Shown: piece by piece, positions 1-64,000 of the stretch | Layout: every line of letters starts with the position of its first letter | How positions within the stretch are numbered: position 1 is the stretch's first letter | NCBI GenBank assembly: GCA_040289515.1 | Contig: PSLI01000003.1 | Span: 1 to 64,000 of the forward strand | Direction of reading: 5' to 3' | DNA length: 64,000 nucleotides | DNA from: Candidatus Sysuimicrobiota bacterium | GTDB taxonomy: Bacteria > Sysuimicrobiota > Sysuimicrobiia > Sysuimicrobiales > Sysuimicrobiaceae | Translations under genes and position numbers: made by a program | The notes under the pieces: generated by a model | The model's input: the letters and a program-made list of their open reading frames with translations, nothing else | Database searches by the model: none | What the model was told of the DNA's origin: nothing

Positions 1-317
1 AGGTTTTGCGGCAGGCGTACGAGGCTACGGCGCGGGGCGGGGTGACGGTGACCGTGGGGCTGCCGCACCCCAGTCGCCTGTTGAGCCTGCCCGCGGTCTC
101 CCTCACCGTGGAGGAACGGACCCTCCGGGGGTCGTACATGGGGTCTGCGGTGCCCCGGCGGGACATTCCCAGGCTCATCCACCTGTGGCAAGCAGGGCTC
201 CTGCCCGTGGAGCGCCTCGCCACGCGGGAGCTGCGGTTGCAGGACATCAACGCGGGTTTCGACGCCCTGGCGGAGGGCCAGGTGGCCCGGCAGCTGGTGG
301 TGATGTCTGAGGGCTGA
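1..317 (+). CDS. Zn-dependent alcohol dehydrogenase (MDR family), C-terminal part; 5' end lies outside the window
   Basis: EERTLRGSYMGS...RDIPRLI...LQDINAGFDAL...RQLV is typical of the class III/MDR ADH C-terminus. Confidence 0.85.
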   Translation, partial: VLRQAYEATARGGVTVTVGLPHPSRLLSLPAVSLTVEERTLRGSYMGSAVPRRDIPRLIHLWQAGLLPVERLATRELRLQDINAGFDALAEGQVARQLVVMSEG

Positions 318-374
318 AGACGGGGACCGTTGCGAGCGCGACAGAAGACAAAAAAAACAGAAAAGGAGGGGGAT

Positions 375-1673
375 ATGTGTAAATCGCTCGCGTGGGCTTT
401 CGTAGCGCTGGTGGTCCTGACCATGCCCGCGTGGCCGGCGCCCGCGGGAGAGGTGCTGTTCACCTCCAACCAGCTCACTCCGGTGGAGGAGCAGGAGTGG
501 GCGCGGAACACCCTGCTGGCCCGTTTCACCCAGGAGACAGGGATTGCGGTGCGCTTTGTCACGGAGCCCGAGGGCCCGTACGTGGACCGCCTGATGGCCG
601 AAGCTCGGGCGGGTCGGGGCAGCATCGACCTCACCGGGACCCTGCACGGGATCTTCCCCGTGTTGGTGGCGGAGCGGGTGGTACAGGACATGGCCGACGT
701 GCAGAGGCGGCTGGAGGCTCGCCGGGACCGCACTTTCTACCGGGACCTCGTGGCGGTGGCGCGCATGGAGGGGATCCAAGCCTTTGTGCCCTGGATGCAG
801 GCCACCTACCTGATCGCGGCGCGCCGGGAAGCCCTGCGGTACTTCCCGCAGGGACGCAACCCCATGCGCATGACGTACGACGACCTCCTGCAGTGGGGTC
901 AGAACATCCGGGAGGCCACGGGGCAGCGGCGGCTGGGCTTCCCTGCAGGGCCCCGCGGGTTGTACGGGCGGTTCCTGCACGGGTATGCGTACCCGTCGTT
1001 CACGGGCTCGCAGGTGAAGCGCTTCAAATCCCGAGAGGCGGTGGGGATGTGGCAGTACCTGCGCCGTCTGTGGGGCGTCACGCACCCCTCGTCCTTCCGG
1101 TACGAGTTCATGCACGAGCCCCTGCTGCTGGGCGAGGTGTGGGTGGCGTGGGACCACACCGCGCGCCTGCTGCCGGCACTGCGCCAGCGGCCCGAGGAGT
1201 TCGTGGTCCTGCCCTCGCCCGCGGGTCCCAGGGGTCGGTCGTTCCTGTCCGTGGTGGTGGGCGTGAGCTTGACCCGGTGGGCTCCGAACCCGGACGGCGC
1301 CGTGCGGCTCGTGGAGTACCTGACGCGTCCGGCCACCCAGGTCCTCACCCTGCAGGGGGTGGGTTTCTTCCCCGTGTCCCCGGAGGCCGCCCAGGTGGTG
1401 CCCACGGGGGGCCTGAAGGTGATGGCCGATGGAGTGGCGGCCCAGGCGAGCGCTCCGGACGCCCGGACAGCTCTGCTGCCCGTGGGTCTGGGAGCGCGCA
1501 CGGGGGAGTTCGTACCCATCTACGTGGACACGTTCCGCCTGATTGCCATCGAGGGGCGGCCGATTGAGGAGGTGCTGGCGGGCCAGGCGCGGCGGCTGGA
1601 GGAGCTGTACCGCGTCACCAACGCCCCCTGCCCGCCGCCGGATCCTGCCGAGCGGCCCTGCCGTCCCGACTGA
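375..1673 (+). CDS. Sugar ABC transporter substrate-binding protein
   Basis: RBS AAGGAGG before ATG375; signal peptide; SBP_bac_1-like; precedes two permeases and an ATPase. Confidence 0.88.
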   Translation: MCKSLAWAFVALVVLTMPAWPAPAGEVLFTSNQLTPVEEQEWARNTLLARFTQETGIAVRFVTEPEGPYVDRLMAEARAGRGSIDLTGTLHGIFPVLVAERVVQDMADVQRRLEARRDRTFYRDLVAVARMEGIQAFVPWMQATYLIAARREALRYFPQGRNPMRMTYDDLLQWGQNIREATGQRRLGFPAGPRGLYGRFLHGYAYPSFTGSQVKRFKSREAVGMWQYLRRLWGVTHPSSFRYEFMHEPLLLGEVWVAWDHTARLLPALRQRPEEFVVLPSPAGPRGRSFLSVVVGVSLTRWAPNPDGAVRLVEYLTRPATQVLTLQGVGFFPVSPEAAQVVPTGGLKVMADGVAAQASAPDARTALLPVGLGARTGEFVPIYVDTFRLIAIEGRPIEEVLAGQARRLEELYRVTNAPCPPPDPAERPCRPD

Positions 1674-1679
1674 CAACCG

Positions 1680-2564
1680 TTGATGGTGCATCGAGTCCGG
1701 GAGCCCAGACACCCCTGGAGGCCTGCGGCCCTCACGCCGTACCTGTTGGTGCTGCCCGTGTTGGCCTACCTGGGGGTGTTCCTCCTGTACCCCATGATGC
1801 AGGCGGTGCGGCTGGGTTTCTCGGACCCGGCGGGGACCTGGACCCTGGAGTACGTGCGCCGAATGGCCTCCGACCTATACTTCTGGCCCGCGGTGCGCTA
1901 TACGGTCAGCATCACCGCCCTGGTGATTCCCCTGCAGGTGATTTTGGGCCTGTGCATCGCCTTGCTGGTGAACACCCGGTTTTTTGGGCACACCGCCTTT
2001 CTGTACGTGTGCGCCATCCCCCTAGCGGTTTCCGATCTGGCCGCGGGGCTCATCTGGCTTTCGGTGTTCACGGAGCGGGGCTACCTCAACACAGCTCTGG
2101 TGCAGTGGGGGATCCTGCGGGCGCCGTTGAACTTCCTCAGCCACGAACACCCGGGCTGGCTGGTGGGTGCGGTGGTGGCTACGGAGGTGTGGCGCGCCAC
2201 CGCCATCGTGATGGTGGTGCTGGTGGCGGGGCTCCAGCTGCTGCCCCGGGACTACGTGGAGACTGCGGCGGTGTTCGGGGCCAGCCGGTGGCAGACCCTC
2301 CGCCACGTGCTGCTCCCCCTGCTGCGTCCGAGCCTGCAGACCGCCCTCATCATCCGTACCGTGCTGGCCTTCCAGCTGTTTGCCACGGTGGTCACCCTCA
2401 CGGGACGATTGGTTCCGGTTCTCGCCGGGGAGACCTACTTCTGGTACACGCTTTACCGGAACCCGCACGTGGCCAGCGCCTACGCCACCCTGATCCTGCT
2501 GCTGTCGAGCCTTGTGACCTGGGTGTACCTGCGGGCCCTGCGTCCCGCGGGGGAGGGCGGTTAG
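1680..2564 (+). CDS. Sugar ABC transporter permease (MalF-like)
   Basis: Multiple TM segments; EAA-type loop YVETAAVFGASRWQ. Confidence 0.9.
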   Translation: MMVHRVREPRHPWRPAALTPYLLVLPVLAYLGVFLLYPMMQAVRLGFSDPAGTWTLEYVRRMASDLYFWPAVRYTVSITALVIPLQVILGLCIALLVNTRFFGHTAFLYVCAIPLAVSDLAAGLIWLSVFTERGYLNTALVQWGILRAPLNFLSHEHPGWLVGAVVATEVWRATAIVMVVLVAGLQLLPRDYVETAAVFGASRWQTLRHVLLPLLRPSLQTALIIRTVLAFQLFATVVTLTGRLVPVLAGETYFWYTLYRNPHVASAYATLILLLSSLVTWVYLRALRPAGEGG

Positions 2565-2566
2565 CC

Positions 2567-3370
2567 GTGCGGGCGGTCGCCACCTACGCGGCCGTCGTGG
2601 TGCTGGGTGCCTGGGTGCTTCTCCCTCTCGCCCTCATCGCCCTCGCGGCGGTCACGCCGCGGGAGGAGCTGTATCGCTGGCCGCGTCCTGTGTGGCCGGA
2701 GCGCGTCTCGCTTGCCACCCTGGAGTCCTTCGTGCGGCAGGAGGGGGTGCTGGCGGCGCTGCGCAACAGCCTAGCGGTGGGGGGCTTGACCGTCGTCACC
2801 ACCACGGCTCTGAGCGCACCCGCGGGTTACGCCCTGGCCCGCTACCGCTTCGGAGGCCGTGACGCGGTGCAGCTGGGGATCTTGGCGGCCAAGATGTTTC
2901 CCGCCACGGCTCTGGCCGTCCCCCTGGCGGTGGCCTTCCTTCGGTGGGGTCTGTACGATACCCTTTTGGGCGTAGCGCTGGTGCACACCGCCTTGAGCGT
3001 GCCCTTCGTGGTCCTCATCGTGGCCAGCGTTTTCCGCAGCGTGCCCGTGGAAGTGGAGGAGGCGGCCATGAGCCTCGGCGCCAGCCGGCTGGGGGCCTTC
3101 CTGCGGGTGACACTCCCCATGGCGGTGCCGGGGCTGGCCGCTGCCGCCATCTTCACTTTTATCCTGTCGTGGAACGAGGTGTTCGCAGCGACTCTCCTCA
3201 CGGTGAACCATCGCACGCTTCCAGCCCTTGTGGTGCACGCGGTGATGGCGGAGGGGGCTCCCCTGCACTACCGTTATGCGGGGGGCCTGTTCCTGGTGCT
3301 TCCCGCCCTGGTGATCCTTTTCGTGATCCGCCGCTACCTGCTGACGCTGTGGGCCGTCACCGTGAGGTGA
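2567..3370 (+). CDS. Sugar ABC transporter permease (MalG-like)
   Basis: GTG2567 in the 1952..3370 frame; EEAAMSLGAS EAA loop; FILSWNE. Confidence 0.9.
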   Translation: MRAVATYAAVVVLGAWVLLPLALIALAAVTPREELYRWPRPVWPERVSLATLESFVRQEGVLAALRNSLAVGGLTVVTTTALSAPAGYALARYRFGGRDAVQLGILAAKMFPATALAVPLAVAFLRWGLYDTLLGVALVHTALSVPFVVLIVASVFRSVPVEVEEAAMSLGASRLGAFLRVTLPMAVPGLAAAAIFTFILSWNEVFAATLLTVNHRTLPALVVHAVMAEGAPLHYRYAGGLFLVLPALVILFVIRRYLLTLWAVTVR

Positions 3371-3373
3371 CCC

Positions 3374-4450
3374 ATGGCAGAGGTCTCTTTGGAGAACCTG
3401 CACAAGCGCTTCGGCCACGTGGTAGCCGTGCGGGACCTGAGCCTGCAGGTGGCGGAGGGGGAGTTCGTGGTGCTGCTCGGACCCTCGGGTTGCGGGAAAA
3501 CCACCGTGCTCCGGATCCTTGCGGGGCTGGAGACACCCGACCGTGGGCGGGTGCGGATCGGGGGTCGGGACGTTACGCGGCTTCCGCCCGGCCGGCGCGA
3601 CATCGGCATGGTGTTTCAGAGCTACGCCCTGTTTCCCCACATGCGGGTGTTCGACAACGTGGCCTTCGGGCTGCGCATGCGGGGGGTTCCGGAGCCAGAG
3701 CAGCGCCGGCGCGTGGAGGAGGTAGCGGAGCTGCTGCAGATCCGGGACCTGCTGGACCGGTGGCCTGCCCAGCTTTCGGGAGGCCAGCGTCAACGGGTGG
3801 CGGTGGCCCGCGCCCTGGTGGTGCGACCCCAGGTGCTCCTCATGGACGAGCCCCTCAGCAACCTAGACGCCCTGCTGCGGCTGCACTTCCGGGCGGAGCT
3901 CAAGCGTCTACAACGGGAGGTAGGTTCGACCACCGTGTACGTGACCCACGACCAGGTGGAGGCCATGAGCCTGGGGGACCGGGTGGCAGTCGTGCGGGAC
4001 GGGCGGCTGGTGCAGTTCGGCCCCCCTGCGGAGATCTACCACGACCCCGTGGATCGGTTCGTAGGCTCCTTCATCGGCAGCCCGCCCATGAACTTCCTGC
4101 AGGCCGTCGTGGATCCGGAGGATGGCCGTCTGCGGGTGGAGGATGTGAAGCTACCCGCACCCCTTGCGTACGCGCATGCTCTGGCGGAGCGTCGAGGGCA
4201 GGCGGTCCTGGTGGGCATCCGGCCGGAACATGTGGTGGTGGACACAGGTCCCCTGCGGGGCGAGGTGGTGGTGGCAGAGCCTTTGGGTGCCCAAAAGCTG
4301 CTGACGGTGCGCACCCTCCGGCACGAGCTCAAGGTGACTGTGGGTTCGGACCGGCCTGCAGACGCGGGCCAGCGCGTGAGCCTGGACCTGCCCACGGGGC
4401 ACCTCCGCCTCCTGGACGCTCGTACGGAGCGGGCGTTGCCACGGCTCTGA
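3374..4450 (+). CDS. Sugar ABC transporter ATP-binding protein (MalK/UgpC-like)
   Basis: Walker A GPSGCGKT, LSGGQRQR, LLMDEPLSNLD, C-terminal TOBE region. Confidence 0.95.
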   Translation: MAEVSLENLHKRFGHVVAVRDLSLQVAEGEFVVLLGPSGCGKTTVLRILAGLETPDRGRVRIGGRDVTRLPPGRRDIGMVFQSYALFPHMRVFDNVAFGLRMRGVPEPEQRRRVEEVAELLQIRDLLDRWPAQLSGGQRQRVAVARALVVRPQVLLMDEPLSNLDALLRLHFRAELKRLQREVGSTTVYVTHDQVEAMSLGDRVAVVRDGRLVQFGPPAEIYHDPVDRFVGSFIGSPPMNFLQAVVDPEDGRLRVEDVKLPAPLAYAHALAERRGQAVLVGIRPEHVVVDTGPLRGEVVVAEPLGAQKLLTVRTLRHELKVTVGSDRPADAGQRVSLDLPTGHLRLLDARTERALPRL

Positions 4451-4457
4451 AACCGCC

Positions 4458-6299
4458 GTGCACGGCCCCCGGACGCCGGTCAGGAAACCGTGGGACGTGG
4501 GCGATGGACAGGTGGCCGCTGCGGTGGGCACCACTGCCCAGGTGCTGTCCGTCCACGGTCCCCACCCCCGCTGGGGATGGGTGCACCTGAGCAGCTTCCT
4601 CCCCTTCGACGAATCCAGCCGCCACGATCCCGATGCGGTGCGCGCGTACCGCCGCCGCCTCGAGGATCCGGACGGCCCGGGCCTGCGGCTCACAGTACAG
4701 GATCTGGAGCTGGTAGGCCGGCGGTGGAAAAAAGGGGCCGTGCCGGAGTTCACGTACAGAGGTCCGCACATGACCGGGCAGCTCACAGTCTTCGCCGCCG
4801 ACGGCCGGCTCCTGCTCTGGATGCGGGTTCGCCCTGCGGGAAGCTGCGCTCCCAGGCGCGTGCGGGCGCGGTTTGAGGCAAGCTGGTGGGTGCACCGGGC
4901 GGCTTACGCGCAGATCACCGAGGGCGGGCCGCTGCCCCGCCCCGAGGCCACCAACTACCTCCGCGGGGCAGGGGGTGCGCTGGTGTGGGAGTCACCGGGC
5001 CTGCCCGCCTGGGGGGTGGTGTGGCCGGTACACACCTGCCTGGCACAGCAGGGACGCGGTCCCCTACGGGTGACTTGGGAGGAGGAGTGGAGCCTGGATG
5101 CCGGTGAAGTCCATCGGGTGCTGGCGGTGCAGCTGTTCAGCCGACGTCCCGAGCTTTGCCTTCCAAAGCCGCAGGTGGAGGAACTCGAGGCGATCCTGGA
5201 GCGAGTGGTCCGGGACCGCCTGTGGGTCGCACCGCTGCCCCGCAACCCTCGCCTCCGGAGGTTCGTCCACCGGCAGCTGGTGTTCGTGCTGGATGCGTGC
5301 GCGGTGGGTGTGGACGGGGCGACGTGCCTGGTGACCGACCCGGTGCTGCTACCGCTGTCGTGGAACCGGGACAGCTACTACATGGCGTGTCTGCTGGGCG
5401 CCGCGGTGCGAACCGGTCAAGGGCCCCTGTGCCAGCGAGCCCGCTCGGCGCTGGTGGGACACCTCCGGTGGCTGTTCCGAGTGGCTCAGCGGCCCTCGGG
5501 CTGGTGGGCTCGCAGCTACCTTACCGGTGGGGCGGTGAAGGACCCTGCCTACCAGCTGGACCAGCAGTGGTACCCGATCCTGGAGGCGGTACGGGCGGCG
5601 CTGGACTGGGGAGTCGCCGAGGCGTGGCGGGAGCACGGGCGGGAGGTCGTGGATGCGGCGCGGCGGCTGCTGGAGGCAAGACACCCCAACGGCCTGTGGC
5701 CCACCTCCGAAACTCCCGCGGACGACCCCCTTCCTCTCCCGTACCACTTCTCGTCCCACGTGCTGGCTTGGAGGACCCTGAATCTGCTGGCAGAGCTGGA
5801 CCCAGGCGGTCCGTGGCGGTGGGAGGCCGCCCGCGTGCGAAAAGCCAGCCTGGCCGCCTTCCGTGCGCCCGATGGCACCTTCGCCTATGCCACCGACGGA
5901 AAGCGCTACCTGAGCTATCACGACGCCAACGACCTGCCCGTGGCGTGCGCGCCCCGTTGGGGCTTCTGCAGTTCGAAGGACCCGTGGTGGCACAAGACGG
6001 TGGCCTTCGCGTGGAGCACCGAAAACCCCGGGTTCTTCGCGGGACCGTACGGGAGCCTGGGGTCGCGCCACGCGCCCGGTCCGTGGACGCTAGGCGACCT
6101 GCAGGCGTGGATCGTAGGCATGTGCACCGCAGATCGGGCCCGCCTCCGCCAGGCGTGGCACCGGCTCCGCCGCGTGGCCTTCGACGATGACCTTTTGTGC
6201 GAGTCGTACGACCCGCACACCGGTCGGCCCCGCACGCGGGCGTACTTCGCGTGGCCGGGCGCGGCGGCAGCGGCCCTGCTTTTGGGCGATCCGCTGTAA
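4458..6299 (+). CDS. Glycoside hydrolase, GH125-like (alpha/alpha)6 barrel, putative alpha-mannosidase
   Basis: SWNRD, QLDQ, ETPADDP..PY, YHDANDLP and YFAWPG resemble GH125 motifs; lies within the sugar ABC operon; start uncertain. Confidence 0.65.
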   Translation: MHGPRTPVRKPWDVGDGQVAAAVGTTAQVLSVHGPHPRWGWVHLSSFLPFDESSRHDPDAVRAYRRRLEDPDGPGLRLTVQDLELVGRRWKKGAVPEFTYRGPHMTGQLTVFAADGRLLLWMRVRPAGSCAPRRVRARFEASWWVHRAAYAQITEGGPLPRPEATNYLRGAGGALVWESPGLPAWGVVWPVHTCLAQQGRGPLRVTWEEEWSLDAGEVHRVLAVQLFSRRPELCLPKPQVEELEAILERVVRDRLWVAPLPRNPRLRRFVHRQLVFVLDACAVGVDGATCLVTDPVLLPLSWNRDSYYMACLLGAAVRTGQGPLCQRARSALVGHLRWLFRVAQRPSGWWARSYLTGGAVKDPAYQLDQQWYPILEAVRAALDWGVAEAWREHGREVVDAARRLLEARHPNGLWPTSETPADDPLPLPYHFSSHVLAWRTLNLLAELDPGGPWRWEAARVRKASLAAFRAPDGTFAYATDGKRYLSYHDANDLPVACAPRWGFCSSKDPWWHKTVAFAWSTENPGFFAGPYGSLGSRHAPGPWTLGDLQAWIVGMCTADRARLRQAWHRLRRVAFDDDLLCESYDPHTGRPRTRAYFAWPGAAAAALLLGDPL

Positions 6300-6344
6300 G
6301 CGGCCTCGGACATGCGCTGCTATCATGGGGGCGGAGGTGGCAGG

Positions 6345-7451
6345 ATGGCACGCGTGGCCGTCGCCATGAGCGGTGGTGTGGACAGTTCCGTGGCGGCTGC
6401 CCTACTGGTACAGCAGGGCCACGAGGTGGTGGGCTTCACCCTGCACCTGTGGCCGCCGTGGCTCCCGGATGACCACAACCCCCGGGCGTGCTGCGGGGTG
6501 GGTGCCGTGGAGGACGCGCGGGCGGTGGCCCAGGATCTGGGCATCCGCCACTACGTGCTGAACTTCCGGGAGGTCTTCGAGAAGGCGGTGATCCGCCCCT
6601 TCGCGGAGGGGTACGCTTCTGGCCGCACTCCCAACCCCTGCGTGGCGTGCAACCGGCACGTGAAGTTCTCCCTGCTCCTGGACCGAGCCCGCAGCCTCGG
6701 GATGGAGTTCCTGGCCACCGGGCACTACGCCCGCACCCGCAGGGACGGGGACGTGGTGCGCCTGTTGCGTGCCGCAGACCCCCGCAAGGACCAGTCGTAC
6801 GTGTTGTACGGACTTACGCAGCGCGAGCTCCCGCACGTGCGTTTCCCCGTGGGCGAGCTCACCAAGGATCAGGTGCGCGGGGTGGCCCGCGCCCTGGGGC
6901 TGCCCGTGGCGGGGAAGCCTGACAGCCAGGAGATCTGCTTCGTGCCGCGGGGACACTACACGGACGTGGTGGCCCGCTACGCGCCGGACGGCCTGCGGCC
7001 CGGTCCGGTGTACGACCTGAGGGGTCGGCGGCTGGGCACGCACGCGGGGCTTGCCCGCTACACCCTGGGGCAGCGGCGGGGTCTGGGCCTGGCTGCGGGC
7101 CAGCCCCTGTACGTGGTGGCCGTGGACCCGCAGCGCAACGCGGTGTTCGTGGGGACCGCGGAGGCCGCGCGGGCGTCTGAGGTGGTGGTAGAAGAGGTCA
7201 CCTGGACCACACAGCCCCCGGAGCAGCCCCGCGTGCGGGCGGAGGTGCGGGTTCGGCACGGCGGCCCCCTGGTGCCCGCATGGCTGGAGGTGGGCGAGCG
7301 GGTGCGGGTGCGGTTCAACGTGCCGCAATGGGCTCCCGGCCCCGGGCAGGTGGCCTGCTTCTACCGGGGCGAGGAGGTGCTGGGCGGTGGGATCGTGGCG
7401 GAGGTCAGGAGCCCCGCAGCGGAGCGCGTGGCGGAGCTGGTGGCGGTGTAG
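6345..7451 (+). CDS. mnmA: tRNA 2-thiouridine(34) synthase MnmA
   Basis: AMSGGVDSS, RTPNPCVACN, ATGHY, KDQSY, DSQEICF. Confidence 0.96.
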   Translation: MARVAVAMSGGVDSSVAAALLVQQGHEVVGFTLHLWPPWLPDDHNPRACCGVGAVEDARAVAQDLGIRHYVLNFREVFEKAVIRPFAEGYASGRTPNPCVACNRHVKFSLLLDRARSLGMEFLATGHYARTRRDGDVVRLLRAADPRKDQSYVLYGLTQRELPHVRFPVGELTKDQVRGVARALGLPVAGKPDSQEICFVPRGHYTDVVARYAPDGLRPGPVYDLRGRRLGTHAGLARYTLGQRRGLGLAAGQPLYVVAVDPQRNAVFVGTAEAARASEVVVEEVTWTTQPPEQPRVRAEVRVRHGGPLVPAWLEVGERVRVRFNVPQWAPGPGQVACFYRGEEVLGGGIVAEVRSPAAERVAELVAV

Positions 7452-7502
7452 GGCAGCGCGGGTGCGCCCGCGGCGGGAGGATGCGAAAAGGAGGGGATCG
7501 GA

Positions 7503-7847
7503 ATGAGCGAGGAGCGCCTGGAATTGCTGGCAGGCTTGGTGGTGGGTGCCCTGGTGGGGATGGGCGTGGGCATTGGGTTGGGTTTCCTGTTTGCTCCCAG
7601 ACCGGGCCGGGAGACGCGGGAGCTGGTGCGCAAGAAGGCCAGTGAGGTGGGCGAGCGGGTGCGGGAGCGGGCTCAGGAGGCTACCGACCGCGTGCGTTCT
7701 GCAGCCGCGGAGGCGGCGGAGAAGGCTAAGGAGGCGCTGCAGGAGGGCGTGGAGCGGGTGCGGCACGCTTACCAGCGGGGTGCGGAGGCGGCCCAGGAGA
7801 CCCGGGAGGAGATGCTGGGCCGGCTCGAGGAGCTGCAGGGGAGCTGA
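7503..7847 (+). CDS. YtxH domain protein
   Basis: N-terminal TM, then FLFAPRPGRETR and a helical coiled coil. Confidence 0.85.
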   Translation: MSEERLELLAGLVVGALVGMGVGIGLGFLFAPRPGRETRELVRKKASEVGERVRERAQEATDRVRSAAAEAAEKAKEALQEGVERVRHAYQRGAEAAQETREEMLGRLEELQGS

Positions 7848-7857
7848 GCGCGCCCCC

Positions 7858-9234
7858 TTGCGCCTGCCTAGGGACCCGCAGGCTCAGGCGGCCGTTCACG
7901 TGGTCGAGCGGCTGCGCCAGGCCGGGTTCGAAGCGTACCTGGCTGGCGGCTGCGTGCGGGATCTGTTGCTGGGCCGGTCCCCAAAGGACTACGACGTCGC
8001 CACCTCCGCCGCACCCGAGCAGGTGCAGGCCCTTTTTGACCGCACGGTGGCGGCGGGACTCACCTTCGGAGTGGTGCGGGTGGTGGTGGATGACCCGTCC
8101 GCGCCGGTGTCTGTGGAAGTGGCCACCTTCCGTACCGAGGGCCCCTACGAGGACGGCCGGCGCCCGAGCTCCGTGCGCTTTGCGGACGCGCGGGAGGACG
8201 TCCTGAGAAGGGACTTCACCATCAACGGCCTCCTGCTGGACCCCACCACCAGCCAGGTGCTGGACTGGGTCGGCGGCATGGAGGACCTGCAGCGGCGCGT
8301 GGTGCGCACCATCGGGGAGCCCACACAGCGCTTTGCGGAGGACCACCTGCGCATGCTGCGGGCCGTGCGCCTGAGCGCGGAACTTGGCTTCCAGGTGGAG
8401 GCGCAGACCCTGGAGGCCATCCGCCAGATGGCCCCGCTCATCCGCCGGGTGAGCGCGGAGCGCGTGCGGGATGAACTTGTTAGGCTGCTGACCGCGCCGG
8501 GCCGGGGCGAGGGCCTGCGGCTGCTGGAGCGCAGCGGCCTGCTGGAGCACCTGCTGCCGGAGGTGGCGCGCCTGCGGGGAGTGCCTCAACCCCGGGAGTT
8601 CCACCCGGAGGGGGACGTGTTCGAGCACACGGTGCGGGTGCTGGAGTTCCTCCAGGATCCGTCGGTCAGCTTGGCTTTCGGCGCCCTTCTGCACGACGTG
8701 GGCAAGCCCGAGACCAGGGAGGACGCCGAGCGCATCCGCTTTCCCCGGCACGACGCGGTAGGCGCCCGCATCGCGGAGCAGGTGGTGCGACGATTGCGTT
8801 TCAGCAACGAGCAGGCCGAGCGCATCGTGGCCCTCGTGCGGGGTCACATGCGGATCAAGGATTTCCCCCGCATGCGGGAGGGCAAGCGGCGCAGGGTCGC
8901 GGCTGCTCCAGAGTTTTCTGAACTGGTAGAGTTGCTGCGGGCGGACTGCCTGGCCTCCCACGGGGATCTGAGCGTCTACCGGTGGATCCAGCAGTGGCTG
9001 CAGGAGCGCCAGGCCGAAGGCCCGCTTCCTCCACGCCTGGTGACGGGCCACGACCTGGTTGCCCTGGGGCTGCAGCCGGGTCCGGTGTTCCGGGAGATCC
9101 TGGAGGCGGTGTACGAGGCGCAGCTGGAGGGCCGGGCGCGGACCCGGGAGGAGGCCCTGGCGCTGGCCCGCCAGGAGGCAGAGCGCCGGGGTGCCGGAGG
9201 AGAAGCCTCCGTCGGGGTCGAACCCCACGGTTGA
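7858..9234 (+). CDS. cca: CCA tRNA nucleotidyltransferase with HD domain
   Basis: AGGCVRDLLLGRSPKDYDVAT, RRDFTING, EDHLRMLRA, HPEGDVFEH, LLHDVGK; TTG7858 start inferred. Confidence 0.9.
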   Translation: MRLPRDPQAQAAVHVVERLRQAGFEAYLAGGCVRDLLLGRSPKDYDVATSAAPEQVQALFDRTVAAGLTFGVVRVVVDDPSAPVSVEVATFRTEGPYEDGRRPSSVRFADAREDVLRRDFTINGLLLDPTTSQVLDWVGGMEDLQRRVVRTIGEPTQRFAEDHLRMLRAVRLSAELGFQVEAQTLEAIRQMAPLIRRVSAERVRDELVRLLTAPGRGEGLRLLERSGLLEHLLPEVARLRGVPQPREFHPEGDVFEHTVRVLEFLQDPSVSLAFGALLHDVGKPETREDAERIRFPRHDAVGARIAEQVVRRLRFSNEQAERIVALVRGHMRIKDFPRMREGKRRRVAAAPEFSELVELLRADCLASHGDLSVYRWIQQWLQERQAEGPLPPRLVTGHDLVALGLQPGPVFREILEAVYEAQLEGRARTREEALALARQEAERRGAGGEASVGVEPHG

Positions 9235-10058
9235 TGCCTGGCCAGGAGCGGTCGCAGGTTATTGCCCTGGTGAACCAGAAGGGCGGGTGCGGGAAGACCA
9301 CCACCGTGGTCAACCTGGCCGCCTGCCTGGCCGCCCTGGGCCACGAGGTCCTCCTGGTGGACCTGGACCCGCAGGCCAACGCCACGGTGAGCCTGGGCCT
9401 GGACCCAGCGGCGTTGACGTCCACCCTGTACCACGTACTGGTGGACACCCCCACGGACGGCGGCGGGATACCGATGCAGGACATTCTGCACCCGAGCACG
9501 GTGGAGCGCCTGGTGGTGGCTCCCTCCTCCATTGACCTGGCGGGCGCGGAGCTGGAGCTGGTGGCCCGCATGGGCCGCGAGCACGCCCTGCGCCGCAAGC
9601 TGGCACCCGTGCGGGACCGCTACGACTTCGTGCTGGTGGACACCCCGCCGTCGTTGGGGCTGCTGACCCTGAACGCCCTGGTGGCCTGCGACCAGGTCAT
9701 CATCCCCATCCAGACCCACTACTACGCTTTGCTGGGGATGCGGCAGCTGATGCGCACCCTGCAGATGGTGCGGGACGAGGTGGGCCACGCGGTGGAGATT
9801 CTGGGGGTGGTGGCCACCATGTACGACGCGCGCAACAACATCAGCAAGGAGATCGTGCGGGGAATCTACGACTTCTTCGGGGACCGGGTGTTCCAGACGG
9901 TCATCCACTTCAGCATCAGGCTGGTGGAGTCCGCCATGGTGGGGGTTCCCATCTACCTGCACGAGCCCCAGTCCCGGGCAGCCCAGCAGTACATGGCGTT
10001 GGCGAAAGAGGTGATCGCCCGTGAGCAGGTCGCGGGAAGAGCTGCGGCGCGGAATTAG
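9234..10058 (+). CDS. ParA/Soj family ATPase (orphan, no parB alongside)
   Basis: NQKGGCGKTT deviant Walker A, DLDPQANAT, DTPPSLGLLTLNAL. Confidence 0.93.
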   Translation: MPGQERSQVIALVNQKGGCGKTTTVVNLAACLAALGHEVLLVDLDPQANATVSLGLDPAALTSTLYHVLVDTPTDGGGIPMQDILHPSTVERLVVAPSSIDLAGAELELVARMGREHALRRKLAPVRDRYDFVLVDTPPSLGLLTLNALVACDQVIIPIQTHYYALLGMRQLMRTLQMVRDEVGHAVEILGVVATMYDARNNISKEIVRGIYDFFGDRVFQTVIHFSIRLVESAMVGVPIYLHEPQSRAAQQYMALAKEVIAREQVAGRAAARN

Positions 10059-10452
10059 AGCCCTCATCCAGGACACCCGTCGGCGCATGGAGGAGCTGGA
10101 GTCCGGCGCCTCCCCGGTACCGGCGCGGCCCCTGCTCCCACGTCCGGAGGACCTGCAGACTCTGCCCCCGCAGGGGGAACCACCCGAGGAGGCGGAGGTG
10201 CGACGTCCGGCCGTACGGGTGCTCCGACCGCAGGCGGAGCCGCAGGAGCCGCCTTGGGCAGAGCTGGCCCGCTACGACCCCCGCCGGGGCGTCTGCCAGG
10301 CGTACTTCGTGAATCGGCGGTGCTGGGAGCTAGCGGACGCCTACTGCAACCACGCCCTGCACGTGTGCATGCTGCGGGCCTGCCCCGTGTACCACCTGCA
10401 CCGGGAGGAACTGGAACAGCGGTACGCCGCCCGCTTCAGGCACCTGTGGTAG
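10021..10452 (+). CDS. Hypothetical ParA partner with a C-terminal Cys-rich (CW-type) domain
   Basis: Overlaps the parA 3' end; LRRGIRALI N-terminus; C-x7-CW-x5-C-x6-C-x4-CPVY. Confidence 0.7.
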   Translation: MSRSREELRRGIRALIQDTRRRMEELESGASPVPARPLLPRPEDLQTLPPQGEPPEEAEVRRPAVRVLRPQAEPQEPPWAELARYDPRRGVCQAYFVNRRCWELADAYCNHALHVCMLRACPVYHLHREELEQRYAARFRHLW

Positions 10453-11722
10453 CAGGCAGCTCCGCCACGTGGCGGAAGCGCCTGAAGAACTCCTCCGGGC
10501 TGGTCCGGGCGGCCTCCGCCAGGCGCTGCAGCTGCTCCGGATCTTCCAAGTCCTGCCTTTCGAGGCGGATCATGTACTTGCGGGCCACCCGGTAGCTGGT
10601 GGAGTTCACGTCCACCAGGCGGGTGCGGGGCCGTCCGGTGTGCGGATCCAGCAACTCCCGGAAGTCCAAAAAGCGCAGCCGACCCGCCTCCAGGCACACG
10701 AGGGCTCCGGGGCCCGGGTGGTCGCCCAGCAGGTACTCCACCGCTCCGTAGCCCAGGTCGCGTACGTACTCCGAGTCCGAGGCCACGGGGGGCGCGCAGC
10801 GCAGCTCGTAACCCAGACTCTTGTGCACGATGGTCAGAGGGTCCCCCCGCTGGGCGAACCGGGATTCCACCATGGTCTTGAGGATGTACGCCAGGTCCAG
10901 TTCCGCCAGCCGAATGTGGCCGTAGGGGTCCCGTACGATGCGCACCCCCTCCAGGGCTGCCAGCTCCTCTTCGGGGACCCGCTCCAGGATTCCCTCCGCG
11001 ATCACGGCCACCCCGTCCTGCCGGCCCATGACCCGGCGCTTCAGCATGGACCCCTCCAGCACGTCACACACCGTCTGCAGGGACACCCGAGACCCGAACT
11101 CCTCCGGGATCACCACCACCGTGGCGCCCGCAGCCTTGCCGATCCCCAGGGCCAGGTGGCCCGCGGACCGCCCCATCACCGCCACGAAATACCAGCGGTT
11201 CATGCTGCGGGAGTCCTCCATGATGTTCTGGAGGAGCTGGAAGCCCAGGTGCCGGGCCGTGTGGAAGCCGAAGGTGGGCGCCCCGCCCGGCAGGGGCAGG
11301 TCGTTGTCGATGGTCTTGGGGACGTGGGCGAACCGTACAGCACCCCCGGCCCGCTCGGCCACCCGGCCCGCGGCAAAGGCGGTGTCGTCACCCCCGATGG
11401 TCACCAGATAACCGATGCCCAGGGCCTGCAGGTTGCGCACCACGCGGTCCAGGTCCTCGGGCCTGCCGGTGGGGTTGGCCCGGGAGGTCCGCAACACCGA
11501 GCCCCCGTCGAAGTGGATGCGGGACACGTCTTCGATGTGCAGCTCCCGCACCAGCCCCGCCTCCCGGAGGGTGCCTGCTTCGTGTTGCATCAGCCCCTGC
11601 CAGCCGTCGTAGATCCCCCACACGCGCAGGCCCCGGTTGCGGGCCTCGATGGTCACCGCGCTGATGACCCCGTTGATGCCCGGCGCGGGTCCCCCGCCTA
11701 CCAGGATCCCGAGATCCTTCAT
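10436..11722 (-). CDS. pfp: Pyrophosphate-dependent 6-phosphofructokinase
   Basis: GGGPAPGING, TIGGDDT (Asp) and PKTIDNDL (Lys), the PPi-type signature; MGRSAG; LGYELRC. Confidence 0.92.
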   Translation of the reverse strand: MKDLGILVGGGPAPGINGVISAVTIEARNRGLRVWGIYDGWQGLMQHEAGTLREAGLVRELHIEDVSRIHFDGGSVLRTSRANPTGRPEDLDRVVRNLQALGIGYLVTIGGDDTAFAAGRVAERAGGAVRFAHVPKTIDNDLPLPGGAPTFGFHTARHLGFQLLQNIMEDSRSMNRWYFVAVMGRSAGHLALGIGKAAGATVVVIPEEFGSRVSLQTVCDVLEGSMLKRRVMGRQDGVAVIAEGILERVPEEELAALEGVRIVRDPYGHIRLAELDLAYILKTMVESRFAQRGDPLTIVHKSLGYELRCAPPVASDSEYVRDLGYGAVEYLLGDHPGPGALVCLEAGRLRFLDFRELLDPHTGRPRTRLVDVNSTSYRVARKYMIRLERQDLEDPEQLQRLAEAARTSPEEFFRRFRHVAELPATTGA

Positions 11723-11789
11723 GGGACACCTCCGCATGCGGAAGCCTACAGGGAGTAGGGTAGCAAAGGGCGGCCGGCGGGGCCCGCTC

Positions 11790-11819
11790 TTGCACCCCCG
11801 CCGGGGCTGGGTGTATACT
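11790..11819 (+). promoter_or_regulatory. sigma70-type promoter of the rimP-nusA operon
   Basis: TTGCAC-18 bp-TATACT. Confidence 0.65.
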
Positions 11820-11864
11820 GGCGCAGCGGGGCCGAAAGGCCCATTTTTGCTGAACCTGCCGCGC

Positions 11865-11897
11865 AGGAGTGGGTGGACGGCCCACTCCTTCGTTTTG
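11865..11897 (+). promoter_or_regulatory. rimP leader hairpin/attenuator
   Basis: AGGAGTGGG-7 nt-CCCACTCCT followed by TCGTTTT; the GAGTGGG/CCCACTC stem is commonly seen upstream of rimP. Confidence 0.7.
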
Positions 11898-11921
11898 CGG
11901 GTGGGTCGTGGGAGCGGGGCG

Positions 11922-12422
11922 GTGCGACGAGAGGACGTGGCCCGGCGGGTTCACCAGCTGGCGCTGGCCATCACGGATCGGCTGGGCCTGGAGCTGGTGG
12001 GCGTGGAGGTCACCGGGGAGGGTGTGCGGACCGTGGTCCGGGTGCTGGTGGACCGCGAGGGCGGGATCGACGTGGAGGAGTGCGCGCGGGTCAGCGAGAT
12101 GCTGTCCCGCCAGCTGGACCTGGAAGATCCCCTCCAGCACCGCTACACCCTGGAGGTGGCCTCCCCGGGCCTGGACCGACCCCTGCGCGGGGTTGGGGAC
12201 TTTGACCGGTTCGCGGGCCGGCTGGCAGAGGTGGTTACCAGCCAGCCCGTGGAGGGCCAACGGCGGTTCGTGGGCCGCCTGGGCGGGATCGTGGGCGGCC
12301 GGGTGGTTTTGCACCTGCCCGACGGACGGGACCTGCAGGTGCCCTTGGGGGAGGTGGCGGAGGCGCGGTTGCGGGTGGACCCGGAGGAGATCCTCCGGGA
12401 CCTGAAGCGGAAGCGGCGTTGA
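11922..12422 (+). CDS. rimP: Ribosome maturation factor RimP
   Basis: GIDVEECARVS, YTLEVASPGLDRPL. Confidence 0.95.
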   Translation: MRREDVARRVHQLALAITDRLGLELVGVEVTGEGVRTVVRVLVDREGGIDVEECARVSEMLSRQLDLEDPLQHRYTLEVASPGLDRPLRGVGDFDRFAGRLAEVVTSQPVEGQRRFVGRLGGIVGGRVVLHLPDGRDLQVPLGEVAEARLRVDPEEILRDLKRKRR

Positions 12423-12438
12423 GCGAAGGGGTGGACGT

Positions 12439-13605
12439 ATGAACGGCGAGCTGATCCGGGCGCTGGAGCAACTGGAGGAAGAGCGCGGGATCTCGAAGGC
12501 GGTGCTCCTGGAGGCGGTGGAGTCCGCGTTGGTGTCCGCCTACAAGAAGAACTTCGGCGGCACCGGGCAAAACGTGCGCGTGGAGGTGGACCCCAAGACC
12601 GGGGAGATCCGGGTGTTCAGCGTGAAGACGGTGGTGGAGAAGGTACAGGACCCCGCTACGGAGCTGTCGCTGGAGGAGATGCGCAAGGAAGACCCCACCG
12701 CGGAGGTGGGGGACGTGGTGGAGGAGGAGATCACACCCCGGGACTTCGGCCGCATCGCGGCCCAGGCCGCCAAGCAGGTGGTGGTGCAGCGGATCCGCGA
12801 GGCTGAGCGGGAGATGATTAAGCGGGAGTTCGAGGAGCGCGAAAAGCAGGTGGTCACGGGTATCGTGCACCGGGTGGAGAAGGGCAACGTGTACGTAGAC
12901 CTGGGTCGCATCGAGGGGGTGTTGAGCAAGACGGAGCAGATCCCCCGGGAGTCCTACCGGCAGGGGGAACGCATCAAGGTGTACGTCATGGAGGTGCGGG
13001 ACACCCCCCGGGGGCCGCAGATCCACGTGTCCCGGGCGCACCCGGGCCTGGTGCGGGCGCTTTTCGAGCAGGAGGTGCCGGAGATCCGGGAGGGCATCGT
13101 GGTGATCCAAAACGTGGCCCGGGAGCCCGGAGCCCGAACCAAGATCGCGGTGTACTCCCGAGACCGGAACGTGGACCCGGTGGGGGCCTGCGTGGGCCCC
13201 AAGGGCTCCCGGGTGCAGGCGGTGGTGGATGAGCTGCGGGGGGAGAAGGTGGACATCGTGCCGTGGAGCCCGGACCCCGCCCAGTTCGTGGCTGCGGCCC
13301 TCCAGCCTGCCAAGGTGGTGCGGGTGGAGATCGACGAGGACACCAAGACCGCTCGGGTCATCGTCCCGGACAACCAGCTGTCCTTGGCCATCGGCCGGGA
13401 GGGGCAGAACGCCCGGCTGGCAGCCAAGCTTACGGGCTGGCGCATCGACATCAAGAGCGAGAGCCAGGTGCGGGAGCAGGAGGCGGCGAAGCTGTTCGTG
13501 GATCTGTCGCCGGAGGAGCTGGCGCAGTACCAACACCCGGCGGGGGACGGTGGAGGCCAGCCCGCGGAGGTGCCCGGGGGCTCCTCGCAGACCGCGCAGG
13601 GCTGA
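12439..13605 (+). CDS. nusA: Transcription termination factor NusA
   Basis: FGRIAAQAAKQV, REPGARTKIAV, AIGREGQNARLAAKLTGW. Confidence 0.98.
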   Translation: MNGELIRALEQLEEERGISKAVLLEAVESALVSAYKKNFGGTGQNVRVEVDPKTGEIRVFSVKTVVEKVQDPATELSLEEMRKEDPTAEVGDVVEEEITPRDFGRIAAQAAKQVVVQRIREAEREMIKREFEEREKQVVTGIVHRVEKGNVYVDLGRIEGVLSKTEQIPRESYRQGERIKVYVMEVRDTPRGPQIHVSRAHPGLVRALFEQEVPEIREGIVVIQNVAREPGARTKIAVYSRDRNVDPVGACVGPKGSRVQAVVDELRGEKVDIVPWSPDPAQFVAAALQPAKVVRVEIDEDTKTARVIVPDNQLSLAIGREGQNARLAAKLTGWRIDIKSESQVREQEAAKLFVDLSPEELAQYQHPAGDGGGQPAEVPGGSSQTAQG

Positions 13606-13617
13606 GGAGGAAGGCCG

Positions 13618-13920
13618 GTGCCCAAAACCCGCAAGATCCCCATGCGCATGTGCGTGGGCTGCGGGGCCATGCGGCCCAAGACGGAGATGGTGCGGGTGGT
13701 GCGGACCCCGCAGGGGGAGGTCAAGGTGGACACCACCCGGAGCGCGAAGATGAGCGGCCGCGGGGCGTACGTGGAGCCCAAGGAGGAATGCCTGCAGGCG
13801 GCCCGCAAGGGGCGCAAGCTAGACCGCGCCTTGGAGTGCGAGGTGCCGGAGGCCGTGCTGGCGGAGCTGGAGCAGGAAATCCGGCGCAGGGCCGCAGCTC
13901 TGCAGGGTGCCGGCGGCTAG
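13618..13920 (+). CDS. ylxR: YlxR/RnpM family RNA-binding protein
   Basis: [14 protein letters not shown]; conserved position after nusA. Confidence 0.93.
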
Positions 13921-13938
13921 CGGGAGCCGGAGGCGCGC

Positions 13939-16332
13939 ATGCGACTGTACGAGCTGGCAAAAGCGCTGGGGGTCAGCACCAAGGAGGCCGCGGACCGGTT
14001 GAGCGCGCTGGGCCACGAGGTGAAGGCGAACCCGCAGGCCGCAGTACCCGAGGCGGCCCTGCGCGCCCTGCAGGTGCAGCATCCGGACTTGCAGCGGACC
14101 GTGTCGGGAGCCTCCCCGGCCAAGGCCCCACCAAAGGCCAAAAAGGCGCCCCCGCCTCCCCCTGAGCCGACGGGCCCCAAGCGCCGCATCATCAAGCGCG
14201 CGGAGGAGGTGGCCCGGGAGCGGGAGGAGCAGGAGCGCTTGGCCGCGGAGGCCGCCCGCCGCGCGGCGGAGGAAGCCGCGCGCCTAGCGGCCGAACAGGT
14301 GCGTCTGGCCCCGGCACCAGCTCCGGCTGCACCCCCTGAGCCCGCCCCGGCCGCAACTCCCGAAGCTCCCGCACCACCCCCGGAGCCAGCCAGGCCCTCC
14401 AGCGTACCCCTGCCTGAGCGGCACGCGGAGCCGGCGGTGACCATCTCCCCGGAGGTGCTGCGCAAGGTCAGCCAACCCAGGCCGGAGGTGCGCAAGCCGC
14501 CCCCGCCTCCCCCTTCCCTGCGCCAGGTGCGCAGGCCCCCTCCACCCCCACCCGCGCCCCGGGTGAAGCCGCAGCTGCCCGAAGCGCCGGCACCACCGCC
14601 CATGGTGGCCTCCGAGGTCCACCTGGAAGGATCTCTGACCGTAGGGGAGCTGGCCCAGCGCCTGGGCGTGTCCGCCGCGGAGGTGGTCAAGCGCCTGATC
14701 GCGGTGGGCGTTTTGGCGGGCGTGAACCAGCAGATCCCCCTGGAGACCGCAAAGGCGGTGGCTGAGGCCATGGGCGCCCGCGTGGTTACCGAGACACCGA
14801 AGGCGCCCACCCCAGCACAACGGCTACAGGTGGCCAGGGAGGGCGAGGTGCGGCCACCGGTGGTCACCGTGCTGGGACACGTGGACCACGGCAAGACCAC
14901 CCTGCTGGACACCATCCGGCACACCAACGTGGCCGCGGGGGAGTTTGGCGGCATCACCCAGCACATCGGCGCCTACCAGGTGGAGCGGGGCGGCCGACGC
15001 ATCACCTTCATCGACACCCCCGGCCACGAGGCCTTCACCGCCCTGCGGGCCCGCGGCGCACAGGTGACGGACATCGCGGTGTTGGTGGTGGCCGCGGACG
15101 ACGGGGTGATGCCCCAGACGGTGGAGGCCATCAACCACGCCAGGGCTGCGGGCGTTCCCATCGTGGTGGCCATCAACAAGGTGGACCTGCCGCGGGCCAA
15201 CCCCGAGAAGGTCAAGCAGCAGCTGGCGGAGCTGGGCCTGGTGCCGGAGGAGTGGGGCGGGGAGGTGGTCATGGTCCCGGTGTCCGCCCGCACGGGCCAG
15301 GGCATCGACGATCTGCTGGAGATGATCCTTTTGGTGGCGGAGCTGCAGGACCTGCGGGCCGACCTTCACAAGCCCGCCCGGGGCACGGTGCTGGAAGCCA
15401 AGCTGGACCGCGGCCGCGGGCCCGTGGCCACGGTGCTGGTGCAGGAGGGCATCCTCCGGGTGGGCGATGCGGTGGTGGTGGGCGAGGTGTACGGCAAGGT
15501 CCGCGCCATGACCGACGACCGGGGCCAGCGCCTGCAGAAGGCAGGCCCCTCCACCCCCGTGGAGGTGGAGGGGCTGTCGGACGTACCCACCGCGGGCGAC
15601 CCACTGGAGGTGGTGGCGGACGAACGGCGGGCCAAGGCCATCGCGGAGGAGCGGCGCGAGCGGCGACGCGCTGCGGAGCTGCCGCAGCGCAAGGGCAGCG
15701 TGGAGGAGCTGGTGGAGGTCCGGGAGCTGCGCCTCGTGGTCAAGGCGGATGTCCACGGATCCCTGGAGGCCATCACGGGAGCCCTGCAGCGGCTGCAGAC
15801 GGAGGAGGTCAAGATCAACGTGCTGCACGCGGCCGTGGGCGCGGTCACGGAGTCGGACGTGATGCTGGCCGCGGCCAGCCGGGCGGTGGTCCTGGGCTTC
15901 AACGTGCGCCCCGACCCTCCGGCCCGAAAGCTGGCTGAGCAGGAGGGCGTGGACGTGCGCCTGCACCGCATCATCTACGAGGCCCTGGACGACGTGCAGG
16001 CCCTGGTCAGAGGCCTGGTGGCCCCCAAGGTCACGGAGGTGGTGCTGGGCCGCGCGGAGGTTCGGCGCATCTTCCACATCTCCCGCGTGGGCACCGTGGC
16101 GGGCTGCTACGTGGTGGAAGGCCGGATCCCGCGGTCCGGCTCGGTGCGCCTCCTTCGGGACGGAACGGTGGTGTACGAGGGGCGGCTGGCCTCCCTGCGG
16201 CGGTTCAAGGAGGACGTGCGGGAGGTGGCCGCGGGGTTTGAGTGCGGCATGGTGCTGGAGAACTTCCAGGACATCAAGGAAGGGGACGTGATCGAGGCGT
16301 ACGCCCTGCAGGAGCAGCCGGCCTCCGGTTGA
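13939..16332 (+). CDS. infB: Translation initiation factor IF-2 (Pro-rich N-terminal linker)
   Basis: [30 protein letters not shown]. Confidence 0.98.
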
Positions 16333-16387
16333 GGTGGGGCGCATCCTGGCGTGGGGCGTGCGCGGTCCCCCCCGGAGGGGCTCGGCC

Positions 16388-16669
16388 ATGGTGGTGGGGA
16401 CGCTGCGGGTTACCCTCAGCCTCGACGGCGCACAGAGCCTCAAGGAGAAACGCAGGATCGTCCAGAGCCTGGTCCGGCGGCTGCACAACGAGTTCCCGGT
16501 GTCCGTGTCCGAGGTGGCCGACCACGACGTGTGGACCCGCGCCACCCTGGGCGTGGCGTGTGTGACGAACGACGGGCGCCACGCGGACCGGGTCCTGGCC
16601 CAGGTGGTGCGCTACCTGGAGCGGGAGCGGGAGGCATACCTGGTGGACTATGAGGTGGAGATCCGCTGA
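16388..16669 (+). CDS. ylxP: DUF503/YlxP family protein
   Basis: SLKEKRRIVQSL, VSVSEV; located between infB and rbfA. Confidence 0.9.
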   Translation: MVVGTLRVTLSLDGAQSLKEKRRIVQSLVRRLHNEFPVSVSEVADHDVWTRATLGVACVTNDGRHADRVLAQVVRYLEREREAYLVDYEVEIR

Positions 16670-16710
16670 GGGGCCTGCTACCGGCCCCCGGCACGAGGAC
16701 GGTGGTCACC

Positions 16711-17091
16711 ATGGCGTCGCCGCAGCGGGTGCAGAAACTCCGGGAGTTCATCCGGGAGGAGGTGAGCGACATCCTGCACCGCGGGGCCAAGGATCCGCGC
16801 ATCGGGTTCGTCTCCGTGACGGACGTGGAGCTCAGCAGCGACCTGCGGCACGCGAAGGTGTACGTGAGCGTGCTGGGCTCCGAGGAAGAACGGGCCAGGA
16901 CCATGGAGGCCCTGCAGCACGCCACGGGCTTCGTGCGCACGGAGCTAGCGAAGCGGATGCGCACCTACCACACCCCCGAGATCCAGTTCCGCCTGGACAC
17001 CTCCATCGAGCGGGGCACCCGGGTGCTCCAGCTGTTGCGCCAGATCAGCACGTCGCAGGGAGGAGGGCAGGGTGAGGGCAGCGGTGGCTAG
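16711..17091 (+). CDS. rbfA: Ribosome-binding factor A
   Basis: KDPRIGFVSVTDVELSSDLRHAKVY, TPEIQF. Confidence 0.97.
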   Translation: MASPQRVQKLREFIREEVSDILHRGAKDPRIGFVSVTDVELSSDLRHAKVYVSVLGSEEERARTMEALQHATGFVRTELAKRMRTYHTPEIQFRLDTSIERGTRVLQLLRQISTSQGGGQGEGSGG

Positions 17092-18043
17092 CGCCCTGCG
17101 GCTAGCCCGCCGGGTTCTGGTGGCCGGCCATGAGAGCCCGGACGGAGACTGCCTGGGAGGGAGCCTGGCCCTGGGTCTGGCGCTCGAGCGCATGGGCAAG
17201 AAGGTGGTGGTGGCAAGCACCGACGGCGTGCCCTCCACGTACCGGTTCCTCCCGGGCTGGGAGCGGGTCACGGACCGTGTGGAAGGACTCGGGACCTTCG
17301 ACGTGGGCGTGGCGTTAGAATGCGCGGACCTGGAGCGGGCGGGCCGGTTCGCCCCCCTGCTGGCTGCCTGCCCGGTGCTGGTGAACCTGGATCACCACCG
17401 GGACAACACCGGCTACGGGCAGCTGGTCTGGCAGGAGCCGGAAGCAGCGTCCGTGTGCGAGATGGTGTACGGGCTGCTGGTGGAGCTGGGCGCGCAGGTG
17501 GACGAACCGGTGGCCACGTGCCTGATGACGGGGCTGGTGACCGACACGGGGTCCTTCCGCTACAGCTCCGTGCGCCCGGAGACCTTCGAGCTGGCCGCGG
17601 AGCTGCTCCGCCGCGGCGCCCGGCCGGACCGCATCTACGAGCGGGTGTACGAGGCCCGGCCCGCCCCGGCTTTGCGCTTGCTGGGGTTGGCCCTGTGGCG
17701 CCTGCAGCTGTCTTCGGACGGCCAGGTCGCCTGGACTGTGGTGGACCAAGCCATGCTGGATCAGGCGGGCGCCCGGTGGGAGGACACGGAGAACATCGTG
17801 GAGACCCTGCGTTCCATCGAGGGCGTCCGGCTGGCGCTGCTGTTCAAGGTGGAGCCCTCGCGGGTGAAGGTGAGCCTGCGGGCCCGGGACGGGGCCCGGG
17901 CCAACGCGGTAGCGGTGCGGTTCGGGGGTGGAGGCCACCTGGGTGCGGCGGGGTTCGTGGTGCAGGGGCCGCTGGAGGACGTCGTGCGGCAGGCGCTGCA
18001 GGCGGCCTCCGCGGAGGTGCACAGCGCCCCCGCCGGAGGGTAG
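17072..18043 (+). CDS. nrnA: DHH family oligoribonuclease/PAP phosphatase NrnA
   Basis: HESPDGD, LDHH, TDTGSF, GGGGHLGAAG. Confidence 0.93.
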   Translation: MRAAVASALRLARRVLVAGHESPDGDCLGGSLALGLALERMGKKVVVASTDGVPSTYRFLPGWERVTDRVEGLGTFDVGVALECADLERAGRFAPLLAACPVLVNLDHHRDNTGYGQLVWQEPEAASVCEMVYGLLVELGAQVDEPVATCLMTGLVTDTGSFRYSSVRPETFELAAELLRRGARPDRIYERVYEARPAPALRLLGLALWRLQLSSDGQVAWTVVDQAMLDQAGARWEDTENIVETLRSIEGVRLALLFKVEPSRVKVSLRARDGARANAVAVRFGGGGHLGAAGFVVQGPLEDVVRQALQAASAEVHSAPAGG

Positions 18044-18044
18044 T

Positions 18045-18947
18045 GTGGACGGCGTCATCAACCTCCTCAAACCGCCCGGGATGACGTCCCACGACTGTGT
18101 GGACGCTGTGCGTCGCATCCTGCGCACGCGCCGGGTGGGCCACACGGGCACCCTGGACCCCGGGGCCGCGGGCGTGCTGGTCCTGTGCGTGGGGGCTGCC
18201 ACCCGGCTCAGCGAGTTCCTCATGGAGGCTGACAAGAGCTACCGGGTGGAGCTGATGCTGGGGGTGAGTACCCACACGGGCGACGGGTACGGCGAGGTCC
18301 TGGAGCGGCGCGAGCCGGAGCGGGACTGCGCCCGGATCCAGGAGGTGCTGCAGGGCTTCGTGGGCCGCATCCAGCAGACACCCCCCATGGTGTCCGCGGT
18401 GCACCACGAGGGCCGCCGGCTGTACGAGCTGGCCCGCAGGGGGGTGGAGGTCCCGCGCCCGCCCCGGGAGGTCACGGTGTACGAGCTGAGGATCCTGCGC
18501 TGCGACCCGCCGCGGGTGCTGTTGGACATCACGTGCTCCAAGGGGACCTACGTGCGGCAGCTGTGCCACGATGTGGGCGAGAAGCTGGGCTGCGGGGCCC
18601 ACGCGAGCTTCATGGTCCGCACCCGGGTGGGTGCGTACACCCTGCAGGAGAGCGTCACCTTGGAGGAGCTGCAGGAGGAGGTCGCCTCCGGCCACCTGGA
18701 ACGGGTGCTGACCCCGGGCGTGGAGGCACTTCCGGGCGTGCCGGACGTGGAGGTCACGGGCACCCTGCGGGCCGCCATCGTGCACGGCCAGGCGGTGCCC
18801 CTGTGGAAGGTAGCCCCACACCTGCAGGTACCTCCCCGGTCCCTGGTAAAGGTGCTGGACGAGGAGGGGCGGCTGCTGGCCCTTGGCCGCGCGGAGGGCG
18901 GCAAATTGCGGCCCCTGAAGGTGTTCCGCTCGCGGGCCTCCTCATGA
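18045..18947 (+). CDS. truB: tRNA pseudouridine(55) synthase
   Basis: KPPGMTSHD, GHTGTLDP, CSKGTYVR. Confidence 0.97.
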   Translation: MDGVINLLKPPGMTSHDCVDAVRRILRTRRVGHTGTLDPGAAGVLVLCVGAATRLSEFLMEADKSYRVELMLGVSTHTGDGYGEVLERREPERDCARIQEVLQGFVGRIQQTPPMVSAVHHEGRRLYELARRGVEVPRPPREVTVYELRILRCDPPRVLLDITCSKGTYVRQLCHDVGEKLGCGAHASFMVRTRVGAYTLQESVTLEELQEEVASGHLERVLTPGVEALPGVPDVEVTGTLRAAIVHGQAVPLWKVAPHLQVPPRSLVKVLDEEGRLLALGRAEGGKLRPLKVFRSRASS

Positions 18948-19828
18948 AGGTTTACCGCCGGCTGGACGAAGTCCCCCCGCACCCCGCGGGAAGCTGTGTG
19001 GCCCTGGGGGTGTTCGACGGCGTGCACCTGGGGCACCGGGCGGTGCTCCGGCTGGCGGCGGAGCAGGCTGCGAAAACGGGCTGGCGCAGCGTGGCGCTCA
19101 CCTTCGACCCGCACCCGCAGCAGGTGGTAACCCGCGCGCCGGAGCCCTTGTTAATCTTGCCTCTGGAGGAGCGGCTGCGGCGCATGGCCACCCTGGGGCT
19201 AGACGCGGCCCTGGTGCTGCACTTTGACGATCAGGTGAGGAGGACCGAGCCGGAAGCGTTCGTGCGGGCGGTCCTGCGAGAGGGGCTGCGGGCACGCGCG
19301 GTGGTGTGCGGGCCGGACTTCCGATTTGGCCGGGACCGAAGGGGAGATGCGGACCTGCTGCGGCATCTGGGGGACCAGCTGGGGTTCGCCGTGGAGGTGT
19401 GCCCGCCCGTGGAGGTTGGGGGTGAACGGGTGAGCAGCTCCCGCATCCGGGCTCTCCTGCGGGAGGGTCGCATGGAGGAGGCCTGCGACCTACTGGGCCA
19501 CCGGGAGGCCGTGGTGTGCGCGCTGCACGCAGGGCGGGTGATGCTGGACGAGGCGGGCCGGCTGCCGAAGGAGCCGGTGCTGCCGGGTGAGCTGACCGAG
19601 CAGGCCGTCTGGCGGGCCGTCTCACCGTGGGGGCTTCGCCCGGACGGATGGTACGCACAGCTCCTGGCGAGCCTGCGGGTGCCCGAGACCCTGGAGGTGT
19701 GGGCGGTGTATCGGGTGGCGGCGCGATCCAACCCGTCCCCCACGGCGGGCCAGTGGGAGCGTGTGGAAGCGGTGCAGCTGGAAGCCCCGTTCCGCCGTGC
19801 CCTGGAACTGGTGCTGGCGGGTGCGTAG
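18944..19828 (+). CDS. ribF: FMN adenylyltransferase (RibF N-domain) with a non-kinase, NUDIX-like C-terminal domain
   Basis: GVFDGVHLGH, TFDPHP, GPDFRFG and VSSSRIR present; riboflavin kinase motifs (GRxxGFPTAN, ExH) absent. Confidence 0.8.
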   Translation: MKVYRRLDEVPPHPAGSCVALGVFDGVHLGHRAVLRLAAEQAAKTGWRSVALTFDPHPQQVVTRAPEPLLILPLEERLRRMATLGLDAALVLHFDDQVRRTEPEAFVRAVLREGLRARAVVCGPDFRFGRDRRGDADLLRHLGDQLGFAVEVCPPVEVGGERVSSSRIRALLREGRMEEACDLLGHREAVVCALHAGRVMLDEAGRLPKEPVLPGELTEQAVWRAVSPWGLRPDGWYAQLLASLRVPETLEVWAVYRVAARSNPSPTAGQWERVEAVQLEAPFRRALELVLAGA

Positions 19829-19834
19829 GGAAGT

Positions 19835-19863
19835 TTGCCCGCGCCGAACGGGCGTGCTACCAT
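19835..19863 (+). promoter_or_regulatory. sigma70-type promoter of rpsO
   Basis: TTGCCC-17 bp-TACCAT, followed by a GC-rich leader hairpin. Confidence 0.55.
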
Positions 19864-19924
19864 CGGGTTGAGCCTGGCCGGGGGTCCCTCGGCCCGGCGA
19901 CTTTTTCGTGTTCGGAGGAAGACG

Positions 19925-20194
19925 GTGGCGCTCACCAAAGAGGCCAAGCAGCAGCGGATCGCGCAGTTCCAGCGGTCGCCGGTTGACACGGGGTCGGCGG
20001 AGGTGCAGATCGCCCTGCTCACGGACCGCATCAACAGCCTGTCCGAGCACCTCAAGGTGCACCGGAAGGACCTGCACTCGCAGCGGGGGCTGATGAAGAT
20101 GGTGGGCCAGCGACGCCGGCTGCTGCGGTACCTGCAGCGGGAGGACCCACAGCGCTACCGGGAGGTCGTGGAGCGGCTGGGACTTCGCAAGTGA
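19925..20194 (+). CDS. rpsO: 30S ribosomal protein S15
   Basis: [35 protein letters not shown]. Confidence 0.98.
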
Positions 20195-20199
20195 ATTCG

Positions 20200-20322
20200 G
20201 GGCCGCGAGCGGACTCCGGTCAGGACGCGGGGGTCTGTCGATCATCGCGATGCACACTCCCGGCGGGAGTGTGGTTCCCGGTGATCGATCCCCTCCTCCT
20301 GGGCCCGGATCCGGTCGGCCCT
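20200..20322 (+). promoter_or_regulatory. Long rpsO-pnp intergenic hairpin (probable RNase III site in the pnp leader)
   Basis: Nested inverted repeats TCGATCATCG/CGGTGATCGA and CACACTCCC/GGGAGTGTG. Confidence 0.6.
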
Positions 20323-20347
20323 GTAGACCAGGAGGGGAGGCACAGCA

Positions 20348-22561
20348 ATGGAAGTGGCGTGGTGCGTACCCGACGTCCGGAGCGTGCGCTTCGAGGTCGG
20401 GGGCAAGGAATGGGTCATCGAAACGGGTAAGCTGGCCAAACAGGCCAACGCCGCGGTCACCGTCCGGTACGGGGAGACCGTGGTGCTGGTCACGGCCACC
20501 GCCTCGGATCAGCCCCGGGAGGAGGTGGACTTCTTCCCCCTTACGTGCGACTTCGAAGAGCGGCTGTACGCGGCGGGCAAGATCCCGGGAGGATTTTTCA
20601 AGCGGGAGGGGCGTCCGGGGGAGAAGGCCATCCTCACCTCCCGCCTCATGGACCGGCCCATCCGGCCCCTGTTCCCCAAGGGCTTCCGCAACGATGTGCA
20701 GGTGATCGCCACCACCCTGTCTGCGGACCAGATCCACCCGCCGGACGTGGCGGCGGTGGTGGGGGCCTCCGCGGCGTTGAGCCTGTCCGACATCCCGTGG
20801 GCGGGCCCCATCGGCTGCGTGCGCATCGGCCTGGTAGCTGGGCAGCTGGTGGTGAACCCCACCCTGCAGCAGATCGAAAGGGAAAGCCAGCTGGACCTGG
20901 TGGTGGCCGCCAGTGAGGACGCCATCATCATGGTCGAGGGCGGCGCCGACGAGGTGCCCGAGGACCGCATGCTGGAGGCCCTGGAGCTGGCCCACCGGGA
21001 ATGCCGCAAGGTGGTGGCCGCCATCCGAGAGCTTGCCGCGCAGGCAGGCAAGCCCAAGCGGGAGGTTCCCCTGGCCCAGCCCGACCCGGAGCTGGCCCGG
21101 GAGGTCCGCGAGGCCGCGGAGGAGAAGCTGAACGCGGCCCTGCGCCACCTCGACAAGCTGCGCCGCGAGGAGCAGACCCAGCGGGTGATCCAGGAGGTCA
21201 CCCAGGAGCTGGCGCAGCGCTACCCCGAGCGGGTGCAGGAGATCTCGAACCTGTTGGTGGACCTGCAGAAGGAGCTGGTACGCCGCATGATCCTCCAGGA
21301 GGGGGTGCGACCGGATGGGCGGAAGCCCACCGAGATCCGACCGCTGTACATCGAGGTGGGCCTGATGCCCCGCACGCACGGCAGCGCCCTGTTCCAGCGG
21401 GGTCAGACGCAAGTGCTCACCCTATGTACCCTGGGCACCGGCGAGGACGAGCAGATCCTGGACGATTTGGGCATCGTGGAGAGCAAGCGCTTCATGCACC
21501 ACTACGTGTTCCCGCCCTACAGCGTGGGGGAGGTGCGTCCCCTGCGGGGTCCCGGCCGCCGCGAGGTGGGCCACGGAGCCCTGGCGGAGCGGGCCCTTGC
21601 CCGCATGATCCCTCCGGAGGAGGTCTTCCCCTACACCATCCGCCTGGTGTCCGAGGTGCTGGAGTCCAACGGGTCCACGTCCATGGCCTCCGTGTGCGGC
21701 AGCACCCTGGCCCTCATGGACGCGGGGGTGCCCATCAAGGCCCCGGTGGCGGGCATCGCCATGGGCCTCATCACGGGAGAGGACGGCCGCATGGCTATCC
21801 TCACCGACATCCAGGGCATGGAGGATGCCATGGGGGATATGGACTTCAAGGTGGCCGGGACCCGGGAGGGCATCACCGCCCTGCAGATGGACATTAAGAT
21901 CCCGGGTTTGAGCCGCGAGGTGCTGCGCCAGGCCCTGGAGCAGGCGCGCCAGGCGCGGCTAGCCATTCTGGACGCCATGCTGCGGGTGCTGCCCGCCCCG
22001 CGCACAGACCTGTCCCCATACGCGCCCAGGCTCCTCACCCTGCACATCAACCCGGACAAGATTCGGGAGGTGATCGGCCCCGGCGGGCGGGTGATCAACC
22101 GCATTACCTCGGAGACGGGGGTGAAGATCGACATCGAGCAGGACGGGCGGGTGATCATCGCCTCCGCGGACCCCGAGGCGGCCCAGAAGGCGGTGCGCAT
22201 GATCCAGGACATCGCGCGGGAGGTGGAGGTGGGCCAGACCTACCTGGGCCGCGTCACGCGCCTGATGAACTTCGGCGCCTTCGTGGAGGTCCTGCCAGGC
22301 AAGGAGGGCCTGGTGCACATCTCGGAGCTTTCAGACCGCCGGGTGGACAAGGTGGAGGACGTGGTGAAGGTGGGCGACGAGATCCTGGTGCGGGTCAAGG
22401 AGATCGACTCCTTGGGCCGCATCAACCTCACCCGCCGGGGCCTCACCTCCGACGATGGGGGGCAGGCAGCACCCAAGTCTGCGGCGCGCGCGGACCGTCC
22501 CCGACAGGACCGGGCTCCGCAGCGGCCGCCCCGCAGGCCCGGACCGCGCCCGGAGCGCTGA
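20348..22561 (+). CDS. pnp: Polyribonucleotide nucleotidyltransferase
   Basis: [35 protein letters not shown] and S1 domains. Confidence 0.98.
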
Positions 22562-22577
22562 CCCTGTGGGGATCCCG

Positions 22578-23855
22578 GTGGCGGGACGCGACACGGAATA
22601 CCGCAAGACCGTGCTCCCTTCCGGAATTCGGGTGGTCACGGAGGCCCTCCCGGGGGTGCGCACCGTGGCCTTGGGCATCTGGGTGGAGACCGGTTCCCGG
22701 TTCGAGCCGCAGGGATGGAGCGGGATCGCCCACTTCACGGAGCACATGATGTTCAAGGGCACCCGCCGGCGCACCGCCCAGCGCATCGCGGAGGAGGCGG
22801 ACTCCCTGGGCGCGCAGCTCAATGCCTTCACCGACCGGGAGCACACCTGCTACTATGTGCGGGTGCTGTCCGAGCACCTGCCCAAGGTCACGGACCTGCT
22901 GGCGGACATGCTCACCGGCTCCCTGTTTGAGGAGGAGGCGGTGGAGTGCGAGCGGCAGGTGATCCTCGAGGAGATCAAGATGTACGAGGACAGCCCGGAC
23001 GACCTGGTGCAGGACCTGTTCCTGGAGACGGTGTGGGCCCACGACTCCCTGGGCCGGCCCGTCATCGGCTTCCGGGACACCGTGGAAGCCCTGCGCCGGC
23101 CGGACTTCGTGGAGTTCGTGTCCCACGAGTACCGGCGCCCGCGCCTGCTGGTGGCGGCGGCGGGCGACGTGGACCACGACCGCGTGGTGGAGCAGACCGC
23201 GGAGCTGCTCAGCCCCCTACCGGAGGGAGCCCAACCCCGCGAGACGTACGCCCCCTCGGTGTCGCGAAATGCCACCTACCGAGCGAAGGACACCGAGCAG
23301 GTGCACCTGTGCTTCGGCTACCCGGGTCTACCGCAGGGGCACCCGGACCGTTACGTGCTGTCGGTGCTGGACCACCTGACCGGGGGCGGTATGTCCTCCC
23401 GCCTGTTTCAGGAGGTGCGCGAGAAGCGCGGGCTGGCTTACAGCGTGGGCACCGTCTCGGTGATGTACCGGGACGCGGGGGCCTTCGCGGTGTACGCGGG
23501 CACAAGCCCCGAGCGGGCCCGGGAGGTGCTGGAGGTCTGCCTGCGGGAGCTGGACCGCCTGCGGCAGGAGCCGGTCCCTGAGGAGGAGCTGCGCCGCGCC
23601 AAGGAGGCCCTGAAGGCCAGCCTGATGCTGTCCCTGGAGAGCACGGCAAGCCGCATGTTCTTCCTGTCGCGGGCGGAGCTGTACTTCGGGCGGCGCGTGA
23701 GCCCGGACGAGGTTCTGCAGGAGCTGGAGGCGGTGACCCCCGAGCGCCTTCAGGCGCTGGCGCAGAAGCTGGTCACACACCGGCCTGCCCTGGCCGCGGT
23801 GGGCCCCGCGGACGCGGAGGCCACCACCCGGGGCGCCCTGGAGGCGGTGGCGTAA
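22578..23855 (+). CDS. M16 family zinc peptidase
   Basis: HFTEH inverted zincin motif; [18 protein letters not shown]; start approximate. Confidence 0.93.
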
Positions 23856-24661
23856 TGAGCGGGGTGGTGCGGGTGGCGATAAGCGGCGCCGCAGGCCGCA
23901 TGGGCCGCGCGGTGGTGCGGGCGGTCCGCCAGCAGCCGGACCTGGAGCTGGTGGCTGCCTTCGGCCGGCACCGGCATCTGGGCGAGGACGCCGGTGAGGT
24001 GGGGGGGGTGGGCCGCGTGGGCGTTTTCATCCAGCCCGCAGAAGCCATCGGCGAGCTGCGGGGACGGGCGGACGTGCTGGTGGAGTTCAGCATCGGGGAA
24101 GGGGCCATGGCCAATGCCGTCTCCGCCGCGCGGGTCGGGGTGCGCCCCGTGGTGGGGGCCACGGGCTACACCCCCGCCTCCCTGGAGGCCCTGCGGGAGG
24201 CGTGCGCGCAGGCCGGGGTGGGCGGCGTGGTGGCACCCAACTTCGCGCTGGGCGCAGTGCTCCTCATGCGGTTCTGCCAGCAGGCAGCAGCCTACTTCCC
24301 CCACGTGGAGATCGTGGAGCTGCACCACGACCGCAAGCGGGACGCGCCGAGTGGCACCGCCCTGCGGACCGCGGAGCTCATCGCCCGCTGCCGCGGCGAA
24401 ATTCCCCCTCCGGCGGTGGCCGAGGAGGAGAAGGTAGCGGCAGCCCGGGGAGGTGTGTATGAGGGCGTGCGGGTGCACAGCGTGCGCCTGCCGGGCCTGA
24501 TGGCGCACCAGGAGGTCCTGTTCGGCGGGCCCGGACAGCTGCTCACCCTGCGCCACGACGCGTACAGCGAGGAGTCGTTCCTGCCGGGCGTGCTGCTGGC
24601 GGTCCGGCGGGCCGTGACCCTCCGGGAGCTGGTGGTGGGCCTGGAGCACCTGCTGGCATAG
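23855..24661 (+). CDS. dapB: 4-hydroxy-tetrahydrodipicolinate reductase
   Basis: GAAGRMG, ELHHDRKRDAPSGTA. Confidence 0.96.
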   Translation: MSGVVRVAISGAAGRMGRAVVRAVRQQPDLELVAAFGRHRHLGEDAGEVGGVGRVGVFIQPAEAIGELRGRADVLVEFSIGEGAMANAVSAARVGVRPVVGATGYTPASLEALREACAQAGVGGVVAPNFALGAVLLMRFCQQAAAYFPHVEIVELHHDRKRDAPSGTALRTAELIARCRGEIPPPAVAEEEKVAAARGGVYEGVRVHSVRLPGLMAHQEVLFGGPGQLLTLRHDAYSEESFLPGVLLAVRRAVTLRELVVGLEHLLA

Positions 24662-24690
24662 ACGAACTCTGGGAGGGGCGAGGTGAGGTC

Positions 24691-25725
24691 GTGCGGGACG
24701 GATACGTGGTGGCCGTCGTGGGAGCCACGGGCGCCGTGGGACGGCAGGTGGTGGCGTTGCTGGAAGCGCGGCGTTTCCCCGCGCGGGAGCTGCGGCTGGC
24801 AGCCTCCCCGCGCTCGGAAGGCAAGCGGGTGGACGGCCACCGGGTGGTGGCGCTCTCCGATGCCGTGTTCGACGGGTGCCACATCGCCATTTTCGATGTG
24901 CCGGACGAGGTCTCTCGGGAGTGGGCGCCGCGGGCTGCCGCGCGGGGAGCGGTGGTGATCGACAACGCCGCCACCTTCCGCCTGGACCCGGGCGTGCCCC
25001 TGGTCATCCCGGAGATCAACGGTCCGCGGGTGCTGGACAGGCCCCGGGGGATCGTGGCGAACCCCAACTGCACCACGGCCACCTTTCTGGTGCCCCTCGC
25101 GCCCCTGCACCGGCGCTACGGCCTCCGGCGGGTGGTGGCGTGCTCGTACCAGTCCGTCTCGGGCGCGGGTCAGGCGGGGGTTGAGCAGCTGTGGCGCGAG
25201 CTGCGGGCGGCTGCGGAGCGCGGCGAGCCCCTGCAGGAGTCCTTGGGCAGCGCCTTTACCTACCCCATCGTGTTCAACGTGATCCCCGCGATCGGGTCGG
25301 TGCAGGACGGCGGCCACACCAGCGAGGAGCTGAAGGCCCAGGCGGAAAGCCGCAAGATCCTTGAGCACCCCACCCTGGAGGTGGGGATCACCTGCGTGCG
25401 GGTCCCCACCCTGGTGGGGCACGGGGTCGCCTTACACGTCACCTTTGAGCAAACGCCGGACCTGGGCGAGGTGCGGGAGCTGCTGCGCGCGGCCCCGGGG
25501 GTGGAGGTGATGGACGACCCTCGCGCAGGCCGGTACCCCACGCCCCTTCAGGCCGCAGGACGCGACCCGGTTTACGTGGGCCGCATCCGGTTCGACGGCG
25601 CGGGCAACCTGGCCTTCTTCGCCGTGGGGGACAACCTCCGGAAGGGCGCGGCCCTGAACGCGGTACAGATCGCGGAAACCCTGGTGGCGCTGCAGCCAGA
25701 CCTGCGGGGTGCGGTCCGCGTATAG
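24691..25725 (+). CDS. asd: Aspartate-semialdehyde dehydrogenase
   Basis: GATGAVG, ANPNCTT, YQSVSGAG, DNLRKGAALNAVQIAE. Confidence 0.96.
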   Translation: MRDGYVVAVVGATGAVGRQVVALLEARRFPARELRLAASPRSEGKRVDGHRVVALSDAVFDGCHIAIFDVPDEVSREWAPRAAARGAVVIDNAATFRLDPGVPLVIPEINGPRVLDRPRGIVANPNCTTATFLVPLAPLHRRYGLRRVVACSYQSVSGAGQAGVEQLWRELRAAAERGEPLQESLGSAFTYPIVFNVIPAIGSVQDGGHTSEELKAQAESRKILEHPTLEVGITCVRVPTLVGHGVALHVTFEQTPDLGEVRELLRAAPGVEVMDDPRAGRYPTPLQAAGRDPVYVGRIRFDGAGNLAFFAVGDNLRKGAALNAVQIAETLVALQPDLRGAVRV

Positions 25726-25758
25726 CGCGCGGGCCAGCTCCCGCCCGGTGCCGGCTGC

Positions 25759-26331
25759 TCAGCTTACCTCCAGGGGCGACACCTGCACCAGGGCGTCGCC
25801 CACCTCCACCTCCAGGGTGTAGCGGCCCCGGGGCACGGCTTCAAACGCGAACTGCCCCACCGAGTCTACCTCCGCTTCCTGCTCGTAGTGGAAACCCACC
25901 AGGCGCGCCCGCGCCGGCTGCTCCGGTTGCGTTTCCCACGACACAATCCCCGCCACGGTACGCAGGGAAGCGTCCTGGGGCTCCTCCGTAACGGACACCG
26001 TGAGGGCGTACTCGCCCGCCTGGTACGTGGCCGCAGCAAGCTGCGCGGATCCCCGCACCGCGTACGCCGCCGCGGGCTCCGCCACCCGCAGCTGCGGGGC
26101 CCACTCCGCCACCAGGATCCGCCAGTCCGGGCGGTCCCGGGCGCGCAGGAACCGATTCAGGATGGCCAGCTCCTCCTGACAGCGCGGGCACTCCCGGACG
26201 TGGGCTTCCACTTCCTCCCGTCCGCTGTCCAGCAGGCCCAGGTGAAGCTCTCCCAGCACGTGGGGGTCAGGGCAGCGGAACCTGTAAAGCTGCCCCGCTA
26301 CCGCGCGTTCGAGGGCGTCGTGTGCTTCCAT
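25759..26331 (-). CDS. Zinc anti-sigma (zf-HC2)-like domain plus a C-terminal beta-sandwich (carboxypeptidase-regulatory-like) domain
   Basis: CP..H..HVRECPRC (HxxxCxxC); DSVGQFAFEAVPRGRYTLEV; RBS AGGAGG upstream. Confidence 0.75.
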   Translation of the reverse strand: MEAHDALERAVAGQLYRFRCPDPHVLGELHLGLLDSGREEVEAHVRECPRCQEELAILNRFLRARDRPDWRILVAEWAPQLRVAEPAAAYAVRGSAQLAAATYQAGEYALTVSVTEEPQDASLRTVAGIVSWETQPEQPARARLVGFHYEQEAEVDSVGQFAFEAVPRGRYTLEVEVGDALVQVSPLEVS

Positions 26332-26520
26332 GCCTGCCTTCCTCCTATCTGAGCAAACGCCGGTGCGGACCGTTTTGGCACGCGCAGGATCGGGGGTTTG
26401 GTTTTTCCCCCTGTTTGCGAACCCAAGTACGCCATCGGATAGAACAGCTCTTAGCTTCGAATCAGTGGAATCTGCAGGATGCTAGACTGGATCAAACGAC
26501 TGATTAGAATAGATCTAGAC

Positions 26521-27090
26521 ATGGGGAGGCTTTTGGGCGAGGTGCGCAAGACGTTCGGGTTGCGGGTGCACGAGGCCCGCACGTCTGCGGGGCTATCCCA
26601 GCGGGAGCTGGCCCGCGCCCTGGGGCTGCGCAGCGCGGTGGGGGTGGGCGACTGGGAGCGGGGCAAGGCCTTCCCCAAGTTCGAGACGTTCCTGCGGCTG
26701 TGCGAGGTCCTCAACAGGCCGCCTGCCTTCTTCCTGGAGGGCTACACCGAGTCCCCCCGGGACGAGGACCCCCTGCAGGCCTTGGAGCGGCTGGAGCAGC
26801 GCATGCAGCAGCGCCACCTGGAGCTTCTGCACCGCCTGGAGCAGCTGCCCGCCGAGGTGAGCGGCTGCCTGCCCCCGGACGAGGTGGCGCGCTTTTTGGA
26901 GTCCATGGACTTCGAGAGGGACGTGCTGCCCCGGCTGCCCCTGGACGTGCAGGGTGCCCTGCGGGCCCAGAAGCTCCCCGCGTCCCTGGAGAACGCAGCT
27001 TACGGGATCGCCCGCAACGCCGCTTGGCACGCGTGGGAGGTCACCCGCGAGGTCGTGCGGACGTGGCTGCGCCGCCAGCGGCGCCCGTAG
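26521..27090 (+). CDS. XRE-family HTH transcriptional regulator with an unknown C-terminal domain
   Basis: ARTSAGLSQRELARALGL..VGDWERGKAFP; alternative start at 26479. Confidence 0.85.
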   Translation: MGRLLGEVRKTFGLRVHEARTSAGLSQRELARALGLRSAVGVGDWERGKAFPKFETFLRLCEVLNRPPAFFLEGYTESPRDEDPLQALERLEQRMQQRHLELLHRLEQLPAEVSGCLPPDEVARFLESMDFERDVLPRLPLDVQGALRAQKLPASLENAAYGIARNAAWHAWEVTREVVRTWLRRQRRP

Positions 27091-27095
27091 GGGAA

Positions 27096-27177
27096 GAAAA
27101 ACGTCAACGGGAGCCGCCCCGAGTGACCTCTCGGCTTTCACCGGTTCGACCTCTCGGGACCTTACTCCCGTTGACAC
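27096..27177 (-). ncRNA. Candidate ~80-nt structured small RNA (family unknown)
   Basis: 11-bp terminal stem GTCAACGGGAG/CTCCCGTTGAC, inner stems, GAAA tetraloop, 3' U-tract, consensus promoter immediately upstream. Confidence 0.65.
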
Positions 27178-27181
27178 CTTG

Positions 27182-27210
27182 ATTATACGCGTCTGGCCGC
27201 GGCAGCGCAA
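27182..27210 (-). promoter_or_regulatory. sigma70 promoter driving the candidate sRNA
   Basis: Minus strand TTGCGC-17 bp-TATAAT. Confidence 0.7.
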
Positions 27211-27412
27211 TGGGGAACAACGGTTCTTGGTACCGGTGCCAGGTACCCGCAGGCGCGAACTCGCGGGGTCGGCCCCGGCGAGCCTCCCGGTGGCGGTGCG
27301 CCAGCTGCCCAGGGCAGAGGGGCCGGCACCTGAAAAATGCCCTTCCGGGTACGTCTAGCCAGGCGGTGGCTGGGGTATAAGTCCCGGTAGACGGGTTTAC
27401 GGAAGGAGGTGG

Positions 27413-27428
27413 TGGCACAGGTCTTGCT
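27413..27428 (+). promoter_or_regulatory. sigma54 (-24/-12) promoter of the pilin gene
   Basis: TGGCAC-AGGTC-TTGCT, an exact match to TGGCAC-N5-TTGCW. Confidence 0.8.
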
Positions 27429-27490
27429 CTAGTTCATAAGGCCCGCGGCGCGGGAGGACGTTCAAAGACTACTGTGGAGGAGGGAAAGCG

Positions 27491-27889
27491 ATGTTGGAAC
27501 GGATCTGGAGGGCTCGCAGGGACCAGAGGGGCTTCACCCTCATCGAGCTCATCATGGTGCTGGTGATCCTGGGGATCCTGCTGGCGCTGGCGCTTCCTGC
27601 CTACCTGGGCACGCGGAGGAAGGCGTACCTGGCGGAGGCGGACCAGAACCTGCAGGAGATGAAAACCCAGGCGTGGTTGTACTACGTGGAGAGGGGGACT
27701 TTTACCGGGGTAAGTGGCACAATCCAACCACCGGCTGCCACTGCAAACTGGAGTTTCGCCTGGGGCACCTGCGATGGTACTACGTCGTGCACAATGAGCG
27801 CGACCGGACAGGGGCCCGTTGCCGGTGCCTCGGTGACTCTGGTACTCTCCAACACCGGCTCTGCCACGGTCACGTCGAGCGGCTTTTAG
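27491..27889 (+). CDS. Type IV pilin (probable major pilin)
   Basis: Prepilin site RG|FTLIEL with E5, hydrophobic helix, Ser/Thr-rich C-domain with a Cys pair; RBS GGAGG. Confidence 0.92.
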   Translation: MLERIWRARRDQRGFTLIELIMVLVILGILLALALPAYLGTRRKAYLAEADQNLQEMKTQAWLYYVERGTFTGVSGTIQPPAATANWSFAWGTCDGTTSCTMSATGQGPVAGASVTLVLSNTGSATVTSSGF

Positions 27890-27898
27890 GCCGCGCGC

Positions 27899-29470
27899 TT
27901 GCTGCGGTACGCTCCGGGTGGCCGGCGCGGGCCGGCCACCCGGAGCTCGACCGGGTTGAGGGCAGCTGTGCCCGTCCGCGGATGGTTTGTTGTTGCGGCC
28001 TTCCTTCTGGCAGGGTTGGCCCTGCGGGCGGAATCGCTTGCGGGCCGCGTGCTGTGGTACGACGAGGTGTACAGCCTGTGGGTTTCCGAGCAGCCGGCAG
28101 CAGCCATCCTGCAGGCATCGGCTCTCTCAGACCCTCACCCGCCGGGCTACTACCTCTTGCTGAAGGCCTGGAGGAGGATTGTGGGGCCGACCCCTCCGGC
28201 CGCCCGGCTGCTTTCCTTGGTGGCGTGGCTTGGGTCTGTGGCCGTGGTCGCGTATCTTGCGGCCAAGATCTTCGGCTGGCCCGCGGGGGCGGGTGCGGCG
28301 TGCCTACTGAGCGTGCACGCTTTCCAGGTGATTGCCTCCACAGAAGCCCGTATGTACGCCCTGCTGCAGCTCGCCGCGGCGGTAGCTACCGCCCTGCTGT
28401 GGCGGGCCAGGGAGCAGGACCGACTGGGGCTCTGGGCCGCGTACGGCGCGAGCGCGGCTGCCATGGCCTACCTGAGCTATTACTCCGCGCTGCTGCTCCT
28501 GGCACACGGGCTGTGGGTGCTGGCCACACAGCCCGGCAGATCCTGGGCAGGCCCTGCGGTTGCGGTGGCCAGCGCGGTTGCCGCTTACGGCCCGTGGCTT
28601 CCTTTCCTGCCGGGCTCGGTTACCGCCAACACCGTGCCGTGGAGGCCGCCCCCGGACGCGGGGCTTGTCGCGGGGCTCCTGGCGAGCCAGGTGTACGGCG
28701 GCCACTGGCTTGGCGCTGCCGGCTACTATGGAAGCGGGGTCCTGCAGGCCTGGCAGTGGCTGGCCGGCCTAGCGCCCGTGACGCTGCTGGTACCCGGCTT
28801 TCTGGCTCTCCGACAGCGGAACGCACAGGCCGGCTTTCTGTTTACCCTGTGCTGGCTGGTGCCGGTGGGGGCGGCGGTGGCCGCCTCGTTTCTGGTGGGG
28901 AAAGTGGCCGCCTATGCCTACCACCTCACGTACGTGCAGCCCGTTGCGGCCGTCGCGGTGGCCGCCGGGGTGGCGGAAGTGTGGTCCCCGCGCGACCGAT
29001 CACCCCGGTGCGTGACCCAAGTTCTAGCCGCCGTAGGGGTGTTGGTTTACGCAGCTTCAGCAGCCGACGGGGCCTGGCGGGATCTCCGCTACCAGCCCTT
29101 CCGGTACGACCTGGCGGCCGACTACCTGCGCAGCCTCCATCGGAAGCAGGACATGGTGCTGTACGTGCCCCAGGGTATGCGGCGGGTCATGCGCTACTAC
29201 TTCGAGCCCACCGGGCGCGAAGTTCAGCTTGCGCTGCCCCTGGCTGCCTGGGGGCCCAAAGCGCACCAGGCGCGGCAGCGTTTCCGCGACGCCGTGGCCG
29301 CGGCGCTGCGGGCCAGCAGCCAACGTGTCTGGGTAGTGGCAAGCCCCCCATACCCGCCGTGGGTGCCCGAGATCATCGAGCAGGCGGCCGTGGAGAGCGG
29401 TTACCTGCCCGGCCCGGTAGCCCGCTTCGGGCATGTTACGGTAGGACTGCTCGTGCGCCGTGGTCGCTGA
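27899..29470 (+). CDS. GT-C membrane glycosyltransferase (GT39/PMT_2-like)
   Basis: LWYDE, DPHPPGYYLLL, EARMYAL; many TM helices; start approximate. Confidence 0.85.
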   Translation: MLRYAPGGRRGPATRSSTGLRAAVPVRGWFVVAAFLLAGLALRAESLAGRVLWYDEVYSLWVSEQPAAAILQASALSDPHPPGYYLLLKAWRRIVGPTPPAARLLSLVAWLGSVAVVAYLAAKIFGWPAGAGAACLLSVHAFQVIASTEARMYALLQLAAAVATALLWRAREQDRLGLWAAYGASAAAMAYLSYYSALLLLAHGLWVLATQPGRSWAGPAVAVASAVAAYGPWLPFLPGSVTANTVPWRPPPDAGLVAGLLASQVYGGHWLGAAGYYGSGVLQAWQWLAGLAPVTLLVPGFLALRQRNAQAGFLFTLCWLVPVGAAVAASFLVGKVAAYAYHLTYVQPVAAVAVAAGVAEVWSPRDRSPRCVTQVLAAVGVLVYAASAADGAWRDLRYQPFRYDLAADYLRSLHRKQDMVLYVPQGMRRVMRYYFEPTGREVQLALPLAAWGPKAHQARQRFRDAVAAALRASSQRVWVVASPPYPPWVPEIIEQAAVESGYLPGPVARFGHVTVGLLVRRGR

Positions 29471-29657
29471 CCCCGCGGACCGGGGGCGTTTTGCGCGGCT
29501 TCTGCCTCCACTCCATGTGTGGATCTTGGCGGGGCTCCTCCTGGCCGCCGCGGTGGTGCGTTTGGAACTGCTGGGCTGCGGGGGTACGCTGATTCGTTGT
29601 GGCGAGGTGGCACGAGAGGGTGCGAGAGGTGGATGGAGACCGGATGACGTAACTTAA
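29460..29657 (+). pseudogene. 5' remnant of another GT39-like paralog
   Basis: LLLAAAVVRLELLG mirrors the neighbours' first TM (AAAVRWELLA; LALRAESLAG), then diverges before the WYDE motif. Confidence 0.45.
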
Positions 29658-29722
29658 CCCCAGGCACCCGGATGGCGGGTCCCCACCAAGGGAGCTGCGA
29701 ACAGAGAGTCAGCTGGGGGAAG

Positions 29723-30844
29723 ATGCGGGTGAGGGTGTCAGCGGAAGTCAAATTGGTCGGTGCGTGGCTGGTCGCCACGCGAACGGTGCTCTGGGGAGTC
29801 GGACTGGTGTCGCGGGAGATCCTGCAGCCGTTCCTGCCGGTTCAGGAGCCAGGCGCGCCATTTACCACCAACCAGGCTCTCGCAGTATGGGGCCACTGGG
29901 ACACGCGTTGGTACCTGGACATCGCTCGCCGGGGGTATTCGGCTGAGCCGATCCCGGAAACAGGCGAGGCGAACTACGCCTTCTTTCCGCTGTATCCACT
30001 GTTGGTGAGGGCGCTCGCGGTGTTCCTGGGGGATGTTTACCTCGCGGGCTTGATCGTGTCCAATGCTTCCCTGCTGGTCGCCGGGATCCTGCTCTACCGT
30101 CTGACGGCATTCGAGGACGACGAAGTGACCGCGCGCCGTGCCGTCAAATACCTGTTTTTGCTTCCTACGGCTTTCGTGTTTTCTGGCGTTCTGTCGGAGT
30201 CGCTGTTCGTGGCTGTGAGCGTGGGTGCGTTCTACGCAACGCGGAGAAACCGGTGGTGGCTAGCGGGGCTGCTGGGAGGGTGCGCTGCCTTGAGCCGCCC
30301 CCAAGGGGTGCTGCTCATTCTCCCACTCGCGTGGCTGTGCTTCGCAGATCGGGACCGGCGACAGCGGTGGTTAGACTACTTGCCCCCGCTGGTTTTGGTG
30401 CCGGCAGGCTTGGCAGGTTGGGTGGCGTACACGTGGAGCCTTACAGGCGATCCCCTGGCCTTCGTAAACGTGCAGCGAGCGTGGCGGAAGGTGCCATCGA
30501 ACCCCGCAGAGGTCCTGGTGCAGGGCCTGCTTGCGCATGCTCCTCAGCTGCGTGTGGGAGCGTGGTTTGGGGCGGTCGCACGGGCGCTCGCGTTTTCTTT
30601 CTGGAGGCTGTTGGGTTTTCCGTACTTCCTGGTCTGCCTTGCCGCTGTGTTGCCAGCCCTGAGCAGCGGATGGACGTCGCTGTACAGCACCCCACGGTAC
30701 GTTGCAAGCGCTTGGCCGCTCGCGATTCTGTTCGCCAAGCTGGGGAGACGGGGAGAGGTGGACGGGGTGGCTGCGGCTTCCTTGGCGCTTCTTCAGGGCT
30801 TTTTGATGGTTTTTTGGAGCAACGGCTCACGCATGGTGATGTGA
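29723..30844 (+). CDS. Mannosyltransferase, PIG-V-like GT-C family
   Basis: WDTRWYLDIARRGY, NYAFFPLYP, SESLF, LSRPQG, PRY. Confidence 0.85.
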   Translation: MRVRVSAEVKLVGAWLVATRTVLWGVGLVSREILQPFLPVQEPGAPFTTNQALAVWGHWDTRWYLDIARRGYSAEPIPETGEANYAFFPLYPLLVRALAVFLGDVYLAGLIVSNASLLVAGILLYRLTAFEDDEVTARRAVKYLFLLPTAFVFSGVLSESLFVAVSVGAFYATRRNRWWLAGLLGGCAALSRPQGVLLILPLAWLCFADRDRRQRWLDYLPPLVLVPAGLAGWVAYTWSLTGDPLAFVNVQRAWRKVPSNPAEVLVQGLLAHAPQLRVGAWFGAVARALAFSFWRLLGFPYFLVCLAAVLPALSSGWTSLYSTPRYVASAWPLAILFAKLGRRGEVDGVAAASLALLQGFLMVFWSNGSRMVM

Positions 30845-32409
30845 GTCTTGCAAGAGGACGGGCTGTGGAGTGCCGGCTGGCGAAGCAGGCGCTGAAAGAG
30901 CGGGGCCGGTGGTACCTGGAACCGGTACCAGGTACCGTCCTGTGGGGGCTGGCGTTGCTGGCCGTCCTGGCGGTAGCCGCAGCAGTCCGCTGGGAGCTGC
31001 TGGCCACCCGCAGCTTGTGGTACGACGAAGGCTACAGCCTGTTTGTGGCCCGTATGGGCGGGCGGCAGATCCTGCAGTTCCTCAAGGCCAACGACGCGCA
31101 CCCCGCAGGCTACTACGTCCTCCTCTCCTTCTGGATTCAGCGCTTCGGCGAGGGGCTTCTGGTTGCTCGGCTGCCGTCCTTCGTATTCGGGGTGGCCGCG
31201 GTGGCTCTCACGTGGTTGGTGGCAAGCCGCCTGCACGGGCCCGCTTCAGCCGCGGTCGCCGCGCTGCTCGTGGCAATTCACCCGTTCCAGGTGATGGCGT
31301 CCAACGAGCTGCGGATGTACTCGCTGCTGACGGTGCTGGTGCTTGCCGCCGTTCTTGCCGCGGTGCGGGCCATCCGGGGAGGGGACAGTTGGGCGCTGCT
31401 GCTGGGCGTGCTGTGGGCTGCGGTGGGGTACACGAGCTACTACGGGCTGCTGGCCGTGGTCGGGATGGCTGCCGCGCTGTGGACGGGCGGCCACCGAAAA
31501 GTCGCGGGCCTCGCGGCGGCTACAGGGCTGGCCCTGTACCTTCCATGGCTCCCGTACCTGGCGGGGTTCTGGCGTGCCAACCCGCAGCTGTGGACGCGGG
31601 AGACGCTGTGGTGGGGGTATCCGGTGGAACTACTCGCCGCGCAGGCCTTCGGAGGGTACTGGCCGGACACGTTCACGTACCACACGTCCTTCCGGGGCTC
31701 CGTGTTCCTGTATGTCCCGCTGCTCGTTCCCTACGGGCTGTTTGCCGCGGCAACGGTGGCACTGGCGGGCCGCGAACGCTCCGAGGGGCTGCGGCTGGTG
31801 CGGTGGACCTGGATGACGGCTTTCGTGGCGATCCTGGGGTTGTCCCTGGCGATGGGCTGGGCCGCTGCTTACCCCCGGCACCTGACTTTCCTGCAGCCGC
31901 TGGCGGCGTGCTGGGTGGCCGTGGGGCTGGTGGAACTCAGCCGGGCGTTGCGGCTGCGGTCCCGGGCGGCGGGGTTGGGGGTGCTGTGGCTTTTGAGCCT
32001 GCAGGGTCCTGCGCTGGTGGCCATGCAATCCGACCCCCGGTACCAAAGCTACCGGTACGACCTGGCGGCCCGGTTCGTGCAGTCGGCCTTCCGCGCCGGG
32101 GACGCGGTGGTGTACGTCCCGGGCGGCACCTCTCTGGCGTTCGAGTACTACTTCCGTCCGCCGGGCCCGCGGGTGGAAGTGCGGATCCAGCCGCGCCCGT
32201 ACCGCCCGGAGGAGTGGCGCCCGCGGTTCGACAGGGGGCTGCGGGCTCTGGTAGGGCAGGTACAGCGGGTGTGGACGGTGACCACGGCGCCCGCGCCCCC
32301 CGCAGCGGAGGCGGCGCTGAAGGAGGCGCTGGGGGCACGGGGCTATCGGGTGGTAGGCGAGCGCGCGTTCCCCGGCCTGAAGGTGAGCCTCGCCGTGCGC
32401 GCGCGCTAG
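30841..32409 (+). CDS. GT-C membrane glycosyltransferase (GT39/PMT_2-like), paralog of 27899..29470
   Basis: SLWYDE, DAHPAGYYVLL, ELRMYSL, RYQSYRYDLAA; GTG overlaps the upstream stop. Confidence 0.85.
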   Translation: MSLARGRAVECRLAKQALKERGRWYLEPVPGTVLWGLALLAVLAVAAAVRWELLATRSLWYDEGYSLFVARMGGRQILQFLKANDAHPAGYYVLLSFWIQRFGEGLLVARLPSFVFGVAAVALTWLVASRLHGPASAAVAALLVAIHPFQVMASNELRMYSLLTVLVLAAVLAAVRAIRGGDSWALLLGVLWAAVGYTSYYGLLAVVGMAAALWTGGHRKVAGLAAATGLALYLPWLPYLAGFWRANPQLWTRETLWWGYPVELLAAQAFGGYWPDTFTYHTSFRGSVFLYVPLLVPYGLFAAATVALAGRERSEGLRLVRWTWMTAFVAILGLSLAMGWAAAYPRHLTFLQPLAACWVAVGLVELSRALRLRSRAAGLGVLWLLSLQGPALVAMQSDPRYQSYRYDLAARFVQSAFRAGDAVVYVPGGTSLAFEYYFRPPGPRVEVRIQPRPYRPEEWRPRFDRGLRALVGQVQRVWTVTTAPAPPAAEAALKEALGARGYRVVGERAFPGLKVSLAVRAR

Positions 32410-32438
32410 GGCCGCCCCAACGGTACCGAGAACCGGAG

Positions 32439-32466
32439 TTGACAAAATGGCTAAACCAACTAGGCT
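32439..32466 (+). promoter_or_regulatory. sigma70 promoter of the decayed antitoxin gene
   Basis: TTGACA-16 bp-TAGGCT, with imperfect TGG..CCA palindromes (TGGCTAAACCA, TGGCGGACCA). Confidence 0.5.
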
Positions 32467-32483
32467 GAAAACTGGCGGACCAA

Positions 32484-32689
32484 GTGGGGAAGATTGTGAA
32501 CGTGCACGGGGAGAAAGCGCGTTTGCCGGGGCGGGGAGGAGATCGTAATCGCCAAGCGCGGGAAGCCCTACGCGAGTGTGGTGCCGGCAGGCGAAGACCG
32601 GGTGCTGCGGAGCTTTCTGCGGTTACGCGTCCCGAACACATTTGTCGGGACCCTTGTCGAGCGAGGAGCTAGATCGTCTAGTCTGGTAG
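32484..32689 (+). pseudogene. Frameshifted Phd/YefM antitoxin pseudogene
   Basis: KIVNVHGEKA in one frame, GEEIVIAKRGKPYASVVP in another, LSSEELDRL* in a third. Confidence 0.75.
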
Positions 32690-32879
32690 CAAACGCATCA
32701 TGGTGGTTGCTCTCGACCACCCCAGAACAGGTCGGTGGTTGTTGTAGAGCTCCGGGTAGCGGTCGAGGGGGGCCTGCAGGCGCGGGAGGCGGGTGAAGAA
32801 CCGGCGGCTACTGTTAACTTAACGCAACAATTCCGAAGCAGTTCAGCCCCAGGCGGGGAGAAACGCGACCCGGGAGGTG

Positions 32880-34238
32880 ATGGCGGTGGACCACAGGCGA
32901 TGGGTGGCGGCGGTCGGGCTGGCGGCGTTCGTGCTGCTGGCGCTGGCTCCGGCGCAGGCCCAGCGAACCGTGACGCTGGTAGCCTGGACCGTTGGGCCGG
33001 ATAACCCGTCGGTGACTCGCTTCACTAACCTGCAGGCGGCGGTCGAGCGCCTGAACAGGGACCTGCAACGAGAGGGGGCGGGGGTTCAGGTCAAGCTGGA
33101 GGGGTTCTTCGATACGACCGAGTGGGACCCGTACCTGCGGCGGGTGCTGCTGGCGTTCCAGAGCGGGAACCCACCCGATCTCGTGCAGGCGTCCCACCCG
33201 CTTACCGCCACCTGGGCGGCCGCGGGATTCATCACGGCCCTCGACGACCTCATTCCCCGGTACCGCCAGTTCGCCGACGTGGTGGAGTCCCTGTGGGACG
33301 CGGTGCGGTATCGGGGAAAGATCTGGGGCATTCCGCAGGACACCGAAGCGCGCCCGCTGTACTTCAACAAGACCCTGCTGAAGCAACTCGGGTGGACCGA
33401 CCACCAGATCGCCTCCCTGCCCGAACGGATCACCAAGGGCGAGTTCACCTGGGAGGACGTGCTGACCACCGCCCGGGAGGCCGTGCAGAAGAAGGTGGTG
33501 GAATCCGGCAAAGGCTACTACCACCGGCCGCGCCCGGGTCCGGACTTCCTTCAGTGGTACCGGTCTTTCGGCGGTCGGGATTTTGACGCCGGCAGCGGCA
33601 AGCTGGTCTTCACTCGGGAAGCGGCGCTGCGGTACTTCCGCTGGCTGCGGGCGGCGGTGGACGCCAGCGTGCTGGAGCGGAACCGCCTCGACGGTGATTG
33701 GAGCCGCTTCCACCAGACCGTCACCGACGGCAAGGTCCTGTTCTTCTCCGGCGGCACGTGGAACTGGGCGGAGTGGGAGCAGCAGTGGGTGGCCGGCAAG
33801 GGCGGCCAGGACTGGCTGTTCGCCAACTTCGGCTTTGCCCCGCACCCGACCTGGCGGCGGGGAGGCCGGCCGATCACCCTGTCCCAGCCCCAGGCCTACA
33901 TGATTTCGGCGGCGTCCAAGAACAAGCCCCTCGCGATGCGCCTGCTGGCCTACACCACGGTGCCGGACCTGGACGCCAAGCATGCCGTGGGCAGCGCGCA
34001 CCTCCCGGTGCTGCGCACCACGGCCCGGTTGATCAGGGACCGCTTCCTCCGGGAAGTGAGCTACCTGCTCACCTACACGACGTTCCAGCCGCCGCATCCG
34101 GACCTACCGCGGTGGCAGGACGCCCTCTTCCGGGGAGTGTCGGCGGTGGAGGCCGGCCAGGTCACACCCGAACAGGCCGTGGACCTGGTGGCAGCTGAGA
34201 TGCAGCGCGCCATCGGGGATAAGGTCGTCATCGAGTAG
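32880..34238 (+). CDS. ABC transporter extracellular solute-binding protein (CUT1, possibly glycerophosphodiester)
   Basis: Signal peptide; WGIPQDTEARPLYFNK; in an operon with a GDPD. Confidence 0.88.
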   Translation: MAVDHRRWVAAVGLAAFVLLALAPAQAQRTVTLVAWTVGPDNPSVTRFTNLQAAVERLNRDLQREGAGVQVKLEGFFDTTEWDPYLRRVLLAFQSGNPPDLVQASHPLTATWAAAGFITALDDLIPRYRQFADVVESLWDAVRYRGKIWGIPQDTEARPLYFNKTLLKQLGWTDHQIASLPERITKGEFTWEDVLTTAREAVQKKVVESGKGYYHRPRPGPDFLQWYRSFGGRDFDAGSGKLVFTREAALRYFRWLRAAVDASVLERNRLDGDWSRFHQTVTDGKVLFFSGGTWNWAEWEQQWVAGKGGQDWLFANFGFAPHPTWRRGGRPITLSQPQAYMISAASKNKPLAMRLLAYTTVPDLDAKHAVGSAHLPVLRTTARLIRDRFLREVSYLLTYTTFQPPHPDLPRWQDALFRGVSAVEAGQVTPEQAVDLVAAEMQRAIGDKVVIE

Positions 34239-34296
34239 AGGGTGCGGCGGGCGCAGGCGGCTGCGCTGCCTGCGCCCGCCCAAGCCTGGCGACGTC

Positions 34297-35277
34297 ATGG
34301 GAGAACCGGAGCGGGTCGCCGGGAGAATGCAGGTACAGGCCCGGCTTGCCAGGGAAGCGACCATCGGGCGGGCCCGGACGTGGGCGCGGCGCCATCTGAC
34401 GCCGGCGGCGTTCCTGGCTCCGGCCACCATCCTGATCGTGCTGTTCTTCCTGGTGCCCGTGGTGGCCACGCTGCTGCTGTCCCTCACCGATATCTCCACC
34501 GTCACCTTCCGCGCCCCCCGGTGGGTGGGGCTGGAGAACTACCGCTACCTCTTCCGGGATCCCTTTCTCCCCAGGATCCTGCTGAACACCGCTCGGTACG
34601 TGGGGCTCACGCTGCTGTTTAACGTGGGGATGGGGCTGACCCTGGCCCTGCTGAGCACGTCCGTACGCCCGGGGTACGGCAATCAGGTCCGCGCCCTGTG
34701 GCTGCTACCCCGCATCATGCCGCCGGTGGTGTACGTGCTGGTGTGGCAGGGTCTCACCCGCGAGGCTCCCTACGGGCTGGTGGGGATCCTTACCGGCAGC
34801 TCGCGCAGCTGGATTACCGAACATCCGTGGACGACCATCGTGCTGGCCAACGGCATGGTGGGGGCGTCTTTCGGGATGCTGATCTTCACCTCGGCGATCC
34901 GCTCGATGTCGCCCGAGTTGTTCTACGCGGCGGCGGTGGATGGCGCCACCACCTGGCAGACGGTCCGACGGGTGGTTCTACCCTTGCTACGCTGGCCGAT
35001 CCTGTTCGTCACGGCCTACCAGACCCTCTCGCTGCTCACCTCCTTTGAGTACATCCTCCTGCTGACCGACGGCGGACCGGGGTTCTTCACCACCACGGTC
35101 TGGTCGCTGCACGCCTACAAGCTGGCCCTGTCCAACTACTACGGCAACGTGCAATTCGGCCTGGGGGCGGCGATGGCCGCGGTTTTGGTGGTGATCGGCG
35201 TGGTGGTCTCTGTTTTGTACCTGCGCATCTTCAACTTCCGGGCGCTGATCGGCGAGCCAAAGATCGAGGTACCGTGA
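34297..35277 (+). CDS. ABC transporter permease
   Basis: WVGLENY, YAAAVDGAT, LLTDGGP. Confidence 0.9.
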   Translation: MGEPERVAGRMQVQARLAREATIGRARTWARRHLTPAAFLAPATILIVLFFLVPVVATLLLSLTDISTVTFRAPRWVGLENYRYLFRDPFLPRILLNTARYVGLTLLFNVGMGLTLALLSTSVRPGYGNQVRALWLLPRIMPPVVYVLVWQGLTREAPYGLVGILTGSSRSWITEHPWTTIVLANGMVGASFGMLIFTSAIRSMSPELFYAAAVDGATTWQTVRRVVLPLLRWPILFVTAYQTLSLLTSFEYILLLTDGGPGFFTTTVWSLHAYKLALSNYYGNVQFGLGAAMAAVLVVIGVVVSVLYLRIFNFRALIGEPKIEVP

Positions 35278-36101
35278 TGCCGCTGCTCCCGCCCCGGTGG
35301 CGCTTGCTCGTGCTGGTGCTGGCCGTGCTGACCCTGCCCATCGTCACCGGGGTGCTGTGGCTGCTGCTCACGGGATGGTTCGACGTGGTCCATGGGTTGC
35401 TGCCCGTCGGCGGGGGGTCGTTGGAGAACTGGCGCTTTCTGTGGACATCGGTGGGCGGCCGGCCCCCCCTGCGGATCCCCTTGATGAACTCCTTGATCTT
35501 CGCCGGCGTGGTGGCGACCCTGGAGGTGGTGATCGCGTCCATGGCCGGCTACGCCATCGCCCGCATGGCGTTTCCCGGGCGCCGGGGATTGCTGGGGCTG
35601 GTTCTGGTCCTGCACGCGTTTCCCGCGGTCAGCCTGCTGATCGCCATCTTCTACATTCTGCGGATTCTCGGGCTGTTTGATACCTTGCTGGGTGTGATCC
35701 TGGTGAAGGTCGCCCTGGAGCTGCCCCTGGGGATCTGGTTGATGAAGGGATTCTTTGACTACCTGTCCTGGGAAATCGAGATGGCGGCGCTGGTGGACGG
35801 CATGTCCCGGTGGGGGGTGTTCTGGAGAATCGCCCTGCCCATGGCCCGGCCAGGCTTGCTAGCCTTGGGCACGTTTGCGCTGCTGTCGGCGTGGGGAGAG
35901 TTCATCTTGCCCTTCACGCTGATCGTCTCCAGCCAACGGTGGACCATGGCCATGTACATGCAGAGCTTCTTGAGTGAGGCGTTCACCGACTTTGGAATGA
36001 TGGCCGCGGTGGGCCTGGTGTATGCGGCGCCGGTCCTGATCCTGTTCGCTCTGGGTCAGCGCTACTTGCTGAACATTTACACGGGAGGCGTGAAAGGGTG
36101 A
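35277..36101 (+). CDS. ABC transporter permease
   Basis: EMAALVDGMS, WGEF, GGVKG C-terminus. Confidence 0.9.
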   Translation: MPLLPPRWRLLVLVLAVLTLPIVTGVLWLLLTGWFDVVHGLLPVGGGSLENWRFLWTSVGGRPPLRIPLMNSLIFAGVVATLEVVIASMAGYAIARMAFPGRRGLLGLVLVLHAFPAVSLLIAIFYILRILGLFDTLLGVILVKVALELPLGIWLMKGFFDYLSWEIEMAALVDGMSRWGVFWRIALPMARPGLLALGTFALLSAWGEFILPFTLIVSSQRWTMAMYMQSFLSEAFTDFGMMAAVGLVYAAPVLILFALGQRYLLNIYTGGVKG

Positions 36102-37144
36102 GGGGAATCCGGGTTCGTCTGGAGCGGCTGAGCAAGCGTTTTGGCCACGTGGTGGCCGTCCAGGCACTGGATCTGGAGGTGGCGCCGGGCGAGTTGCTGG
36201 CGCTCTTGGGACCGTCGGGATGCGGTAAGAGCACCACGTTGCTGATGATCGCCGGTATTTACCAGCCCACCGCCGGTGCCATCTACTTCGGGGAGCGGCG
36301 GGTGGACCACCTTCCCCCCCGGGACCGCGACGTAGGGATGGTCTTCCAATCCTACGCCCTGTATCCCCACCTGACCCTTTTCGAGAACATCGCGTTCCCT
36401 CTGCGGCTGAAGCGGCGTTCTTCCGTTGAGGTCACCAGGGTGGTGCGCCGCACAGCGGAGCTCCTGGGGATCGCGCCGGTGCTAGACCGGTATCCGGCCC
36501 AGGTGTCCGGCGGCCAGCAACAGCGAGCGGCTCTGGCCCGGGCGCTGGTGAAGGAGCCACAGGTGTTGCTGCTGGACGAGCCGTTGTCGAACCTGGATGC
36601 TCAGATCCGGGTGCAAGCCCGGGGAGAGATCCGTCGGCTCCAGCAGGAGCTGGGCATAACCACCATGCTGGTCACCCACGATCAGGCCGAGGCGCTGGCC
36701 ATGGCCGACCGGGTGGCGGTGTTCTCCATGGGCCAACTGCTGCAGGTGGCCACGCCTGACGAACTGTACCGGCGGCCAGCCAACACCTTCGTGGCCCGGT
36801 TTGTCGGCCACCCACCCATGAACGTGTTGGAGGGCACCTTCACCGACGGGCAGTTCGTCGCTGGGTCGCTGCGGTTTCCGCTGCTGGTGGCGGCGCCCCC
36901 GGGCCCGGGATACCTGGGCATCCGTCCCGAGGACGCCCACCTGCGGGGTTCCATCCCTGGCCGTGTCGTGGTGGTGGAGTCTCAGGGGCGCCACGCCCTG
37001 GTGACCGTGGACGTCGGGGGGGTCGAGCTGAAGGTGCTGGTGGATCAGGGCGACCGCCCGGCGGTGGGAGCACAGGTCGGGGTGGGAGTGGAGCCCCCCG
37101 CCGTCCACCTGTTCGACATGTCCGGAGTACGCATCGAACCGTAG
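36098..37144 (+). CDS. ABC transporter ATP-binding protein (UgpC/MalK-like)
   Basis: GPSGCGKST, VSGGQQQR, LLLDEPLSNLD. Confidence 0.95.
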   Translation: MRGIRVRLERLSKRFGHVVAVQALDLEVAPGELLALLGPSGCGKSTTLLMIAGIYQPTAGAIYFGERRVDHLPPRDRDVGMVFQSYALYPHLTLFENIAFPLRLKRRSSVEVTRVVRRTAELLGIAPVLDRYPAQVSGGQQQRAALARALVKEPQVLLLDEPLSNLDAQIRVQARGEIRRLQQELGITTMLVTHDQAEALAMADRVAVFSMGQLLQVATPDELYRRPANTFVARFVGHPPMNVLEGTFTDGQFVAGSLRFPLLVAAPPGPGYLGIRPEDAHLRGSIPGRVVVVESQGRHALVTVDVGGVELKVLVDQGDRPAVGAQVGVGVEPPAVHLFDMSGVRIEP

Positions 37145-37156
37145 GAGGTGGCGGCG

Positions 37157-37506
37157 ATGGGTACGGGGAACGCGGTGCCCAAACGGTACCGTACCGGCTC
37201 AGGTGGCTGCTGGAGGAGAACCTGGACGGGCTGACCCGCACCGAGATCTTCGGTCCCGTGCGGACCCTGGTCCGTGTGTGGACGGTGGGGGAGGCCGTCG
37301 CGGTAGTGGAACGCACCGGCTACAGGCACACGGCCAACGTGGGCATCCAGGTCGGGGGGGCAGCCCTCATGACCTTCTTCTCGTGTGCCGGGTGGGAGGA
37401 GAGCGTCCTTGGCGACCTGCACGGGCAGGAGCGCGGCGCGATGGAGTTCTATACCGAAAAGAAGGTGGCCGTGGAGGCTTGGCCCGAGTCCTGGGCCCGT
37501 CGGTGA
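37157..37506 (+). pseudogene. Small gene frameshifted by a 5-bp duplication; product unclear
   Basis: RBS AGGAGG plus ATG37157; GTACC tandem at 37186-37195; removing one copy joins it to the 37258..37506 frame. Confidence 0.55.
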
Positions 37507-38438
37507 CCGTGGCTCCCGCCCTGCCCGCAAACCTGACGTATGCTGGTCGCCAGGTGACCCTTAAGTACCACAAGCTGCTGTCCGGCCTGGGACGCCACCC
37601 CCCCAACAGCCTCGCAGCGTTACGGGAGGTGCTGGACGGCGGCGCGGCCGCCATCGAGTTCGACATCCAGCCTTTGGCCGACGGCGACTACGCGCTGCTG
37701 CATGATGGCCGCTTGGAGAGCGAGACGACCGGATTCGGAGCCGTGGACAGGACCGTTACCCGTGCGCTGAAGGCGCTACGCCTGCGCGGGTCGGACGAGC
37801 CGCCGACCACCCTGTCCGAGGTCGCGGCGGTCCTGGCGAGCCACCGGGCGCCGCTGAAGGTCCAGGTGGACTGCAAGGAGCAGCGACCATGGTCGGAGGC
37901 GGACGCGCGGCGCCTGCTGAAGGCCCTCGAGCCGATCCGCCGCAACCCCCATCTCCGGGTGGTAGTCGGATGTTTAGCGGACTGGAACCTGCGCCTGTTA
38001 CGCCGCCTGGACCCCACGGTGGTGGTCGGGCTGGATTTCATGCTGTACCTGGACAGCCCGGTGGACGATGCGATCCGGCTCCCCACTCGGGTGAACGCGT
38101 ACGGCTACCTGGATGACCACCCCGTGGGCTACCGCCGCGCCCTGCCGGTGGCCGACTACCTGGCCGACCGGGTGGAGAGCCTCAGCATGATGGTGGCTGG
38201 GGCCGAGGAGTTCTACCTGAGAAAGGAGTTCATCCTCCAGGCGCTCGGGGACGGGTTCAATCCCGTGGTATTCCTGCGGGAGCGCCTGGGCCGGCCGGTG
38301 GTGATCGACGCATGGACGGTAAATGCCCATCACCCCGGCGCCCGGGACGAGCTGGAGGCGGTGCTGCGGGCGGGGGTGGACCAGATCACCACCGACACGG
38401 CCACTGCGCTCGCAGCGCTGGCGGAGGGCCTGGGATGA
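37503..38438 (+). CDS. Glycerophosphodiester phosphodiesterase (GDPD family)
   Basis: HPPNSLAA, IEFDI, LLHD, WTVN, GVDQITTD. Confidence 0.85.
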   Translation: MTVAPALPANLTYAGRQVTLKYHKLLSGLGRHPPNSLAALREVLDGGAAAIEFDIQPLADGDYALLHDGRLESETTGFGAVDRTVTRALKALRLRGSDEPPTTLSEVAAVLASHRAPLKVQVDCKEQRPWSEADARRLLKALEPIRRNPHLRVVVGCLADWNLRLLRRLDPTVVVGLDFMLYLDSPVDDAIRLPTRVNAYGYLDDHPVGYRRALPVADYLADRVESLSMMVAGAEEFYLRKEFILQALGDGFNPVVFLRERLGRPVVIDAWTVNAHHPGARDELEAVLRAGVDQITTDTATALAALAEGLG

Positions 38439-38521
38439 GTCCGTGGCTGACAGCCGGCCGTCGCTTGGTCCTCACTCGCCGCGGTGCCTCAGCTGTCGCG
38501 CCGGAGAACAGCCGGTTGTGA
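38435..38521 (+). pseudogene. 5' stub of a second GDPD
   Basis: MSPWLTAGRRLVLTRRGASAVAPENS* matches the HRGAS..APENT GDPD N-terminus; ATGA overlap with the upstream gene. Confidence 0.7.
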
Positions 38522-38559
38522 ACGCCTTTCTCCCGCCCCACAAAGGCAAAAGCCTCTGC

Positions 38560-38708
38560 GGCTTCGACGGTTTTTGAAGAAGGCCAGCGCCCTGTGCGCG
38601 ATCCAATAGATCCCGGGCCACCTGCGAGATCGGCCGCCCTGAGGTGCGGATCGACTGCGCCGCCTCCTCCGGGAACTGCCGCGGGGAAGGGGGTCTGTTC
38701 CTGGGCAT
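38560..38708 (-). mobile_element. IS3-family transposase orfA remnant
   Basis: MPRNRPPSPRQFPEEAAQSIRTSGRPISQVARDL, then (frameshifted) RALAFFK; internally deleted. Confidence 0.65.
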
Positions 38709-38739
38709 CGTGGATCCCCCCTTGCACCGGGGACGGGCC

Positions 38740-39693
38740 TTAGGGGAGGGCCGTGCGCGTGGAGGGGCTGCCCGCGCGGTCCGGGCGCCCGGTTGCCAGG
38801 GTTTCGGCCCCCTCCGTGCGGAACGGGCCCGCTGGGGCGCGGAGCAGCTCGGCAAGGATCTCCAGCCCGCGGACGATGCGGGGGCCGGGCCGGTTGAAGT
38901 AGGCGGTGGCGTTCGTCAGGTACACGCGGCCCGAGCGCACCGCGGGCAGAGTGTCCCACCCCGGCCGGTCCGTGAGCAGGTGGACCTCGCGCCGGGCGCG
39001 CTCCAGGTCGAACCCGCACGGCATAACCACCAGCACCTCCGGCCGGGCTGCGCGCACTGCCTCCCAGCTCACCACGTACGAGGGTTCCCCGGGACGTCCC
39101 AGCACGTCCTGACCTCCTGCCAGCTCCACCATCTCCGGGACCCAGTGCCCGGCGACAAATAGGGGGTCGAGCCACTCCAGGCACACCACCCGCGGCCGCG
39201 GCTGTGGCGGGGGAAGCCGCCTTACGGCCTCGATCCGGGCTTCCAGCTCGGCCACTAGCCGGCTCGCGGCCCCTTCGGCGCCCGTGCGGCACCCCACTTC
39301 CACAACCGTCTGCAGGATGTCGTAAAGCCCCTTGGGCTCCAAAGACACGATGGTGGGATTCCCTTCCAGGACCCGCGCCGCGCGCTGCACCTCGTGGAAC
39401 GAGGGGGCGCACACCGGGCACAGCTCCTGGGTGAGGATGAGATCCGGACCCAGCGCGGCGAGCCTGGCAGCGTCCAGGTGGTACACGCTGGTGCCCCGGT
39501 GCAAAGCCTCACGCACCGCGGCGTTGATGACGTTGCTGGGTGCTTGAGGATCCACCACGGCCTGGCTCAGCACGGGCTTGCCCGCCACCTCCGGCGGCCA
39601 GTCGCAGTCGTGGGAAACCCCCACCAGATGGTCGGCCAGTCCGAGGGCGCACACGATCTCGGTGGCGCTGGGCAGCAGGGAAACGATCCGCAC
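38740..39693 (-). CDS. TroA-like cobalamin/iron-chelate binding protein
   Basis: MRIVSLLPSATEIV, GVSHDCDWP, AGHWVPEMV, YFNRPGPR. Confidence 0.85.
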   Translation of the reverse strand: MRIVSLLPSATEIVCALGLADHLVGVSHDCDWPPEVAGKPVLSQAVVDPQAPSNVINAAVREALHRGTSVYHLDAARLAALGPDLILTQELCPVCAPSFHEVQRAARVLEGNPTIVSLEPKGLYDILQTVVEVGCRTGAEGAASRLVAELEARIEAVRRLPPPQPRPRVVCLEWLDPLFVAGHWVPEMVELAGGQDVLGRPGEPSYVVSWEAVRAARPEVLVVMPCGFDLERARREVHLLTDRPGWDTLPAVRSGRVYLTNATAYFNRPGPRIVRGLEILAELLRAPAGPFRTEGAETLATGRPDRAGSPSTRTALP

Positions 39694-39836
39694 AAGCCCC
39701 TCCGCTCAGGGCCAGGGTACCCTGGGCTGGGGTGGGCTGCAACCGCCACCTTTGCACGGACGGCACCGGGTCGTGCGATCCTTGAACCGGGGGCACCCGA
39801 CGGCCCGTGGGGGGGAAGGCAGCCTGGGAGGCAAAC

Positions 39837-40379
39837 ATGAAGACCGTGGCAACGATGCTGGCGGTGGCGTTGGCGGCGGCCTTTGCGGCGGCGCAGCCGG
39901 CGCGGACGGTGGCGGTGGCGCCGTTCTGGGATTTGAGCACGGACGGGGCCCTCGTGGACGCCGACCGGCTTAACGTGGAGCTTTCCTCCCTGCTGGCGGC
40001 CACCGGGCGGTTCCGCGTCGTCAGCGCCCACCTGGTGGCTCACGCCATGCGTTCGCTGGGCTCCTTTCCCGCTCAGCTGTTCCACCCCGCGCGGGCACGG
40101 GAGGTCCGGGAGGCGGTGGGTGCGGACTGGCTGGTGGTGGGGCGCTGGACCCACCTGGCATCCACCGCGGACGGCGAGTTCGACGCTGGCCTACCCCGCA
40201 GGGGAGGAGGCGGGGCGGTGGCTGTCCTGGACGTGTGGGTGTGGGAGCGGGCAAACCCCCGGCCCCGGTACGAGGCCACCTTCGACGCCTTCCGGCCCGC
40301 GGTTTTGGGCACCCTGAGCTTGAAGGACGCCGCGGAGGAGGTGCTGCGCAAGGCAGCCGCGGCCCTGGGACGCCTGTAG
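39837..40379 (+). CDS. Secreted hypothetical protein (CsgG/TolB-N-like fold possible)
   Basis: RBS GGAGG, signal peptide, TVAVAPF...GRFRVV...GADWLVVG pattern. Confidence 0.6.
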   Translation: MKTVATMLAVALAAAFAAAQPARTVAVAPFWDLSTDGALVDADRLNVELSSLLAATGRFRVVSAHLVAHAMRSLGSFPAQLFHPARAREVREAVGADWLVVGRWTHLASTADGEFDAGLPRRGGGGAVAVLDVWVWERANPRPRYEATFDAFRPAVLGTLSLKDAAEEVLRKAAAALGRL

Positions 40380-40398
40380 GCAGGCCGTGGGGCGGCCC

Positions 40399-40427
40399 TT
40401 TACACAACCGCGTCCGCTCCCTATAAT
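40399..40427 (+). promoter_or_regulatory. sigma70 promoter of secE-nusG
   Basis: TTTACA-17 bp-TATAAT. Confidence 0.75.
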
Positions 40428-40496
40428 CAACCGGGCGCCCAGGTGGGGCGCCGTCTTGTGTTTGAACGCCGTGGAGGAGCGCCACGGAGGGGCCGG

Positions 40497-40766
40497 ATGG
40501 CCCGTATGACCAACCTGATCCGGAAGCCGGACAAGCCCGCGCGGCCCGCAGTACGGGCCCCGGGCCGCCGCGGGCCGTCGTGGGTGGAGCGCGCCGGCCG
40601 TTACCTCCGGGAGGTCCGGGCGGAGCTGAACCGGGTTACGTGGCCCAGCCGCCAGGAGCTCATCGCCAGCACGGTGGTGGTTCTGGTGGTGGTGGGGGTG
40701 ACGGCCGCCTACCTGGGCGTGTGGGACGCCCTGTTCACGTGGCTGTTCCAGCGCGTGTTGCGGTGA
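40497..40766 (+). CDS. secE: Preprotein translocase SecE
   Basis: YLREVRAELNRVTWPSRQE followed by a TM. Confidence 0.95.
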   Translation: MARMTNLIRKPDKPARPAVRAPGRRGPSWVERAGRYLREVRAELNRVTWPSRQELIASTVVVLVVVGVTAAYLGVWDALFTWLFQRVLR

Positions 40767-41362
40767 TGGAGGCAGAACGCGAGACTCCCAGGGCTGAGGG
40801 AGCCGCCGAGGGTGCGGTGGACACCGCGCCCCGGGATCCGCGTCGGCGGTGGTACGTGATCCACACGTACTCCGGCTACGAGAACAAGGTGAAGACCAAC
40901 CTGGAGAAGCGGGTCCAGTCCATGGGGATGCAGGAAAAGATCTTCCAGGTGCTGATCCCCACGGAGGACGAGATTGAGATCAAGGAAGGCAAGCGCCGGA
41001 TCGCCAAGAAGAGGATCTACCCCGGTTACGTGCTGGTGGAGATGATCCTGGATGACGACTCCTGGTACGTGGTCCGCAACACCCCCGGGGTCACCGGCTT
41101 CGTGGGTGCCGGGAACCGGCCCATCCCCCTGGAGGAGGAGGAGGTGCGGGCCATCCTGGGTCAGGTGAAGGACGAGACCCCGAAGCTCCGGATCCATTAC
41201 CACAAGGGGGACACGGTGCGCATCACCTCCGGCCCCTTCCAGGAGTTCACAGGGGTGGTGGACGAGATCCTGCCGGAGAAGGAGAAGGTGCGGGTGCTGG
41301 TGTCCATCTTCGGCCGGGAGACCCCCGTGGAGCTGGACTTCACGCAGGTGGAACGAGCCTGA
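40766..41362 (+). CDS. nusG: Transcription factor NusG
   Basis: [30 protein letters not shown]. Confidence 0.98.
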
Positions 41363-41382
41363 CGTCTGCGAGGAGAGCGTGC

Positions 41383-41805
41383 ATGAAGAAGGTCGTGGCG
41401 CAGGTGAAGCTGCAGATCCCCGCGGGCAAGGCCACGCCGGCCCCACCGGTGGGCACCGCCCTGGGCCCGCACGGGATCAACATCATGGAGTTCTGCAAGG
41501 CGTACAACGAGCGTACGGCCTCGCAGGTGGGCATGATCGTGCCGGTGGAGATCACCATCTACTCGGACCGCAGCTTCACCTTCGTCACCAAGACCCCGCC
41601 CGCCTCGGTCCTCCTCAAGAAGGCGGCGGGGCTGGAGGTGGGCTCCCCGGAGCCCAACAAGAAGAAGGTCGGGCGGGTGACCCGCAAGCAGGTGGAGGAG
41701 ATCGCCCGCCTGAAGATGCCCGACCTCAACACCAAGTCCCTGGAGTCGGCGGTGCGCATGATCGAGGGCACCGCCCGCAGTATGGGGATCGAGGTGGTGG
41801 GTTAG
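41383..41805 (+). CDS. rplK: 50S ribosomal protein L11
   Basis: [15 protein letters not shown]. Confidence 0.98.
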
Positions 41806-41814
41806 GAGGAGCGC

Positions 41815-42534
41815 ATGGCGCGGCGAGGCAAGCGGTACGAGGACGCGCGGAAGCTGGTGGACCGCACGCGGCTGTATGATCCGCAGGAGGCCGTGCGGCT
41901 GGTGAAGACCGTGGCGCGGGCCAAGTTCGACGAGACGGTGGAGGCGGCGGTACGGCTGGCGGTGGACCCCAAGCACGCGGACCAGGTCGTGCGGGGGACC
42001 GTGGTGTTGCCCCACGGGACCGGGCGTTCGGTGCGGGTGCTGGTGTTCGCCAAGGGAGAGAAGGCGAAGGAGGCGGAGGCCGCGGGCGCGAACTACGTGG
42101 GTGCGGAGGACCTGATCCAGCGGATCCAGCAGGAGGGGTGGACGGAGTTCGACGTGGCCGTGGCCACCCCGGACCTCATGGGTCAGGTGGGACGCCTGGG
42201 CCGCATTCTGGGCCCGCGGGGGCTGATGCCCAACCCAAAGGCCGGCACGGTGACCTTCGACGTGGGCCGGGCGGTGAAGGAGATTAAGGCGGGCAAGATT
42301 GAGTTCCGGGTGGACAAGGCCGGGATCGTGCACGCACCCATTGGGAAGGCTTCTTTCTCCGAGGAGGCGCTGCTGGAGAACTTCGCGGCCTTGCTGGACG
42401 CGGTGGTACGGGCCCGCCCCGCAGCGGTCAAGGGCCAGTATATCCGGTCCATCGCCCTGAGCCCCACCATGGGCCCCTCGGTGCGGGTGGACCCGGCCCG
42501 GGCCGTGGCCCTGGCGGCGGGCCGGGCTGCGTGA
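41815..42534 (+). CDS. rplA: 50S ribosomal protein L1
   Basis: [22 protein letters not shown]. Confidence 0.98.
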
Positions 42535-42543
42535 GTGGGGCTG

Positions 42544-42573
42544 TTGACCCGGCAGGGGTGGGACTGGTAGCAT
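42544..42573 (+). promoter_or_regulatory. sigma70 promoter of rplJL
   Basis: TTGACC-18 bp-TAGCAT with an extended -10 TG. Confidence 0.55.
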
Positions 42574-42594
42574 AGCGGCCGTCGACAACCCAGC

Positions 42595-42720
42595 GAGCCG
42601 TCCGCAGAAGGCAGGTCCCAACCGGGGTAAAGGCCACCCGGGCCGCCTGCCGAGGACGTCCGGCTCACCCGAACCGGTGGGTCCCCGGCGCTCCATCTGC
42701 GGGGCGCCGCTCGTTTTCGT
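42595..42720 (+). promoter_or_regulatory. L10 leader (ribosomal protein autoregulatory RNA)
   Basis: CCGCAGAAGGCAGG...TAAA...CCTGCCGAGG pattern upstream of rplJ. Confidence 0.75.
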
Positions 42721-42755
42721 AGGTCTGCGTAGCCTGTAACCGGCGGGAGCAGGAG

Positions 42756-43277
42756 ATGGCGAAGCCCGAGAAGGTGGAGGAGGTCAAGCGGCTGAAGGAT
42801 CGGCTGAGCCGGGCCCGCGCCGTGGTCCTGACCGACTTCCGGGGGCTGAGCGTGCCCGAAATGGAGGCCTTGCGCCAGGCTCTCCGAAAGGAAGGGGCGG
42901 AGTACCGGGTGGTCAAGAATACCCTGCTTGGTATCGCGGCCTCGGAGCTGGGGCTGCAGGGGTTGGAACCCTTCCTGGAAGGGCCCACGGCGATCGCGGT
43001 GGGCTACGACGACCCCACCACGCCTGCGCGGGTGGTCCACGAGTTCATCCGGCAGTACCGGAAGCTGGAGGTCAAGGGAGGTCTGGCGGAAGGCAGGGTC
43101 CTGGACCCCGCGGGCGTGCGGGCTCTGGCGGAGCTGCCCGGCCGGGACCAGCTGGTGGCCAAGCTGATGGGCGGGCTGCAGGGCCCCCTGTACGGACTAC
43201 TGGGTGTGCTGACCGCACTGCAGCGCAAGCTGGTGTACGCCCTCGACCAGGTACGGCAGAAGCGCGAGGGTTCATAA
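42756..43277 (+). CDS. rplJ: 50S ribosomal protein L10
   Basis: DFRGLSV, VVKNTL, LEGPTA. Confidence 0.97.
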
Positions 43278-43309
43278 GGCTGGTGCGAAAAGCGGAGGAG
43301 GGAGGGAAG

Positions 43310-43696
43310 ATGGCGAAACTCAGCACCGCGGAGATCGTGGAGGCCATCGGGAACCTGACGGTCCTGGAGCTGGCCGAGCTGGTGAAGGCCCTGGAGGAGA
43401 AGTTCGGGGTCACGGCCGCCGCCCCCGTGGCGGTGGCCGCGGCCCCGGCCGCAGCAGCCCCTGCTGCCCCGGTGGAGGAGGAGCAGACGGAGTTCGACGT
43501 GATCCTCAAGGCGGTAGGCCCCAACAAGATCCAAGTGATCAAGGTGGTGCGGGAGCTAACGGGCCTCGGCCTGAAGGAGGCCAAGGACCTGGTGGACGGG
43601 GCTCCCAAGCCGGTGAAGGAGAAGGTGTCCAAGCAGGAGGCTGAGAGCGTCAAGGCGAAGCTGCGGGAAGTGGGAGCGGAGGTGGAGGTCAAGTAG
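43310..43696 (+). CDS. rplL: 50S ribosomal protein L7/L12
   Basis: [21 protein letters not shown]. Confidence 0.98.
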
Positions 43697-43737
43697 GCCC
43701 GGGGGTCCCCGCGGGCCCGGTTCCAGGTGGCACCCGG

Positions 43738-43767
43738 TTGACGGGGGCCGCCGTGGTATGTTATTCT
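43738..43767 (+). promoter_or_regulatory. sigma70 promoter of rpoBC
   Basis: TTGACG-18 bp-TATTCT with an extended TG. Confidence 0.6.
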
Positions 43768-44072
43768 GTCCTGCGATTTGCGGCTACCGGGACGAGCACA
43801 CGATCGAGTGTTTCCCCTGCGCCGGGCGTGCGTGGTCCGTTCGGTCCAACCAGGTGCATGGATTTGGTTGGCGGGAGGTTCGCAGGCCCGTGGAGGCCTG
43901 CGCTTCCCGCCCTTCTTGTCCTGCGGGCCCGGTGCGGGGGCGGGAGGTGCGGGTTTAGCTGGCCACCGCCCCTGGGGCGCGGCGGGGCCGGTGCGCCGGG
44001 TTTAATCCGTCCCCGCGTTAGGCTTCCAGTCCGAAGACGGTGCGACACGTGCCACGGGAGACCGCTGAAAAA

Positions 44073-47000
44073 ATGGGGGTGACCGCCACGAAAGCGCCCG
44101 CCGAGCTCACCAAGAGTTTCGCCCTGGGCCCGTTCTCCTTCGAGCGGGCCCCCCGCCTGGGTTTGGGCCGCGTGGTCAAGCGCGGCCGGCGGGAGCGGGT
44201 CAGCTTCGGGAGGCTGCCGGACATCCTGGAGCTGCCCGACCTGGTGGAGGTGCAGCGGAAGTCCTTCCGGTGGTTCGTGGAGGAGGGGATCCGAGAGGTT
44301 TTTGAGGAGATCTCCCCCATCCAGGACTTCACGGGCAACCTGGAGCTGTACTTCGGGGTCCCGGACGAGCGCAAGCGCCGCAAGACACCCGAGGGGGTGG
44401 ACCTGTTCCACTTCACGGAGGGGGTGCTGGACTTCGGGGGTTACTACCTGGAAGCCCCCAAGTACACGCCTGAGGAGTGCCGGGAGCGGGACGCCAACTA
44501 CAGCGCGCCGTTGAAGGTGCGGGTCCGGCTGGTCCTCAAGGATACGGGCGAAATCAAGGAGCAGGACGTGTTCATGGGGGACCTGCCCCTGATGACCCGC
44601 AACGGGACGTTCATCATCAACGGGGCGGAGCGGGTAGTCGTCAGCCAGCTGGTTCGCTCCGCAGGGGTATACTACAGCTACCTTACGGACAGCAGCGGCC
44701 GCCGGTTCCCCGCGGCCACCGTGATTCCTACCCGGGGAGCGTGGCTGGAGTTCGAGATGGACGCCACCGGCGGGGTGTACGTGCGCATCGACCGTACGCG
44801 GAAACTACCCGCCACGGTGCTTCTGCGGGCGGTGGGGTACGAGAGTGACGAGGTCCTGCGGAAGCTGTACGAGGCAGACCGGGCCATCGAGGCCACCCTG
44901 GACAAAGACCCCAGCCGGGACCGCAACACGGCCCTGATGGAGATCTACCGGCGGCTGCGGCCCGGGGACCCGCCCAACGTGGAGTCCGCCACGGCCCTGC
45001 TGCACACCCTGTTCTTCGACCCCCGCCGGTACGATCTCGGCAAGGTGGGCCGGTACAAGCTGAACAAGAAGCTGAACCTGGACCTGCCCCTGAGCCAGCG
45101 GACCCTGACGCCGGAGGACATCGCGCAGATCGTCCGGTACCTGATCGCTCTCAACAACGGGGAGGGGCAGGAGGACGACATCGACCATTTGGGCAACCGC
45201 CGGGTGCGGGCGGTGGGGGAGCTGCTGCAGAACCAGTTCCGGATCGGGATGCTGCGCATGGAGCGGGTCATCCGGGAGCGGATGACCATCCAGGAAACGG
45301 AGCAGGCGACCCCGCAGGTGCTCATCAACATCCGGCCGGTGACCGCGGCCATCAAGGAGTTCTTCGGGTCCAGCCAGCTGTCGCAATTCATGGACCAGAC
45401 CAACCCCCTGTCGGAGCTGCGGCACAAGCGGCGGCTCAGCGCCCTGGGCCCGGGCGGGTTGAGCCGGGAGCGGGCGGGGTTTGAGGTGCGGGACGTGCAC
45501 CCGTCCCACTACGGCCGCATGTGCCCCATCGAGACCCCGGAGGGGCCCAACATCGGGCTGATCTCCTCCCTGGCCACCTACGCCCGGGTGAACGACCTGG
45601 GGTTCATCGAGACGCCGTACCGCCGGGTGCGCAACGGCCGGGTGACCCGGGAGATCGTGTACCTGACCGCGGACGACGAGGAGAGGTACACCATCGCGCA
45701 GGCCAACGTGCAGACGGACGAGCACGGGATGCTTCCGGAGCGGGTGGTGGCGCGGCAGGCGGGCGGCCACCCGGTGGTGGTGCCGCGGGAGCAGGTGGAC
45801 TTCATGGACGTTTCCCCCAAGCAGATCGTCTCCGTGACCACGGCCCTCATCCCGTTCCTGGAGCACGACGACGGCACCCGGGCCCTAATGGGCTCCAACA
45901 TGCAGACCCAGGCGGTACCCCTGATCCGGCCGGAGGCACCTCTGGTGGGCACGGGGGTGGAGCACCGGGTGGCGGTGGACTCCGGGGCAGTGGTGCTGGC
46001 GGAGGAGGACGGGGTGGTGGAGTCGGTGACCGCGGACGAGATCATGGTCCGCGGGCAGCGGCGCATCACCTACAAGCTCACCAAGTTCCGCCGGAGCAAC
46101 CAGGGCACGTGTATCAACCAGCGGCCCGTAGTGCGCAGCGGCCAGGAGGTGAGGAAGGGGCAGGTGCTGGCGGACGGGCCTTCCACAGAGGGCGGGGAAC
46201 TGGCTTTGGGCCACAACGTGCTGGTGGCCTTCATGCCGTGGGAGGGCTACAACTACGAGGACGCCATCCTCATCAGCGAGCGGCTGGTGCGGGAGGACCT
46301 GTTCACCAGCATCCACATCGAGGGGTACGAGGTGGAGGCCCGGGACACCAAGCTGGGCCCGGAGGAGATCACCCGGGACATCCCCAACGTTTCGGAGGAC
46401 GCCCTGCGGGACCTTGACGAGCGGGGCATCGTGCGGATCGGGGCGGAGGTGCGGGCGGGGGACATCCTGGTGGGCAAGGTCACCCCCAAGGGGGAGACGG
46501 AGCTCACCGCGGAGGAGCGCCTGCTGCGGGCCATCTTCGGAGAGAAGGCCCGGGAGGTGCGGGACACGTCCTTGAAGGTCCCCCACGGGGAGAAGGGCAC
46601 CGTGGTGGGCGTGAAGGTGTTCAGCCGGGAGCAGGGCGATGAGCTGCCTCCCGGCGTGAACCAGATGGTGCGGGTGTACGTGGCCCAGAAGCGCAAGGTC
46701 ACCGTGGGGGACAAGATGGCGGGCCGCCACGGCAACAAGGGGGTGATCAGCAAGATCGTCCCCGTGGAGGACATGCCGTACCTGCCGGACGGCACGCCCG
46801 TGGACATCGTCCTGAACCCCCTGGGGGTGCCCAGCCGGATGAACGTGGGGCAGGTGCTGGAGACCACCCTGGGGTGGGCGTGCGCGCAGCTGGGATTTTA
46901 TGCGGAGGTCCCGGTGTTCGACGGTGCCCGGGAGTCGGAGATTGAGGCCCTGCTGGCTCGGGCCGGGCTGCCCCCGGACGGCAAGATCACCCTGTACGAC

Positions 47001-47495
47001 GGCCGCACGGGGCTGCCCTTCGACCAGCCCGTGGTGGTGGGCCAGATCTACATGATGAAGCTGCTGCACCTGGTGGAGGACAAGATCCACGCCCGGAGCA
47101 CGGGGCCCTACAGTCTCATCACCCAGCAGCCCCTGGGCGGCAAGGCCCAGTTCGGCGGGCAGCGGTTCGGGGAGATGGAGGTGTGGGCCCTGGAGGCGTA
47201 CGGGGCCGCCAGCACCCTTCAGGAGCTCCTTACGGTGAAAAGCGACGACGTGGTGGGCCGGGTGAAGACCTACGAGGCCATCGTGAAGGGCGAGAACATC
47301 CAGGAACCCGGGGTGCCGGAGTCCTTCAAGGTGCTGGTGAAGGAGCTGCAGGCCCTGTGCCTGGACGTGAAGGTCCTCAGCGCGGATCACCGGGAGATCG
47401 AGCTGCGGGAGATCGAGGAGGACGTGGTGGAGGCGCAGCGCGCTCTGGGCATCAACCTGGAGGGCGAGGAAGCCCTCCTGGAGGAGCCCCTGTAA
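44073..47495 (+). CDS. rpoB: RNA polymerase beta subunit
   Basis: [29 protein letters not shown]; start approximate. Confidence 0.98.
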
Positions 47496-47513
47496 GGGCG
47501 CGGGGAGGAGCCC

Positions 47514-50951
<3,438 letters not shown>

Positions 50952-50971
50952 AGCTCGCCGGCGCGGAGCGG

Positions 50972-51733
50972 TTGCTGGAGTCCGCCTCCCTCAGCTGGCG
51001 CAACTGGCAGTGGAACCCGCCCCTGGTGGCAGCCCTGGCCGCCTGCGCGGTTCTGTACCATCTGCACCCCCGGGTGCGAGCCAACCCGCGCCAGCGGCTG
51101 TTCTTCTGGGCCGGCATGTTGGCGCTTGTTGTCGCTTTGTGCTCTCCTCTGGAGGCGGGGGCGCGCTTGCTTCTGTGGCTCCATATGGTCCAGCACCTGC
51201 TCCTGATGCTGGTGGCCGCACCTTTGCTGGCGGCCTCCCTCCCCGCTCCCCTGCTGGGCTGGCTCACCCGCAGACCCGTGGTGGGCGGGGTGCTGTGGTG
51301 GCTGTGGAACCCGTGGGTGGCCACGGCGCTGTACAACGGGGCGGTGCTGGCCTGGCACCTGCCCACCCTGTACGCGTGGGTGCTGCGCTGGGAGCCCGCC
51401 CACGCCCTCCAGCACCTGAGCTTTCTGGGCACCGGGGTGGTGTTCTGGAGTGTGCTCCTGAGCCCCGCGCCCCGCAACCCCACCCCAGGGCAGCGGCTGG
51501 TGATCGTGGGCACGAGCGCCGTGGCGCAGTTCCTGCCCGGCTTCGTTCTGGCGGTAGCGGACCGGGTGCTGTACGCGCCGTACCTGGAGACCCCGCGCCT
51601 GTGGGGCTGGTCGCCCCTCGATGACCAGCGGTGGGCCGGGGTGATGATGTGGGTGAGCATGAATTTGGCCTACGCCGCCGCCGCCCTTTGGGTGGCCACG
51701 CGCTGGCTGCGCTCGGACCGGGCGGACCGGTAA
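50972..51733 (+). CDS. ctaG: Cytochrome c oxidase assembly factor (caa3 CtaG family)
   Basis: HMVQHLLLM..APLL, WHLP, HALQH, DQRWAGVMMW; start uncertain (CTG50948 overlapping the rpoC stop is possible). Confidence 0.85.
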   Translation: MLESASLSWRNWQWNPPLVAALAACAVLYHLHPRVRANPRQRLFFWAGMLALVVALCSPLEAGARLLLWLHMVQHLLLMLVAAPLLAASLPAPLLGWLTRRPVVGGVLWWLWNPWVATALYNGAVLAWHLPTLYAWVLRWEPAHALQHLSFLGTGVVFWSVLLSPAPRNPTPGQRLVIVGTSAVAQFLPGFVLAVADRVLYAPYLETPRLWGWSPLDDQRWAGVMMWVSMNLAYAAAALWVATRWLRSDRADR

Positions 51734-51737
51734 AAGC

Positions 51738-52028
51738 TCAGAAGATCTGGCTGTCCAGCACCAACGCTACGAGCAGGGCCACCAGGAGCACCGCGATGGG
51801 CACGCTGAACAGGGTGGCCATCACGGGCCGCTCCCACCGCAGGTGCATGAAGTACGCCATGATGAGGGCGGCCTTGCCCAGAGCCAGGATCACCAGCCCA
51901 AAGATGAGCAGACCCCGGGGCAGGTGCAGGAGGGTGATGCCCACCTCCACGACGGTGATCACCAGCAGCCAGAACCACGTGACCCCGTAAATGCCGTACC
52001 CGTGCTGCGCGTGTTCCCGGTCCGACAC
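51738..52028 (-). CDS. ctaF: Cytochrome c oxidase subunit IV
   Basis: Three TMs; KAALIMAYFMHLRWE. Confidence 0.9.
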   Translation of the reverse strand: MSDREHAQHGYGIYGVTWFWLLVITVVEVGITLLHLPRGLLIFGLVILALGKAALIMAYFMHLRWERPVMATLFSVPIAVLLVALLVALVLDSQIF

Positions 52029-52037
52029 GTCTGCCTC

Positions 52038-52928
52038 CTAGTGCGCGGCTCCCGCCACCACCGCGGGCGGGACCAGGTACATGAGGGTGAAGATGAACAC
52101 CCACACCAGGTCTACGAAGTGCCAGTACAGCCCTACGTTCTCCACCCGCTCCGCGCGGGTCTGGGCGTCCACGGGAGGAGGCGGCGGGGGGACCTCCTCC
52201 ACCACCTCCACCGCGTCCGCGGGCAGCATGGCCGCGTTGTTGGCCGCCTTGCCAGGCAGCAGCACCACCACCCGCCCGATGCGGGGGTGTGTTTTCTCCA
52301 CCACTGTCTCCGGCTGGTCCGGCAGGGCCAGGACCCGCACCCGGCAGCCGGGGTACAGGAGCCGGCCGCCGCGGTCGCGGAGGGGCCGCTGCCAGTCTTC
52401 CAGAGCGCGGCGCTCCCGGCGGGCCTTGAAGAACACCGCCATGAGGTAAAAAACTCCGCTGGTGACGTGGCCGCCGTGGAACCCCGTGATGATAAAGAAG
52501 CTGGCGCTGAAGTTGGGCACGCCCCACGGGTTGGTGTGCAGGCGGGCACCCTCCTGGAGAAAGTGGGTCCACTCGTACGTCTGCATGCCCAGAAAGGTGA
52601 GGCCCCCCAACACGGTGAGGAGGAGGAACCACTCCACCAGGAGGTGGTCGCCCCGCTTGGCCGCGTTCACCGCCACCGCCATGGTGGCGCTGCTGCAGAT
52701 GAGGATGAAGGTCATGGCGCTCACCAGGCCGATGTTGAAGATCCCCAGGGGGTTGGGCCACGCGGCCGCGGTCATGCGGGCCGCCCCGTACGCGCTGAGC
52801 AACCCCCCGAAGGTGAACGCGTCGGAGAGCAGGAAGATCCACATCATAAACTTCCCCCAGCTCATGCCAAAGGGGGACACGCCTCCACCCCACACGCTGA
52901 CCTTCTCTTCCACCACCGCCTGCACCAT
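52038..52928 (-). CDS. ctaE: Cytochrome c oxidase subunit III with a soluble insertion
   Basis: [31 protein letters not shown]. Confidence 0.9.
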
Positions 52929-52939
52929 GCTCCGACCTC

Positions 52940-53536
52940 CTACGGGTTAAACAGCACCGCGAACAGCCACACCCACACAGCCGTCAGGAAGTGCCAGTAC
53001 ACCGCCAGGATGGACACGGGGGCCAGGCTCGCCCGCCGGGCCACCACGGCCCACCCAGCCAACCCGCCCAGCGCATGCACGAGGTGAGCCCCCGAGAGTA
53101 CGTAGAAGTAAGACGCGCCAGGACTTGCAGCCAGTCCGACCCCGGAGGAGGCCAACCACCTCCACGCGCTCACCTGGCACGCGAGGAACAGGCCTGCGCT
53201 GAGCGCACCCCAGCGCAGGCACGCCCGCCCGCGGGCCCAGCCGCCCCGAGCCAGAGCCCTCCGGGAGGCCTCCAGGAGCACGCTGCTAACCAGCAGGGCT
53301 GCAGTTCCCGGCCACAGCACCGCGGGCCTCGGCACCGGGGTCCAGCCCGCAGAGGCCATCCGGCTCAGCAGGGCCGAGGTGAGCCCTAGGAAAAACATGC
53401 CCACCGCCACCACCGCCAGCCAGACGAACACGCGGCCCGCATCCGGCAGGCCCTGCGGGCCGCGACCACCAGGGGACCTTCCGGGGAGCCCCTGCGGCGG
53501 CCGGGGAGGAGCGGGGCGTTCCAGGGTAACGGCCAT
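52940..53536 (-). CDS. Second cytochrome c oxidase subunit III-like protein
   Basis: [25 protein letters not shown]. Confidence 0.85.
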
Positions 53537-53539
53537 GGC

Positions 53540-55273
53540 TTAGTGCTTGGCCGTCGGTACGGTGGAGGGTTCCCACTGCGGGAGGTAGTCCTGCTTCGCT
53601 CCGGGGACGCTGTACTCGTACGGCCCGCGGTACACCTCCGGCACGTCCCCGTGCCAGTTGTGGTGGGGCGGGGGGCTTTCGGTGGACCACTCCAGGGTGG
53701 TAGCCCGCCAGGGGTTGGGCCCCGCGGGCCGGCCGGCGCTCAGGCTGCGCAGCACGTTGTAGGCCAGCACCAGGCCACCCAGAAAAATGAGGAAGGCGCT
53801 CAAGGTGATGAACACCTGCACGGGCTGCAGGTGGCTCAGGTACGGGAACGCCCGGTAATCGTAGATCCGGCGGTGCATCCCCGCCATACCCAGGTAGTAC
53901 ATGGGGAAGAAGGCCCCGTACACCCCCAGCAGGCTCAGCCAGAAGTGGACCCGGCCCAGCCGCTCGTCCAGCATGCGGCCGAACATCTTGGGAAACCAAA
54001 AGTAGATGCCCGCGAAGATGCCGAACACCGCCGCGGTACCCATCACCAGGTGGAAGTGGCCCACCACGTAGTACGTGTCGTGCAGGGGGATGTCCACGGG
54101 CGCGTTGCCCAGGTGGATGCCCGTGAGCCCTCCCGCCACGAACAGGGACAGAAAGCCCAGGGCGAACAGCAGGGCGGTGGAGAAGTACAGCTTGCCCCGC
54201 CACAGGGTCGCCAGCCAGTTGAAGGTCTTCACCGCGGAGGGCACCGCGATGAGGAGGGTGGTGACGGCGAACCCCATCCCCAGCAGGGGGTGCATGCCGC
54301 TTACGAACATGTGGTGGGCCCACACGAGGAAGCTGAGGAGCCCGATGGCCAGCATGGAGGCCACCATGGCGGGGTAGCCGAACACGGGCTTGCGGGCGAA
54401 GTTGGCGATCACGTCCGACACGATCCCCATGGGGGGCAAGATGACGATGTACACCTCAGGGTGGCCGAAGAACCAGAACAGGTGCTGCCACAGGAGGGGG
54501 TTCCCGCCCGTGTGGGAGATCACCTGCCCACCCACCACCAGGCCCCCGGGCACGAAGAAGCTGGTGCCCGCCAGCCGGTCGAACAGGAGCAAGATCCCCG
54601 CCGCCATGAGCACGGGAAAGCTGAGCAGGGCCAGCACCGCGGCCACAAAGATCCCCCACACCGTAAGCGGCATGCGCAGCAGGGACATGCCCCGGGTGCG
54701 CAGCACGAGAATGGTGGTGATGTAATTGAGGGAGCCCAGCAGGCTGGAGATGCAGAAGATGGCGATGGACACCAGCCACAGGGTCTGTCCCAGCCCGCTC
54801 CCGGGTGCCGCCTGGGGCAGCGCGCTCAGGGGCGGGTAGGCGGTCCAGCCCGCGTTGAGGGGCCCACCGGGCACGAAGAAGCTGGCCAGCAGCGGCACGA
54901 TGGACAGGGCGAACACCCAGTAGGACAGCATGTTCACGAAGGGGAAGGCCATGTCCCGGGCGCCGATCTTGAGGGGGACCAGGAAGTTGGCAAATCCGCC
55001 CAGCAGCGCCGGGGTGAGGACGAAGAAAATCATGATGGTCCCGTGCATGCTCACAGCCGCCAGGTACTGGTCCGCCTTCAGCACGCCCGACTGGGGCCAG
55101 GCCAGCTGGACCCGGAACAGCATGGCCAGCGCCCCGCCCACCAGGGCCATGAACAGGGAGGTGAACAGGTACTGCAGCCCGATGACCTTGTGGTCCTGGC
55201 TGAACACGTACCGGGTCCAGAAGCTTTCGGGGCGCGCCTCCGCGTGCACGTGCGCTTCTACCGGTGCAGCCAT
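53540..55273 (-). CDS. ctaD: Cytochrome c oxidase subunit I (A1 type)
   Basis: DHKVIG, HGTIM, WFFGHPEVY, WAHHMF, GHFHLV. Confidence 0.97.
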   Translation of the reverse strand: MAAPVEAHVHAEARPESFWTRYVFSQDHKVIGLQYLFTSLFMALVGGALAMLFRVQLAWPQSGVLKADQYLAAVSMHGTIMIFFVLTPALLGGFANFLVPLKIGARDMAFPFVNMLSYWVFALSIVPLLASFFVPGGPLNAGWTAYPPLSALPQAAPGSGLGQTLWLVSIAIFCISSLLGSLNYITTILVLRTRGMSLLRMPLTVWGIFVAAVLALLSFPVLMAAGILLLFDRLAGTSFFVPGGLVVGGQVISHTGGNPLLWQHLFWFFGHPEVYIVILPPMGIVSDVIANFARKPVFGYPAMVASMLAIGLLSFLVWAHHMFVSGMHPLLGMGFAVTTLLIAVPSAVKTFNWLATLWRGKLYFSTALLFALGFLSLFVAGGLTGIHLGNAPVDIPLHDTYYVVGHFHLVMGTAAVFGIFAGIYFWFPKMFGRMLDERLGRVHFWLSLLGVYGAFFPMYYLGMAGMHRRIYDYRAFPYLSHLQPVQVFITLSAFLIFLGGLVLAYNVLRSLSAGRPAGPNPWRATTLEWSTESPPPHHNWHGDVPEVYRGPYEYSVPGAKQDYLPQWEPSTVPTAKH

Positions 55274-55284
55274 CTTCCGCCCTC

Positions 55285-56109
55285 CTACCGCCGTACCTGC
55301 TGGCGCATCCAGCGGTCGAACTCTTCCTGGGTGACCACCCGCACCTTGCCCGCCATGGTGTAGTGACCCACCCCGCACAACTCCGCGCATGCCAGGTCGA
55401 ACTCCCCCGTCTGGGTGGGGGTAAGCACCAGCTCCGTGGTGGCCCCGGGCAGCAGGTCCTTCTTCAGCCGGAAGGCCGGGACCCAAAAGCTGTGCTGCAC
55501 GTCCCGGGTGCGCAGCAGGATGCGGTTGGGCCGGTTGGCCACCAGGAGGATGGTGGGGCTTACCACGTCGTCGCGGCCCGCGGGATCCTCCGGGTCCACG
55601 TTGAAGGGCTTCGGGATGCGGTTGTCCACCCGGCCCAGGCGGCCGTCCGGACCCGGATACCGAGCAGACCAGGCGAACTGCTCGCCGCGCACCTCCACCA
55701 CGAAGGCGCCGGGGGGAGGTGCCGCGTGCACCCGCGCCCACAGAGCCAGACCTGCTACGCTGAGGGCCACCATCACCACCGCGGGGACGGCCGTGTACGC
55801 GACCTCAAGGGCGGTGTGGTGCGGGAAGTACAGGGCGGATTCCCGACCCCGCGCGCGGTACCGGATGATGAAGTAGCCCAAAAGCAGGTGCACCAGGACG
55901 AAGGCCACGAGGATAATGCCCAGGATCATGTCGAACAGGCGTTGGATACTGGATCCCTCCCGCGTGACCGGGTTTGGAGTCCAGACCCACCGCGCGTACA
56001 GCATCCCGAGGACACCGGCCAGGGAGAACAGCCACACCGCTAGGCCGAGGGCAAGCCCGGACCGCTGCGTTTCCTCCAAGGGACTTGGCGTGTTGGGTGT
56101 CGCTTCCAT
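55285..56109 (-). CDS. ctaC: Cytochrome c oxidase subunit II (CuA, no cytochrome c fusion)
   Basis: DVQHSFW, CAELCGVGHYTM CuA motif. Confidence 0.95.
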   Translation of the reverse strand: MEATPNTPSPLEETQRSGLALGLAVWLFSLAGVLGMLYARWVWTPNPVTREGSSIQRLFDMILGIILVAFVLVHLLLGYFIIRYRARGRESALYFPHHTALEVAYTAVPAVVMVALSVAGLALWARVHAAPPPGAFVVEVRGEQFAWSARYPGPDGRLGRVDNRIPKPFNVDPEDPAGRDDVVSPTILLVANRPNRILLRTRDVQHSFWVPAFRLKKDLLPGATTELVLTPTQTGEFDLACAELCGVGHYTMAGKVRVVTQEEFDRWMRQQVRR

Positions 56110-56268
56110 TCCGACCTCCCGCCGTACCGTTCGCGCACGCCAGGGGAAAACCCTTCCGGCCAAACAATGCCAAGCAATAAGGAAGGGCGCCACGCGCCCT
56201 CCCCTCCGTCGCTCGCTTCAGCCCCCGCCAGAAGTATAGACTTCTCCGGTACCGCGGGCCAACCCCAT

Positions 56269-56297
56269 TTGACACACCGGGCGGGATTGTCTATCCT
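56269..56297 (+). promoter_or_regulatory. sigma70 promoter of the L7Ae-rpsL-rpsG-fusA-tuf operon
   Basis: TTGACA-17 bp-TATCCT. Confidence 0.75.
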
Positions 56298-56343
56298 CTG
56301 GAAGGTTGCCTGGAGCTTCGATGAGGGGCTATTGCCCCGAGGG

Positions 56344-56607
56344 ATGCCGGTGACCGATCTAGAGGCCCTGGGCCGCGCGCAGGCGCGCGCGGTGGGAGCG
56401 AACCAGACCGCCAAGGCCATCCGGAAGGGGAGGGCCGAGGTGGTGTTCGTGGCCCGCGACGCGGACCGGCGGGTGGTGGAGCCGGTGTTGCGGGCCGCGC
56501 AGGAAATGGGCGTGCCGGTGGTGGAGGTCGCCTCCGGCAGGGAACTGGGTCGGGTATGCGGGATCGCCGTGGGGGCTTCCGCCGCGGCGATCCTCAGACG
56601 CGAGTAG
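56344..56607 (+). CDS. L7Ae-family RNA-binding protein (YbxF-like)
   Basis: VGANQTAKAI, VARDAD, LGRVCGIAVGASAAA; upstream of rpsL. Confidence 0.92.
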   Translation: MPVTDLEALGRAQARAVGANQTAKAIRKGRAEVVFVARDADRRVVEPVLRAAQEMGVPVVEVASGRELGRVCGIAVGASAAAILRRE

Positions 56608-56843
56608 CCGCAGCGAGGGGCCAGCGGGCCCTGCCTTCTGCACTTCGCGGAGGGCTGCAGCGCTGCGCCGTAGGGACGGGCAGGGTCATGAGCCCCGGTG
56701 CCGGCCGGTGGCTCCGCTGACGCAGGTGGCCCGGTCCCGGAGGGCGCGCGGGTATCCGGCACGAGGTTCAGGTGGCGCGTGCGCGCGGGGCGTCGGGCCC
56801 CGGTGGGGTATGGAGCCTTTGGGAATCGGGAGGGAGAGATTTC

Positions 56844-57218
56844 ATGCCGACCATCAACCAGCTGGTGCGACGGGGTCGTGAGCCCCTGAAGTACAAGAGC
56901 AAGTCGCCGGCGCTGCAGGGGAACCCCTTCCAGCGCGGCGTGTGCATCCAGGTGAAGACCATGACACCCAAGAAGCCCAACTCCGCCCTGCGGAAGATCG
57001 CCCGGGTGCGGCTGACCAACGGGATCGAGGTCACCGCCTACATCCCGGGGATCGGGCACAACCTGCAGGAGCACTCGGTGGTGCTGGTCCGGGGGGGACG
57101 GGTGAAGGACCTGCCCGGGATCCGGTACCACATCGTGCGGGGTGCCCTGGACGCGGCCGGGGTGGCCAACCGGCGCCAGGGCCGCAGCAAGTACGGGGCC
57201 AAGCGGCCCAAGCAGTAA
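56844..57218 (+). CDS. rpsL: 30S ribosomal protein S12
   Basis: [26 protein letters not shown]. Confidence 0.99.
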
Positions 57219-57230
57219 GGGGGGACGCGC

Positions 57231-57701
57231 ATGCCACGCAAGGGACCGGTTCCGCCGCGGGTCGTCCCGCCCGACGTGGTGTATGGCAGCGTGATGGTCC
57301 AGCGGCTCATCAACAAGGTGATGACGCGGGGCAAGAAGACCCTCGCAGAGCGCATCGTGTACACGGCCCTGCGGAACGTGGAGCAGCGCACCGGACAGAA
57401 CCCGGCGCAGGTGCTGGACAAGGCCCTGCAGAACGTCATGCCGCTGCTGGAGGTGAAGCCGCGGCGGGTGGGCGGGGCCAACTACCAGGTTCCCGTGGAG
57501 GTGCGCCCGGAGCGGCGGGTGTCCTTGGGCATCCGGTGGCTGGTGGAGTACGCCCGCCAGCGGCCGGAACGGGGCATGGTGGAGAAGCTCACCCGGGAAA
57601 TCCTGGACGCCTCGCAGGGCCAAGGCGGGGCTGTGAAGCGGAAGGAGGAGGTGCACCGCATGGCGGAGGCCAACAAGGCCTTCGCCCACTACCGCTGGTA
57701 G
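57231..57701 (+). CDS. rpsG: 30S ribosomal protein S7
   Basis: [24 protein letters not shown]. Confidence 0.99.
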
Positions 57702-57722
57702 TGCGGTGCCGGGAGGTCGGGA

Positions 57723-59810
57723 TTGGCCGTGAAGGTACCGCTGGAGCGGATCCGCAACATCGGAATCGTCGCCCACATCGACGCGGGCAAGACCACCACC
57801 ACGGAGCGCATCCTCTTCTACACGGGGCGGGTGCACCGGCTGGGAGAGGTGGACGAGGGTTCCGCCACCATGGACTGGATGGTTCAGGAGCGGGAACGGG
57901 GGATTACCATCACCTCTGCGGCCACCACCTGCTTCTGGCGCGACCACCGCATCAACATCATCGACACGCCGGGGCACGTGGACTTCACCATTGAGGTGGA
58001 GCGGTCCCTGCGGGTGCTGGACGGGGCCGTGGTTCTCCTCAGCGCGGTGGAAGGGGTCCAGCCCCAATCGGAGACGGTGTGGCGGCAGGCGGACCGCTAC
58101 CGGGTGCCGCGGATCGTGTACGTGAACAAGATGGACCGGGTGGGCGCGGACTTTCTGCGGGTGGTGGAAATGGTGCGGGAGCGTCTGGATGCCCCCGCGG
58201 TCCCCGTGCAGCTGCCCGTGGGTGCGCAGGAGTCCTTCCAGGGCGTGGTGGACCTGGTGCGCAGGAAGTCCATCCTGTACCTGGACGACCTGGGGACGCG
58301 ATCCAGCGAGACGGCCATTCCCCCCGAGATGCAGGAGCTGGTGCAGACGTACCGGGAGCGGCTGGTGGAGGCGGCCGCGGACTGCGACGACGCGGTCATG
58401 CTGCGTTACCTGGAGGGGCAGCCGATCCCGGAAGCGGACCTGAAGCGGGCCATCCGGGCGGGCACCCTGTCCGGCAGGCTGGTGCCCGTGCTGGCCGGAT
58501 CCTCCTTCCGCAACAAGGGGGTCCAGCCGCTGTTGGACGCCGTGGTCGACTACCTGCCTTCCCCCCTGGACGTGGGGGCCGTGCGCGGCACGAACCCCCG
58601 TACGGGGGAAGTGGAGGAACGTCCCGTGGACGAGCAGGCGCCCTTCTGCGCCCTGGCCTTCAAGATCATGACCGACCCCTACGTGGGCAAGCTCACGTAC
58701 TTCCGGGTGTACTCGGGCACCCTGCGGGCGGGCTCGTACGTGTACAACGCCAGCCGGGGCGTGCGGGAGCGCGTGAGCCGCATCCTCCTCATGCACGCCA
58801 ACCACCGGGAGGACATCCCGGAGGCCAGCGCGGGCAACGTGGTGGCGGCGGTGGGGCTTCGGGAGACCACCACGGGGGACACCCTGTGCGAGGAGTCCGC
58901 CCCGATCGTTCTAGAGCCCATCCAGTTCCCGGAACCCGTCATCTCCGTGGCGGTGGAGCCCAAGACCGAGGCGGACTCCGACAAGCTGTCCGCGGCCCTG
59001 GCCAAGCTGGCGGAGGAGGATCCCTCCTTCCGGGTGCGGTTCGACCCGGAGACCGGGCAGACCCTGATCTCGGGCATGGGGGAGCTGCACCTGGAGATCA
59101 TCACCGACCGGCTGGTGCGGGAGTTCAAGGTGGAGGCCCACGTGGGCCGGCCTCAGGTGGCGTACAAGGAGACCATCCGCCAGCCTGCCCGGGGAGAGGG
59201 ACGCTTCATCCGGCAGACGGGGGGGCGGGGTCAGTACGGTCACGCCGCGGTGGAGATCGAGCCGCTGCCGCGGGGCAGGGGGTTCGAGTTCGTGGACCGC
59301 ATCAGCGGGGGAGTGATCCCCAAGGAGTTCATCAAGCCGGTGGAGGAGGGGATCCGGGAGGCCATGGAGTCAGGGGTCCTGGCGGGGTATCCCGTGGTGG
59401 ACGTCCGGGTAACCCTGGTGGACGGCTCCTACCACGAGGTGGACTCCTCGGAGCTGGCCTTCAAGATCGCGGGGTCCCTGGCCTTCAAGGACGCGGCCCA
59501 GAAGGCCAAGCCGGTCCTCCTGGAGCCCGTGATGAAGGTGGAGGTGACCACGCCCGAGGCGTACATGGGGGATGTCCTGGCGGACCTGAATGCCCGTCGG
59601 GGCCGCATCCAGGCTATGGAGCAGCGGCAGGGCCTGCGGGTCATCACGGCCCTTGTGCCCCTGGCGGAGATGTTCGGGTACGCCACGGAGCTGCGGTCCC
59701 GCACCCAGGGCCGGGCGGTGTACACCATGGAGTTTTCCCACTACGAGGAGGTCCCCGCAGCCGTGGCGGAGGAGGTCCTCCAGGGCGGACTGGCGGGGGC
59801 CCGCAGGTGA
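57723..59810 (+). CDS. fusA: Elongation factor G
   Basis: [31 protein letters not shown]. Confidence 0.99.
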
Positions 59811-59840
59811 CGCAATCCATGTGCGGAGGGGGCGAGGAAC

Positions 59841-61058
<1,218 letters not shown>

Positions 61059-61074
61059 GGGAGGGACCTCCGGG

Positions 61075-61227
61075 ATGGCCCGTGACATCATCACCCTGGC
61101 GTGCACGGTGTGCAAACGCCGGAACTACGTAACCACCAAGAACAAGAAGAACACCCCGGACCGGCTGGAGCTGTCGAAGTACTGCAAGTGGTGCCGCAGG
61201 CACACGCCGCACCGGGAGACGAGGTGA
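61075..61227 (+). CDS. rpmG: 50S ribosomal protein L33 (zinc-binding C+ form); not in the ORF track
   Basis: [50 protein letters not shown]. Confidence 0.96.
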
Positions 61228-61234
61228 GGGGGCG

Positions 61235-61408
61235 ATGCGGGAACGCGACCGGGAACTGAGGCGCCGACGCCACCGCCGGGAGAAGATCCGTAAACTGTTG
61301 CGCCGCATCCAGGCGGCGCAGACCCGGGAGGAGAAGGAGCGGCTGGTGCAGAAGGCCATCCGCATCGCCCCGTGGAGGTACGCGGAGTTCCAGAAGTACC
61401 TCGCCTGA
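61235..61408 (+). CDS. Small, very basic 57-aa protein (DUF6800-like); not in the ORF track
   Basis: RBS GAGGGGG; MRERDRELRRRRHRREKIRKLLRRIQAAQTREEKERLVQKAIRIAPWRYAEFQKYLA. Confidence 0.75.
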   Translation: MRERDRELRRRRHRREKIRKLLRRIQAAQTREEKERLVQKAIRIAPWRYAEFQKYLA

Positions 61409-61424
61409 TCCGGCCCGGCCGCCT

Positions 61425-62621
61425 GTGACGCGACCCCCGCCCGGTACGGCCTCCGGCCGGGCCCCCACCGAGCTGCAGGTCCTGTTGGGGTTCCTGGTGA
61501 GTCTCGGAGCCTTCGGGGTGGATGCCATGCTGCCTGCCCTGTCCAGCATGGCGGCCGACTTCCGCGTGACCGAGACACAGGCCCAGCTGGTGGTGGGCGC
61601 CTACCTGCTGGGTTTTGCCTGGGGGCAGCTCCTGTTCGGACCCGCAAGCGACGCTTGGGGGCGCCGGCGGGTGCTGCTCACCGGTCTCCTGGTCTTCTGG
61701 GCCTCCAGCGCCACCATCCCCTTCATCCGGGACTTCGGGGCGCTGGTGGTCGCGCGGGCGCTGCAGGGGGTGTTCGCCTCCAGTCTGCGGACGGTGGGTA
61801 CCGCATGGGTACGGGATCGGTACCGGGCAGAGGCCATGGCCCGGGTCATGGCCCTGGTGCAGAGCGTGTTCGTGGTGGCACCCGTTCTAGCCCCGTGGGT
61901 GGGGGCGTACCTGGTGCGGCTGGGCTGGTCGGCGGTGTTCGCCTTCCTGGCCGCGGTGGGCTGCGTGCTGTGGGGGTGGGCCCTGGTGCGGATGGACGAG
62001 ACCCTGCCGCCCTCCGCACGCAGGCCCCTTGCCTGGCGGCCCCTCTGGGAGGCCGTGATCCTCGTGCTGCGGACCCGGGAGAGCCTCCTGGGCGCGGCGC
62101 TGCTTTCGGCCACCTACGGCATGCTGTACGCGTACCTGGTCTCGGCTCCCCAGCTGTACAAGACGCACCTCGGGCTGTCCAACGAGGCTTTCGCCCTGGC
62201 CTTCGCGGGTACCGCGGTTTTCCAGCTGCTGGCCATGCTGGCGACCCGGGTGTGGGTGGTCCGGCTGGGAGTCCGGGGTTTGGTGCGGGCTGCGGCCGGG
62301 TACCTGTGCGCGCTGACCCTGCTGCTACCTCTGCACGCCGTGTTTTTGCCGTCCGTGGCGGGCTTCTGGTTGCACGTGAGCCTGGTTTTCTTCGGGATCA
62401 CCCTCACGTTTCCCAACGCCACGAGCCTCGCGCTGGACCAGTTGGGTAGGGTGGCGGGCTTCGCCAGCAGCGCCGTGGGCTTCACCGGCACGTTCCTGGC
62501 GGGTCTGGTGGGGAACGTCCTGGGCCAGTGGTCCGCTGGCGACCCGCTGCGTTTTTCCCTGGGCTGGCTGGTCCTGGGGGTGGCTGCGTGGGCGATCAGC
62601 CGCGGTGTGAGCGCCCCGTAG
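61425..62621 (+). CDS. Bcr/CflA family MFS multidrug efflux transporter
   Basis: DAMLPAL, GPASDAWGRRRV motif A, APVLAPWVG. Confidence 0.9.
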   Translation: MTRPPPGTASGRAPTELQVLLGFLVSLGAFGVDAMLPALSSMAADFRVTETQAQLVVGAYLLGFAWGQLLFGPASDAWGRRRVLLTGLLVFWASSATIPFIRDFGALVVARALQGVFASSLRTVGTAWVRDRYRAEAMARVMALVQSVFVVAPVLAPWVGAYLVRLGWSAVFAFLAAVGCVLWGWALVRMDETLPPSARRPLAWRPLWEAVILVLRTRESLLGAALLSATYGMLYAYLVSAPQLYKTHLGLSNEAFALAFAGTAVFQLLAMLATRVWVVRLGVRGLVRAAAGYLCALTLLLPLHAVFLPSVAGFWLHVSLVFFGITLTFPNATSLALDQLGRVAGFASSAVGFTGTFLAGLVGNVLGQWSAGDPLRFSLGWLVLGVAAWAISRGVSAP

Positions 62622-62629
62622 CACCCTGC

Positions 62630-62706
62630 TGGCAGGGGCGCGGGGATTCGAACCCCGAACCTCCGGTTTTGGAGACCGGCGCTCTGGCCGTTCGAGCTAC
62701 GCCCCT
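62630..62706 (-). tRNA. trnW: tRNA-Trp(CCA)
   Basis: Reverse complement AGGGGCGTAGCTCGAACGGCCAGAGCGCCGGTCTCCAAAACCGGAGGTTCGGGGTTCGAATCCCCGCGCCCCTGCCA; cloverleaf, anticodon CCA, encoded 3' CCA. Confidence 0.96.
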
Positions 62707-62843
62707 CCGCCCCCTAATCCTACGGTGGTCGCGTCCTCCGCGCAACACTCCCCCACCTGAGGGCAGGGGCAGGGTCGCTGCGCCGGCGTCCGCCGAGGTG
62801 AACGGGAAGCTGGGGATGGGCCAGACGATGGCGCCCGGCCGGG

Positions 62844-63587
62844 TTACGTCTTGATGAGCGTCTGGAAGACCACCATGGCCAGGCTCGTGAGGGTGACGGC
62901 GGTGGCCACCGCGCCGTGGGAGGCATCCTTCAGAGCATCGGGAATAAGCTCGGAGAACACCATCCAGATCATCGCCCCCGCCGCGAAACCCAATCCGGTG
63001 GGCAGGTGGGCGCGGAAGGTCTCCACGAAAAGGTACGCAGCGGGTGCCATGAGGGGCTGCGGGAGGCTGCTGAACACGCTCCACCCCGCAGCCACCCACA
63101 CCGGCACGCCCCGCGGCACCAGCACAAGGCTGATGGCCAGCCCTTCTGGAATGTTGTGGACCGCGATGGCCAGGGTGATGAAGGTACCCAGGCTCTGGCC
63201 CCCTCCGAAGGAGACACCGACTCCGACCCCTTCCGTGAAGGAGTGCAGGGTCATGATGCCGACCACAAGAAACGCCTTCCGGGCGTCCAGGCCGTGGAGG
63301 TTCCCCAGGGTGAGGTTGCGGTACCGATGCAGGACCCGGGAGCTCCAGGTGATGAAGGCTAGCCCGAGCAGCGCTCCAAAGGTCAGGCGGGCCAGGCTGT
63401 AGCCGATCCCCTCGTACACCAAGCCGAAGCTGGCGGCCAGCATCAGGCCAGCGGCGGTGGCGTTCATGGTGCCGAGCCAGCTCCTGGGCACGCTGCGGGC
63501 TGCAAGGAAGGGAATCGCGCCAAGACCGGTGCACAGGGCCGTGCCCGCGGCGTACAAAAAGACCGTGAGAATAGAGCTGTGGGCCAT
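62844..63587 (-). CDS. ZIP family metal transporter (ZupT/GufA-like)
   Basis: MTLHSFTEGVGVG, AIAVHNIPEGLA, ELIPD. Confidence 0.93.
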   Translation of the reverse strand: MAHSSILTVFLYAAGTALCTGLGAIPFLAARSVPRSWLGTMNATAAGLMLAASFGLVYEGIGYSLARLTFGALLGLAFITWSSRVLHRYRNLTLGNLHGLDARKAFLVVGIMTLHSFTEGVGVGVSFGGGQSLGTFITLAIAVHNIPEGLAISLVLVPRGVPVWVAAGWSVFSSLPQPLMAPAAYLFVETFRAHLPTGLGFAAGAMIWMVFSELIPDALKDASHGAVATAVTLTSLAMVVFQTLIKT

Positions 63588-63756
63588 TGGCGTCGGCCGC
63601 TCGGGCCCAGGGTAGCCGGTAGCCCCCGTTTTCGTCGATGGGGAAACCCGGCCGTTAGGACTCCCGTCCTTTCCTCCGTCGGCAACCCTACGCGCGTTCC
63701 GGTTCCCTCTTAGGCTGAGCGGCTTTGGTTGGACCCCATCCGGGAACCGTAGCTGG

Positions 63757-64000
63757 CTAGCGTCGGAGCAGGTTGCGAAGCACGAACCCCACGTTCGCGG
63801 GCCGCTCTGCCAGGCGCCGCATGAAGTACCGATACCAGTCGGGCCCGAAGGGAGTGGCCACCAGCACCCGGTAACCGCGAGCCAGCAGGTCGGCCTGCAG
63901 GCCCGGGCGCACGCCGTACAGCATCTGGAACTGAAAGGCCTGCGGCGGAATCCCATGTCGGCGCGTAAACCGCATGGCGTGCGCGTGCAGACGCTCGTCG
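63757..64000 (-). CDS. Proline dehydrogenase, C-terminal part (5' end lies outside the window)
   Basis: FQMLYGVR, PFGPDWYRYFMRRLAERPAN. Confidence 0.92.
   Translation of the reverse strand, partial: DERLHAHAMRFTRRHGIPPQAFQFQMLYGVRPGLQADLLARGYRVLVATPFGPDWYRYFMRRLAERPANVGFVLRNLLRR

Follow-up and report, generated by a model that had tools for sequence, protein, structure and literature searches.

A predicted rod-shaped small RNA gene with a LexA-type operator and its family in the phylum Sysuimicrobiota

The window, by which the whole analysed stretch of 64,000 nucleotides from a Candidatus Sysuimicrobiota bacterium is meant (assembly GCA_040289515.1, contig PSLI01000003.1), contains a short intergenic element on the minus strand between a gene for an XRE-family regulator and a pilin gene. 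An earlier note, made from the letters alone, had described it as a stand-alone structured RNA with its own promoter. The RNA predicted here, referred to as class A, and its surroundings comprise the following features.

27097..27175, minus strand: predicted 79-nt class A rod RNA, with a likely start at G27175 and its end at the U-tract, based on fold, covariation and the family model
27165..27175, minus strand: 5' arm of the basal stem P1, family consensus GYCRGCGG
27103..27113, minus strand: 3' arm of P1, which pairs with 27165..27175 (11 bp)
27148..27154, minus strand: 5' half of the conserved core, with A-U, G-C and an unpaired R, followed by a 4-bp helix with a G.U wobble
27122..27128, minus strand: 3' half of the conserved core, GGUC-A-CU, the family form being U-N-A-C-U
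27132..27143, minus strand: apical hairpin, in which pairing is kept and the sequence is variable (5/5 apical pairs change on both sides)
27097..27101, minus strand: U-tract of five U, the predicted intrinsic terminator of the RNA, with no matching U-run on the plus-strand side
27182..27187, minus strand: -10 hexamer TATAAT, invariant in 6/6 same-genus sequences, with TAAAA/TATGAT variants elsewhere
27205..27210, minus strand: -35 hexamer TTGCGC, of which TTGC is conserved
27215..27226, strand not assigned: LexA-type operator GAAC-N4-GTTC, 4 bp upstream of the -35
26521..27090, plus strand: convergent XRE-family HTH gene (Pfam HTH_3/HTH_31), a conserved neighbour and a candidate partner at most

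The architecture proposed in the earlier note is borne out by the letters. TTGCGC (27210-27205) and TATAAT (27187-27182) are separated by a 17-bp spacer, a perfect 11-bp terminal stem joins 27175-27165 with 27113-27103, a CCCGAG/CUCGGG helix and a CGGU-GAAA-GCCG apical loop lie inside, five U at 27101-27097 form the terminal tract, a 10-mer is present at both 27148-57 and 27125-34, and there is no ORF, with zero start codons inside the RNA. The fold has a free energy of -44.4 kcal/mol (z = -3.54), and 0/200 shuffles are equally stable. The -35 hexamer matches only 3/6 consensus bases, because of which the class A promoter is passed over by a promoter scanner. Transcription had been thought to start near 27177; G27175 is the likely start instead, because the stem begins 6-7 nt past the -10 in the 10 promoters displayed, and sigma70 would transcribe the RNA from this G to the U-tract. 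The operator at 27215-27226, which is perfect here, had been overlooked.

A DNA search of 61 related genomes detected class A in 5 others of the genus. Five more, G008-G011 and G013, came to light in the DNA that follows their XRE orthologues, which brings class A to 10/12 genomes of family f1 and the single f3 genome. The G007 contig breaks off at the XRE stop, and neither XRE nor class A RNA was found in G004 (96% complete). A promoter-pattern search found class A in 9/39 metagenome loci, 7 of the 9 being full length. As to the homologue and covariation check that the earlier note had suggested, 96.7% of the cells are paired in the 11-genome alignment and 10/25 pairs show compensatory changes on both sides. 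This covariation is matched by 0/500 shuffles, which ignore relatedness, and slid controls are 31-46% paired. Among 15 class A sequences, internal non-canonical pairs are retained in all 15, and the sense strand folds better than the antisense strand in all 15. Both promoter hexamers are conserved, and the spacer that separates them varies freely. The element is very probably a real RNA gene, as far as conservation and covariation can indicate. The two-fold pseudo-symmetry once suggested as a functional feature did not hold up in relatives: of 15 class A sequences, only the one from this genome has the perfect 10-mer repeat, and the longest repeat is 5-8 nt in the other 14; only GGUC on both arms is kept, in 13/15. 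The 10-mer repeat itself exceeds what shuffling yields, a repeat of at least 10 bases arising in 3/1000 shuffles.

The question of whether the RNA stays next to the XRE and pilin genes has a divided answer. The XRE gene is its tail-to-tail neighbour in 11/11 genomes and in 6/6 metagenome loci extending that far, with the XRE stop codon ~0-20 nt from the RNA 3' end. The pilin gene adjoins here and in 4/9 metagenome copies, but in 0/8 other genomes with enough upstream DNA, where a helicase, a coiled-coil protein, DUF402 with HPF, a phosphodiesterase, a glyoxylate reductase or an unknown gene is found, and the proposed pilin link is therefore abandoned. The hairpin on the reverse strand probably also terminates the convergent XRE transcript, by which the fixed XRE linkage can be explained. 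An XRE orthologue is present in 15/15 f4 genomes, with the RNA in 0/12 f4 loci read downstream; XRE orthologues were not found in f2 (0/16 genomes) or f5 (0/15), though the RNA family occurs in both. The XRE protein model consists of a DNA-binding HTH and a helical tail, and a fold search matched HTH domains only and no RNA-binding fold.

Some observations concern other neighbouring genes. Downstream of the XRE orthologues in f4 (L024-L038), a convergent gene with a YGTL motif, which we take to be cyclotransferase-like, lies in place of the RNA. At 25759-26331 (minus strand) of the window, a Cys/His-motif gene without a Pfam match, presumably resembling zinc anti-sigma factors in this motif, points away from XRE in 10 f1 loci, the DNA between the two genes being AT-rich. 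After the pilin gene, 27899-32409 of the window contains several membrane glycosyltransferase-like genes (PMT_2), likely a pilin glycosylation cluster.

By the sequence models, class A is a divergent paralogue of a rod-RNA family of the phylum Sysuimicrobiota/CSP1-3, which is carried by 86/94 phylum genomes with 1-4 copies each. The class B model at E<=0.05 detects 86/94 genomes (52/54 high-quality genomes), and the final 86/94 was reached after G088 was dropped (match inside a predicted gene, no promoter) and G003 was added (class A only). The tallies take in two unpublished genomes, G023 and G076, on whose sequences no conclusion depends. No member was found in G052 or G089, both 96% complete. 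Class B is 92-99 nt long and is found in this genome at contig C70. In f2, a 123-129-nt form and a second short form are present, class E is also distinguished, and two fusion forms carry the module at their 3' end, one of ~165 nt (class C, f2) and one of ~290 nt (genus g18, f4). Carriers of class B include Ca. Sysuimicrobium, Ca. Fervidifonticultor and Armatimonadetes bacterium CSP1-3, organisms that the available text of one report places in the phylum Sysuimicrobiota (PMC11604079). Other rods are also picked up by the class A model. On two independent grounds, class A is considered to be homologous to the rest of the family: when no class A sequence is used for training, the resulting model still gives this RNA its best score in the window (E 4e-5), and the promoters, unseen by the models, share their layout. 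The family constants, taken from 95 sense-strand members after 43/138 rows were removed as antisense duplicates, comprise the basal stem and a core in which A-U and G-C (94/95) are followed by an unpaired purine opposite A, a free pair and G.U (85/95); this core can be written AG-R-N-G / U-N-A-C-U. B-type covariation affects 18/26 pairs across 65 distinct members in an alignment fitted to the model. Neighbours differ between classes and families, many members have no convergent gene, and no partner gene was found to travel with the family; variable neighbours are as expected for a trans-acting RNA.

No member was found outside the phylum in a search of 185,579 genomes, in which 88 pattern loci appeared, 39 passing the model and 49 failing it. 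Genomes reached through other phyla gave 0/5, 0/141 and 0/141 under strict filters, in runs without an internal positive control, and viral contigs gave 0 and 1 pattern match, the one failing the model. Remote relatives may be missed, because the search patterns were class-specific. A genome scan for the core motif returned the two paralogues, one further intergenic site and one site in a gene. The class B paralogue of this genome (G000:C70:3430-3526, minus strand; locus L085) lies upstream of ispG, and its operator is decayed (2 mismatches). The core motif at G000:C75:19585 (plus strand), in the long leader of a gene reading as an S-layer protein, is probably due to chance. In G009 and G010 (L127, L128), a third, diverged f1 copy adjoins an apparent tRNA gene on the opposite strand, which suggests a recent duplication.

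The earlier note could not match the RNA to a known class and would have regarded a known Rfam hit as counting against a new RNA. In Rfam 15, neither the locus nor its paralogues reach the gathering cut-off of any family, the best E at the locus being 0.81. The 6S model RF00013 matches other loci in 45/60 genomes, and the rod here, of 74 nt, falls short of the ~180 nt and the central bubble of 6S RNA. The true SRP RNA lies at C3, with neither a helix-8 motif nor an RF00169/RF01854 match at the locus, and weak model matches of 93-94 nt first taken for SRP RNA are paralogues. RNase P (at C5), tmRNA (at C20) and tRNA are also rejected, with no call at the locus by model or ARAGORN and the family profile scoring <2 bits on RNase P and tmRNA; a likeness to RNase P through an 11-mer common to f4 copies is unsupported (profile 0.7 bits). 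The partner of bacterial Y RNA, Ro60/TROVE, was found in 0/94 genomes, with controls ringing in 2/14, and cmscan gave no match to the raiA motif RNA (RF03072), which has two pseudoknots. The family is free-standing, away from rpsD (alpha operon) and not in the 5' UTR of an r-protein operon. No description of this RNA was found in the literature, in a search with supplements (which could list unnamed motifs) and subscription journals outside its scope, and 'non-coding', 'small RNA' and 'LexA' have 0 occurrences in the main text of PMC11604079. As judged from these searches, the phylum-wide RNA family is new; it resembles stand-alone decoy RNAs most and belongs to none of the groups tested. In the slot between aspS and rarA, this genome holds an amidase-like gene (G000:C66:7475-11988), and 6S was not found in 12/12 f1 genomes or G013, an apparent loss across the whole family f1.

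An unsupervised palindrome search of 29 lexA upstream regions yielded the operator GCRAACA-NN-TGTTYGC. In most family promoters its core, RAAC-N4-GTTY, lies upstream of the -35 at a distance of exactly 4 bp. The SOS box of B. subtilis is GAAC-N4-GTTC, and the phylum operator is thus of the Gram-positive type, on the available text of PMC4234289. At that position, class A has the operator with <=2 mismatches in 11/11 promoters, with <=1 in 7 and perfectly in 3, including this genome. The operator has <=1 mismatch in 25/26 f5 copies and 8/8 long f2 copies, is perfect in 6/6 short f4 copies and 10/11 second f2 copies, and has one mismatch in five g18 promoters read by eye; the background is 0.6% for 2 mismatches and 0.06% for 1, the best of a few TTG sites in range being taken. 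The SOS box is absent from class C (0/6), class E (0/4) and two extra f1 copies (0/2). It is decayed on the left half, with 2 mismatches, in 3/6 class A promoters of genus g1 and 11/11 class B promoters of f1. The right half and the next 4 bases are better kept than the left half, and part of the operator may hence serve something besides LexA. That the box is a general promoter feature was rejected, since only 1/107 sigma70-like intergenic promoters of this genome has it there, by a scan pattern that did not fit the class B promoter. A lexA gene was found in 46/46 genomes, and similar boxes precede lexA and recA here, together with two genes that presumably are recX and dnaB. The lineage's own lexA operator, the sequence mark of an SOS regulon, is present in this promoter, and LexA control of this RNA copy appears probable. 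DnaA-like boxes, scored by a loose pattern from what we take to be the DnaA box consensus, precede 21/26 f5, 8/8 long f2 and 5/5 g18 copies, and 0/11 class A copies. Most phylum genomes have two lexA genes, and one was found in the five genus g1 genomes searched, where the RNA operators are most decayed.

The 3' strand of class B, which to our eye looks like 16S helix 18, prompted a test on fetched rRNA, the targets being 16S as the only rRNA set and the whole genome. The all-class profile aligns ~56 nt with 16S ~473-528, which takes in the 3' strand of helix 17 together with the 5' strand of helix 18, and the core A-C-U matches 16S A510-U512. Over both strands of the ~4 Mb genome, 16S is the top non-family match of the family profile (13.8 bits, E 0.12, a post hoc result), while it makes up ~0.04% of the searched space. 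None of 250 block-shuffled profiles matches 16S as well, the reversed profile scores 0.0, and a control 6S profile built likewise gives no 16S match. The match survives the omission of any class (11.5-14.5 bits) and recurs in 5/5 16S genes. It is weaker with a B-only profile (2/250 shuffles as good, 1/25 in another run), not significant with single-class profiles, and absent with the class A profile alone, for which 74/250 shuffles are as good. According to the available text of PMC2665224, A509/A510 matter for S4 binding, and tight S4 binding also requires helices 3, 4 and 16; the family is a single rod without a counterpart of these three helices. The 16S likeness points to ancestry from, or mimicry of, the helix 17/18 region, as far as profiles can tell, and the ligand is not named by it. 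Pairing in trans with 16S helix 18 was rejected, the best duplexes of the rod arms falling outside helix 18 and being weaker than the RNA's own fold.

These features can be put together as follows. LexA represses SOS genes until its RecA-promoted cleavage upon DNA damage. We lean towards the reading that the element is a small RNA gene standing on its own and a diverged second copy of the phylum rod family; it would be repressed by LexA, released on damage, the sign of control being predicted, and would bind and titrate a protein through its basal stem and mismatch core. That the family acts through a protein seems likely, because it has no conserved single-stranded seed, keeps invariant non-canonical pairs whose distance from the ends is roughly fixed, and is reused as a 3'-end module. 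Of the proposal that the RNA is a protein ligand, a protein partner thus stands as likely, the XRE protein as a possible but disfavoured one, and neither the pilin link nor the two-fold symmetry survives; the RNA likely acts by protein binding and not through the neighbouring pilin gene. The complementary hairpin would end the XRE mRNA. Because the family resembles 16S helix 17/18, a factor that normally binds that stretch in 30S assembly is the lead candidate for the family's ligand, although a link to the ribosome through a helix-18 or 30S-assembly factor is doubtful, and class A may have moved on to a different partner.

The strongest rival, though an unlikely one, is that class A is dedicated to the convergent XRE gene or its protein, as a ligand or an antisense regulator. 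The tail-to-tail arrangement in all the genomes and reaching loci speaks for it, as do the facts that this link outlasts that of XRE to its upstream gene (no match in the G013 locus), that G004 lacks both, that the 3' ends would overlap, that GGUC is kept on both arms and that the class A centre is predicted to open at 65 C. However, the 12 f4 loci read have no adjacent RNA and R1 finds none in 23 f4 genomes, the family thrives in f2 and f5 without XRE, XRE has only HTH matches, and shared use of a terminator is a cheaper explanation of the linkage. Base pairing with mRNAs or rRNA in trans, as an sRNA or sponge, would suit the promoter, U-tail and SOS box, which fit regulatory sRNAs, and the SD-like GGAGG stretch of the B class; it is quite improbable, as class A has no conserved unpaired seed, its loops being variable and of 3-4 nt, the rod is held by -42 to -57 kcal/mol, and the best 16S duplexes do not outcompete the intramolecular fold.

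Two further rivals start from the genomic setting. In f1 and f3, exactly the class A families, 6S is found in 0/12 and 0/1 genomes, and the aspS-rarA slot that holds it elsewhere is too small for 6S here, so that class A could have replaced 6S as an RNA-polymerase-binding RNA in a lineage that lost it. This is very unlikely, considering that the pattern of loss is probably one evolutionary event, that the family coexists with 6S in f2, f4, f5 and f7, and that, by the geometry of 6S RNA, a rod of 74 nt that lacks a large bubble and has only 5 bp in its apical arm is too small for a promoter mimic. The earlier note had allowed that the hairpin might act only as a terminator. Least probable of all is that it is just the XRE terminator and that its decaying promoter is a relic of a class B gene duplication. 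Its place directly at the XRE stop and the decay of the operator's left half in g1 speak for this, but the -10 and -35 are conserved around a free spacer, the U-tract lies on the RNA strand only, the internal non-canonical pairs are kept throughout class A, and many family members have no convergent gene at all.

Several known systems resemble parts of this picture. The stand-alone protein-titrating bacterial RNAs 6S/SsrS (RF00013), CsrB/RsmZ and GlmY likewise have their own promoter and terminator, a rod or hairpin with conserved non-canonical elements, near-universal presence in a lineage and paralogues, whereas this family has no large bubble, no conserved GGA loops and a LexA/DnaA-type promoter. 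On the available text of PMC7790460 and PMC9879122, bacterial Y RNAs are linked to stress and DNA damage and have paired 5' and 3' ends, and like them classes C and g18 are modular, with a shared stem and different domains, whereas no Ro60 partner is present and no tRNA-like domain was called in the family. The rRNA-mimic S4 leaders, as described in the available text of PMC7247131, resemble an rRNA protein-binding region, as the family profile, though not that of class A alone, resembles 16S h17/h18, but they act in cis on r-protein operons, whereas the family is free-standing and has no r-leader model match. The raiA motif (ModT) RNA (RF03072), in the available text of PMC12968392, is a structured RNA that acts in trans, has no assigned function and is closed by a conserved stem. 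A few raiA-like words occur in the 5' domain of the long g18 form, and class A, a simple rod, has no pseudoknots. The E. coli uvrB promoter, in the available text of PMC6015884, is under joint LexA and DnaA control, and classes B, D and g18 likewise combine the two kinds of site in a single promoter, although uvrB is a protein-coding repair gene and class A has the LexA-type box only.

In its widest form, which we consider speculative and rather unlikely to hold as a whole, the phylum would have turned a copy of 16S helix 17/18 into free decoy RNAs wired to LexA and DnaA, which sequester a 30S-assembly factor normally bound to that region (uS4, or a helix-18 modifier or chaperone) and thereby pause ribosome building on DNA damage or stalled replication; the module would be a 3' handle on two unrelated larger RNAs, and class A would have been re-tuned to a new partner in a lineage without 6S. 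If true, the helix 17/18 likeness would mean an rRNA-derived trans-acting RNA. It is rare for a structured RNA with near-universal presence across a lineage to be missing from Rfam. Here the phylum's own SOS operator, which stands at a fixed place and in many copies is joined by DnaA-like boxes, opens a possible RNA arm of a DNA-damage/replication checkpoint to direct tests.

The 1-4 paralogues and the two fusion forms provide a natural series for partner finding. Class C (L055-L058, L069, L152; f2) is ~165 nt long, has two domains and a strong TTGACA promoter, and lies near groEL and copper genes, with a repeated CCATAGACC element in place of the SOS box. The g18 long form (L120, L122-L125) has a ~200-nt conserved 5' domain with its own closing stem upstream of the module, behind a LexA/DnaA-type promoter. 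This 5' domain has a possible 6-bp loop-linker pseudoknot and no Rfam match, and its GACGUA word also occurs in the raiA linker, according to the available text of PMC12968392. It is possibly a second new RNA.
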